A DNA stretch of 64,000 nucleotides from contig NW_027141290.1 of NCBI RefSeq assembly GCF_036365525.1, positions 570,062 through 634,061 of the forward strand, read 5' to 3'. The notes under the pieces were generated by a model. The model was not told the origin of the DNA, did no database searches, and was given only the letters and a program-made list of their open reading frames with translations. The stretch is from Heterodontus francisci. Lineage: Eukaryota. The position numbers and the translations under genes are program-made. Shown piece after piece: positions 1 through 64,000 of the stretch (the stretch's first letter is position 1; each line of letters opens with the position of its first letter).

Positions 1-179
1 CAACGCCAAAGAAATCCCCAGAGCAGAAAGCAGCGCTTCCGAGAAAGTCTACTGTGAAGAAGGCCAAAAAACCCAAGAGTGCCAAGGGCGGAAAGGTGCT
101 CAAGAAAGTTCAATCATCAAGGGGCAAGACCAAGCCGAAAGCAGCAAAGGCTCAGAAAGCAGTCCCTGGAAAGAAGTGA
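1..179 (+). CDS. H1: Histone H1, 3' end (partial, unit A)
   Basis: Frame from nt 3 reads TPKKSPEQKAALPRKSTVKKAKKPKSAKGGKVLKKVQSSRGKTKPKAAKAQKAVPGKK* (TGA 177-179). It matches the C-termini of the H1 copies at 34.5 and 57.4 kb. Confidence 0.9.
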   Translation, partial: TPKKSPEQKAALPRKSTVKKAKKPKSAKGGKVLKKVQSSRGKTKPKAAKAQKAVPGKK

Positions 180-215
180 AACTGCACGGGAAAGTTGTAG
201 ACATCTGAACTCAAA

Positions 216-256
216 GGCTCTTTTCAGAGCCACCCAGTTCTCTCAGGAAAGAGCTG
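216..256 (+). terminator. Histone 3' stem-loop plus histone downstream element (H1, unit A)
   Basis: GGCTCTTTTCAGAGCC-ACCCA at 216-236 and purine-rich AAAGAGCTG about 15 nt downstream. Confidence 0.95.
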
Positions 257-960
257 TTCCCCCGATCAAATGATCCCTGTCCCGCCGCCGTGTGCACATT
301 TCACAGAGAAATGATGGGAAGTAAATGCAGGATCCCTGGTGACTCGCTGACATACACGACACTCAGCCCTTCCCCCACTCTCTGTAACAAAACAGAGGGA
401 TGTCCCGGCCTCACTGTAACTGGGGATCTGTACGGTACATTCTCAGTTCATGCTCGTTTCACTAATTCAGAGTGAGAGGGTCTATCACAGGAATACTGGC
501 GAGAATCCCGCGTCACAACTCAAACACCAATACATGAGTTTCTCTAATTCAGCTGGGGTAAGGTGTTAGCAAAATACTCAATCCGTCTGGGAGGGGAGGT
601 GTGTGGAAACGGGTTGACTTGTGATCGGAAGCACAGTACTTAGGCGGGTAGATGACCAACTTTTCATTGCAACAGATCCTTATTTAACAGCTGCGGGTTT
701 CTGTTATCTTTGACTATAAAGGCCGAGTCTGGAAGTTTTGTGCTGGGCTCTGTTGTTGAGAGTTTTTTTTTGAATTGGCGGTTCGAGCAAGTGGGAGGCG
801 GTGCTGGAGGATGAAAGACATTTCTCTGCTCTGTCTGTCACTCAGTTTCCTCTCCGCCCCGCCTCTCACTCTCTGTCACATTCTCAGTCAGGTCCGGGCG
901 GGCTGTATAAAAACGGCAGCAGAAACAGCTCGTTTCTCATTCAGCAGTGATTTGAGTGAA

Positions 961-1434
<474 letters not shown>

Positions 1435-1919
1435 TAAGTTTACATATCACTGAAATTTCACTGTCTTTTTTTCTTCATTATTTATCGAACACGTCATGAA
1501 TTAAACGGCTGCATTTGATAATTTATACGTCAGGGTCTGAACTGCCGGCACGAAGCGGGATTTACTGCCGTTATTGTAAGAAATGACTGGCGCTTTATTC
1601 CCGCCATAGACCACTGTTCCAACTGTGTTGCAAGACACAGAGGGGGACTCTAGGACGAAAGAAATAAAGCTACAAGGAGTGAGATTTTATAATTGTCCCC
1701 GCCAAATTAGGTGTTTTTTAATCTTTGCCTTGTTTGCTCATCGGAAATTGGCGGGCTTTTTGAAATTGATTAAATTTCAGTTTCAGTTACAGTTCAACCA
1801 ATCAGTGCACAGCATTTCCCGCCGCTCTTTTACTTCCCGGAGCTGGTTTCAAACTTGACTGATGGACGGGGCTGCATCCAATCACAACACAAGGGCGGTC
1901 CCTCTACTGTCTTAAATAG

Positions 1920-2408
<489 letters not shown>

Positions 2409-2622
2409 GTTTGGCATCAAATAACACAACGGCTCTTTTAAGAGCCACCAAATCGGCAAAACAAAGAGCAGCGATCTCCTGTTGTCGATTCCAGCAGAGA
2501 AAACTGTGGTCTAGAGCAGATCACTTTATTGGAGAGCCTATCATTTTGCAAAAGCTTTTGTTGTGCTTAAACGGTAGATTTGTGAAAATGTCACAAGAGG
2601 CGAGCAGTTAAATGCCCGAATC

Positions 2623-2990
2623 CTAGAAGGGAGAAGGCTGAGGGGAGATCTGATTGAAATGTACAACATTTTGGCGGGTCTGGAGAGAGTGGAAGTGAAG
2701 AGTCTTAGCAGAGAGGTCAGTGACTATGGGCCATATGTTTAAAGTGATTGGTAGAAAAATTAGAGGGCAAACGAGGATTTTATTTTCACCTTGAGGGTGG
2801 TGGGAGTCTGGAACTCACTGCCTGAAAGGGTAGTTGAGGCAGAGACCCCCAATTCATTCAAAAGGAATCTGGATATGCATCTGAAGTGTTGTAATCTGCA
2901 GGGCGACGGACTGAATGCTGGACGGTGGGATTAGAATAGGTGGGTCGTTTTTCGGCCGACACCCACACGATGGGGCAAGTGCCCTCTTTC
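2623..2990 (+). mobile_element. CR1-type LINE 3' fragment between H3 and H2A
   Basis: Encodes degenerate RRLRGDLIEMY...WNSLP and a CR1-like 3' UTR. Also at ~31965-32325 (-) and ~60093-60440 (+); absent from unit C (~45640). Confidence 0.8.
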
Positions 2991-3117
2991 TATCCCAACA
3001 CAAAGCAGCGCTAGCATTATAAAATTGCCGCCTCTCAGACAGCAAGCAGCCCTTGAACAGATAAATTGGGTGGCTCTGAAAAGAGCCTTTGGGTTCGCAG
3101 ATTTAAGTCAGGCCGCT

Positions 3118-3507
3118 TCACTTGCTCTTTGTGCTCGGAGCGCTGGTTTTCTTGGGTAGCAGCACGGCCTGGATATTAGGCAGCACAACGCCCTGAGCGA
3201 TGGTCACCCCTCCCAGCAGCCTGGTGAGCTCCTCGTCGTTGCGGACTGCCAGCTGGAGGTGTCTGGGGATGATGCGGGTCTTCTTGTTGTCCCGGGCCGC
3301 GTTGCCGGCCAGCTCGAGGATTTCAGCTGTCAGATACTCGAGCACAGCAGCCAGATAAACCGGGGCTCCGGCACCCACACGCTCAGCATAGTTCCCCTTT
3401 TTAAGGAACCTGTGAACACGGCCCACCGGGAGCTGCATTCCAGCCCGGGAGGAGCGAGACTTGGCCTTGGACCGAGCTTTACCACCGGTCTTCCCTCTTC
3501 CAGACAT
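3118..3507 (-). CDS. H2A: Histone H2A, full-length ORF with unusual substitutions (unit A)
   Basis: 129 aa [23 protein letters not shown]...[14 protein letters not shown]. Stem-loop at 3072-3087 with CCAAT and TATA upstream. Substitutions at conserved sites (L23M, F25L, N94T, G106V) make function doubtful. Confidence 0.8.
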
Positions 3508-4451
3508 TTCCACAATCTGACAAACACTTTCAGGAAGAATGCTGAGAACCGCCCACAATGGTCCTATTTATACCTTCGGGAGGAATGGTGTCGGCGGCAC
3601 TGGTGATTGGTCACTCAGCACTGGGTGTCATTGTACTCTTCATGTGACCAATCAGAGAGCTGCTGAATTCACCAATCCGGAGACGCCAAGGAGATGAGGG
3701 CGGAAAATAACGGAGCGAAATTGTCAGACTGCAAACGATTTTTCAAATTTGAAAAGCCCGCCAATATATTTGTAAAACAAAGAGCGGCTTCAATATAGAT
3801 CATCACATTTTTTGGTAACTTGGTTTTACCGCAAATATTTTAAAATCTTTTTCATATTGTATTATTCTGCATGTGGTAACAATTTCAGATTCGCTTTCAC
3901 ATTCCACCATCTATTCGGGTTCACTCTCTATCCTTTTTGAAACTTTCTATAACCAGCGGACAGAAAGCCTCTTTCACAGCATTCTGTAACCATTTCAGCT
4001 CAATGTTCCTAATGATACCGCATCACTGATTATAGATTGATCCCTATTATTAGTGAGAGACAACAGCGGAGTGTATAATCTTAGTGTCAGGTGTCAAAGA
4101 GTGAGACTGAGGGTTCCCACACCACCGGGGTTTCTAGATAATGTGCTGATTACTTACTGAGGACAAACTTGATCTCGGGATATGAGTGACTGAGAAATGA
4201 TGCATGTGCGTTAAATCAGATTTTATTATCGAAATACAGCAAAGGGGCCGAAAATGACCGAGTCCGTGAACAAAGCTCACAAATGGTCAGTAATTAATGA
4301 TCGGGACATTATTAAGTAGAGACAGGAAGATCGCACGGGCAGTGAAACTGTATTAACCAGAATCTGTGGGATTAAAACAGAGATCACAAAGGCAGTTGGA
4401 AAATACTTGGTAAAAATATCAAAACAAATTGATATTATAGAGATAATGTTG

Positions 4452-6120
4452 TAGCTTTTTGAGAGACGTGGTGGGTGGCTCTTAAAGTTCGGAACTCGCA
4501 GGAGAATACTGAGATACAGACGACTAGGCTAGATGGGATTGAGGTTCACAAGGAGGAGGTGTTAGCAATTTTGGAAAGTGTGAAAATAGATAAGTCCCCT
4601 GGGCCAGATGGGATTTATCCTAGGATTCTCTGGGAAGCCAGGGAGGAGATTGCAGAGCCGTTGTTGTTGATCTTTAAGTCGTCATTGTCGACAGGAGTAG
4701 TGCCGGAGGACTGGAGGATAGCAAATGTTGTCCCCTTGTTCAAGAAGGGGAGTAGAGACAGCCCTGGTAATTATAGACCTGTGAGCCTTACTTCGGTTGT
4801 GGGTAAAATGTTGGAAAAGGTTATAAGAGACAGGATTTATAATCATCTTGAAAAGAATAAGTTCATTTGCGATAGTCAGCACGGTTTTGTGAAAGGTAGG
4901 TCGTGCCTCACAAACCTTATTGAGTTTTTCGAGAAGGTGACCAAACAGGTGGATGAGGGTAAAGCCGTGGATGTGGTGTATATGGATTTCAGTAAGGCGT
5001 TTGATAAGGTTCCCCACGGTAGGCTATTGCAGAAAATACGCAAGTATGGGGTTGAAGGTGATTTAGAGCTTTGGATCAGAAATTGGCTAGCTGAAAGAAG
5101 ACAGAGGGTGGGGGTTGATGGCAAATGTTCATCCTGGAGTTTAGTTACTAGTGGTGTACCGCAAGGTTCTGTTTTGGGGCCACTGCTGTTTGTCATTTTT
5201 ATAAACGACCTGGATGAGGGTGTAGAAGGGTGGGTTAGTAAATTTGCGGATGACACGAAGGTCGGTGGAGTTGTGGATAGTGTCGAAGGGTGTTGTAGGG
5301 TACAGAGGGACATAGATAGGCTGCAGAGCTGGGCTGAGAGATGGCAAATGGAGTTTAATGTGGAGAAGTGTGAGGTGATTCACTTTGGAAGGAGTAACAG
5401 CAATGCAGAGTACTGGGCTAATGGGAAGATTCTTGGTAGTGTAGATGAGCAGAGAGATCTTGGTATCCAGGTACATAAATCCCTGAAAGTTGCTACCCAG
5501 GTTAATAGGGCTGTTAAGAAGGCATATGGTGTGTTAGCCTTTATTAGTAGGGGGATCGAGTTTCAGAGCCACGGGGTCATGCTGCAGCTGTACAAAACTC
5601 TGGTGAGGCCGAACCTGGAGTATTGCGTGCAGTTCTGGTCACCGCATTATAGGAAGGATGTCGAAGCTTTGGAAAGGGTGCAGAGGAGATTTACTAGGAT
5701 GTTGCCTGGTATGGAAGGAAGGTCTTACGAGGAAAGGCTGAGGGACTTGGGGTTGTTTTCGTTAGAGAGAAGGAGGAGGAGAGGTGACTTAATAGAGACA
5801 TACAAGATAATCAGAGGGTTAGATAGGGTGGATAGTGGATAGGGTGAAAGATATAGGACAGATGTCAGAGGTAGTTTCTTTACGCAGAGAGTAGTAGGGG
5901 CGTGGAACGCCCTGCCTGCAACAGTAGTAGACTCGCCAACTTTAAGGGCATTTAAGTGGTCATTGGATAGACATATGGATGTAAATGGAATAGTGTAGGT
6001 CAGATGATCGGCGCAACATCGAGGGCCGAAGGGCCTGTACTGCGCTGTAATATTCTAATACACATCACCAGAGCTCTATGTTCATGAAGGATGGGGTGAA
6101 AACCGTGTTCGTGATTGGCT
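4452..6120 (-). pseudogene. H2B ghost gene (CDS deleted), split by a CR1 insertion at its TATA box (unit A)
   Basis: Half stem-loop TTAAGAGCCACCCA and HDE-like AAAAAGCT at 4452-4485. The promoter part resumes after the LINE at 6059-6120. Compare the uninterrupted copies at 30.7 and 61.4 kb. Confidence 0.7.
4501..6058 (+). mobile_element. 5'-truncated young CR1/HER1-like LINE (RT domain open to 5842)
   Basis: KSPGPDG, NYRPVSLTS, DFSKAFD, GVPQGSVLGP, FADD motifs. Small internal deletion near 5840. 3' UTR GGGCCGAAGGGCCTGT...TTCTAA. Absent from units B and D. Confidence 0.95.
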
Positions 6121-6222
6121 GGTTTACAATGAAGTCAATTCTTGAGATTCTGTATTTATCTGATTGGGTATCTAAAGTAACCAATCAAATTTAGTGCTCG
6201 GCGAAGCCACAACATTTCGCCG

Positions 6223-6778
6223 CAGTCAGCTCATCCATTGCTTTTGCCTGTCACCTATCCACCGATATCCCTGACTTCCTCACTCCCTCTGCTACTCTCT
6301 CTTCAACTGTTTCAGTTCTGTTGGCACCAGCCCGTCACCTTTTTCATTCTGCCCGGATCATTACTCCTCACTTCAGCTTACTCACAGAAGACAAGGTGGC
6401 CGAGTGATTAAAACGATGAACTGCTAATCTGTTGTGATCTGCATGCATGGGTTTGTATTCCATACAACTTGTTTCTGAATGTTTAAAATAAGAGCACCGT
6501 CTTCGTGTTCCATTCGAGTGCGCTGGTTCTTTCTAAACAAGAAATACAGATGTGTAAAATAAACACAGTCACGGTGTTGTACTGGAGTATTGTATCCAGT
6601 TCTGCTCATTTGAGGGTAAAGAGGAGATTTATCAGAATGTGTGAAGTCGGTAGAGATGGGTTTGTTCTGCATTGAATCATCAACATTGAAACAGTTGAAG
6701 AGGCAGTAGTAGAGGGAGTCAGAAATTCAGGGATATTGGTGGATAGGTGACAGGCAAGATCAGTGGACGAGCTGACTG
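6223..6778. repeat. ~90-bp inverted repeats (6223-6314 / 6687-6778) bracketing the tRNA-Ser pseudogene
   Basis: CAGTCAGCTCATCCA...CTTCAACTGTTTCA versus TGAAACAGTTGAAGA...TGGACGAGCTGACTG. Same arrangement in units B and D. Confidence 0.8.
6390..6473 (+). pseudogene. tRNA-Ser(GCT) pseudogene
   Basis: GACAAGGTGGCCGAGTGATTAAAACGATGAACTGCTAATCTGTTGTGATCTGC... aligns with vertebrate tRNA-Ser(GCT) GACGAGGTGGCCGAGTGGTTAAGGCGATGGACTGCTAATCCATTGTGCTCTGC. Stems and B box are degraded. Confidence 0.8.
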
Positions 6779-7680
6779 AAGGGAGATTTACTACAAGCGT
6801 GAAACATCATGACAAGTGAGACAAGGAAGAACAGTTCCCATTAGCTCATTGTACAAGGACATAGTGACAGAAATTGAGGATTTTGGGCAGGAGATTTGGT
6901 GCGAACACGGAGTGAGTGGTTTGGCACTTACTTCCCACAAGGGTGCTGGAAGTAGAGACAACCAATTACTTCAAGAGATTATTTACTCAGCATTTGAAGG
7001 AATTAAACTTGCAGAGCTACAGGGATCGACCGGTGGAGTGAGTGTGACTGGATTGCACTGTGGAGAGCTGTCATGGACTCGATGGGCCAAATAGCCTCCT
7101 TCGGTGTCTGTAAATAACTCTATGTTTAGTATTAGTTTCAGACTGAAAGCTGATCAGTTTAAAGGCTATTTTAAATCTATATTTATTCAAAAAATGATAA
7201 ATTTCTGGGAGACGTACATGGATGATGAGAATCATTTTATAAATTGCATTGACTTGTTCAGTTTTAAAACTGTTTTTTTTTTGTATTTTGTCTGTGTTTA
7301 GCTTGTACTCTGTTCCCATCAGTTCCTGGTCTGTGAGTGTGGGTTTACCTCATTTTATTTCATTCTCTGTTATCTGAGTGTGGGTTCAGTATTTACCCAG
7401 AGCACCGTTTGTGAACTGAACTTTACCTATCTCCCTTTTTATTATTATTTAACAAAGATCTGCACACTCTTGTTTCTGACTGAGAACTCATTTATTAGTT
7501 TAAAGGACATGTCTTCTTTAACATAAATTTCATTGAAAGAAAATTGAACTTCAGCATTGTGGGAGACGCACAGGGATGATGAGAGTCTTTTGTAAGTTTT
7601 AATTTGGAAATCACATTGATCATTTTTAAGTTATAAAATGAAGCTGCATGATACCAGAATTGAGGTCTGACCTGAAGCAG

Positions 7681-7736
7681 AGAACCCATGTCAACTGCTT
7701 GGAAGGCAAATATTCTCAGCACTATACCAACATCAC
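7681..7736 (-). pseudogene. tRNA-Gly(TCC) pseudogene, 3'-truncated
   Basis: Minus strand GTGATGTTGGTATAGTGCTGAGAATATTTGCCTTCCAAGCAGTTGACATGGGTTC resembles tRNA-Gly(TCC). The 3' T-arm and acceptor strand are missing. Confidence 0.75.
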
Positions 7737-8230
7737 TCTGTGAGTTTAACGTACGTAAATGAGTACATTATTCTGTAACATTTATTTTCTGTTATGTGAC
7801 TATGTCTGGTTCCAGTTCATCATGTCAGCCTCTGGTACTCTGTATGAGGTAGGATTAATGTGGACTATGTCAGTTTCTGGTACTGCCTATGAGTGTGAAT
7901 ATATTTCTGTATCCATCAGTCTCTCAAATTGAATGTGAGTGTGGATTAATTCATTTATCATCCGTCTCCGCAACTGACAGTGAGAATGTGATTCATTCAG
8001 TATCTCTCTGTCTCTGGTATTGTTTGTGAATGTGTTGCTTATTCTGTGTTTTTCTGTGACTGGTAGAGTTTGTGAGTGTGGCATTCATTCTGTACCTGTT
8101 AGGAAATATTATTGAATGGCATTGTGGACTCAGTGTTTTTTAGGCACTCCAACTCGATGTGAATCAGATTTGTACTGTGTCTGTCTGTTTCACCTCATGT
8201 AATTGAGTGTGGGATTCATTATATAGCTGT

Positions 8231-8440
8231 NNNNNNNNNNNNNNNNNNNNNNNNNNNNNNNNNNNNNNNNNNNNNNNNNNNNNNNNNNNNNNNNNNNNNN
8301 NNNNNNNNNNNNNNNNNNNNNNNNNNNNNNNNNNNNNNNNNNNNNNNNNNNNNNNNNNNNNNNNNNNNNNNNNNNNNNNNNNNNNNNNNNNNNNNNNNNN
8401 NNNNNNNNNNNNNNNNNNNNNNNNNNNNNNNNNNNNNNNN
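8231..8440. other. Assembly gap (210 N)
   Basis: Run of N. Confidence 1.
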
Positions 8441-9739
8441 ATCTACAAGGCAGTAAAGGGTTATTGGGACAGCCAGGAAAGTGAAGTTAAACACAGTCAG
8501 ATCAGCCATGATCATATTAAATGGCAGAGTAGTGTGGAGAGGCCACATGGCCTACTCTTGGTCATATTTGTTATGTTCTTATGATCTTCTCTTACTTGAC
8601 ATGATTGTGGGCCACATTCTGTATCTTTAAATAACTGGTCCTGTGTGTCAATGTAGGTTCATTCTGAATTTGACAGTCTCTGGTACAGAATGTGTGTTTG
8701 CAATTCATTCCTTATGTATCTGCCTCTGGGGGAGTGTGCAAGTGTGAGATTAATTCTGTATCAGCCAGCATCCGTACTGTGTATGCATGTTGGACCCATT
8801 CAGTATATGTAAGTTATGGGTACTGTGTCTGTATATGTGATTCATTCTCCATCCATTCGGCTCTGGTACCCTGTTTCAGTGTCGGATTCAATTTGCATCT
8901 ATGTGTCTCTGTGTTGTATGTGTCTGTGTGATCCTACTGTATCCTGTATTTAATATGTACCTCAAGCATTCTGTTGGCTACTGTTTCATATTTTTGTGTA
9001 TCAATATTTGTCCCTTGTGTTTAATTTAAAATATGGATTAACTATTTCATCGCTGCCTGTTTTATTCAATTCTCGTACATGAGTTGTGAATTGGTATCCA
9101 ATTCATAGTTCTTCCAAATTAACTGTGAGTGTTAATCTTTCAATCTGATACATGAACTGGTATGGACAGTCAAATTTCTTTGTATTGTAAAAAAATAGAA
9201 TGAATACTGTATGTTTCTGTCTGACCCATAGTGAAATGTTTGGAATTGTTTGAACTGTGTAACTCAGTTAAAATTGTGGGGTACCTGTTGGGACTTATTC
9301 TCTAGCTTTCAATCAGGTAAATTTTGCCTGTTCTAGTTAAGATATCTTATTTGAAATATAGTCAAATTGACAGAGTGTATTTAAATCTGATAATGAGTGT
9401 GATTTTAGACTGGGGTTGATGTATCTACCAGTCAGCTGCAGTGAAAGAGAAACAACTTCAATCTTTCCTGCTCTGCTTGACTGTTGGATTGAAAATGTGT
9501 CTCTTGATCTTGGGATCAGTGTGGGTCTGACTACTTCTTTTGTTTGTTGCAGTGGAAAAGATGAGCTGGCTGTGTCACTGTGCTTTGTGAGTGACACTGT
9601 ATCTGCCTACTGTGTGTTGGAACAAGCTGGCTGCTCTTTTCCTTGTGTCCAGGAGTCAGGACTTTCATTCTGGCTCCTTCAAATGTTTGCCTGCAGGAAG
9701 AAAAAGTAATTCTTAGACTTGAAGAAAGGTCAGTGAGAA

Positions 9740-12700
9740 GAATCACAGAATCATTACAGTGCAGAAGGAGGCCATTTGGCCCATCGTGTTTGCACCGGTT
9801 CTCTGAAAGAGCAACTCCCTCAGTTCCATTCCCCTGCCTTCTCTATATGACCCTGCAAATTCTTCCCTTTCATACAACTGTCTAATTCCCTTTTGAATAC
9901 TTCGGTCAAACCTGCCTCCACCAAATTCTCAGGCAGTGCATTCCAGACCTTAACCACTCGCTGCATGAAAAAGGTTTTCCTCATGTACCTTTTGCTTTTC
10001 TTATCAAATACTTTAAATTTGTGCCCTCTCGTTCTCGATCCTCTCATGAGTAGGAATTGTTACTCTCTATCTACTGTACCCAGACCCCTCATGATTTTGA
10101 ATCCCTCTGTCAGATCACCTCTCAGTCTTCTCTTCCCCAAGTCAAACAGTCCTAACTTCTCCAATCTATCTTCATAACTGAAATTTCTCATCCCTGGAAC
10201 CATACTTGCAAAGTTTCTCTGTACTCTCTCTGATGCCCTCAGGACTTTCCTCGTGTGAGGTGCCCAGAATTGGACATAACACTCCAGCTGAGGCTGAATT
10301 AGTGTATTACAGAAGTTCAACATAACTTCCTTGCTCTTGTACTTTATTCCACTATGAATGAAGCCTCGGATGCTGTATGTTTTATTAAACACATTCTTAA
10401 CCTGTCCTGACACTTTCAATGATTTATGCACAGACACACCTCAGTCCCTTTGCTCCTGCACCCCCTTTAGAATTGTATTTTATTTTATATAACTCCTCCA
10501 TGTTCTTACTACCAAAATGAATCACCTCACATTTCTTTGCATTGAACTTCATCTGCCACCGGGCTGTCCATTCCACCAACTTATCTATGTCCTTTTATAG
10601 TTCGACACTATCCACCTCACGTTTCAAAATGCTTCCAAGTTTCGTATCATTTGCATACTTTGAACTTGTGCACCAAGGTCTCGGAGATTAACCTATATCA
10701 GCCAAAGCTGGGGTCCAAACACTGATCCCTGGAAAACTCCATCACAAGCTTCGTCCAGCCAAAAAACATCCATTATCCACTGCTCTTTGTTTCCTGTCAC
10801 TCAGGCAATTTCGTATCTCGTTGCGACCGTCCATTTTATTGCACGAACTACATGTTTGATCACAAGTCTGTTGTGTGGCACTGTATCAAACGCCTTTTGA
10901 AAGTCCATGTACACCACATCAACAGCATTGCCCTCATCAACCCTCTTTGTTACCTCCTCAAAAGACTTCAGCAATTTGCTTAAACATGATTTTCCCTGAA
11001 GAAATCCATGCTGCCTTTCCTTAATTAACTCACATTTAAAGTCATAGAGTTCTACAGCACATAAATAGGACCTTCGGCCCATCATGTACATGCCGGCCAT
11101 CAAGTACCTAAGTATTCTAATCCCATTTTCCAGCACTTGGCCAGCATCCCTGTGTGCTATGGCAGTTCAAATGTTCATCCAAATACTTCTTGAATGTTGT
11201 GAGGGTTTCTGCCTCTACCATCTCTTCAGACAGTGTGATCTACATTTCAACCATCTTCTGGGTGAAAATATTTTTCCTCAAAGCCCCTTTAAACCTCCTG
11301 TTCCTTACCTTAAATCTATGTCCCCTGATTATTGACATCTCTGCTCAGGGGGAAAAAAATCTATCCTATCTATGCTCCTCTTAATTTTGTTTCCCTCAAT
11401 CAGGTCCCTCCTCAGCCTTTTCTGCTTTAATAGTAGCTGTGACTATTGATTTTGCACCTAATAAATTTTTCTCGATCTTTTCCCAACACTGAATTTAAAC
11501 TAACAGGCCTTTAGTTGATTGGCTTATATTTACAACCTTTTTTGAACAAGCGTGTAACCTTTGCAATTCGGTAGTCCTTTAGTACCACCCCCGAGTCTAA
11601 GGAAGAGTGAAAAATTATGGCCAGATCCTCTGTGATTTCCACCCTCACTTCCCTCAGTTTCCTTAGATGCATCTCATCTGGCTCTGGTGCTTTATCCACT
11701 TTACGTACAGACAGACTATCTAATATTTCTTCTTTATCAATTTTAAAACCCTTTAATATCTGACTTATCTCCTCTTTCAACATTACCAAGGAAGAAGATG
11801 CAACCCAGCCAAAGACAGATGCAAAGTATTCCTTTAATACCTCAGCTATGCCCTCTGCCTCCATGTGAAAATCCACGTTCTGGTCCCTCATCGGCCGCAC
11901 TCCTCCTTTTACCACCTTTTTACTATTTATATGCTTATAGAAAACGTTGGGATTTCCTTTAATGCTCGCTGGCAATCTCATTTCATGTTCTCCCATTGCT
12001 TCTCTTATTTGTTTTTTCACTTCCCCTCTGGACCATCTATATTCAGCCTGGTTCATACTAATATTTTCTACCTGGCATCTCTGAGAAGCACACTTTTTCT
12101 TCTTTATCTTAAACTCTACTTCTTTTGCCATCCAATGAGTTCTGGGTTTGTTTGTTTTAATTTTCCGCTTCAAGGGAACATTCATCGAATGTGCCTGAAC
12201 TATCTCTTCTTTGAAGGTAACCCAATGTTCATCTACCTGTTTTACTGCCAGCTTTAGACTCCAATTTATTCGCCCCAGCTCCATCCTTACCCCGTTGAAG
12301 TTGACTTTCCCCCAGTTAATTATTCGTACCTTGGACTACTCTTTGTCCTTTTCCATAGTCAACCTAAACCGTATGATACAATGATCCCTATCCCTTAAAT
12401 GCACTCCTTATGATACTTGATCCACTTGGTCCACCTCATTCCGAAGAACCAGGTCCAACAGTGCCTCCTTTATCGTTGGACTAGCAACATACTGTTGTAG
12501 AAAATTTTCCTGAACATACTCTCGGCAATCTTGCCCCACACTGCCCTTTACACTACTATTATCCCAGTCTATGTTTGGATAATTAAACTCTCCCATTATA
12601 ACTACCCTACAATTTTTGCACCGTGCTGTAATTTCCTTGCAAATTTGTTTTTCCATGCCCTACCCACTAGCTGGTGGCCTATAGACAACACCGAGCAATG

Positions 12701-13150
12701 TATCTGCAGCTTTTTTGTTCCTTAGCTCGAGCTAAATTGATTCTGTCCTCGACCCCTCTGGGACATCCTTTTTCTCCAGCACTGAAATACTCTCCTTAAT
12801 CAAAACTGACACCCCTCCCCCTTTATTTCCTTTCATGCTTTCCCTGAACAACTTGTATCCAGGAATATTTTACACCCAGTCCTGTCCTTCTTTGAGCCAG
12901 GTCTCTGTCAGAGCCTATTTTTCATCTTATTTCCACATGACAATCTCCGCCTGTACCTCACCAGTCTTATTAACCACACTCCGTGTGTTCACATACATGT
13001 ACCCTGATTCAGACTGTATTACTTTCTCCCTTATTCTGACCCCACCTGATAGCCTATTATTCCCTACTGTTGTGTTATCAGTCTCGCCCAGTGTTCTGTG
13101 CATCTCGGTATCCCTCTCTAATACCTGCAGCTGGTTCCCACACCCCTGAC
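9740..13150 (-). mobile_element. Old near-full ORF2 CR1 LINE, fragmented, with a nested CR1 3' fragment (~11040-11430)
   Basis: Minus-strand ORF pieces in colinear order: YVNTRSVVNK (APE start), VVIMGEFNYPNIDW, KAPEPD, DFQKAFD, QFWAPH, WNALP. Confidence 0.9.
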
Positions 13151-13549
13151 AATTAAATGACATGATACAAAAGTGATCAATGCAATCTTTTCAATAATCA
13201 TCATTATGAACAATCGGAAACGGAAAACCAGCAACTTAAACAGTGTCTGTCTCCTGTAGCACTCTGCTTCTGCTTCCCACCTGTTTGCAGCGGTTGTGCA
13301 ACAGTTTGTCAGATTCAGAAACAACCTATGCCCCTCACCGCTCCATGAATCGGACTTCCCGATGAAGTAGTGACGTCTCCCTTCCCCCCTGCTCACTCCA
13401 TGTTCCGAGACCAGCTTCTGCTCCACAGTGCACATTGCAAACAGTCCCCGACTCCAGCTGAACTTCCCCGCTGTTCAATGCTAATCTCTGAGCACATCGA
13501 CATAAGCTCCCAAACCTGGTGTTGCTGCAGCAAGCAGATGCTGTTTGTT

Positions 13550-13712
13550 CACTGACCCCGGGAACCAGATGTTTCCTTTCGCCGCTGATCTAAACAATCT
13601 TCCGCTCAATCGGTGAATGGAGCTCACAGGCAGAGGGGTGCGCATGCCGTCTTCGCCTCATGATGACGTCATAGTGGGCTGCGTTACATCGCGCGTGCGC
13701 AGATCTCTGCAA
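13550..13712 (-). promoter_or_regulatory. CpG-rich promoter and first-exon module (NRF1-like, CRE, ETS)
   Basis: TGCGCATGCC, TGACGTCA, and minus-strand GCGGAAG followed by donor-like GGG|GTCAGT. Homologous to the modules at 28.2, 37.2, 49.9 and 54.5 kb. Confidence 0.6.
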
Positions 13713-13743
13713 CAATTCAGCTTCAAAACTCAATGGGAACTTT

Positions 13744-13869
13744 GGTCACTGACCCGAAACGTTAACTCTGCTTCTCTTTCCACAAATGCTGCCAGACCTA
13801 CTGAGTGGTTCCAGCATTTCTTGTTTTCATTTCAGATTTCCAGCATCCGCAGTATTTTGCTTTTATTTG
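13744..13869 (+). mobile_element. Penelope-type short repeat, 5'-truncated within the hammerhead motif
   Basis: GGTCACTGACCCGAAACGTTAACTCTG...GCAGTATTTTGCTTTTATTT flanked by a GGGAACTT duplication. Empty site at ~49865; mirror copy at 28047-28171. Confidence 0.7.
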
Positions 13870-14929
13870 AGGGAACTTAGCCCATTTCACACTCATCAAT
13901 GTCTGAACAATGAAACTGAACATGGGATCTGAATGGAGGGAGGGTGGGGAGGGGTGGAGGGAATCGATAACCGAGAAAGCCGGGAGCTGATCCCATTTAG
14001 ATGTTCAAATTGCCGTCTGTCCCTGCAGGGTGTTTGTTATTATTGAGACCCTCCTCTCAAAAAAATCGGACAGAAATATGGGAGGAAGGAGGGAGTCGGT
14101 GTGTTTGCTGGGACCTTGTAGAATTAATTTCAGTCAGCAAAGGTTTCTCAAACCGGAGTGAAACACGCAGTCAATGTGAGTAATACCGAATGGCGATCTT
14201 CATCGTTTCATTCCAAACAAGAGAGACACGGAGCTGCCGCGATTATACCGGACACACAAACACAGTGACAATAGAGCCCAACCCAGAGTTTCAGCTCCCG
14301 GTTGTTAAATGTCTTCATGTACACAGTCTTTGCTGTGAATCTCTGGGGTTAGTTGCCGATGCCTAGCCCTGTATCCCTGAAACACTCGGAAGCAGGAGAT
14401 CCTCACACTCCATTTTGAAAGATTTATGGACAGGAATTTATCCAAACTTTGGCTGAGTCAATCATAACCTGCTGTTCAATCATCGTACTATTCAAACAAT
14501 TAATGAGACATTCTGTTCACTACTCGGGTCCTGAACTCGGTTTGAGCAGATCAAAAAGTGAAAGGTTCAGCATTTTTCCAGATATAACAGACAGAGCTGG
14601 ATAGAGGGACTCAGGGCTAATCCTGCACACACAGGGCAGTTTGAGTGACAGTCACACAGGGACGGGAAATGGTCTCGATTCCGTTGCCTACTCACCCAAC
14701 AAGGACAGTTTGGGACTGACTAAACATCCAACTCACTATAATTCAGTACTGGAGAAAGACAGAGGCTTGTCCACTCCATCTTTCCTTACTGTATCTGGGA
14801 CATCATGTAAGGGAAAGTGTTCCAATGCCTCTCACTCTCAGACAGCAACTGACATGTGTTCAGACAGTCAGTGTTAGTCATTCACTTACCATGAATAGGC
14901 GTCTCTCCAAGAACCTGTAAATCCAATAT

Positions 14930-15260
14930 CCCGAAGCAGCTGTTCTACTCAGAACTTGGTCATGGTAAGAGAACCCCAGGAGGACAGTGGAAAAACTTCA
15001 GAGATGTCCTCAAATCATCCCTCATTTGGGAAGACATTGTAATCTTCAGGGATATTTGTCAGGAACATGCAAAGGCGAACTCGACGCAGCGAAGGCAGCA
15101 CCCACACCTCCGATGCAGTGATTTACCTGACCCTTCCAGCACCACCTGTCCCTGATGTGACAGAGTCTGCAGATCATGCATTGGACTTATCAGCCATTTC
15201 ATAACCCATCAAACTGGAGTGGAAAAAAGTCATCCCTGATAGTGAGGGACTGTCTGAGAT
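14930..15260 (+). mobile_element. RTE/BovB-like LINE 3' remnant
   Basis: Degenerate SELGHGKRTPGGQWKNFRDVLK motif. Mirror copy at ~23820-24150. Confidence 0.55.
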
Positions 15261-16112
15261 GGAAGAGAATAAATAGGTCAATATAATGATCAGCAATAAT
15301 AATGATCTGGATAGGGAGGAGATCGAGAGTAGGGAGATAGAATAGGGAGGGGAAGTGGCCTGTGACGTTTATATAATGTAACACATTGACAGAGATCCTG
15401 TCCTATTTGGGTAAAGACTTATTCAAGATAGAAAAATGTAAACTACTCTCTCGCTGACATAGTATACCAGAGACAACCTCTCTATTATTTCCAAACACAA
15501 AACTGGGCCAGATTATGAACAAATACGGTATTTCACACTGAACCACTTTTACCTGTTGGACTCTCTGCACATTCGCAGGACAAGGCCATTCAGATATATT
15601 TTCAGTCACTAAGAGATTCATTCTGATGACATGAAGCAGAGACTATCAGATGTTTAACTTTCATCCCTCAAACACTCGAACTCACTTTTACATTTCTACG
15701 AGATCCGTTTGGCCAGGTTAGGAGCCGCCCACTCACCCCTTCCTCCGCTTTATTCCGACCATCTTCCAGTCTCACTGTCACACACGTTAACATTAATTTG
15801 CTTTTGATCAATATAATTCAAAGGTTGTTTGCAGCGCCAATCATTGAAATAATGATGACAGTGATTTGTACAAAACATCCCATATCCAGCCTATCACCGT
15901 GATTGCAACCAGACAGAATAGCGAGAGTGCAGGTGGGAAGCGAAACAAGTTTATAAGAGATAGTATGAGAAAATATTAAAGGGTAAAACCAAAGGAAATC
16001 AATAATCATTTATAAACAAACAACATTTCAAATGACAGTGCAAAAAATTGTGCTTTGTTTATGGGCAAAGAAAGAAACGCCCATGTGATGGGAAAGGTAA
16101 TGAAAAGGTGTA

Positions 16113-16323
16113 ATAATATAAAAGCAAAATACTGCAGATGCTGGAAATCTGAAGTAAAAACAAGAAATGCTGGAACCACTCAGCAGGTCTGGCAGCATCT
16201 GTGGAAAGAGAAGCAGAGTTAACGTTCCGATGAAGGGTCACTGACCCGAAACGTTAACTCTGCTTCTCTTTCCACAGATGCTGCCAGACCTGCTGAGTGA
16301 TTCCAGCATTTCTTGTTTTTGTT
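16113..16323. mobile_element. Inverted pair of Penelope-type repeats forming a 71-bp hairpin
   Basis: Arms 16156-16226 and 16250-16320 are complementary with one mismatch. Flanked by ATGAAA(A/T)GGTGT; absent from the mirror arm at ~22980. Confidence 0.8.
16224..16258 (+). ncRNA. Minimal type I hammerhead ribozyme motif
   Basis: GTT-CCGATGA-A-GGGTC(ACT)GACCC-GAAA-CG-TT-AAC: stem I GTT/AAC, core CUGANGA with U4C, 5-bp stem II, GAAA, helix III reduced to a CG palindrome. Confidence 0.65.
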
Positions 16324-16849
16324 CATGAAATGGTGTGTTATATGTATGTTCACAAAAGAAAGGGGTGAAGTTAATATCCCGATATAGGAGGGGTGCAGAG
16401 TTATTGGATAGGATGAAAAAGTTCTGGATAGGTTGACATCTCTTTAAGTTAATAAGTCCAGAAAGGAAGTATCCCAAATTACTGAGGGACATACCAGAAG
16501 CTCAGAGCAAAATCCTTGAATATGGAAGATGTGCCAGGTGACTGAAGGATTACATTACTGTTCTGGAAAGGAGAAGGAAAAATTTGGTAACAAAGACCAT
16601 TATTTTTGACATCAGTGGTGAATTAATAAAGGACAACCAGTACGGATTTGCTGAGGGCACATCATGTGCAACTAACATGAATGAATACTTGTGGTTGAAG
16701 TTACTGAAGGTAATTCAGTAATTATTGGATATATGCTCTTCCAAAGGCATTCGATCAAGTAGTGAATAACAGACTTACATGGAGAATAGAAATCCATGTA
16801 AAAAATTGACCCTGGCATCCTGAGATGGTAGTTGGTTAAAGGATAGGAG

Positions 16850-17089
16850 GTTATTCTGTGACCTTGTCTTATTTACACCTTCTCCTTTGTTATCTCTTGC
16901 CCCACCCCCACTTTACTTGCTAATAACCTTTTACAATTCTAATATTTGCTCGTTCTGAAGTAGGGTCACTGACCTGAAACGTTAACTGTGTTTCTCTCTG
17001 CACAGATGCTGCCAGACCTGCTGAGTATTTCCAGCATTTCTTGTTTTTATTTCAGATTTCCAGCATCCGCAGCATTTTGCTTTTATTTT
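16850..17089 (+). mobile_element. Penelope-type repeat with hammerhead-like motif (16952-16986)
   Basis: GTT-CTGAAGT-A-GGGTC(ACT)GACCT-GAAA-CG-TT-AAC followed by the same ~105-nt tail as the other copies. Mirror copy at 22222-22460. Confidence 0.7.
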
Positions 17090-17093
17090 AGAG

Positions 17094-17734
17094 TTTCGTA
17101 GTGAACTGATCCTTTTTGCTTACTGGGCAGAACTATGCAGTGAGGTGACGCAGAAAACTGTATGGAGAACAATGTTTTTAACGGGCCCACAATTTCGAAG
17201 TTTGAGGAGGACAAAATACATAGCAATGTATGCATATAGTAAAGAGCTGTAAGTTTCAGGTAGATGTTACCTGAACAGAGGTGAGACAGAGAATACACAA
17301 CCCGTCTCACCTTTAGATTCCTGACCCAGATAGACCTAAAAGGTACAAACTCAAGTTATGTGACCAAGTCAGAGAGTTTATTAGGCTAAACTAAGATGGA
17401 CAAAGTTAATACTTAACAATGGTAATAGAAATTCAGTAACGCACAACACCCGTTCTTGTTTCTGTGCTTGCTGCGGCACGGACTTCTCTCCTTCTTCATC
17501 CCTTGCTGTGTTTTCTTGACTGTATTCTATCTTCTCCCTTTAAATACCAACGATCTTCTGTTGACCCCTGTCTAAGTGTGATGACGATGTCCTGTAACAC
17601 CCTTTCTTTTATCATTTTTGTGGTGCAAGGATGTTACCATATTAGTTTTGAATTGTTCTAAGTGTCCTAATTGGTCCAGGTTGACATCATTGTTTGACAC
17701 TAGTTAGTTAATAGTTGAATCTACACACATTACA
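17094..17734 (-). mobile_element. LTR-like element
   Basis: Minus strand starts TGTAATGTGTGTAG, contains AATAAA and ends CACTACGAAA (TACGACA in the 47-kb copy). Copies at 19178-19817 (-), 21739-22217 (+, partial) and 47220-47789 (+). Confidence 0.55.
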
Positions 17735-18817
17735 GATGCTTCCCGATTCTTTCTATTTTAGCAAAGATCCTAAAGGTTACATTCTTGCTGATCCCAGACA
17801 TTTTTTTATTTAATTCTGCCTTTATCTCTTCTCTCTCCCTGCAAGGAGCGCTGGTGTCTCTCCCATTGTTCTCACACAAAGGTTTAAACAAAGTATAGCC
17901 TTGAAAACAAATTTCATAATAAAGCAAGCAACAGATCAAACAGACTTCAATATATTGATGTACAAAGCATATCATTAATCCTATTATTTTAGTTGTTCTT
18001 ATTTGTCAGAAACGTAAAATATGTCACGGTCCATCGCCCCCACATTGTGGATCCCCCTCCAGCTACATGACTTGCCTTTTTTTTCCTTTGGCTCCGTGCA
18101 TCTTCCACACTGACACCACTCTCTACATGACATTTTGACGTAGTTCAGTGAAGATGACCGTCATGCTTTACAATCCAACCTTGACATTGCAGTTCTTGCA
18201 TAAATGTAAGCCATGAAAATACTCTAAACTTTACACAGCGGTGAGCAGTGTTCAGGTGATACAGAAAATCTGGTGCGTTGGGCAGAGACAATCAGTTGAT
18301 CTATCAAAGTCTCTTGATGTTATGCTCCTATCTATACTTCTGACAACACAACTATTCTTTTGTTATTGAAAAGCTTGGATAGATGGCTCTGGATTGTGTT
18401 ATCTAAGGAAGTGGTTGTTCTCCTTCCAGCAATGTGGATTGAGGGGAAATTTGATACAGGTGTAGGTAAGCTAGACAGGGAGAACCTGTTTCCATTAGTT
18501 GATGGTACAAGGACAAGGAGACACAGATTGATGGTTTTGGGAAAGAGATGCAGGGAAATGTGAGGAAGCACTTTTTGTCATACCTGCTGCAACTGTCTGT
18601 TCACAAGAGTGGTGGAAGCAGAGACAATCAATGATTTCAATAGGAAATTGGAGAAACACTTGAAGGAAACAAACTTGCTCCAGGGCGACGCTGATCAAGC
18701 AGGAGAATGAATCTGATTGGATGATGAGAATATTTTATCAACTTCAATTCTGTCAAGGCTTTGAAACTTTTTCGTTTGTAAAATACTGCAACAGAAAGTA
18801 AACCTGCAATTTAAGAT

Positions 18818-18889
18818 TGCGATGGTCGGGAATCGAAGCCAGGCCAACTGCTTAAAAGGCAGCTCCGCTCACCACTATACCACCATCGC
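18818..18889 (-). pseudogene. tRNA-Gly-derived 72-nt gene with TTT anticodon (probable pseudogene)
   Basis: GCGATGGTGGTATAGTGGTGAGCGGAGCTGCCTTTTAAGCAGTTGGCCTGGCTTCGATTCCCGACCATCGCA. Perfect 7-bp acceptor stem; damaged D and T stems. Confidence 0.85.
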
Positions 18890-18977
18890 TTACGGCACTG
18901 CGCACCTCCGGCGTTTTGATTAATAGAATGCTGTACAATGATTTCAACTTGTCGCTGAGCAATGCGTTCATGTTCAT

Positions 18978-19173
18978 AAAAACACAACATTGTGAATGCT
19001 GGAAATCTGAAATAAAAACAGACAGTGCTGCAAATATTCTGATCAAAGGTCACTCACCTGAAACGTTAACTGTGTTTCTCTCTACACAGATGCTGCCAGA
19101 CCTGCTGAGTATTTCCAGCATTTCTTGTTTTTATTTCAGATTTCCAGCATCCGCAGCATTTTGATTTTATTTT
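18978..19173. mobile_element. Penelope-type repeat with inverted partial copy and degenerate hammerhead core
   Basis: Inverted tail 18978-19037, then CTGATCA-AAGGTCACTCACCT-GAAACGTTAAC and the standard tail. Confidence 0.65.
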
Positions 19174-21141
19174 AGAGTTTCGTCGTGAGCTGATCCTTTT
19201 TGCTTAATGGCAGAACTATGCAGTGAGGTGACGCAGAAAACTGTACGGAGAACAATGTTTTTAACGGGCCCACAATTTCGAAGTTTGAGGAGGACAAAAT
19301 ACATAGCAAAATATGCATATAGTAAAGAGCTGTCAGTTTCAGGTAGATGTTACCTGAACAGAGGTGAGACAGAGAATACACAACCCATCTCACCTTTAGA
19401 TTCCTGACCAAGATAGACCTACAAGGTACAAACTCAAGTTATGTGACCAAGTCAGAGAGTTTATTAGGCTTAACTAAGATGTACAAAGTTAATACTTAAC
19501 AATGGAAATAGATATGCAGCGACACACAACACCCGTTCTTGTTTCTGTGCTTGCTGCGGCACGGACTTCTCTTCTTCTTCATCCCTTGCTGTGTTTTCTT
19601 GACTGTATTCTGTCTTCTCCTTTTAAGTACCAACGATCTTCTGTTGACCCCTGTCTAAGTGTGATGACGATGTCCTGTAACACCCTTTCTTTTCTCCTTT
19701 TTGTGGTGCAAGAATGTTACCATATTAGTTTTGAATTGTTCTAAGTGTCCTAATTGGTCCAGGTTGACATCATTGTTTGACACTAGTTAGTTAATAGTTG
19801 AATCTACACACATTACAGATGCTTCCAGATTCTTTCTACTTTAGCAAAGATCCTAAAGGTTACATTCTTGCTGATCCCAGACATTTCTTTCTTTAATTCT
19901 GCCTTTATCTCTTCAATCTCCCTGCAAGGAGTGCTGGTGTCTCTCCCATTGTTCTCACACAAAGGTTTAAACAAAGTATAGCCTTGAAAACAAATTTCAT
20001 AATAAAGCAAGCAACAGATCAAACAGACTTCAATCTATTGATGTGCAAAGCACATCATTAATCCTATTATTTTCGTTGTTCTTATTTGTCAGAAACGTAA
20101 AATATGTCACGGTCCATCGCCCCCACATTGTGGATCCCTCTCCAGCTACATGACTTGCCCTTTTTTTCCTATGGCTACGTGCATCTTCCACACCACTCAC
20201 AACATGACCTTTTGACGTAGTTCAGTGAAGATGACCGTCATGCTTTACAATCCAACCTTGACATTGTAGTTCTTGCATAAATGTAAGCCATGAAAATACT
20301 CCAAACTTTACACAGCGGTGAGCAATGTTCAGGTGATACAGAAAATCTGGTGCGTTGGGCAGAGACAATCAGTTGATCTATCAAAGTCTCTTGATGTTAT
20401 GCTCCTGTCTATACTACTTACAGCACAACTATTCTTTTGTTATTGAAAAGCTTGGATAGATGGCTCTGGATTGTGTTATCTAAGTAAGTTGTTGTTCTCC
20501 TTACAGCAATGTGGATTGAGGGGAAATTTGATGCAGGTGTAGGTAAGTTAGATAAGGAGAACCTGTTCCCATTAGTTGATGGTACAAGGACGAGGAGACA
20601 CAGATTGATGGTTTTGGGAAAGAGATGCAGGGAAATGTAAGGAAGCACTTTTTGTTATACCTGCTGCAACTGTCTGTCCACAAGTGTGGTGGAAGCAGTG
20701 AAAATCAATGATTTCAATAGGAAATTGGAGAAACACTTGAATGAAACAAACTTGCTGCAGGGCGACGCCGATCAAGCAGGAGAATGAAGCTGATTGGATG
20801 ATGAGAATATTTTATCAACTTCTATTCTGTAATGGCTTTGACATTTTTTTCCTTTGTAAAACATTGCAACATAAATTTGACCTGCGATTGGACATTGCGG
20901 TGACCAAGCACAACAGCTCCTTGCAGATCTCCACAATGTACAAAAATAAAGCACCAAGCACATCGGCTCTTTTAACATCCACTGACAGCCTCTCTGAAAG
21001 AATCGATTTACTGCAGTTATTTGAATACCAACAGCTGAAGGTAACTTCGAGATCTCCGACAGGAACGTTCATGGATCGGTTCGATCATTGCGTCATTTTT
21101 TAATTCCCTGCCTTAAAATAACTACCGGCCAACGATCTGTA

Positions 21142-21730
21142 CTGTATCTGCCAGTTCCTGGTATGTGAATGTTGATTTTACTCTGCACCTGTCAGTTCCT
21201 GGTATGTGAATGTTGATTTTACTCTGTCCCTGTCAGCTCCTGGTATGTGAATGTTGATTTTACTCTGCACCTGTCAGTTCCTGGTATGTGAATGCTGACT
21301 TTACTCTGCACCTGTCAGTTCCTGGTATGTGAATGTTGGTTTTACTCTGTACCTGTCAATTCCTGGTATGTGAATGTTGATTTTACTCTGCACCTGTCAG
21401 TTCCTGGCATGTGAATGTTGATTTTACTCTGCACCTGTCAGTTCCTGGTATGTGAATGTTGATTTTACTCTGTACCTGTCAGTTCCTGGTATGTGAATGT
21501 TGATTTTACTCTGTACCTGTCAGTTCCTGGTATGTGAATGTTGATTTTACTCTGCACCTGTCAATTCCTGGTATGTGAATGTTGATTTTGCTCTGTACCT
21601 GTCAGTTCCTGGTATGTGAATGTTGATTTTACTCTGTACCTGTCAGTTTCTGGTGTATGAACGTTGATTTTACTCTATGTCTGTCAGTTCCTGGTTTGTG
21701 AAGGTTGATTTTACTCTGTATCTGTCAGTT
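21142..21730. repeat. 41-bp minisatellite, ~14 copies
   Basis: Unit CTCTG(C/T)ACCTGTCAGTTCCTGGTATGTGAATGTTGATTTTA. Confidence 0.97.
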
Positions 21731-22221
21731 TGTGCAATGAGAGGGGCCAATAGAAGATCGTTAGCGCTTAGAAGGAGAAGGTAGAACACAGTCAAGAAAA
21801 CACAGCAAAGGAAGAAGAAGGAGAGAAGTCCGTGCCGCAGCAAGTACAGAAACAAGAATGGGTGTTGTGTTTTACTGAATATCTATTGCCTTGTTAAGTA
21901 TTAACTTTGTGCATCTTAGTTAAACCTAATGAACTCTCTGACTTGGTCACATAACTTGAGTTTGTACCTTGTAGGTCTATCTTGGTCAGGAATCTAAAGG
22001 TGCGATGGCTTGGGTATTCTCTGTCTCACCTCTGTTCAGGTGACATCTACCTGAAACTTACAGCTCTTTACCATTTGCATGCATTGCTATGTATTTTGTC
22101 CTCCTCAAACTTCAACATTGTGCGCCCGATAAAAACATTGTTCTTCGTACAGTTTTCTGCGTCACTCCACTGCATAGTTCTGCCCCAGTAAGCAAAAAGG
22201 ATCAGTTCACGACTAAACTCT

Positions 22222-22460
22222 AAAATAAAAGCAAAATACTGCGGATGCTGGAAATCTGAAATAAAAACAAGAAATGCTGGAAATACTCAGCAGGTCTGGC
22301 AGCATCTGTGGAGAGAGAAGCAGAGTTAACATTTCAGGTCGGTGACCTTACTTCAGAACGAGCAAATATTAGAATTGTAAAAGGTTATAAGCAAGTAAAG
22401 TGGGGGTGGGGCAAGAGATAGCAAAAGAGAAGGTGTAAATAGGACAAGGTCACAGAATAG
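22222..22460 (-). mobile_element. Penelope-type repeat with hammerhead-like motif (22325-22359)
   Basis: Reverse complement of 16850-17089; stem II AGGTC/GACCT. Confidence 0.7.
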
Positions 22461-24576
22461 CCTCCTGTCCTTTAACCAACTATCATCTCAGGATACCAGT
22501 GTCAATTTTAACATGCATTTCTATTCTCCATGTAAGTCTGTTATTCACTACTTGATTGAATGCCTTTGGAAGAGCATATATCCAAGAATTACTGTACTAC
22601 CTTCAGTAACTTCAACCACAAGAATTCAATGATGTTAGTCGCACATGATTTTTCCTGAACAAATCCGTCCTGGTTGTCCTTTATTAATTCACCAATGTTG
22701 TCAAAAATAATGGTCTTTGTTACCAGATATTTCCTTCTCCTTTCCAGAACAGGAGTGTAATCCATCAGTCACCTGGCACACCTTCCATATTCAAAGATTT
22801 TGCTCAGAGCTTCTGGTATCTCACTCAGTAATATGGGATACTTCCTTTCTGGACTTATTAACTTAAAGAGATGTCAACCTATCCAGAACTTTTTCGTCCT
22901 ATCCAATAACTCTGCACCCCTCTTCTCCCGTGATATTAACTTAACCCTTTTCTTTTGTGAACATACATATAACACACTATTTCATTACCTTTTCCTTCAC
23001 ATAAGCGTTTCTTTCTTTATCCATAAACAAAGCCCAATTTTTTGCACTGTCATTTGAATTTTTGTTTCTTGATAAATGGTTATTGATTTCCTTTTTGTTT
23101 CCCCATTAATATTTTCTCATACTGTCTCTTATAAACTTGTTTCCCTTCCCAACTGCACTCTCACTATTCCGCCCGGTTGGAATTATGGTGATCGGGTGGA
23201 TATTGGATATTTTGTACAATTCACTGCCATTATTATTTCAATGATTGGCGCTGCAAACAACCTTTGAATTATCTTGATCAAAAGCAAATTAATGGTACTG
23301 TGTGTGACAGTGAGACTGGAAGATGGTCGGAATAAAGCGGAGGAAGGGGTGAGGGGGCGGCTCCTAAACTGGCCAAACGGATCTCGTAGAAGTGTCAAAG
23401 TGAATCCGAGTGTTTGAGGGATGAAAGTTATAGTCTCTGCTTAATGTCATCAGAATGAATCTCTTAGTGACTGAAAATATATCTGAATGGCCTTGTCCTG
23501 CGAATCTGCATAGAGTCCAACAGGTAAATGTGGTTCAGTGAGAAATATAGTATTTGTTTACAATCTGGCCCTGCTTTGAGTTTGGAAATAATAGAGAGGT
23601 TGTCTCTGGTACAAAATGTCAGCGAGAGAGTAGTTTACATTTTTCTATCTTGAATAGGTCTTTACCCAAATAGGACAGGATCTCTGTCAATGTGTTTCAT
23701 TATATAAACGTCACAGGCCACTTCCCCTCCCTATTCTATCTCCCTGCTCTCGATCTCCTCCCTATCCTGTTCATTATTAATGCTGATCATTATATTGGCC
23801 TATTTATTCTCTTTCATCTCAGACAGTCCCTCGGGATCAAGGATGACTTTTTTCCACTCCAGTTTGATGTGTTCTGAAATGGCTGATAAGTACAATGCAT
23901 GATCTGCAGACTCTGTCTCATCAGGGACAGGTGGTGCTGGAAGGGTCAGGTAAATGACTGCTTTGGCGGTGTGGGTGCTGCCTTCGCTGCGTCGAGTTCG
24001 CATTTGCATGCTCCTGACAAATATCCCTGAAGAGTACAATGTCTTCCCAAATGAGGGATGATTTGAGGACATCTTGATGTGTTTCCACTGTCCACCTGGG
24101 GTTCTCCTACCACGACCAAGTTCTGAGTAGAGCAGCTGCTTCGGGATATTGGATTTACAGGTTCTTGGAGAGTCGCCTATTCATGGTAAGTGAAAGACTA
24201 ACACTGACTGTCTCAACACATGTCAGTTGTTGTCTGCGAGTGCGAGGCACTGGAACACTTTCCCTTACAGAATGTCCCAGATAAAGTAAGGAAAGATGGA
24301 GTGGACAAGCCTCTGTCATTCTCCATACTGAATTATAGTGAGTTGGATGTTTAGTCAGTCCAAAACTGTCCTTGTTGGGTGAGTAGGCAACGGAATCGAG
24401 ATCAGTTCCCGTCCCTGTGTGACTGTCACTCAAACTGCCCTGTGTGTGCAGGATTAACCCTGAGTCCCTCTATCGAGCTCTGTCTGCTATATCTGGAAAA
24501 GTGCTGAACCTTTCACTTGTTGGTCTGCTCAGACTGAGTTCAAGGCCTCAGTAGTGAACAGAATGTCTCATTAATT

Positions 24577-27414
24577 ATTGCTATTAGTTATTGCTATTAC
24601 TGAGAGTTATTGCTATTACTGAGACTTGGTTGAGGGAAGGGCATGATTGGCAACTAAATATCCCAGGATATCGATGCTTCAGACGGGATAGAGAGGGAGG
24701 TAAAAGGGGTGGAGGAGTTGCATTACTGGTCAAAGAGAATATCACAGCTGTGCTGAAGGAGGGCACTATGGAGGACTCGAGCAGTGAGGCAATATGGACA
24801 GAACTCAGAAATAGGAAGGGTGCGGTAACAATGTTGGGGCTGTACTACAGGCCTCCCAACAGCGAGCGTGAGATAGAGGGACAAATATGTAAACAGATTA
24901 TGGAAAGATGTAGGAGCAACAGGGTGGTGGTGATAGGAGATTTTAATTTTCCCAACATTGACTGGGATTCGCTTAGTGTTAGAGGTCCAGATGGAGCAGA
25001 ATTTGTAAGGAGCATCCAGGAGGGTTTTCTAGAGCAGTATGTAAATAGTCCAACTCGGGAAGGGGCCATACTGGGCCTGGTGTTGGGGAATGAGCCCGGC
25101 CAGGTTGTTGAAGTTTCAGTAGGGGACTACTTTGGGAATAGTGATCACAATTCCGTAAGCTTTAAAATACTCATGGACAAAGACGAGAGTGATCCTAAAG
25201 GAAGAGTGCTAAATTGGGGGAAGGCCAACTATACCAAAATTCGGCAGGAGCTGGGAAATGTAGATTGGGAGCAGCTGTTTGAAGGTAAATCCACATGTGA
25301 TATGTGGGAGGCTTTTAAAGAGAGGTTGATTAGCGTGCAGGAGAGAAATGTTCCTGTGAAAATGAGGGATAGAAATGGCAATATTAGGGAACCATGGATG
25401 ACAGGTGAAATTGTGAGACTAGCTAAGAGGAAAAAGGAAGCATACATAAGGTCTAGGCGGCTGATGAAAGACGAAGCTTTGAAAGAATATCGGGAATGTA
25501 GGACCAATCTGAAACGAGGAATTAAGAGGGCTAAAAGGGGTCATGAAATATCTTTAGCAAACAGGGTTAAGGAAAATCCCAAAGCCTTTTATTCATATAT
25601 AAGGAGAAAGAGGGTAACTAGAGAAAGGATTGGCCCACTAAAGGACAAAGGAGGAATGTTATGCTTGGACTCAGAGAAAATGGGGGAGATTCTAAACGAG
25701 TACTTTGCATCGGTATTCACCGAGGAGAGGGACATGATGGATGTTGAGGTTAGGAACAGATGTTTGATTACTCTGGGTCAAGTCGGCATAAGGAGGGAGG
25801 AAGTGTTGGGTATTCTAAAGGGCATTAAGGTAGACAAGTCCCCAGGTCCGGATGGGATCTATCCCAGGTTACTGAGGGAAGTGAGAGAGGAAATAGCTGG
25901 GGCCTTAACAGATATCTTTGCAGCATCCTTAAACACGGCTGAGGTCCCGGAGGACTGGAGAATTGCTAATGTTGTCCCCTTGTTTAAGAAGGGTAGCAGG
26001 GATAATCCAGGTAATTATAGACCGGTGAGCCTGACGTCAGTGGTAGGGAAGCTGCTGGAGAAGATACTGAGGGATAGGATCTATTCCCATTTGGAAGAAA
26101 ATGGGCTCATCAGTGATAGGCAGCATGGTTTTGTGCAGGGAAGGTCATGTCTTACCAACTTAATAGAATTCTTTGAGGAAGTGACAAAGTTGATTGATGT
26201 GGGAAGGGCTGTCGATGTCATATACATGGACTTCAGTAAGGCGTTTGATAAGGTTCCCCATGGCAGGCTGATGGAGAAAGTGAAGGCGCTTGGGGTCCAA
26301 GGTGTACTAGCTAGATGGATAAAGAACTGGCTGGGCAACAGGAGACAGAGAGTAGCAGTAGAAGGGAGTTTCTCAAAATGGAGACGTGTGACCAGTGGTG
26401 TTCCACAGGGATCCGTGCTGGGACCACTGTTGTTTGTGATATACATTAATGATTTGGAGGAAAGTATAGGTAGACTGATTAGCAAGTTTGCAGACGACAC
26501 TAAGATTGGTGGAGTAGCAGATAGTGAAGGGGACTGTCAGAGAATACAGCAGAATATAGATAAATTGGAGAGTTGGGCAGAGAAATGGCAGATGGAGTTC
26601 AATCAGGGCAAATGCGAGGTGATGCATTTTGGAAGATCCAATTCAAGAGTGAACTATACAGTAAATGGAAAAGTCCTGGGGAAAATTGATGTCCAGAGAG
26701 ATTTGGGTGTTCAGGTCCACTGTTCCCTGAAGGTGGCAACGCAGGTAAATAGAGTGGTCAAGAAGGCATACGGCATGCTTTCCTTCATCGGACGGGGCAT
26801 TGAGTACAAGAGTTGGCAGGTCATGTTACAGTTGTATAGGACTTTGGTTCGGCCACATTTGGAATACTGCGTCCAGTTCTGGTCGCCACATTATCAAAAG
26901 GATGTGGATGCTTTGGAGAGGGTGCAGAGGAGGTTCACCATGATGTTGCCTGGTATGGAGGGCGCTAGCTATGAAGAGAGGTTGAGTAGATTAGGATTAT
27001 TTTCATTAGAAAGACGGAGGTTGAGGGGAGACCTGATTGAGGTGTACAAAATCATGAGAGGTATAGACAGGGTGGATAGCAAGAGGCTTTTTCCCAGAGT
27101 GGGGGTTTCAATTACTAGAGGACACGAGTTCAAAGTGAAAGGGGAAAAGTTTAGGGGGGATATGCGTGGAAAGTTCTTTACGCAGAGGGTGGTGGGCACC
27201 TGGAACGCATTGCCAGCGGAGGTGGTAGATGCGGGCACGATGGAGTCTTTTAAGATGTATCTAGACAGATACATGAATGGGCAGGAAGAAAAGAGATACA
27301 GAACGTTAGAAAATAGGCGACATTTTTAGAGAGAGGATCTGGATCGGCGCAGGCTTGGAGGGCCAAAGGGCCTGTTCCTGTGCTGTAATTATCTTTGTTC
27401 TTTGTTCTTTGTTC
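24577..27414 (+). mobile_element. Young CR1/HER1-like LINE, truncated just inside ORF2
   Basis: TSD TTAATT (24571-24576 / 27415-27420), (TTTGTTC)3 tail, absent from the mirror site at ~14500. Confidence 0.97.
24591..27329 (+). CDS. CR1 ORF2 (APE endonuclease + reverse transcriptase), N-terminally truncated, no native start
   Basis: Uninterrupted ~905 codons with IAITETW, GDFN, SDH, DFSKAFD, PQGSVLGP, FADD. The LDL motif is changed to LGL. Confidence 0.85.
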   Translation: MLLLRVIAITETWLREGHDWQLNIPGYRCFRRDREGGKRGGGVALLVKENITAVLKEGTMEDSSSEAIWTELRNRKGAVTMLGLYYRPPNSEREIEGQICKQIMERCRSNRVVVIGDFNFPNIDWDSLSVRGPDGAEFVRSIQEGFLEQYVNSPTREGAILGLVLGNEPGQVVEVSVGDYFGNSDHNSVSFKILMDKDESDPKGRVLNWGKANYTKIRQELGNVDWEQLFEGKSTCDMWEAFKERLISVQERNVPVKMRDRNGNIREPWMTGEIVRLAKRKKEAYIRSRRLMKDEALKEYRECRTNLKRGIKRAKRGHEISLANRVKENPKAFYSYIRRKRVTRERIGPLKDKGGMLCLDSEKMGEILNEYFASVFTEERDMMDVEVRNRCLITLGQVGIRREEVLGILKGIKVDKSPGPDGIYPRLLREVREEIAGALTDIFAASLNTAEVPEDWRIANVVPLFKKGSRDNPGNYRPVSLTSVVGKLLEKILRDRIYSHLEENGLISDRQHGFVQGRSCLTNLIEFFEEVTKLIDVGRAVDVIYMDFSKAFDKVPHGRLMEKVKALGVQGVLARWIKNWLGNRRQRVAVEGSFSKWRRVTSGVPQGSVLGPLLFVIYINDLEESIGRLISKFADDTKIGGVADSEGDCQRIQQNIDKLESWAEKWQMEFNQGKCEVMHFGRSNSRVNYTVNGKVLGKIDVQRDLGVQVHCSLKVATQVNRVVKKAYGMLSFIGRGIEYKSWQVMLQLYRTLVRPHLEYCVQFWSPHYQKDVDALERVQRRFTMMLPGMEGASYEERLSRLGLFSLERRRLRGDLIEVYKIMRGIDRVDSKRLFPRVGVSITRGHEFKVKGEKFRGDMRGKFFTQRVVGTWNALPAEVVDAGTMESFKMYLDRYMNGQEEKRYRTLENRRHF

Positions 27415-28046
27415 TTAATTCCTTAAATAATACTATGATTGAACAGCAGGTTATGATCGACTCAGCCAAAGTTTGTAAAAATTCCTGTCAATAAATCTTC
27501 CAAAAGGGAGTGTGAGGATCTCCTGGTTCCGAGTGTCTAAGGGATACAGGACGAGGAATCAGCAACTAACCCCAGAGATTCACAGTAAAGACTGTGTAAA
27601 TGAGGACATTTAACAACCGGGAGCTGAAACTCTGGGACGGGCTCTATTGTCACTGTGTTTGTGTGTCCGGTATAATCGCGGCAGGTCCGTGTCTCTTGTT
27701 TAGAATGAAACGATGAAGATCGCCATTCCGTATTACACACATTGACCGCGGGTTTCACTCCGGTTAGACAAACCTTTGCTGACTGAAATTAATTATTCAA
27801 GGTCCTACCAAACACACCGGCTCCCTCCTTCCTCCCATGTTTCTGTCGGATTGTTTTGAGAGGAGAGTTTGTATAATAACAAACACCCTCCAGGGAGAGG
27901 CGGCAATTTGAACATCTAAATGGGATCAGCTCCCGGCTTTCTAGGTTATAGATTCCCTGCACCCCTCCCCACCCTCCCTCCACCCTAACCCCATGTTCAG
28001 TTTCATTGTTCAGACATTGATGAGGGTGAAATGGGCAAAGTTCCCT

Positions 28047-28171
28047 TAAATAAAAGCAAAATACTGCGGATGCTGGAAATCTGAAATAAAAACAAGAAAT
28101 GCTGGAACCACTCAGCAGGTCTGGCAGCATCTGTGGAAAGAGAAGCAGAGTTAACGTTTCAGATCAGTGAC
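28047..28171 (-). mobile_element. Penelope-type short repeat (mirror of 13744-13869)
   Basis: Flanked by a CAAAGTTCCC direct repeat (10-bp TSD). Confidence 0.7.
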
Positions 28172-29023
28172 CAAAGTTCCCATTGAGTTTTGAAGCTGAA
28201 TTGTTGCAGAGATCTGCGCACGCGCGATATAACCCAGCCCACTATGACGTCATCATGAGGCGAAGACGGCATGCGCACCCCTCCCCCAGCTGTGCCTGTG
28301 AGCGCCATTCACCGAGTGAGTGGAAGATTGTTTAGTCATGTCAAGCAGGAGAAGATCTTAAGAACATAACAAAGATGACCAAGAGTAGATTATTTGACCT
28401 CTCCACCCTACTCTGCCATTTAATATGATCATGGCTGATGTCATTGTGCTCAACTTGACTTTCCTGGCTGTCCCAAGAACGATTTACTGCTTTGCGGATC
28501 AAAAATCTATCTATCACAGCCATGGACTAACAGTTATATAATGCACCCCACACTCAATTACATGACGTGAAACAGATGGACACAGGACAAATCTGATTCA
28601 CATCGATTAGGAGTGCCTAAAAAACACTGAGTCCACAATGCCATTCAATAATATTTCCTTACAGGTACAGAATGAATGCCACACTCACAAACTCTACCAG
28701 TCACAGAAAAACACAGAATAAGCAACACATTCACAAACAATACCAGAGACACAGAGATACTGAATGAATCACATTCTCACTGTCAGTTGCGGAGATGGAT
28801 GAAAAATGAACTAATCCACACTCACATTCTGTTTGAGAGACTGATGGATGCAGAAATATATTCACACTCACAGGCAGTACCAGAAACTGACATACAGCAC
28901 ATGAATCCTACCTCATACAGAGTACCAGAGGCTGACATGATGAACTGGAACCAGACATAGTCGCATAACAGAAAATAAATGTTACAGAATAATGTACTCA
29001 TTTACATACGTTAAACTCACATA

Positions 29024-29079
29024 GTGATGTTGGTATAATGCTGAGAATATCTGCTTTCCAAGCAGTTGACCTGAGTTCT
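29024..29079 (+). pseudogene. tRNA-Gly(TCC) pseudogene, truncated (unit B)
   Basis: Mirror of 7681-7736. Confidence 0.7.
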
Positions 29080-30290
29080 CTACTGCAGGTTAGACCTCAA
29101 TTCTGGTATAATGCAGCTTCATTTTATAACTTAAAAATGATCAACGTGATTTCCAAATTAAAACTTACAAAAGAATCTCATCATCCATGTGCATCTCCCA
29201 CAATGCTGAACTTCAATTTTCTTTCAACGAAATTTATGTTGAAGAAGACATGTCCTCTAAACTAATAAATGAGTTCACAGTCAGAAACAAGAGTGTGCAG
29301 ATCTTTGTTAAATAATAATAAAAAGGGAGATAGGTAAAGTTCAATTCACACACGGTGCTCTGGGTAAAGATTGAACCTACATTCAGATAACAGAGAATGA
29401 ATTAATGTAAGGTAAACTCACACTCACAGACCAGGAACTGACGGGGACAGAGTACAAACTACACACAGACAAAATATTTTAAAAAAACAGTTTTAAAACC
29501 GAACAAGTCAATGCAATTTATAAAATGATTCTCATCATCCATGTACGTCTCCCGTAAATTTATCATTTCTTGAATAAATATAGATTTAAAATAGCCTTTA
29601 AACTGATCAGTTTTCAGTCAGAAACTAATAGTAAACAAAGAGTTATTCACAGCACCGAAGGAGGCTATTTGGCCCATCGAGTCCATGACAGCTCTCCACA
29701 GTGCAATCCAATCACACTCACTCCACCGCTCGATCCCTGTAGCTCTGCAAGTTTAATTCCTTCAAATGCTGTGTCAATAATCTCTTGAATAATTGATTGT
29801 CTCTACTTCCAGCTCCCTTGTGGGAAGTGACTTCCAGATCATCACCACTCACTCCGTGTTCACCCGACATCTCCTGCCCAAAATACTCAATTTCAGTCAC
29901 TATGTCCTTGTACAATGAGCTAATGGGAAGTGTTTTTCCTTGTCTCACTTGTCATGATGTTTCACACTTGATGTAAATGTCCCTTCAGTCAGCTCGTCCA
30001 CTGATCTTGCCTGTCACCTTTCCACCAATATGCCTGACTTTCTGACTCCCTCTACTACTGTCTCTTCAACTGTTTCAATGTTGTTGATTCAATGGAGAAC
30101 AAACCCATCTCTATCGACTTCACACATTCTGATAAATCTACTCTGTACCCTCAAATAACCAGAACTGGATGCAATACTCCACTACAACACTGTCACTGTG
30201 TTTATTTTACACATCCGTATTTCTTGCTTTGAAAGAAGCAGCGAACTCGAATGGAACACGAAGCCGGTGCTCTTATTTTAAACATTCAGA

Positions 30291-30374
30291 AACAAGGAGT
30301 ATGGAATTCAAACCCACGCATGCAGAGCACAACAGATTTGCAGTTCATCGTTTTTATCACTCGGCCACCTTGTC
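30291..30374 (-). pseudogene. tRNA-Ser pseudogene, anticodon drifted to GCA (unit B)
   Basis: Mirror of 6390-6473; anticodon loop CTGCAAA. Confidence 0.78.
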
Positions 30375-30639
30375 TTCTGTAAGTAAGCTGAAGTGCGGAG
30401 GAATGATCCGTGCAGAATGAAAAAGGTGACGGGCTGGTGCCAGCAAAACTGAAACAGTTGAAGAGAGAGTAGCAGAGGGAGTGAGAAAGTCAGGGATATC
30501 GGTGGATAGGTGACAGGCAAGAGCAATGGACTGAGCTGACTGCTGTGAAATGTTGTGGCTTCGCAGAACACTAAATTTGATTGGTTATCTAAAGTAAGCA
30601 ATCAGATAAATACAGAACCTCAAGAATTGACTTCATTGT

Positions 30640-30760
30640 AAACCAGCCAATCACGAACATGGTTTTCACCCATCCTTCATTAACATAGATCTCTGGGGAT
30701 GTGTATAAACTGCGAGTTCCGAATTTAAGAGCCACCCACAACGTCTCTCAAAAAGCTACA
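30640..30760 (+). pseudogene. H2B ghost gene: promoter fused to half stem-loop (unit B)
   Basis: CCAAT 30647-30651, octamer-like CCTTCATTAACATAG, TATAAA 30704-30709, then after ~15 nt TTAAGAGCCACCCA and AAAAAGCT. Confidence 0.75.
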
Positions 30761-31707
30761 ACATTATCTCTATAATATCAATTTGTTTTGATATTTTTAG
30801 CAAGTGACTTGTATTTTCTAAATGCCTTTGTGATCTCTGTTTTAATCCCACAGATTCTGGTTAATACAGTTTCACTGCCCGTGCGATCTTCCTGTCTCTA
30901 CTTAATAATGTCCCGATCATTAATTACTGACCATTTGTGAGCTTTGTTAATGGACGCGTTCATATTCGGCCCCTTTGCTATATTTCGATAATAAAATCTG
31001 ATTGAACGCACAGGCATCATTTCTCAGTCACTCATATCCCGAGATCAAGATTGTCCTCAATAAGTAATCAGCACATTATCTAGAAACCCCGGTGGTGTGG
31101 GAACCCTCAGTCTCACTCTTTGACACCTGACACTAAGATTATAAACTCCGCTGTTGTCTCTCACCAATAGGGATCAGTCTATAATCAGCGATGCAGTATC
31201 ATTAGGAACATTGAGCTGAAATGGTTACAGAATGCTGTGAAAGAGGCTTTCTGTCCGCTGGTTATACAATGTTTCAAAAAGGATAGAGAGTGAACTCGAA
31301 TCGATGGCGGAATGTGAAAGCCAATCTGGAAATTGTTACCACATGTAGAATAATACAATATAAAAAAGATTTTAAAATATTTGCGGTAAAACCAAGTTAC
31401 CTAAAAATGTGATGATCTATATTGAAGCCGCTCTGTGTTTTACAAATATATTGGCGGGATTTTCACATTTGAAAACTCGTTTGCAGTCTTACAATTTCGC
31501 GCCGTTATTTTCCGCCCTCATCTCCTTGGCGTTTCTGGATTGGTGAATTCAGCCGCTCTCTGATTGGTCACATGAAGAGTACAATGACACCCAATGCAGA
31601 GTGACAAATTACCAGTGCCCCCGCCACCATTCCTCTCGAAGGTATAAATGAGACTATTGTGGGCGGTTCTCAACATTCTTCCTGAAAGTATTTGTCAGAT
31701 TGTGGAA

Positions 31708-31886
31708 ATGTCTGGAAGAGGGAAGACCGGTGGTAAAGCTCGGTCCAAGGCCAAGTCTCGCTCGTCCCGGGCTGGACTGCAGTTCCCTGTGGGCCGTGTT
31801 CCCCAAGAAAACCACCGCTCGGAGCACCAAGAGCAAGTGAAGCGGCCTGACTTAAATCTGCGAACCCAAAGGCTCTTTTCAGAGCC
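31708..31886 (+). pseudogene. H2A: Histone H2A pseudogene with large internal deletion (unit B)
   Basis: First ~31 codons (to PVGRV) joined out of frame to the PKKT tail. Stem-loop 31871-31886 intact. Confidence 0.93.
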
Positions 31887-32526
31887 ACCCACTTTGTCTG
31901 TTAAAAGGCTGCTTGCTGTCTGAGAAGGCAATTTTTTAATGCTAGCGCTGCTTTGTATTGGCCTACAACGAGGGCACTTGCCCCATCGTGTATGTCCCGG
32001 CCGAAAAACGGCCCACCTATTCTCATCCCACCTTCCAGCATTCAGACCGTCGCCCTGCAGATTACAGCACTTAAGATGCATATCCAGATTCCTTTTGAAT
32101 GAGTTGGGGGTCTCTGCCTCAACTACCCTTCCAGGCAGTGAGTTCCAGACCACCATCACCCTCTGGGTGAAAATAAAATTCTCGTTTTCCCTCTAATTTT
32201 TCTACCTATCACTTTAAACATATGCCGCACAGTCACTGAACTCTCTGCTAAGACTTTTCACCTCCACTCTCTCCAGGCTCGCCAAAATTTTGCACATTTC
32301 AATCAGATCTCCCCTCAGCCTTCTCAGTACTGGATTCGGGCATTTAGCTGCTCGCCTCTGGCGATATTTGTCAGGGATTTTAGCAAATCTACCGTTTATG
32401 CAAACGAAAGCTTTTACACAATGATCGGCTCTCTAATAAAATGATCTGCTCTAAACCACATTTCTCTGACAACAGGAGATCGCAGATCGTTGTTTTGCCG
32501 ATTTGGTGGCTGTTAAAAGAGATGTT

Positions 32527-32882
32527 TAGTTTAGTTTAGTTTAGAGATACAGCACTGAAACAGGCCCTTCGGCCCACCGAGTCTGTGCCGACCATCAACC
32601 ACCCATTTATACTAATCCTGCACTAATTACATATTCCAACTACATCCCCACCTGTCCCTATATTTCCCTACCACCTACCTATACTAGGGGCAATTGCTAA
32701 TGGCCAATTTACCTATCAACCTGCAAGTCTTTGGCATGTGGGAGGAAACCGGAGCACCCGGAGGAAACCCACGCAGACACAGGGAGAACTTGCAAACTCC
32801 ACACAGGCAGCACCCAGAATTGAACCCGGGTCGCTGGAGCTGTGAGGCTGCAGTGCTAACCACTGCACCACTGTGCCGCCCC
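32527..32882 (-). mobile_element. Full-length HE1-like tRNA-derived SINE
   Basis: Head GGGCGGCACAGTGGTGCAGTGGTTAGCAC (A box) and GGTTCAATTC (B box), CR1-like 3' end GGGCCGAAGGGCCTGT, (TAAAC)n tail, ATGTT TSD. Inserted immediately 5' of the H3 stem-loop. Confidence 0.9.
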
Positions 32883-32927
32883 ATGTTGTGTTATTTGATG
32901 CCAATCTCAGATCAGGGCAGGGTGAGT

Positions 32928-33710
<783 letters not shown>

Positions 33711-34492
33711 TCACTCAACTCGTTGCTGAATGAGAAACGAGCTGTTTCTGCTGCCTTTTTTATGCAGCTCGCCCGGACCTGACTGAAAAACGGGCAGAGA
33801 GTGAGAGGCAGGGCAGGGAGGAAATTGAGTGACAGACAGAGCTGTGAAATGTCTTTCATCCTCCAGCTCCGCCTCCCACTTGCTTCAACCGCCAATTCAA
33901 AAACAAAACTCTCAACAATAGAGCTCAGCACAAAACTTCCAGACTCGGCCTTTATAGTCAAAGATAACAGAAACCCGGAGCTGTCAAATAAGGATCTATA
34001 ACAATTAAAAGTTGATCATCTACCCGCCTAAGCACAGTGCTTCCGATCACAAGTCAACCCGTTTCCACACACCTCCCCTCCCAGACGGATTGAGTATTTT
34101 GCTAACACCTTACCCCAGCTGAATTAGAGAAACTCATGTATTGGGGTTTGAGTTGTGACGCGGGAATTCTCGCCAGTATTCCTGTGTTAGACCCTCTCAC
34201 TCTGAATTAGTGAAAGGAGCATGAACTGTGACTGTACCGAACATATCCCCAGTTGCAGTGAGGACGGGACATCCCTCTGTTTAGTTGCAGAGAGTGGGGG
34301 AAGGGCTGAGTGCAATGTATGTCAGCGAGTCACCAGGGATCCTGTATTTACTTCCCATCATTTCTATGTGAAATGTGCACACGGCGGCGTGACAGGGATC
34401 ATTTGATAGGGGGATCAGCTCTTTCCTGAGAAATGTGGGTGGCTCTGAAAAGAGCATTTGGGTTCAGATGTCTGCAAGTTTCCCGTGCAGTT

Positions 34493-35175
34493 TCACTTCT
34501 TCCCAGGGGCTGCTTTCTGAGCCTTTGCTGCTTTCGGCTTGGTCTTGCCCCTTGATGATTGAACTTTCTTGAGCACCTTTCCGCACTCTTGGGTTTTTTG
34601 GCCTTCTTCACAGGAGACTTTTTTGGAAGCGCTGCTTACTTCGCTGGGGATTTCTTTGGCGTTGCCGCCTTCTTGCTGGTCACTTTCTTGCCTGCTGCTT
34701 TCTTCGCTGCCGATTTCTTGGCTGCTAGTTCCTTGACTGGTAATTTCTTGGCTGCTGATTTCTTTGCTGTCACTCTCTTGCCAGCTGTTTTCTTCACGAA
34801 AGTTTTTTTGCCTGCTCCTGACTTGACTTTCTTTCCCACATTTCCCTTGGTTCCCTGCTTCGGGATTCTGAAGGAGCCGGAGGCGCCCGTTCCATTGCAC
34901 TGCACCAGGGAGCCTTTATTCACATTCCTCCTGATACTTTGCTTGATTTGGGTCCTGTACTTCCCCACATCCACACCGCTCCGACCCAGACCCTTCTTTA
35001 TGGCGGGCAGTGAGGTCCCCTTGCGATCGGAGCAATCCGCCACAATCTTGAGGATCTTCTCGCTCAACGTGGGACCGGCTGACTTGTTCCAGGGAGCCGC
35101 TTTCTTCTTCTTAGGAGTCTTGACTTCAGCGGCGGCGGCTGGAGGAGCCGTTTCGGCGCCTGCTGTATCGGTCAT
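34493..35175 (-). pseudogene. H1: Histone H1 with premature stop and downstream frameshift (unit B)
   Basis: ATG 35175, winged-helix domain ending GTGASGSFRI, TAA at 34636-34638, 7-nt deletion near 34583, stem-loop 34441-34456 with one mismatch. Confidence 0.88.
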
Positions 35176-35759
35176 GTCCGGGACTCTGCACAGATTATCT
35201 CTGTCAGTCAGAACTGGGTCAGAAATGAAGCCGGTGGGGGCAGCACAGAGCAACTTAAAGGCAGTGAGCGGACGGGGGCGGAGACAACCTGCTGTTTCTC
35301 TCTGGTCCTAAACTCTCCAATTCCACTGAAATTCGGGTACTGCAAAATCCCAGACTAGATAATTCCTGTCTCTAACATCAGAATGCTTGCTGTCGAAAAG
35401 TTTGTACTTGAAGTAAAGACTCCATTTTTGACTGAAACCCGTTTTATTGCTGCACTGATGGCGCTCTCTCCCCCGATCGCTGACATGTTCTCCACTTTTG
35501 GACTGAAATCTTGAAATCAACAAAGAAACTACACTGAATTCCCACTTTGGGGATGAGAAGGGGAGCAATGTGCTTCTTTGACTGGAAAATCTTTTTATTT
35601 TACACAGGAGGGACTCGGACTCGGACCCACAAACACAGTGACATTAGACTAACCCGTCAGCACCTTTAATACACTCTCTCCTACACAATATTCACATCTA
35701 CACATTTTCATGTCGAACTGTTCGCTAAATGTAGAGTTCCCAGGACAGGTTTTGATCTC

Positions 35760-36785
35760 TCTGCTGAGGTCAATAGACCCTTCAGCTCTACTCTATCCAG
35801 GCCGTTCAACATTTTATACATTTCAATCAGATCTCCCGTCAGCCTTCTCTGTTCCAAGGAGAACAACCACAGTCTTTCCAATCTTTCCTCCTAGCTGCAT
35901 TATTCAGTCCCAGCAACATCCTCGTAAATCTCCTCTGTACCCTCTCTGGTGCAGTTACATCCTTTCTGTAATGAGGTGACCAGAACTGCACACAGGACTC
36001 AAGTTGTGGCCTAACCAATGATGATAAAGTTCCAGCATAACCTTCCTCCTCATATATTCTATACCTCGGCTAATAAAGGCATGGATTCCATATGTCTTCT
36101 TAACCATATTACCGCACTGCCCTGTCACCTTCAGGGATATGTGGACATTTACTCCAAGGTCCCTCACCTCCTCTGCACCTCTCAGTATTTTCTCATTAAT
36201 CGTGTATTCCTTTGCATTGTTTGACCTCCCCAAGTGCATCACGTCACACTTCTTCGGGTTGAATTCTATGCACCACTTTTCTGCCCTTCTGACCTGACCA
36301 TAAACATCTTCCTCTAGTCCACAGCAATCCTCCTCTCTATCTACCACACGGCCAATATTGGTGTCGTCTGTAAACTTCTTGATCGTGTCCCTCAACATTT
36401 ATGTCCAACTTGTTCATATAGATCATCAACAAAACAGGGGACCCATTACTGAGCCCTGGGGAAAACCACTGGAAGCAGCCCTCCAGTCTCAAAAGCCGCC
36501 GTCAACAATTACTCTGCGTTTCCTTCCACTGAGGCAATTTTGCATCCAACTTGCTGCATTTCCCTGGATCCCATTAAATTTTATTTTATAAACAGTCTGC
36601 ATTTTGGGGGCCTGTCAAAAGCTAAAATTCATGTCGAATCCATCAACTGCACTACCCTGATCTGTCATCCTTTTAAAAATTCAATTCAGTTGGCACGTGC
36701 CTTTCTAAGTGACAGTTTATCTTGTCTCAGAATATATTTCAATAATTTACCCACTGCTGAGGTTAGACTGACTGGCCTGTAATTA
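35760..36785 (-). mobile_element. Degraded CR1 LINE fragment
   Basis: KFTDDT, EFNPKKC, GFPQGSVMGP remnants. Mirror copy at ~55120-56140. Confidence 0.85.
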
Positions 36786-37129
36786 TTGAGTTTTAGGCTG
36801 AACTGTAAGATTCGTTTTATCTCGAAAGATCCGCTTGGGGAAACAGACGTTACAATCTGATTAAATTGATCTGTGACTGTAACTATCAGATATTAACTCC
36901 TGCCCCATTCCGGCAAACACATCGACTCTCTCGGAGGATCACTTTGAGAATTCGAGCTAATGTACAGCAAACATAGTGCAGAGAATGATCTCAAGTTGAG
37001 CTTGGTAAAGGGTTCATCTCCCAGCTGGAAACCTTCTCTAATCTTGCCCACAGTCCCGGTTCCATTGCTCAAAATCAGATAAAACTGAACTGGAGAAAGT
37101 TCCGATTGATTATTGTTGTTCAAACTGTT

Positions 37130-38042
37130 GCCGAATGAAGCACATGCGCGGTACAGCCCCGCCTCCACCGGTGATTGTGAATGAGCGAACGAGCGCATGC
37201 GCGCTCCCCTACTCCAGCAAATCTGTTGAACACCATTTACTCAGTGAGCGGTAAGAGTTTGTTTTTAACAGAGGGAATGGAGATATTGCAGCCTAGGGGT
37301 AAGGCAGTAAACAGCAATCTGCTTCCAGCAGCACATTGCTTTGGGATCCTGTCCGCAGTCTGGACCAGAGATCTCCATTGACTCCGGGGCAAGTTCAGGG
37401 AGAGTCGCGGGCTGTTTGTGAGAGGCACTGTGGAGGATGAACTGATCCCGGAACATGGAGTGAGCGGCGGAATGGAGAGGCCTTTCTCGGCCTGTGTGTG
37501 CACTAGGTAAGTGAGACCGAACGTGAATAAGCTGCTGTTGAAAATCTTTTCTGTTTCTCGCCTCAGTTCTGTAATACATGTTCGTGGTTTAACTCCTGTT
37601 TCACGCTGTTTACTGTGAGTGTACCTTTCAAGTGTTCACCTGCCTCGGCTCAACTATCACCAGTAACCTGTCTGTAGATGCAGAAATCAACAAGCGCATG
37701 GGTAAGGCTTCCACTGCTATGTCCAGACTGGCCAAACCTGATCTGCACAAACATCACTCAGGTAATCGCAATCTTGGAAGAGTGCAGATGTTGGCTTGTT
37801 TCTGGATGTCACTAAATTGTTGTAAATCGGTTAAAACACCTGATCAGCAGATGCTGAGATCTGCAGTGAAATCAGACACTGACATTCTTTGTATTTCTGG
37901 TGAGTATTTGTGGTTAGTAATAATGATTATTAATTGAAATGTTACATTAATCTCTTTTCTAGCTTCCACCTCAACTGATCTTCAGTTACAAGATATATTA
38001 TTCTTCCTTTCTGTCGGCAAATACTTCCAGGGAACAAAATGA
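37130..38042 (+). other. Candidate small spliced gene or lncRNA (promoter + exons)
   Basis: NRF1-like and GC boxes at 37142-37205; ATG 37277 to donor GGG|GTAAG 37299; donor CTG|GTGAGT 37900; acceptor CTTTTCTAG| 37962; TGA 38040-38042. Mirror copy at 53443-54590. Confidence 0.4.
37633..37735 (+). mobile_element. RTE/BovB-like RT internal fragment
   Basis: FTCLGSTITSNLSVDAEINKRMGKASTAMSRLAK resembles the RTE-clade segment following the RT core. Confidence 0.75.
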
Positions 38043-38399
38043 ATGTGATGATTCCCAGGCACAAGGAAATGTGCAGTCAGCTCCTTGCAACACAGAGTAG
38101 GTTTGTTATCACTCCCAGAGGCCATCAGTTAATTCCAGAGTCACATGGAGCAGAAATAGTCAAACTCTCACTGATCCCAAGTTCAGAGACACATTTTCAA
38201 TCCAGCAATCAAACAAAGCAGAAGAGACAGACATTGTTTGGAATCCATTCCAATTCTGTACTGCTGAAAGTTAGGTGCCTCAATCTCAATTCAAAAGCAC
38301 ACCCACGATCAAATTGAAAGACACCATATCAATCTCACAAGAGGGACACATCCTGGAGACAGTAAGATAGAGAGTGAATCTCACCCTCACATACCTGAA

Positions 38400-38900
38400 A
38401 CTGTGTGCAGTTCTGGTCACCTAATTACAGAAAGGATGTAACTGGACTGGAGTGTGTTCAGAGGAGATTTATTTGGATGTTGCCAGGGCTGGAAAAATGC
38501 AGCTGTGTGGAAAGATTGGATAGGCTGCGGTTTTTCTCTTTGGAACAATGAAGGCTGAGGGGAGATCTGATTGAAATCTATAGAATTTTGAGGGACCTGG
38601 ACAGTTTGGAGGTGAAGGGTCTATTCACATTAACAGAGAGGTCAGTGACGAAGGCCAGAGATTTAAAGTGATTGGTAGAAAAATTAGAGGGGAGATGAGG
38701 GAAAGAAAATCACCCAGAGGGTGTTGGGGGTCTGGAACTCACTGCCTGAAAGGATAGTTGAGGCAGGAACCCTCAACTAATTCAGAAGTACTCTGGCTAG
38801 GCACCTCAAATGCCGTCAACTGCAGGGATCCGGACCAAATCCTGGAAGGTGGGATTAGAACAAGTGGCCTCTTTCCGTGCCTTAAACTTTCTATGATTCT
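38400..38900 (+). mobile_element. CR1 LINE 3' fragment
   Basis: CVQFWSP...LRGDLIE...WNSLP remnants and a 3' tail. Confidence 0.8.
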
Positions 38901-38934
38901 ATGGAATTGATGATTAAAAGAAAATAAACACATT

Positions 38935-41900
38935 CCTATACTGTAAACAGACAGACACAGAGTGAAATTCACAATTACAAATTATTAAAGAGTTAAAGTA
39001 AAGATTAAAACCTCCAGCCACAGAAGGGAGACTGACAGCTACAGTGAAGAAAATAAAACCACTCACATGCAAGAGACTGCAGATAGAAAATAACACCAGA
39101 GTCCCCTAACAGAGACAGACAGTTACCACGTAAAACACATGGACACATACCAGAGACTGAGAGGGACAAAGGAAAATCAATTCTCCAATAAGAGAAATTG
39201 AATGAGAGGAATAACACACATACTTGTGTAGTAGACATTGATAGCTGCAGAACAAAAGAAAATGTGCACACACACCTATCAGGAACTGTAAGCTGCAGAT
39301 TAAAACACACAGACCAAAAATAGAAAGGTTCAGAGAAAAGCCCCATATCACACACTCGAGTTTGAAAGATACAGAATAAATCCACACTGTTACATATTAA
39401 CTTTACAGGTGCAGCTTAACAGTGACACTCACATACCAGAAACCAACTGGTGCAAAGGAAAACTCACTCAAGTAACAGAAACTGACAGGTAAAAATCAAA
39501 AACCATAATTATATACAGAAAATGGCAGGTATAGAATAAAACAACAATCACATATTGGAAGTTGGCAGGTGGGGGGGGCGGGGGGGGACACCTGCATGTT
39601 CCATAAACTGACAGGTACAGAGTAAAATAAACATTCATATACTATCAATGGACAGGTGCAGATTTAACCCCTCATTCAATTAACAGAAGCTGAAAGGTGC
39701 TCACTCAAATTCCAAAATTGAAAGATACAGAATAAACCCACATTCACACACCAGATACTGACAGGAACAGAACCCACATGCCACTCACAGAAACAGATAG
39801 GGACAGAACAAAGGCCACAATCACATACCAGAAACTGACAGGGAAAGATAAAAACCTTCACACATTTCAGAAAGTAACAGGTGCAGGATAACTGCCTCCC
39901 TCACATATGAGAAACTGACAGATATAGATTGACACCCAGACTCGCATACTAGAAAATAACAGCTAAAGATTAAAATCTACATTTACATATCAGAAAATAG
40001 CAACTGCAGTATAAAAGCCACACTCAACTAGCAGAGACTGACAGACACAGAGTGAAATCCACAGTGAATTCCAAGAAATTTACTGTTAGAGAGTGAAAAT
40101 CTCTCATCCATAACTGACAGACACAAAGAAAACCCAACACTTGCACTTCACACTCTGACAGATGCAGAATAAAACACACACATAATTAAGAAGATTTATA
40201 AACCAGATACTGACAGATACAGACTAAAACTCAATGTCACTTAACATAAACTGACAGATGCAGAATAAATTCAGCAGTCACAGACCAGAGAATGAAATGT
40301 ACAAAGTAAACCTCACAGACACATGTCAGAAATTGCCATGTACAGATTAAAAATCATACTCACATTCTAGAGAATGTAGAGATGTGGTGTACAATCCAGA
40401 CTCAAAAGCCAGACTAAAAATCGTACTTGTATACCAGACCGTGACATAGACAGGTTAAAAACCATAAGTGCACATTAGAAATTTAAATGCACAGGTTAAA
40501 ACTTAAATTTACAAACCAGACAATCAAAGATAAAGAGTGAACACCACTCATATACAAGAAAGTGTTCGATTAACAGTCAAACCCACATTCACATGCAGGA
40601 AAGTGAGGGGCACAAGTTCAAGAAACACAAACAAACATCAGAAACTGAAAGATACAGAATAAGATGTTTCTCACATAAAACAAAGTGACAGATACAGACA
40701 AACCCACACTCAAAATCAGAAACTGACAGAGATAAACTGTAGACTAGGGATTGAGAGAGAAAGAGTGAAACTTACACCCGTGTCCAAGAAACTGAATAAT
40801 ACAGCAAAAGAAGTGAAAAAAAACACTCACCCACGATAAAAGAATAAAACTGCACTAACACACCAGAAACTGACAGGCATGAAGCAAACCCCCGTGCCAC
40901 CCCCCACCCCCTGCCCCCGCACCCAATACAGAAAAACACAACAGAAACTGACAGCCATGAAATAAAAGCTACACACACATACCAGAAAGTGACAAGTACA
41001 GTTCCATACTGAAAAATACAAGGAAACAAGATAAAAACCAACACTCACGATTCTGAGTTAGACTGAGGTAGAGTAAAATCTTGATGCAAATACCAGAGAC
41101 TGACTGGTACAGATATAAAACTCAATCAATAAGAAAGTGCGAGGTGCAGACTAAACCCCACAAATGGGGATCAGAATGAAACTGGTACAAAGTAAAATTC
41201 AAACCAACTTTTCAGAAACAGACAGGTAACAAGAAGAAAGAAAGACACAACCTCAAAGACCAGAGTATGAGGGTTACAGAGTAAAACCCATGCTCGTTAA
41301 TCAGGAATTGCCATGTACAGAATTAAAAACCTCTCATTCACACTAGAAACTTACAGGTACAAAGGAAATCCCACACTCACACTTCAGAGACTGACAAATA
41401 TTCAGAAAAAATACCGTTTTAACAGAGATTGACAGGAACAGAATTAAGCACACCATCAAGATAAACAAATGGCAGATTCAGCATAAATCACAAATTCCCA
41501 TTGCAGAGATTGACATGCACAGAGTAAAATGAACACCTATTCCGCAGAAATTAACAATCACCCTTTAAAAGTACAGTCACAGAATAGAAACTGTCCGTTC
41601 AAGGTCGAAGCAGATTCACAGAACAAATTGAAATATACAGTGTGAACCTCCTACTCAAACACCAGAAGCTAATAGGTACACAGTAAAAAGTAAAACTGAT
41701 AATGACATACCAGACACAGACAGACAGAAAAAAGCCAATATCACGTAGCAGAATCTGACAAATACAGAATAAAATGTATAGTAGCAGATCAGATATTGAC
41801 AGGAAAAGCACTACCATAAAGCAACAAGTACAGAATAATGGCCATACTGACAAGTGTGATATTGATAGGTACAGGGAAAACGTTACACTCACCAGAGACA

Positions 41901-44570
41901 TGCAGAAACAGAATAAAACCCACATACAGATAAAGTAACTCAGAGGTACACAGTAAAATCCACATTCACATGCCAGAAACAGACAGGGAAAGTAAAACAT
42001 ATCCTCACAAATCATGCACAGACAAGTACAGAGTAATAGCGGCATTCACATTACAGAGACTGACAGATGCAGGGTAAAATCCACAATCAATTACCACAAA
42101 CAAAAAGGTACAGAAGAAAGCAGATATTTCCTTTGCAGTCAATGACAACATGCTGGGTAAAATCCACATTCCCATATCAGAAATGAAAGGGTGAAGAGTG
42201 ATCCCACATTCACTCGCCAGAATAAAGAAGGTACAGTGTAAATGAAAGCAGAAAATACTGGAAACAATGCTCATTCTCACATAACAGATAGTGAGACATT
42301 CAAAACAAAACCACTGTTCACTCCAGCAGAAACTGACAGGTACATTACAAAACCAACACTTACATACCAGAAGCTGATAGATACATAATAAAACCCACAC
42401 TCACATCAGAAGTTGGCAGGTACAGTGGAAACCCCATATGTGTTTATCAGATACAGAGAAAAACCCACAGTCACATTCCACATTCTGGGATAAAGAATAA
42501 ATCCCTCACTCTCATACTATACAAAGAGGGACAGGTAGTTGGACAGATCGAGATGTGTAAGAGTTTCTTCATTGTTTTTTAAATATAAACAAACAGATCA
42601 TGTCTTTCAGACTGACAGATGGAGGATGACTTCCACACTCATACTGTACCAGTGATGAACAGACACAGAACGAATGCTATTCATATGCACACCTTTATGA
42701 TTATTTGTAGTGTATGTTTATGGGATGTGAGCATCTCCAGGAAGGCCAGTAATAGTTGTCCATCCCTCATTGCCATTTAGAAGATAGTGTCTTGTGGCCT
42801 TCTTGCTCCCTCCAGTCTTTGTAGTGTAGGTACACCCAAAGTGGTGTTCGGTAGGGAGTTGCAGAATTTGGACTGAATGATGATGCAGGAATGGTGTTAT
42901 TTTTCCAAGCCAGGATGACATATGAACTGGTGATGAAATTGCAGGTGGTCTTGTTCTCATACGTTTCCTGCCCATGTTCTACTTTGCAGCAGATGTCGTG
43001 GGTTTGGCAGGTGCTGTTTCATGGTGCTTCCTCTGGTTGATGCAGTACGTCTTGTAGATGGTACACACTGTGCACTGGTGGTGGAGGGAGTAAATGGTTA
43101 AGCTGGTGAATGGTAAGCCAATCAAGCCTACTGCTTTGTCCTGGATGGTATAGGGTTTCTTGAGTATTGTTAGAGGTGCATACATCCAGGCAAGTGGGGA
43201 GTAATCCATCAGACTTCTGACTTGTGGCTTGTCAGTGGTGGAAAGTCTTTAAGGAGTTTGGACGTGAGTTACTAACCACAGAGTTTCCGGCTTCTGAGCA
43301 GCTCTGGAAGCCATAGTGGTAATATGGCAGGAAAAGTGTAAATCCTGCAGTCATTTCCCATAAAGTAACATGCACAGAATAATGGGCAGATGAAACAAGA
43401 TAATGACAGGCCGAGGACACAAGCCACAATCACTAATCATATGCTTGTGGACACAGAATAAAACCCACAATCACATACCAGTAACTGAGAGATGCATCGT
43501 AAAAGCCACATTCATATGTCAGGAACAGAAAGGGAAAGTAAAAACACTTGCTGACAAATCTGACGCAGACAGACACAGAGTAATAGCAACATTCACATTC
43601 CAGATACTGACAGATATAGAGCAAAAGCTCCGATCAATTACAAGAAACAAACAGGTACAGAATAAAATACATACTTGCTTTGTAGTAACTGACAGATACA
43701 GAATAAAATCCACATTCACATATCAGAAACTGACAGGTGAAGATTAAAAGACACAGTCACATGTCACAAACTGACAGATACAGGGTGATCTCACATTCAC
43801 TTGTCAGAATATAAAAGGTAAAGAATAAAAATCTTTCTTCCAGACCGGAAACTGAGAGGCACAGAATAAAGGAGCGCCTTTCATTGCAGTAACTGACCAG
43901 AACAGAGGAAAATCCATATTCACATGTCAGAAACTGACAGGAACAGAAAGAACACACACTCACATACCAGAAATTGGCACACAGAATAAAATTCACACGC
44001 GAATTTCAGAAATTAACTTTACAGATGAAAATCCACGATCATACAGCAGAAAGTGAGATGTACAATTAAACCCAGCTTCTGACACGTGAGGCAAACACAC
44101 ACAGAGTAAAAACAATGCTCATGTCACATACCAGAAGCAGGCAGATGCAGATCACAACCCACACTCACATATCAGATACTGGCAGTTACCGTGTGAAATA
44201 ACTCTTAATGATCACTGACAGGGATATGATACACTCCACATTCATTCATCAGAAACTTACAGATACAGATAATAAACAGTACTTACATAAAACAGATTGG
44301 CAGGAACAGGTTAAAACATGCCATCATATATAGATGTCTGATAGGTACAGAATACAGTCGAGGCCTCCAAACCAGAGACTGACATGTCGAGTGAAAACCA
44401 GACTCACCTGTCATCAATTAACATGTGCAGTGTGAAGCTACACAAACATATTACTGACTAACAAGTACAGAGGCAAAATCAAACAACCTTCCATAGCAGA
44501 AACTGACAGGTACAGATTAAACTCCAAATTTGCATATCGGACACTAACAAAGAGAAAGGCCCAGACTTCC
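38935..44570. repeat. Ancient degenerate ~41-bp satellite (strongly A/C-skewed)
   Basis: Recurrent CAGAAACTGACAGGTACAGAATAAAACCCACACTCACATAC-like units. Reverse-complement family of the 21.1-kb minisatellite; related decayed tracts at ~7.3-8.9 kb. Confidence 0.8.
42710..43320 (-). mobile_element. LINE 3' fragment of a different family inserted in the satellite
   Basis: MDYSPLAWM...TIQDKAVGLIG...SLHH resembles the C-terminal ORF2 region of CR1/L2-group LINEs. Confidence 0.6.
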
Positions 44571-45278
44571 ATAAGTTTAGTTTCAATAATTAATAAGTAC
44601 ATTATTTAGAAACCCCGGTTGTGTCGGAACCCTCAGTCTCACTCTTCAACACCTCACACTGAAAATCCACACTCCTCTTTTGTCTCCCACGAATCGGGAC
44701 CAATTTATAATGCGAGATGCGTTTTTTCTAACATTGATCTGAAATGTATCCGGTTGCAGAATGTTGTGAATGAGACTTTTTGCCTGGCGGTTACAGACTG
44801 TTTTAAAACAGGACAGAGAATGAAGCCGAATAGATGTCGGATTGTAAAAGCGAATCTGGAACTTGTGAGAAAATGTGAAATAATACAATATGGGGGATAT
44901 TTTTACATCCCTGTCGTAAGGCTATATGATCTATTAACGTGATCTGCAGTGAAGCCGCTCCTTGTTTTACAAATCTGTTAGCAGGCTTTTCAAATTTGAA
45001 AAAGAAGCTGTTTGGAGTCTGCCAATCCTGAGCGGTTATTTTCCGCCCTATTAACGTGATGCCTCCGGATTGGTGAACTAAGCAACTATCTGATTGGTAA
45101 CATGAACAACACAATGAGAAGCTGCACAGAGTGACCAATCACCAGTGTACTCACTATCATTCATCCAGAAGGGATAAGTGGACGGATTTGATCATTCTTC
45201 CTGAACTGTTTTGTAATGTAGTTTTTACAGATTTTTATGATGAAAGATTTTTTTTTGGAGGGCGCGGGTGGGGTGTTA

Positions 45279-45594
<316 letters not shown>

Positions 45595-45898
45595 TGAGAG
45601 ACGGCAATTTTATAATGCAAGCGCTGCTTTGTGTTGGTATGATTCGGGATTTAGCCGCTTGCCTCTGGAGATATTTGTCAGGCATTTTAACAATTCCAGC
45701 GTTTCTGCGCAAATAAAGCTTTTGTTTAGTCCTAAACTGCTCGCCCCTCCAATAAAATGATCTGTGCACATTGGTTTCGCTGCTCTGGACCACATTTCTC
45801 TGCTGCAGAGATCGCAGCTCTTTGTTTTGCCGATTTGGTGGCTCTTAAAAGAGCCGTTGTGTTATTTAATGCCAAACTCAGTTCGAGGCAGGGTGAGT

Positions 45899-46366
<468 letters not shown>

Positions 46367-46769
46367 CTATTTAAGACAGTTGAGGGACCGCCCTAGTGTT
46401 GTGATTGGATGCAGCCCCGTCCATCAGTCAAGTTTGAAACCAGCTCTGGGAAATAAAAGGGCGGCGGGAAATGCTGCGCCCCAATTGGTTGAACTGTAAC
46501 TGAAATGTAATCGAACTCAAAAAGCCCGCCAATTTCAGATAGCAAAACAAGGCAAAAATTTAAAAAAAAAACTAATTTTGCGGGATGAATTATGAAATCT
46601 GACTCCTTGCAGCTTCATTTATTTCGTCCGAGATCCCACACTGTCTTCCATCTCGGTTTGACTCGGCCCTCACGAATACATTATCACTTGCAGCCATTTC
46701 ATTCATGACGCGCTGAATCAACATGGAAAAGAAACATACAGTAAAACAACGCGACAGAGTTGGGTATCC

Positions 46770-47185
46770 TGGTACATGAATCACAAAATGTTAGTATGCA
46801 CGGACAACATGAGTTTAGGAAGAGAAATGGAATGATGTCAGTTATTGCAAGGGGAATGGACTATTAAAGTAAGGAAGATTTGCTACAGTTGTCCAGGTTA
46901 TTGGTGAGACTGTATCTGTAATACTGTGTACAGTTTTTGTCTCCTTACTGATGAAAGCACAGAAATTGCATTTGAAGCAGTTCAGAGAAGGTTCACCCGA
47001 CTGATCGCTGGGATGAAGGGGTTATCTTCTGGGAAATGGTTGGACCGGTTGGCCTGTACCCATTGGAGTAAAGGAGAATGAGAAGTGATCTCATTGAAAT
47101 CCATAAGATCTTGAGAGCACTTGGCAGGGTGGATACTGAGAGGATGTTTCCCCTTATGAGAGAGACTCGAACCAGGAATACAAGG
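46770..47185 (+). mobile_element. Degraded CR1 3' fragment
   Basis: YCVQFLSP...VQRRFTRLI...DLIE remnants. Confidence 0.75.
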
Positions 47186-47219
47186 ATCCTTGCTAAAAGT
47201 GAAAGACACAGGAAGCATC

Positions 47220-47789
47220 TGTAAAGTGTGTAGATTAAACCAATTAGGATAATCGGAACAATTCGGAACCTAATATGGTAAAATAAAGGGTGATAGGGGA
47301 TATCATCGATACACTCAGCAAGGGGTGAACAGAACATTGTTGGCACACTTAGAAGGAGAAGATAGACTATGGTCAACACAGCAAGAGAAGAAGAAGGAGA
47401 GACGTCCATGTCCCAGCAAGCTCAGAAGCAAGAACCAGTACTGAGTGTTACTGTATACTTATTGCTGTTGCTAAGGATTGACTTTGTGCATCTTAGTTAA
47501 GCCTAATAAACTCTCTGACTTGATCACGGAACTTGACTCTGTACCTTGTTGGTCCATCTTGGTCCGGAATCTCAAGGTGAGACGCGTTGGATATTCTCTG
47601 TCTCACCTCTGTTCAGGTAACATCTACCTGAAACTTACAGCTCTTTACTATTCACATACATTTCTTTGTATTTTGTCCTCCTCAAACTTCCAAATTATGG
47701 TCCTTTGAAAGCAATGTTGTTAATAAAGGTTGCTGTGTCAGCCGACTGCATACTTCTTCGCATTAAAAATACATCAGTTCACTACGACA
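47220..47789 (+). mobile_element. LTR-like element
   Basis: TGTAAAGTG...CACTACGACA termini with internal AATAAA (47505). Same 5' flank (GGAAGCATC) as the 17.7-kb copy. Confidence 0.55.
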
Positions 47790-49894
47790 CTCTGTCTCCT
47801 ATCCTTTAGCCAACTACCATCTCAGCATACCAGTATCAATTTTTAACATGAACTTCTATTTTCTGTGTAACTCTGTTATGTACTACTTGATCGAATGCCT
47901 TTTAAAAAGCAGATATCCAATATCGATCCAACTACCTTCAGCAAAGTCAACCCCAAGAATTCAATCAGGTTAGTCGCACATGATTTGTCCTAAGCAAATC
48001 GGTATTGCATGTCGCTTATTAACTCATCATTCTTCAAGTTGAAGTTCATTTGATCCTTGACACTTGTCTCCAATTGTTTTCGACCACTGATGGACTGTCG
48101 TCACCAGCTTTCTCCTTCCCATTTCCAGAACAGGACTGTAACATTTGCACTGTTTCAGGCAACTGGAACTACTTCAGTATCCAAACATTATCGTCAGGAT
48201 TTCTGTTATCTCCCTCAGCAATCTGGGATGCTTTCTATCTGGACTCATTAACGTGAAGTGATCCCAATCTATTGAGAACCTCCTTTCTGTCTATTTTCAT
48301 TCTATCCAATATCTCTGTATCCCTTCTCTACCGGGACATTAACTTCATCCTTGCTTTTGTGAACAGACATATAACGCACTCATTCATTTCCTTTTCCAAC
48401 ACAAGGAGATTTCCGTTCTTTATCCCTAAAAGCTCCGCAATTTCTTGCACTATCATTTTGCATTTTTGTATATTTATCAATAAATTTTTATTCTCTCTGC
48501 TGTTACTCATTAATATTTTCTTATAATCTCTTGCAAACATTTTTCTTTTTATCCCTGCACTCTCACTATTCTGCCTGGTTGGAATCATGGTGATGTCGAG
48601 GATATGGGATATTTGTATCAATCACTGCCATTATTATTTAAGTGTTTGGCGCTGCAAACAATCTTTGAGTCATATTGATCAAAAGCAAATTATTGGTAAG
48701 GTGTGTGAGGCTGAGACTGGAAGGTTGTCTGAATAAGGCAGGACAGAGGGTGCAGGGACGGCTCCTCATTTGGCTAAAACACTCTGTTAGAAGTGTAAGA
48801 TTGAGTCCGAGTATTTCCAGGATGAAGGATAAACATCTGATAGTCTCTGTTTAATATCAACGGAGTGAAACTCTTGGTCACGGAAATGATACCTGAAAGG
48901 CCTTGTGCTGTCAATCTGCCGTGTGTATGTGGCGGGGAAGGATGGAGTGGAAGAGCCTCTGTATTTCTCCAGTACTGAATTACTCTGGGTTGGATGTTTA
49001 ATCAGTTTCTAACTCTGCCTGTTGGGTGAGTAGGCGACAGAAACGATACCAGTTCCCATCCCTGTGTGACTGTCACTCCTTCTGTTGTGTGTGTGCAAGA
49101 TTAAACCCTGAGTCCCTCTATCCAGCTCTGGCTGCTATATCTGGAAAGATGCTGAGTCTTTCAGTAGTTGATCTGCTCAAACCGAGTTCAAGGCCTGAGT
49201 GGTGAACAGAATTTCACATTAATTGTGTGAATAATACGATGATTGAACAGCAGGTTATGATCGACTGGACCAAAGGCTGGAAAAATTCCTGTCCATAAAT
49301 CTTTCAACAGGGAGTTCGATGATCTGCTGGTTCCGAGTGTTTCAGGGAAACAGGAGTAGAAATCGGCAGCTGAGCCCTGAAAATTCACAGCAAAGACTGT
49401 GTACATGAGGACATTTAACAACCGGGAGCTGAAACTCTGGGACGGGCTCTATTGTCACTGTGTTTGTGTGTCCGGTATAATCGCGGCAGCTCCGTGTCTC
49501 TCTTGTTTAGAATGAAACAATGAAGATCGCCATTCGGTATTACTCACATTGACCGCGGGTTTCATTCCAGTTAGACAAACCTTTGCTGGCTGAAATGAAT
49601 TCTACAAGGTCCCAGCAAACACACCGACTTCCTCCTTCCTCCCATGTTTCTGTCGGATTGTTTTGAGAGGAGGGTCTCAAGAATAACAAACACCCTGCAG
49701 GGAGAGACGGCAATTTGAACATCTAAATAGGATCAACTCCCGGCTTTCTAGGTTATAAATTCACTCCACCCCACCCCACTCTCCCTCCACCAATCCCCAC
49801 CCTTCCTCCACCCTAACCCCATGTTCAGTTTCATTGTTCACACATTGATGAGGGTGAAATGGGGAAAGTTCCCATTTATTTTCGTTGCAGAGAG

Positions 49895-50050
49895 CTGCGC
49901 ACGCGCGGTATAGCCCCGCCCACTGGAGACGTCATCATGAGGAGAAGAGCGCATGCTCCCCCAACACTGGTTCTGAGCGTCATTCAGTGAGTGAGCGGAA
50001 GATTGTTTAAATCAGCTGCGAATGGAGACATCCGGGTCCCGGGGTAAGTG
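49895..50050 (+). promoter_or_regulatory. Promoter and first-exon module
   Basis: TGCGCACGCGC, GCCCCGCCC, GACGTCA, GCGCATGC, GCGGAAG, then ATGGAGACATCCGGGTCCCGGG|GTAAGT. Confidence 0.6.
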
Positions 50051-50172
50051 AACAAACAACATCTGCTTCCAGCAGCAACACCAGGTTTGGGAGCGAGTCT
50101 GCAGATGTGTTCAGAGATTAACATTGAATAGCGGGGAAGTTCAGCGGGAGTCGGGGACTGTGTGGAATGTAC

Positions 50173-50500
50173 ACCGGAGCCCTGGATCCCCGAGTCCAAC
50201 CCGAGCGGGACCCGAGCACATGTGTCCGCCTTGGCTCGGGCCCAGCTTGCGGCTCCGGCTTTCGGGCTCGGGTCCAGTTCGGGTCGGGTCGGACACACTT
50301 GGTCAGTCTCTGCTGGTCAGTATTGAAATTTTAAAAAAACTGACCGGAGCTGGGAGTCCGGGTCGGAATTGAGTCTGCGCAGTGAGCCGGTGCCGGCACT
50401 GTCATCACGCATGCGCTGCACCTTTTTTTGGTTGGGTGTCAGGAAGGGTTGAGTCGGGTCCGCTGTTGTTCGGTCGGGTTCTTGGTGTGTGTGTCGACAG
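50173..50500. mobile_element. Possible DNA-transposon end rich in TCGGGT/ACCCGA motifs
   Basis: Begins where homology to the 13.4-kb copy stops. Many (T)CGGGT motifs in both orientations, reminiscent of hAT subterminal repeats. No matching second end found. Confidence 0.35.
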
Positions 50501-51146
50501 GAGTCCTGACAGTGAACAGTTTAATTTTTTTTATATAAATACTGTATATTTTATAATCATTTTACGATAATTATTCATTCAGGACCTTCCTGTTCTCTGC
50601 ATTTCAGCTGCTCACTGGATAAACTTGCCGCAAGTATTTCAACCTGTAAATCAGTAGTTTACATAATGTATAGTGATATTTACTGAGCCTTCTGGCAATC
50701 GCTGTGTTTATATTAAGCAATACAGATACTGGTACAGTGTGGAAACAACTCCATGGGTTTCTATTTAACTCGTGACGAAACAATCACTGACATTGTGCTC
50801 CAATCATCATCTTTTTAACAATCTTTCAACCGGCTGAAACAGATTGTTTATCTGACAGTGCCACAAAAACTTACAAAGATGTCAAAAGATAGATGGACAC
50901 TCTGAAAGCTTTGGAGGTTTGAGATTCATCCATGACATCAAATAATCTAGGCTAAGAATATTTTTCTTTAAAAAAAGTGATAGGTCACGTCATGTAAAAT
51001 TGTATTAAATGTCAATGCTGGAAATTGATCAACATGCTTTGTCAATGGTAACATATATGTTTTGTTTTGATTTGTCGGCTATTCGAGGTGCTGGCTATTA
51101 TGTGTTTGCTGATCAACCAGAAGTCTTCAATCAAACATTAATGTAG

Positions 51147-53022
51147 ATCTGCAGTACTGCAGACCAATGATCAGACAGCACTGGGAATATGCAGTACTGT
51201 AGACTAATGATCAGACAGCACCGGGAATCTGCAGTACTGTAGACTAATGATCAGACAGCACCGGGAATCTGCAGTACTGTAGACTAATGATCAGACAGCA
51301 CCGGGAATCTGCAGTACTGTAGACTAATGATCAGACAGCACCGGGAATCTGCAGTACTGTAGACTAATGATCAGACAGCACTGGGAATCTGCAGTACTGT
51401 CGACTAATGATCAGACAGCACCGGGAATCTGCAGTACTGTAGACTAATGATCAGACAGCACTGGGAATCTGCAGTACTGTCGACTAATGATCAGACAGCA
51501 CCGGGAATCTGCAGTACTGTAGACTAATGATCAGACAGCACTGGGAATCTGCAGTACTGTAGACTAATGATCAGACAGCACTGGGAATCTGCAGCACTGT
51601 AAACTAATGATCAGGCAGCACCGGGAATCTGCAGTACTGTAGACTAATGATCAGACAGCACCGGGAATCTGCAGTACTGTAGACTAGTGATCAGACAGCA
51701 CCGGGAATCTGCAGTACTGTAGACTAATGATCAGACAGTACCGGGAATCTGCAGTACTGTAGACTAATGATCAGACAGCACCGGGAATCTGCAGAACTGT
51801 AGACTAATGATCAGACAGCACCGGGAATCTGCAGTACTGTAGACTAGTGATCAGACAGCACCGGGATTCTGCAGTACTGTAGACTAATGATCAGACAGCA
51901 CCAGGAATCTGCAGTACTGTAGACTAGTGATCAGACAGCACCGGGAATCTGCAGTACTGTAGACTAGTGATCAGACAGCACCGGGATTCTGCAGTACTGT
52001 AGACTAGTGATCAGACAGCACCGGGAATCTGCAGTACTGTAGACTAGTGATCAGACAGCACCGGGAATCTGCAGTACTGTAGACTAGTGATCAGACAGCA
52101 CCGGGATTCTGCAGTACTGTAGACTAGTGATCAGACAGCACCGGGAATCTGCAGTACTGTAGACTAGTGATCAGACAGCACCGGGATTCTGCAGTACTGT
52201 AGACTAGTGATCAGACAGCACCAGGAATCTGCAGTACTGTAGACTAGTGATCAGACAGCACCGGGAAGCTGCAGTACTGTAGACTAGTGATCAGACAGCA
52301 CCGGGATTCTGCAGTACTGTAGACTAGTGATCAGACAGCACCGGGAATCTGCAGTACTGTAGACTAGTGATCAGACAGCACCGGGAATCTGCAGTACTGT
52401 AGACTAGTGATCAGACAGCACCGGGATTCTGCAGTACTGTAGACTAGTGATCAGACAGCACCGGGAATCTGCAGTACTGTAGACTAGTGATCAGACAGCA
52501 CCGGGATTCTGCAGTACTGTAGACTAGTGATCAGACAGCACCAGGAATCTGCAGTACTGTAGACTAGTGATCAGACAGCACCGGGAAGCTGCAGTACTGT
52601 AGACTAGTGATCAGACAGCACCGGGATTCTGCAGTACTGTAGACTAGTGATCAGACAGCACCGGGAATCTGCAGTACTGTAGACTAGTGATCAGACAGCA
52701 CCGGGATTCTGCAGTACTGTAGACTAGTGATCAGACAGCACCAGGAATCTGCAGTACTGTAGACTAGTGATCAGACAGCACCGGGAATCTGCAGTACTGT
52801 AGACTAGTGATCAGACAGCACCGGGATTCTGCAGTACTGTAGACTAGTGATCAGACAGCACCGGGATTCTGCAGTACTGTAGACTAGTGATCAGACAGCA
52901 CCGGGAATCTGCAGTACTGTAGACTAATGATCAGACAGCACCGGGAATCTGCAGTACTGTAGACTAGTGATCAGACAGCACCGGGATTCTGCAGTACTGT
53001 AGACTAATGATCAGACAGCACC
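51147..53022. repeat. 40-bp minisatellite, ~47 copies
   Basis: Unit GCAGTACTGTAGACTA(A/G)TGATCAGACAGCACCGGGA(A/T)TCT. Confidence 0.98.
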
Positions 53023-53771
53023 TCTTTACCCTCTCTCGTGCAGTTATATCATTTCTGTAATGAGGTGACCAGAACTGTACACAGTTTCAGGTATGTGAGG
53101 GTACGGTTCAATCTCTATCTTTCTGTATCCAGGATGTGTCCCTCTTGTGAGATTGATATAGTGTCTTTCAATCTGATCGTGGATGTGCTTTTGAATTGAG
53201 ATTGATGTACCTAACTTGCAGCAGTACAGAATTGGAATGCATTGGACACAATGTCTGTCTCTTCTGCTTTGTTTGACTGCTGGATTGAAAATGTGTCTCT
53301 GAACTTGGGATCAGTGAGAGTTTGACTACTTCTGCTCCATGTGACTCTGGAATTAACTGATGGCCTCTAGGAGTGATAGCATACCAACTCTGTGTTGCAA
53401 GGAGCTGACTGCGCATTTCCTTGTACCTGGGAATCATCACATTCATTCTGTTCCCTTGAAGTATTTGCCTACAGAAAGGAAGAACAACATATCTTGGAAC
53501 TGAAGATCAGTTGAGGTGGAAGCTAGAAAAGAGATTCATGTAACATTTCAATCCATAATCATTATTACTAACCGCAAATACTCACCAGAAATACAAAGAA
53601 TGTCAGTGTCTGATTTCACTGCAGATCTCAGCATCTGCTGACCAGGTGTTTTGGCCGATTTACAACAATTTAGTGACATCCAGAAACAAGGCAACATCTG
53701 CACTGCTCCAAGATTGGGATAACCTGAGGGATGTTTGTACAGATCAGGTTTCTATTTCCATCTGACATTAT

Positions 53772-54085
53772 AACATAAGAACCTAAGAAGTAGGAGCAGG
53801 AGTAGGCCATTCAGCCTCTCGAGTCTGATCCGCCATTCAATGAGATCATGGCTGATCTGATCCTGGATTCAGCTCCATTATCCTGCCTGCTCCCCGAACA
53901 AATTACTCCCATGGAGATCAAAAGTTTAACTCATCCTTGAATATATTTAACAACCCAGCCTCCAGTGCTCTCTGAGGTAGAGAATTCCAAAGATGACTGA
54001 CGCTTTGAGAGAAGAAATTCCTCCTTACCACCGTCTAAAATGGGAGACTCCTTATTCTGAAACTGTGCAGCCTGGATCTTGATTC
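53772..54085 (-). mobile_element. CR1 3' end fragment
   Basis: CATAAGAA-type tail and 3' UTR, WNSLP remnant. Confidence 0.7.
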
Positions 54086-56762
54086 AACTATTCACTGTAC
54101 ACTCACAGTAAACAGCGTGAAACAGGAGTTAAACCACGAACATGCATCACAGAACTGAGGCGAGAAACAGCAAAGATTTTCAACAGCAGCTTATTCACGT
54201 TCTGTCTCACTTACCCAGTGCACAAACACAGGCCGAGAAAGGCCTCTCCATTCCGCCGCTCACTCCATGTTGCGGGATCAGTTCATCCTCCACATTGCCT
54301 CTCACAAACAGCCCGCGACTCCCCCTGAACTTGCTCCGGAGTCAATGGCCATCTCTGATCCAGACTGCGGACAGGGTCCCAAAGCAATGTGCTGCTGGAA
54401 GCAGATTGCTGTTGCTGCCTTACCCCGAGGCCGTAATATCTCCATTCCCTCTGTTAAAAACTAACTCTTTCCGCTCACTGAGTAAATGGCATTCAACGGA
54501 TTTGCTGGCGGAGGGGAGCGCGCATTGCGCTCGTTCGCTCATTCACAATCACTGGTGGGGGCGGTGCTGTACCGCGCATGCGCCTCATTCGGCAATGGTT
54601 TGAAAAACAAAAAACAATCGGAACTTTCTCCAGTTCAGTTTTATCTGATTTTGAGCAATGGAACCGGGACTGTGGGCAAGATTAGAGAAGGTTTCCAGCT
54701 GGGAGATTACCCTTTTACCACGCTCAACTTGAGATCATTCTCTGCAATATGTTTGTTGTTCATTCGCTCGAATTCTCAAAGTGATCCTCCGAGGGAGTCG
54801 ATGTGTTTGCAGGAATGGCGCAGGAGTCAATTTCTGACAGTTACAGTCACAGATCAATTTAATCAGATTGAAACTGTCTGTCACTGAGAGTCAGAGCGAA
54901 GGGTTTGAGCTGAAAGATTACAGAGAGTTCAACAGGGCAGAGATAGTTACACTTGGGACATTGTATGCCTCACTCTCTGACACTTTCCCGGACTGTGAGA
55001 TTAATAATGTGTCCTCCTCTGTCACCATATCAGTGAGAGATGAGATTGTAACGTCTGTTTCCCCAGGCGTATCTTTCAAGATAAAAACGAATCTTACATT
55101 TCAGTCGACAGCTCAATAATTACAGGCGACTCAGTCTAACCTCAGTAGTGGGAAAATTATTGAAATCTATTCTGAGAGTAAAGATAAACTGTCACTTAGA
55201 AAGGCACATACAAACTGAATTGAATTTTAAAAAGGATCATAGATGAGGGTAGTGCAGTTGATGGATTCTACATGAATTTTAGCTTTTGACAAGGTCCCAA
55301 AATATAGAATCTTTAAAAAATAAAATCTCTTGGGATCCAGGGAAATGCAGCAAGGTGGATGCAAAACTGGCTCAGTGGCAGGAATTGTTGAAGGCTGCTT
55401 TTGAGACTTGGAGGGCTGTTTCCAGTGGTTTTCCCCAGGGCTCAGTAATGGGTCCCCTGTTTTGTTGATGATCTATACAAACAATTTGGACATAAATGTT
55501 GAGGGACACGATCAAGACGTTTGCAGACGACACCAATATTGGCCGTGAAGTTGATAGCGAGGAGGATTGCTGTGGACCGGAGGAAGATGTTTGTGCTAGG
55601 GTCAGAAGGGCAGAAAAGTGGCAAATAGAATTCAATCCGGAGAAGTGTGACGTGATGCCCTTGGGGAGGTCAAACAATGTAAAGGAATACACGATTAATG
55701 GGAAAATACTGAGAGGAGCAGAGGAGGTGAGGGACCTTCTGGTAAATGTCCACGGATCCCTGAAGGTAACAGAGTAGGGCGGTAATATGGTTAAGAAGAC
55801 ATATGGAATCCTTTCCTTTATTGGCCGAGTTATAGAATATAAGAGGAGGAAGGGTATGCTGGAACTTTATCATCATTGGTTAGGCAAGAACTTGAGTTCT
55901 GTGTGCAGTTCTGGTCACGTCATTACAGAAAGGATGTAACTGCACTCGAGAGAGTACAGAGGAGATTTACGAGCATGTTGCCGGGACTGAAAAATGCAGC
56001 TCTGAGGAAAGATTGAATAGACTGTGGTTGTTCTCCTTGGAACAGAGAAGGCTGACGGGAGATCTGATTGAAATGTATAAAATGCTGAAGGGCCTGGATA
56101 GAGTGGAGCTGAAGGGTCTATTTACCTCAGCATTGAGATCAAAACCTGTCCTGGGAACTCTACATTTTTCGAACAGTTCGGCATGAGAATGTGTAGATGT
56201 GAATATTGTGTAAGAGAGAGTGTATTAAAGGGGCAGGCGGGTTAGTCTAATGTCACTGTGTTTGTGGGTCAGGACTCATCGCCGGATTTCCGAGTCCCCC
56301 TTGAGTCAAGTAACAAGATTTTCCAGTCAAAGAAGCACATTGCTCCCCTTCTCATTCCCAAAATGGGAATTCAGTGTAGTTTCTTTGTTGATTTCAAGAT
56401 TTCAGTCAAAATGTAGAGAACACGTCAGCTATCGGGGGAGAGAGCGCCATCAGTGCAGCAATAAAACGGTTTTCAGTCAAAAATGGAGTCTTTACTTCAA
56501 GTGCAAACCTTTCGACAGCAAGCATTCTGATGTCAGAGACAGGAAGGATCTAGTCTGGGACTCTGCAGTACCCGAATTTCAGTGGAATTGGAGAGTTTAG
56601 GGCCAGAGAGAAACACAGAGAGGCAGCAGGAGCCGGGAGCTGACAGCAGGTTGTCTCCGCCTCCGTCCGCTCACTGCCTTTAAGTTGCTCAGTGCCGCCA
56701 CCACCGGCTTCATTTCTGACCCAGTTCCTACTGACAGAGAGAATTTGTGCAGAGTCCTGGAC

Positions 56763-57545
56763 ATGACCGATACAGCAGCCGGCGAAACGGCTCCTCCAGC
56801 CGCCTCCGCTCAAGTCAAGACACCCAAGAAGAAGAAAGCGGCTCCCCGGAACAATTCAGCCGGTCCCACGTTGAGCGAGAAGATCCTCAAGATTGTGGCG
56901 TATTGCTCCGATCACAGCGGGACCTCACTGCCCTCCATAAAGAAGGCTCTGGGTAGGAGCGGTGTGGATGTGGGTAAGTTCAGGACCCAAATCAAGCAAA
57001 GTATCAGGAGGAATGTGAACAAAGGCTCCCTGGTGCAGAACAGCGGTACGGGCGCCTCCGGCTCCTTGAGAATCCCTAAGCAGGGAACCAAGGGAAATGT
57101 GGGAAAGAAAGTGAAGTCAGGAGCAGCCAAAAAACCTTCAGTGAAGAAAATAGCTGGCAAGAAAGTGACAGCAAAGAAATCAGCAGCCAAGAAATTACCA
57201 GTCAAGAAACTAGCAGCCAAGAAATCGGCAGCGAAGAAAGCAGCAGGCAAGAAAGTGGCCAGCAAGAAGGCGGCAACGCCAAAGAAATCCCCAGCGAAGA
57301 AAGCAGCGCTTCCGAAAAAGTCTCCTGTGAAGAAGGCCAAAAAACCAAGAGTGCCACGGGCGGAAAGGCACTCAAGAAAGTTCAATCATCAAGGGGCAAG
57401 ACCAAACCGAAAGCAGCAAAGGCTCAGAAAGCAGCCCCTGGAAAGAAGTGAAACTGCACGGGAAACTTGTAGACAACTGAACCCAAGGGCTCTTTTCAGA
57501 GCCACCCACATCTCTCAGGAAAGAGCTGATGCCCCGATCAAATGA
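56763..57545 (+). pseudogene. H1: Histone H1 with late frameshift (unit D)
   Basis: ATG 56763; H1 box AAACACA 56611-56617; 1-nt loss at ~57345 shifts past the native TGA (57449-57451) so the ORF reads through the stem-loop at 57488-57503. Confidence 0.88.
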
Positions 57546-58245
57546 TCCCTCTCCCGCCGCCGTGTGCACATTTCACATAGAAATGATGGGAAGTAAATGC
57601 AGGATCCCTGGTGACTCACTGACATACACTACACTCAGCCCTTCCCCTACACTCTGTAACAAAACAGAGGGATGTCCCGGCCTCACTGTAACTGGGGATA
57701 TGTTCGGTACAGTTTCAGTTCATGCTCGTTTCACTAATTCAGAGTGAGAGGGTCTAACACAGGAATACTGGCGAGAAACCCCGAATCACAACTCAAACCC
57801 CAATACATGAGTTTCTCTAATTCAGCTGGGGTAAGGTGTTAGTAAACTGATCAATCCGTCTGGGAGGGGAGGTGTGTGGAAACGGGTTGACTTGTGATCG
57901 GAAGCACTGTACTTAGGCGGATATATGATCAACTTTTAATTGTTATAGATCCTTATCTAAAAGCTCCGGGTTTCTGTTATCATTGACTAGAAAGGCCGCG
58001 TCTGGAAGTTTTGTGCTGAGCTCTGCTGTTGAGCAATGTTTTTTTTTTGAATTGGCGGTTCGAGCAAGTGGGAGGCGGCGCTGGAGGATGAAAGACATTT
58101 CTCTGCTCTGTCTGTCACTCAGTTTCCACTCCGCCCCGCCTCTCACTCTCTGTCCCTTTTTCAGTCAGGTCCGGGCGGGCTGTATAAAAAAGGCAGCAGA
58201 AACAGCTCGTTTCTCATTCAGCAGTGATTTGACTGAAGAAGCGTC

Positions 58246-58603
<358 letters not shown>

Positions 58604-58942
58604 ACCCAAAGACTCACAGAGAGAGCAGTGACATTGGAATTGGAATTAATAAGATCAAGTTATCTGCATATTGTTTATCTTTATCAACAACGGCTTTTAT
58701 ACATCATTACAGTCTCTCATTAAACTTACATATCATAGAAATTTCACTGTCTTTTTTTGTTCATTGTTTATCAAACGCATCATGAATTAAACGGTTGCAT
58801 TTGATAATTTATACGTGAGGGTCTGAACTGCCGGCACGAAGCGGGATTTACTGCCGTTATAGTTAGTAATGACTGGCGCTTTATTCCCGCCAGAGACCAC
58901 TATTCAAACTGTGTTGTAAGACACAGAGGGGGATCTAGGACT

Positions 58943-59103
58943 TTAGAATTAGAATTAGAACATTACAGCGCAGTACAGGCCCTTCGGCCCTCGATGTTGC
59001 GCCGACCCGTGAAACCTAATTCTAATTCTAATCTAATCTACACCATCTGACATACACTATTCCATTTTCATCCATATGTCTATCCAATGACCACTTGACC
59101 AAT
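58943..59103 (-). mobile_element. Very short CR1 3' end insertion
   Basis: Same 3' UTR as the LINE at 4501-6058, (TTCTAA)n tail, GACT on both sides. Absent from unit A (~1655). Confidence 0.85.
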
Positions 59104-59375
59104 GACTAACAAATAAAGCTACAGGGAGTGAGATTTTATAATTGTTCCCGTTATATTAGGTGTCGTTTCATAAACAATCTTTGCCTTGTTTGCTAATCTG
59201 AGATTGGCGGGCTTTTTGAAATTGATTACATTTCAGTTTCAGTTGCAGTTCAACCAATCAGGGCCCAGCATTTCCCACCGCCCTTTTCCTTCCCAGAGCT
59301 GGTTTCAAACTTGTCTGATGGACGGGGCTGCATCCAATCACAACACTAGGGCGGTCCCTCTACTGTCTTAAATAG

Positions 59376-59843
<468 letters not shown>

Positions 59844-60440
59844 ACTCACCCTGCCTCGAACTGAGTTTGGCATTAAATAACACAACGGCTCTTTTAAGAG
59901 CCACCAAATCGGCAAAACAAAGAGCTGCGATCTCTGCAGCAGAGAAATGTGGGGGGGGCGAGCAGTTTAGGACTAACCAAAAGCTTTATTTGCCGATCAT
60001 TGTGTAAAAGCTTTCGTTTGTATATACGGTAGAATTGCTAAAATCCCTGACAAATATCACAAGAGGGAAGCCGCTAAATGCCCGAATCCAGTACGGAGAA
60101 GGCTGAGGGAAGATCTGATTGAAATGTACAACATTTTGGCGGGACTGGAGAGAGTGGAGGTGAAGAGTCTTAGCAGAGAGGTCATTGACAATGGGGCATA
60201 TGTTTAAAGTGATTGGTAGAAAAATTAGAGGGAAAACGAGGATTTTATTTTCACCCAGAGGGTGGTGGGGGTCTGCCACACACTGCCTGAAAGGGTAGTT
60301 GAGGCAGAGACCCCCAACCTATTGAAAAGGAATCTGGATATGCATCTCAAGTGCTGTAATCTGCAGGGCGATGGACTGAATGCTGGAAGGTGGGATTAGA
60401 ATAGGTGGGTCGTTTTTCGGCCGGCACCGACACGATGGGC

Positions 60441-60470
60441 TTCCCCACCGGTCTTCCCTCTTCCAGACAT
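60441..60470 (-). pseudogene. H2A: Histone H2A stub (first ~9 codons only, unit D)
   Basis: ATGTCTGGAAGAGGGAAGACCGGTGG fused to the CR1 fragment. The rest of the CDS and the stem-loop are deleted; the promoter is retained. Confidence 0.9.
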
Positions 60471-61403
60471 TTCCACAATCTGACAAACACTTTCAGGAAG
60501 ACTGCTGAGAAAAGCCCACAATAGTCCCATTTATACCTTCGGGAGGAATGGTGTCGGGGGCGCTGGTGATTGGTCACTCTGCACTGGGTGTCATTGCACT
60601 CTTCATTTGGCCAATCAGAGAGCTGCCAATCCGGAGACGCCAAGGAGATGAGGGCGGAAAATAACGGCGCGAAATTGTCAGACTGCAAACGATTTCTCAA
60701 ATTTGAAAAGCCCGCCAATATATTTGTAAAATACAGAGCGGTTTCAATATAGATCATCACATTTATAGGTAACTTGGTTTGACAGCAAATACTTTAAAAT
60801 CTTTTTCATATTGTATTATTCCACATGTGGTAACAATTTCCAGATTCACTTTCACATTCCGCCATCTATTCGGGTTTACACTCTATCCTTTTTGAAACAT
60901 TCTATAACCAGCGGACAGAAAGCCTCTTTCACAGCATTCTGTAACCATTTCAGCTCAATGTTCCTAATGATACCGCATCACTGACTATAGATTGATCCCC
61001 ATTGGTGAGAGACAACAGCGGAGTGTATAATCTTAGTGTCAGGTGTCAAAGAGTGAGACTGAGGGTTCCCACACCACCGGGGTTTCTAGATAATGTGCTG
61101 ATTACTTATTGAGGACAAACTTGATCTCGAGATATGAGTGACTGAGAAATGATGCCTGTGCGTGAAATCAGATTGTATTGTCGAAATGCAGCAGAGGGGC
61201 CGAATATGAACGCGTCCGTGAACAAAGCTCACAAATGGTCAGTAATTAATGATCGGGACATTATTAAGTAGAGACAGGAAGATCGCACGGGCAGTGAAAC
61301 TGTATTAACCAGAATCTGTGGGATTAAAACAGAGATCACAAAGGCAGTTAGAAAATACCTGCTAAAAATATCAAAACAAATTGATATTATAGAGATAATG
61401 TTG

Positions 61404-61520
61404 TAGCTTTTTGAGAGACGTTGTGGGTGGCTCTTAAAGTTCGGAACTCGCATTTTATACACATCCCCAGAGCTCCATGTTAATGAAGAATGGGGTGAAA
61501 ACCATGTTCGTGATTGGCTG
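61404..61520 (-). pseudogene. H2B ghost gene (unit D)
   Basis: Minus strand CCAAT...CTTCATTAACATG...TATAAAA-TGCGAGTTCCGAACT-TTAAGAGCCACCCA...AAAAAGCT. Confidence 0.75.
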
Positions 61521-61788
61521 GTTTACAATGAAGTCAATTCTTGAGATTCTGTATTTACCTGATTGGGTATCGAAAGTAACCAATCAAATTTAGTGCTCGG
61601 CGAAGCCACAATATTTCGCCGCAGTCAGCTCATCCATTGCTTTTGCCTGTCACCTATCCACCGATATCCCTGACTTCCTCACTCCCTCTGCTACTCTCTC
61701 TTCAACTGTTTCAGTTCTGTTGGCACCAGCCCGTCACCTTTTTCATTCTGCCCGGATCATTACTCCTCACTTCAGCTTACTCACAGAA

Positions 61789-61872
61789 GACAAGGTGGCC
61801 GAGTGATTAAAACGATGAACAGCTAATCTGTTGTGATCTGCATGCGTGTGTTTGAATTCCATACTCCTTGTT
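61789..61872 (+). pseudogene. tRNA-Ser(GCT) pseudogene (unit D)
   Basis: Copy of 6390-6473. Confidence 0.78.
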
Positions 61873-64000
61873 TCTTAATGTTTAAAATAAGAGCACGGGC
61901 TTCGTGTTCCATTCGAGTGCACTGTTTCTTTCTAAACAAGACATACGGATGTGTAAAATAAACACGGTGACGGGGTTGTAGTGGAGTATTGCATCCAGTT
62001 CTGGTTATTTGAGGGTACAGAGGAGATTTATCAGAATGTGTGAAGTAGAGATGGGTTTGTTCTCCATTGGATCAACAACATTGAAACAGTTGAAGAGACA
62101 GTAGTGGAGGGAGTCAGAATGTCAGGGATATTAGTGGATAGGTGACAGGCAAGATCAGTGGACGAGCTGACTGAAAGGAGATTTACAACAAGTGTGAAAC
62201 ATCATGACAAGTGAGACCAGGATAAACAGTTCCCATTAGCTCATTGTACAAGGACACAGTGACAGAAATTGAGGATTTTGGGCAGGAGAATTGGGGCGAA
62301 CACGGTGTGTGTGGTGATGATCTGGAACTCACTTCCCACAAGGGAGCTGGAAGTAGAGACAATCAATTATTCAAGAGATTATTGACACAGCATTTGAAGG
62401 AATTAAACTTGCAGAGCTACAGGGATCGAGCGGTGGAGTGAGTGTGACTGGATTGCACTGTGGAGAGCTGTCATGGACTCGATGGGCCAAATAGCCTCCT
62501 TCGGTGCTGTGAATAACTCTATGTTTACTATTAGTTTCTGACTGAAAACTGATCAGTTTAAAGGCTATTTTAAATCTATATTTATTCAAAAAATGATAAC
62601 TTTACGGGAGACGTACATGGATGATGAGAATCATTTTATAAATTGCATTGACTTGTTCTGTTTTAAAACTGTTTTTTTAATATTTTGTCTGTGTGCAGCT
62701 TGTACTCTGTCCCCATCAGTTCCTGGTCTGTGAGTGTGGGTTTACCTCTTTATCTTTCATTCTCTGTTATATAAGTGTGGGTCCAATCTTTACCCAGAGC
62801 GCTGTTTGTGAACTGAACTTTACCTATCTCCCTTTTTATGATTGTTCAACAAAGATCTGCACTCTTTTTGCTGACTGAGAACTCATTTATTAGTTTAAAG
62901 GACATGTCTTGTTTAACATAGATTTCATTCAAAGAAAATCGAAGCTCAGCATTGTGGGCGATGCACATGAATGATGAGAGTCTATTTGTAAGTTTTAATT
63001 TGGAAATCACATTGATAATTTTTAAGTTATAAAATGAAGCTGCATGAAGCCAGAATTGAGGTCTGCAGTTGAAGAGACAGTAGCAGAGGGATTCAGAAAG
63101 TCAGGGATATTGGTGGATAGGTGACATCAAGATCAATGGACGAGCTGACTGAGGGACATTTACAACAAGTGTGAAACATCATGACAAGTGAGACAAGGAA
63201 AAACAGTTCCCATTAGCTCATTGTACAAGGACATAGTGATAGAAATTGAGGATTTGGGGCAGGAGATGTCTGGCGAACACGGACTGAGTGGTGATGATCT
63301 GGAACTTACTTCCCATAAGGGAGCTGGAAGTAGAGACAATCAATTACTTCAAGAAATTATTGACACAGCTTTTGAAGGTATTAAACGTGCAGAGCTACAG
63401 GGATCGAGCGGTGAAGTGAGTGTGACTGGACTCACCGGACACACAAACACAGTGACAATAGAGCCCGTCCCAGAGTTCCAGCTCCCGGTTGTTAAATGTC
63501 CTCATGTACACAGTCTTTGCTGTGAATCTCTGGGGTTAGTTGCCGATTCCTTGCCCTGTATCCCTCAAACACTCGGAGCCAGGAGATCATCGCTCTCCCT
63601 TTTGAAAGATTTATTGACAGGAATTTTTCTAAACTTTGGCTGAGTCGATCATAACCTGCTGTTCAATCATAGTATTATTCAAAGAATTAATGAGACATTC
63701 TGTTCACTACTTGGGTCTTGAACCCGTTTTGAGCAGATCAACAAGTGAAAGGTTCAACATTTTTGCAGAGATAACAGACAGAGCTGGATAGAGGGACTCA
63801 GGGTTAATCCTGCACACACAGGACAGTAGGAGTGACAGTCACACAGGGACGGGAACTGATCTCGATTCCGTTGCCTACTCACCCAACAAGGACAGTTCGG
63901 GACTGACTAAACATCCAACTCACTATAATTCAGTGCCGGAGAAAGACAGAGGCTTGTCCACTCCATCTTTCCTTACTGTATCTGGGACATTATGTAAGGG

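Follow-up and report, generated by a model that had tools for sequence, protein, structure and literature searches.

Why should a histone unit retain what looks like an H2B promoter with no H2B gene behind it, and what became of the units that share this arrangement? The question is raised by nucleotides 30640–30760 of the window, the whole 64,000-nt stretch of Heterodontus francisci DNA analysed here (NW_027141290.1, positions 570,062–634,061, or C1244 570062–634061); genome-wide counts cover the 6.0-Gb genome. The locus is very probably the scar of a single 465-bp deletion from an H1-H4-H3-H2A-H2B unit. The scar itself is likely inert. The four genes left behind are likely to be working at another site in the genome, where some 20 units form an array; the three copies in the window are dispersed duplicates, and broken.

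Anatomy of the H2B ghost in the window

The orphan H2B promoter of unit B (30560..30722, plus strand) aligns at 74–85% with the promoters of intact H2B genes. On the same strand its sequence contains CCAAT (30647–30651), a damaged octamer, ATTAACAT (30679–30686), and TATAAA (30704–30709), followed by 14 nt leading to half a hairpin. The deletion junction was placed at 30722..30724 (plus strand) from TATA-to-loop distances and intact alleles. Beyond it the plus strand carries the 3' half of an H2B stem-loop, ACCCA and a purine-rich downstream element (30724..30757); TTTAAGAGCC (30724–30733) represents part of the loop and the 3' arm, ACCCA occupies 30734–30738, and the downstream element is AAAAAGCT (30750–30757), which we take to be the HDE. 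The initial annotation had read this segment as an H2B promoter fused to half a stem-loop, and the flanks do match both sides of an intact H2B gene at 74–79% identity. It had also held that the window contains no H2B coding sequence; tblastn with H2B of this genome found none in the 64 kb. Eight full histone stem-loops were detected by Rfam in the window, and the same scan gave no RF00032 match at the ghosts of units A, B and D, in all three of which the 5' arm of the hairpin has been deleted.

Sequence comparison showed the ghost of unit D (61269..61604, minus strand) to have the same anatomy as that of unit B, with CCAAT at 61517, an octamer-like box at 61484, TATA at 61459 and the half hairpin at 61438. 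In unit A (4317..6205, minus strand; half hairpin at 4486) the ghost is split inside its TATA box by a 1,557-bp 5'-truncated LINE fragment with a reverse transcriptase domain (4501..6057, plus strand; Pfam RVT_1), presumably CR1-like. The order CCAAT, octamer-like box, TATAAA and half stem-loop had been attributed to all three units; it holds for B and D but not for A, where the insertion destroyed the TATA box, with four A's lost relative to the empty allele at L197.

The neighbouring histone genes are variously damaged. Unit B contains an H2A with an internal deletion and, by sequence and Rfam, an intact stem-loop (31708..31911, plus strand), and on the minus strand an H3 remnant of codons 57–136 only (32931..33170), a full-length H4 with 97/103 residues canonical (33390..33701) and an H1 truncated at 179 aa (34636..35175). 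In unit D (56763..60439, plus strand) the sequence shows an H1 with an altered tail (260 aa), a frameshifted H4, an H3 open frame (134/136) and a deleted H2A. Unit A (211..3507; sequence and Rfam) retains the 3' end of H1, a broken H4, an H3 without a stop (143 aa) and a full-length H2A (117/129). A further unit, C (44573–46644), consists of H3 and an H2A deleted up to its hairpin, and has no ghost; the region upstream of its H2A resembles the ghost family at only about 74%, its H3 side at 92–93%. The window also contains tandem arrays at 21142–21730 and 51147–53022 (41-bp and 40-bp units), an 853-aa reverse-transcriptase-like ORF (24768–27329) akin to the fragment in unit A, and a weak Rfam tRNA match (18818–18889, minus strand).

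The deleted gene and the spread of the junction

Intact paralogs were sought with a pattern that places a complete hairpin ahead of the same 3' flank; it gave 93 matches genome-wide, 30 of them fetched. As had been predicted for the flanks 30550–30720 and 30725–30900, an H2B-type ORF of at least 100 aa lies between them in 26/30; two others carry a different deletion and two have no ORF of that type and length. The best solved-structure matches of the ORF product are H2B chains (E ~1e-63). Aligned to the intact locus L061, the ghost is alike on both sides of the H2B gene: identity is 74% across the 304 nt before it and 79% across the 971 nt after it. TATA and the loop are 486 nt apart in 23/27 intact promoters but 21 nt apart in the ghost reference, and therefore 465 bp were deleted: the 5' UTR, the H2B coding sequence, the 3' UTR and the 5' arm of the hairpin. 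Since the 5' break lies some 19–21 nt past the first T of TATA, the transcription start site, judged by its usual distance from TATA, was probably lost as well. Microhomology-driven deletion was considered and is unsupported, the ambiguity at the junction being at most 1–2 bases with no clear microhomology.

Intact quintets, ordered H1> H4> H3> <H2A <H2B, form an array at C45 8.7–14.3 Mb and have the same gene order and polarity as the ghost units. Their H2B promoters bear an octamer 25 bp before TATA, as ATTAGCAT in 23/27, ATTTGCAT in 3/27 and ATCAGCAT in 1/27. The identification of the box as the H2B subtype element thus stands for all 27 intact promoters, while the ghost box is a damaged version: ATTAACAT in 55/66 ghosts and further changed in the rest, the G being kept in 0/66 ghosts versus 27/27 intact promoters. 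The damage preceded amplification. A closer intact parent was sought among the 93 full-hairpin matches, none of which has the exact ghost-type flank. No near-identical parent was thus found; the closest intact units differ from the ghosts by about 16% (15.8% in noncoding DNA, ghosts against intact quintets).

The junction pattern matched 57 times genome-wide, against none for the reversed control. The promoter pattern matched 99 times, 66 of ghost type and 33 of intact type, all 33 of the latter in the intact quintet array (here C45 8.8–14.3 Mb). When the ghost-type promoters were fetched, 65/66 proved to be fused at the same place, the 66th being unit A. None of the 66 stands before an H2B gene, and none of the 66 units has H2B coding sequence. 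In the tree all ghost units form one clade, which together with the common junction position bears out the proposal that one deletion removed the H2B coding sequence and half the hairpin before amplification. Amplification had been put at three copies or more; the figure is amended to 66, while starts of the corresponding H2B type number 104 genome-wide (99 of the 100 listed are in the intact quintet array). When near-identical copies are merged at 0.2, 0.5 or 1%, the number of groups falls to 56, 52 or 42, and part of the 66 may be alleles or assembly duplicates.

Units A, B and D are mutually 6.6–7.0% apart. B-type and D-type copies form a clade of eight each and are paired 30–35 kb apart at eight places, an arrangement that points to segmental duplication. 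In three mosaic ghosts (L195, L164, L106) one side is 99–100% and the other 90–92% like unit B, which suggests exchange between copies near the junction. Sequencing runs were also screened. One contig of run X8, whose coded and unverified label points to a second organism, spans the junction, reaching 124 nt to one side of it and 56 nt to the other. Run X5, of uncertain run type, yielded a contig across the ghost junction at depth 384, and the intact promoter was covered at 573, so that this coverage is no sign of transcription. Organism C gave loose ends of intact type only, which is no proof that the ghost is absent there; in the one run on record as RNA, only a spacer piece was covered.

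These observations are consistent with the following course of events. A 465-bp deletion removed H2B from an H1-H4-H3-H2A-H2B unit, the break presumably being repaired by end joining; H2B protein supplied from other loci may have made the loss harmless; and the H2B-less units could then have spread through unequal crossing-over and segmental duplication.

Selection in the core array, decay elsewhere

The ghost units comprise a core clade of 21 (19 at C45 17.2–19.2 Mb and two on C117) and 45 dispersed units, including A, B and D of the window. All four full ORFs are kept in 14/21 core units versus 0/45 dispersed ones. Among the 21 core units full ORFs number 19 for H2A and 18 each for H3, H4 and H1, and the stem-loops of H2A, H3, H4 and H1 are present in 21/21, 19/20, 16/20 and 19/20. 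Values of dN/dS were derived from parsimony counts, recombination inside the array inflating tree-based counts, and stem branches were excluded since rooting makes their assignment arbitrary. The core shows 78 nonsynonymous, 128 synonymous and two stop changes, with dN/dS of 0.21 (H3 0.04, H2A 0.14, H4 0.14, H1 0.40); the intact quintets give 0.19 (n=5). The corresponding counts for the dispersed units are 534, 266 and 20, with dN/dS of 0.70 (H3 0.67, H2A 0.73, H4 0.43, H1 0.84) against a computed neutral expectation of 0.64–0.97, below which dispersed H4 falls. The contrast between core and dispersed units survives one count per allele in all four genes (Fisher p 0.0006, 0.0002, 0.009 and 0.03). 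Core H3, H4, H2A and H1 have been under purifying selection after the deletion and the dispersed copies decay near-neutrally; A, B and D are dead dispersed pseudogene units, carried as passengers. From the selection acting on them, the core quartets are likely to be expressed.

It could be argued that all H2B-less units are pseudogenes, and that the core is clean only through recent homogenisation or conversion from intact histone genes. Core units are indeed closer to each other in noncoding sequence (2.8%) than the dispersed units are (6.3%), seven of the 21 are short of one or more full ORFs (in one case the contig ends inside the unit), and at diagnostic sites quintet alleles fill 24/120 cells in core H3, as against 1/269 in dispersed H3, so that some conversion of core H3 from intact units is possible. 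Homogenisation, however, spreads replacement changes as readily as synonymous ones, and cannot bring dN/dS down. Nor can conversion from quintets explain core H1, where quintet alleles are nearly absent (25/2,117 cells) and yet dN/dS is 0.40, versus 0.84 in dispersed H1, or core H2A (24/441 cells; dN/dS 0.14). With core H3 also fully canonical in 17/18 ORFs, this explanation is very unlikely, and selection on the core is retained.

The ghost lineage has its own H1 type (229 aa in the core), a motif of which has 59 exact matches genome-wide; 56 lie beside known ghosts by coordinates, and the other three belong to split or contig-cut ghost-type units. Two loci, L211 and L212, are ghost-type H1-H4 halves without H3 or H2A, 45–49 kb from A-type units. 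No histone gene, H2B included, was found in any of 12 stretches covering 120 kb of spacer in the 2-Mb core array; of these, 80 kb separate two adjacent units. An H4 start MTGRG, with Thr for Ser1, occurs in 8/9 full quintet H4 genes (L135, L143–L150) and 6/18 core H4 ORFs.

The selection seen in the genes does not extend to the orphan promoter. In core units the substitution rate over the 169 bp before the junction is 1.22, versus 0.8–1.1 in upstream DNA, with 0.54 in the H2A promoter, and between CCAAT and TATA 12 variant alleles were counted versus 9.2 expected; the ghost promoter is no more constrained than flanking DNA. A regulatory role for the remnant would have CCAAT and TATA helping to drive the H2A gene that lies some 1 kb further downstream, or the surviving downstream element ending stray transcripts before H2A. 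CCAAT is unchanged in 66/66 ghosts (TATAAAA is found in 18/21 core units), and the 41 bp of half hairpin and downstream element show only three changes in the core, a rate of 0.35. Constraint on the half hairpin was nevertheless rejected: the 41 bp are equally slow in dead dispersed copies (0.5), and 44/101 noncoding windows of the core vary as little. Taken whole, the promoter is unconstrained, its octamer is damaged in all copies, and 3' processing requires the full hairpin as SLBP site (PMC5706932). A regulatory remnant is hence most improbable; the ghost promoter is probably an inert scar, to judge from its pattern of change.

Known histone systems and the probably tolerated loss of H2B

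The usual view is that the four core genes stay linked in repeated histone units, in part to equalise dosage. A selected array that lacks one core gene and keeps H1 falls outside the unit types found in the available parts of a 2026 review of more than 250 species (PMC13525598), whose text and two supplements do not mention sharks. The quartet is defined there as exactly H2A, H2B, H3 and H4, without H1; the ghost units hold H1, H4, H3 and H2A, so that, unlike those quartets, they keep H1 and miss a core histone. The nearest parallel in that text is the mixed quartet/quintet locus of Drosophila virilis, likewise a repeated multi-gene unit in which a derived form minus one gene stands beside complete quintets. 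The tandem quintets and quartets described there differ in that H2B here is head to tail with H2A, with no common divergent promoter, and in that the units lie tens of kb apart and do not abut. The birth-and-death evolution of replication-dependent histone genes, pseudogenes included, that the same source describes is matched by selected units beside many dead copies, by synonymous divergence with conserved protein and by divergent H1 types; unlike its pseudogenes, the ghost is a clean deletion scar without coding remnant, inside units whose other genes are selected. Vertebrate H2B promoters carry the Oct-1 octamer ATTTGCAT (PMC5706932), and the intact paralogs agree with ATTAGCAT or ATTTGCAT, whereas the ghosts do not.

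The copies in the window also invite comparison with another class. Dispersed histone orphons are copies outside the main array that moved as single genes. Like them, the window copies are found away from the selected array and in decay; unlike them, they moved as whole multi-gene blocks, the B-D pair recurring eight times. A large histone cluster is reported from a stingray, its unit structure not being given in the available part of that preprint (10.1101/2025.06.08.657570). In the literature searched, where subscription and older cloning papers are thinly covered, there was no account of a unit lacking H2B, nor of how histone units are built in sharks. The process is known birth-and-death evolution, and the selected H1-H4-H3-H2A unit is a variant for which that search found no description. 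The scar itself is ordinary decay. The common junction is a dated marker that ORF annotation does not reveal; it sorts living from dead copies and allows one to ask how the H2A:H2B balance holds across loci.

A bolder and rather doubtful proposal is that histone supply in this lineage has become divided among specialised arrays. One of them, the H1-H4-H3-H2A array without H2B, would have a linker histone and H2A types of its own and would have been under selection since before two species parted; it would act alongside separate H2B-rich arrays, and nucleosome stoichiometry would be balanced across loci, perhaps for one tissue or stage.

The loss of H2B was probably tolerated and not selected, some 1,400 further H2B ends being present in the genome. 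A second, independent deletion of H2B is present in eight copies at C45 8.96–13.83 Mb, within the intact quintet array (L064, L073, L147); it fuses sequence from before the promoter with the last H2B codons and leaves the full hairpin in place. Of 11 H3-centred units in the quintet array, seven have a full-length H2B and ten a full-length H2A. A single unit can therefore do without H2B. That the loss was favoured, as a rebalancing of histone dosage where H2B genes far outnumber H3, would accord with the genome-wide motif counts (1,409 for H2B, by 3' ends, versus 246 for H3, with 1,027 for H4) and with two independent deletions that both spread, to 66 and eight copies. The counts include pseudogenes, however, and selection for the loss is doubtful because H2A, commoner still (2,142), is kept, and is selected in the core; H2A has also been repeatedly deleted in dispersed units. 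Favoured loss is accordingly judged highly improbable, and tolerance remains the preferred account.

Other arrangements of H2B were noted in the same genome. At L091 and L094 (C45 8.79 and 8.86 Mb) the intact array alternates between quintets and H2B-H2A doublets, the doublets having an inverted C-terminal fragment of H2B behind them. Convergent, tail-to-tail H2B-H2B pairs about 0.9 kb apart occur at L097–L101 and L112–L113, where the 10 kb read contain no further histone. The C35 family contains a second H2B type, which starts MVEEKK.
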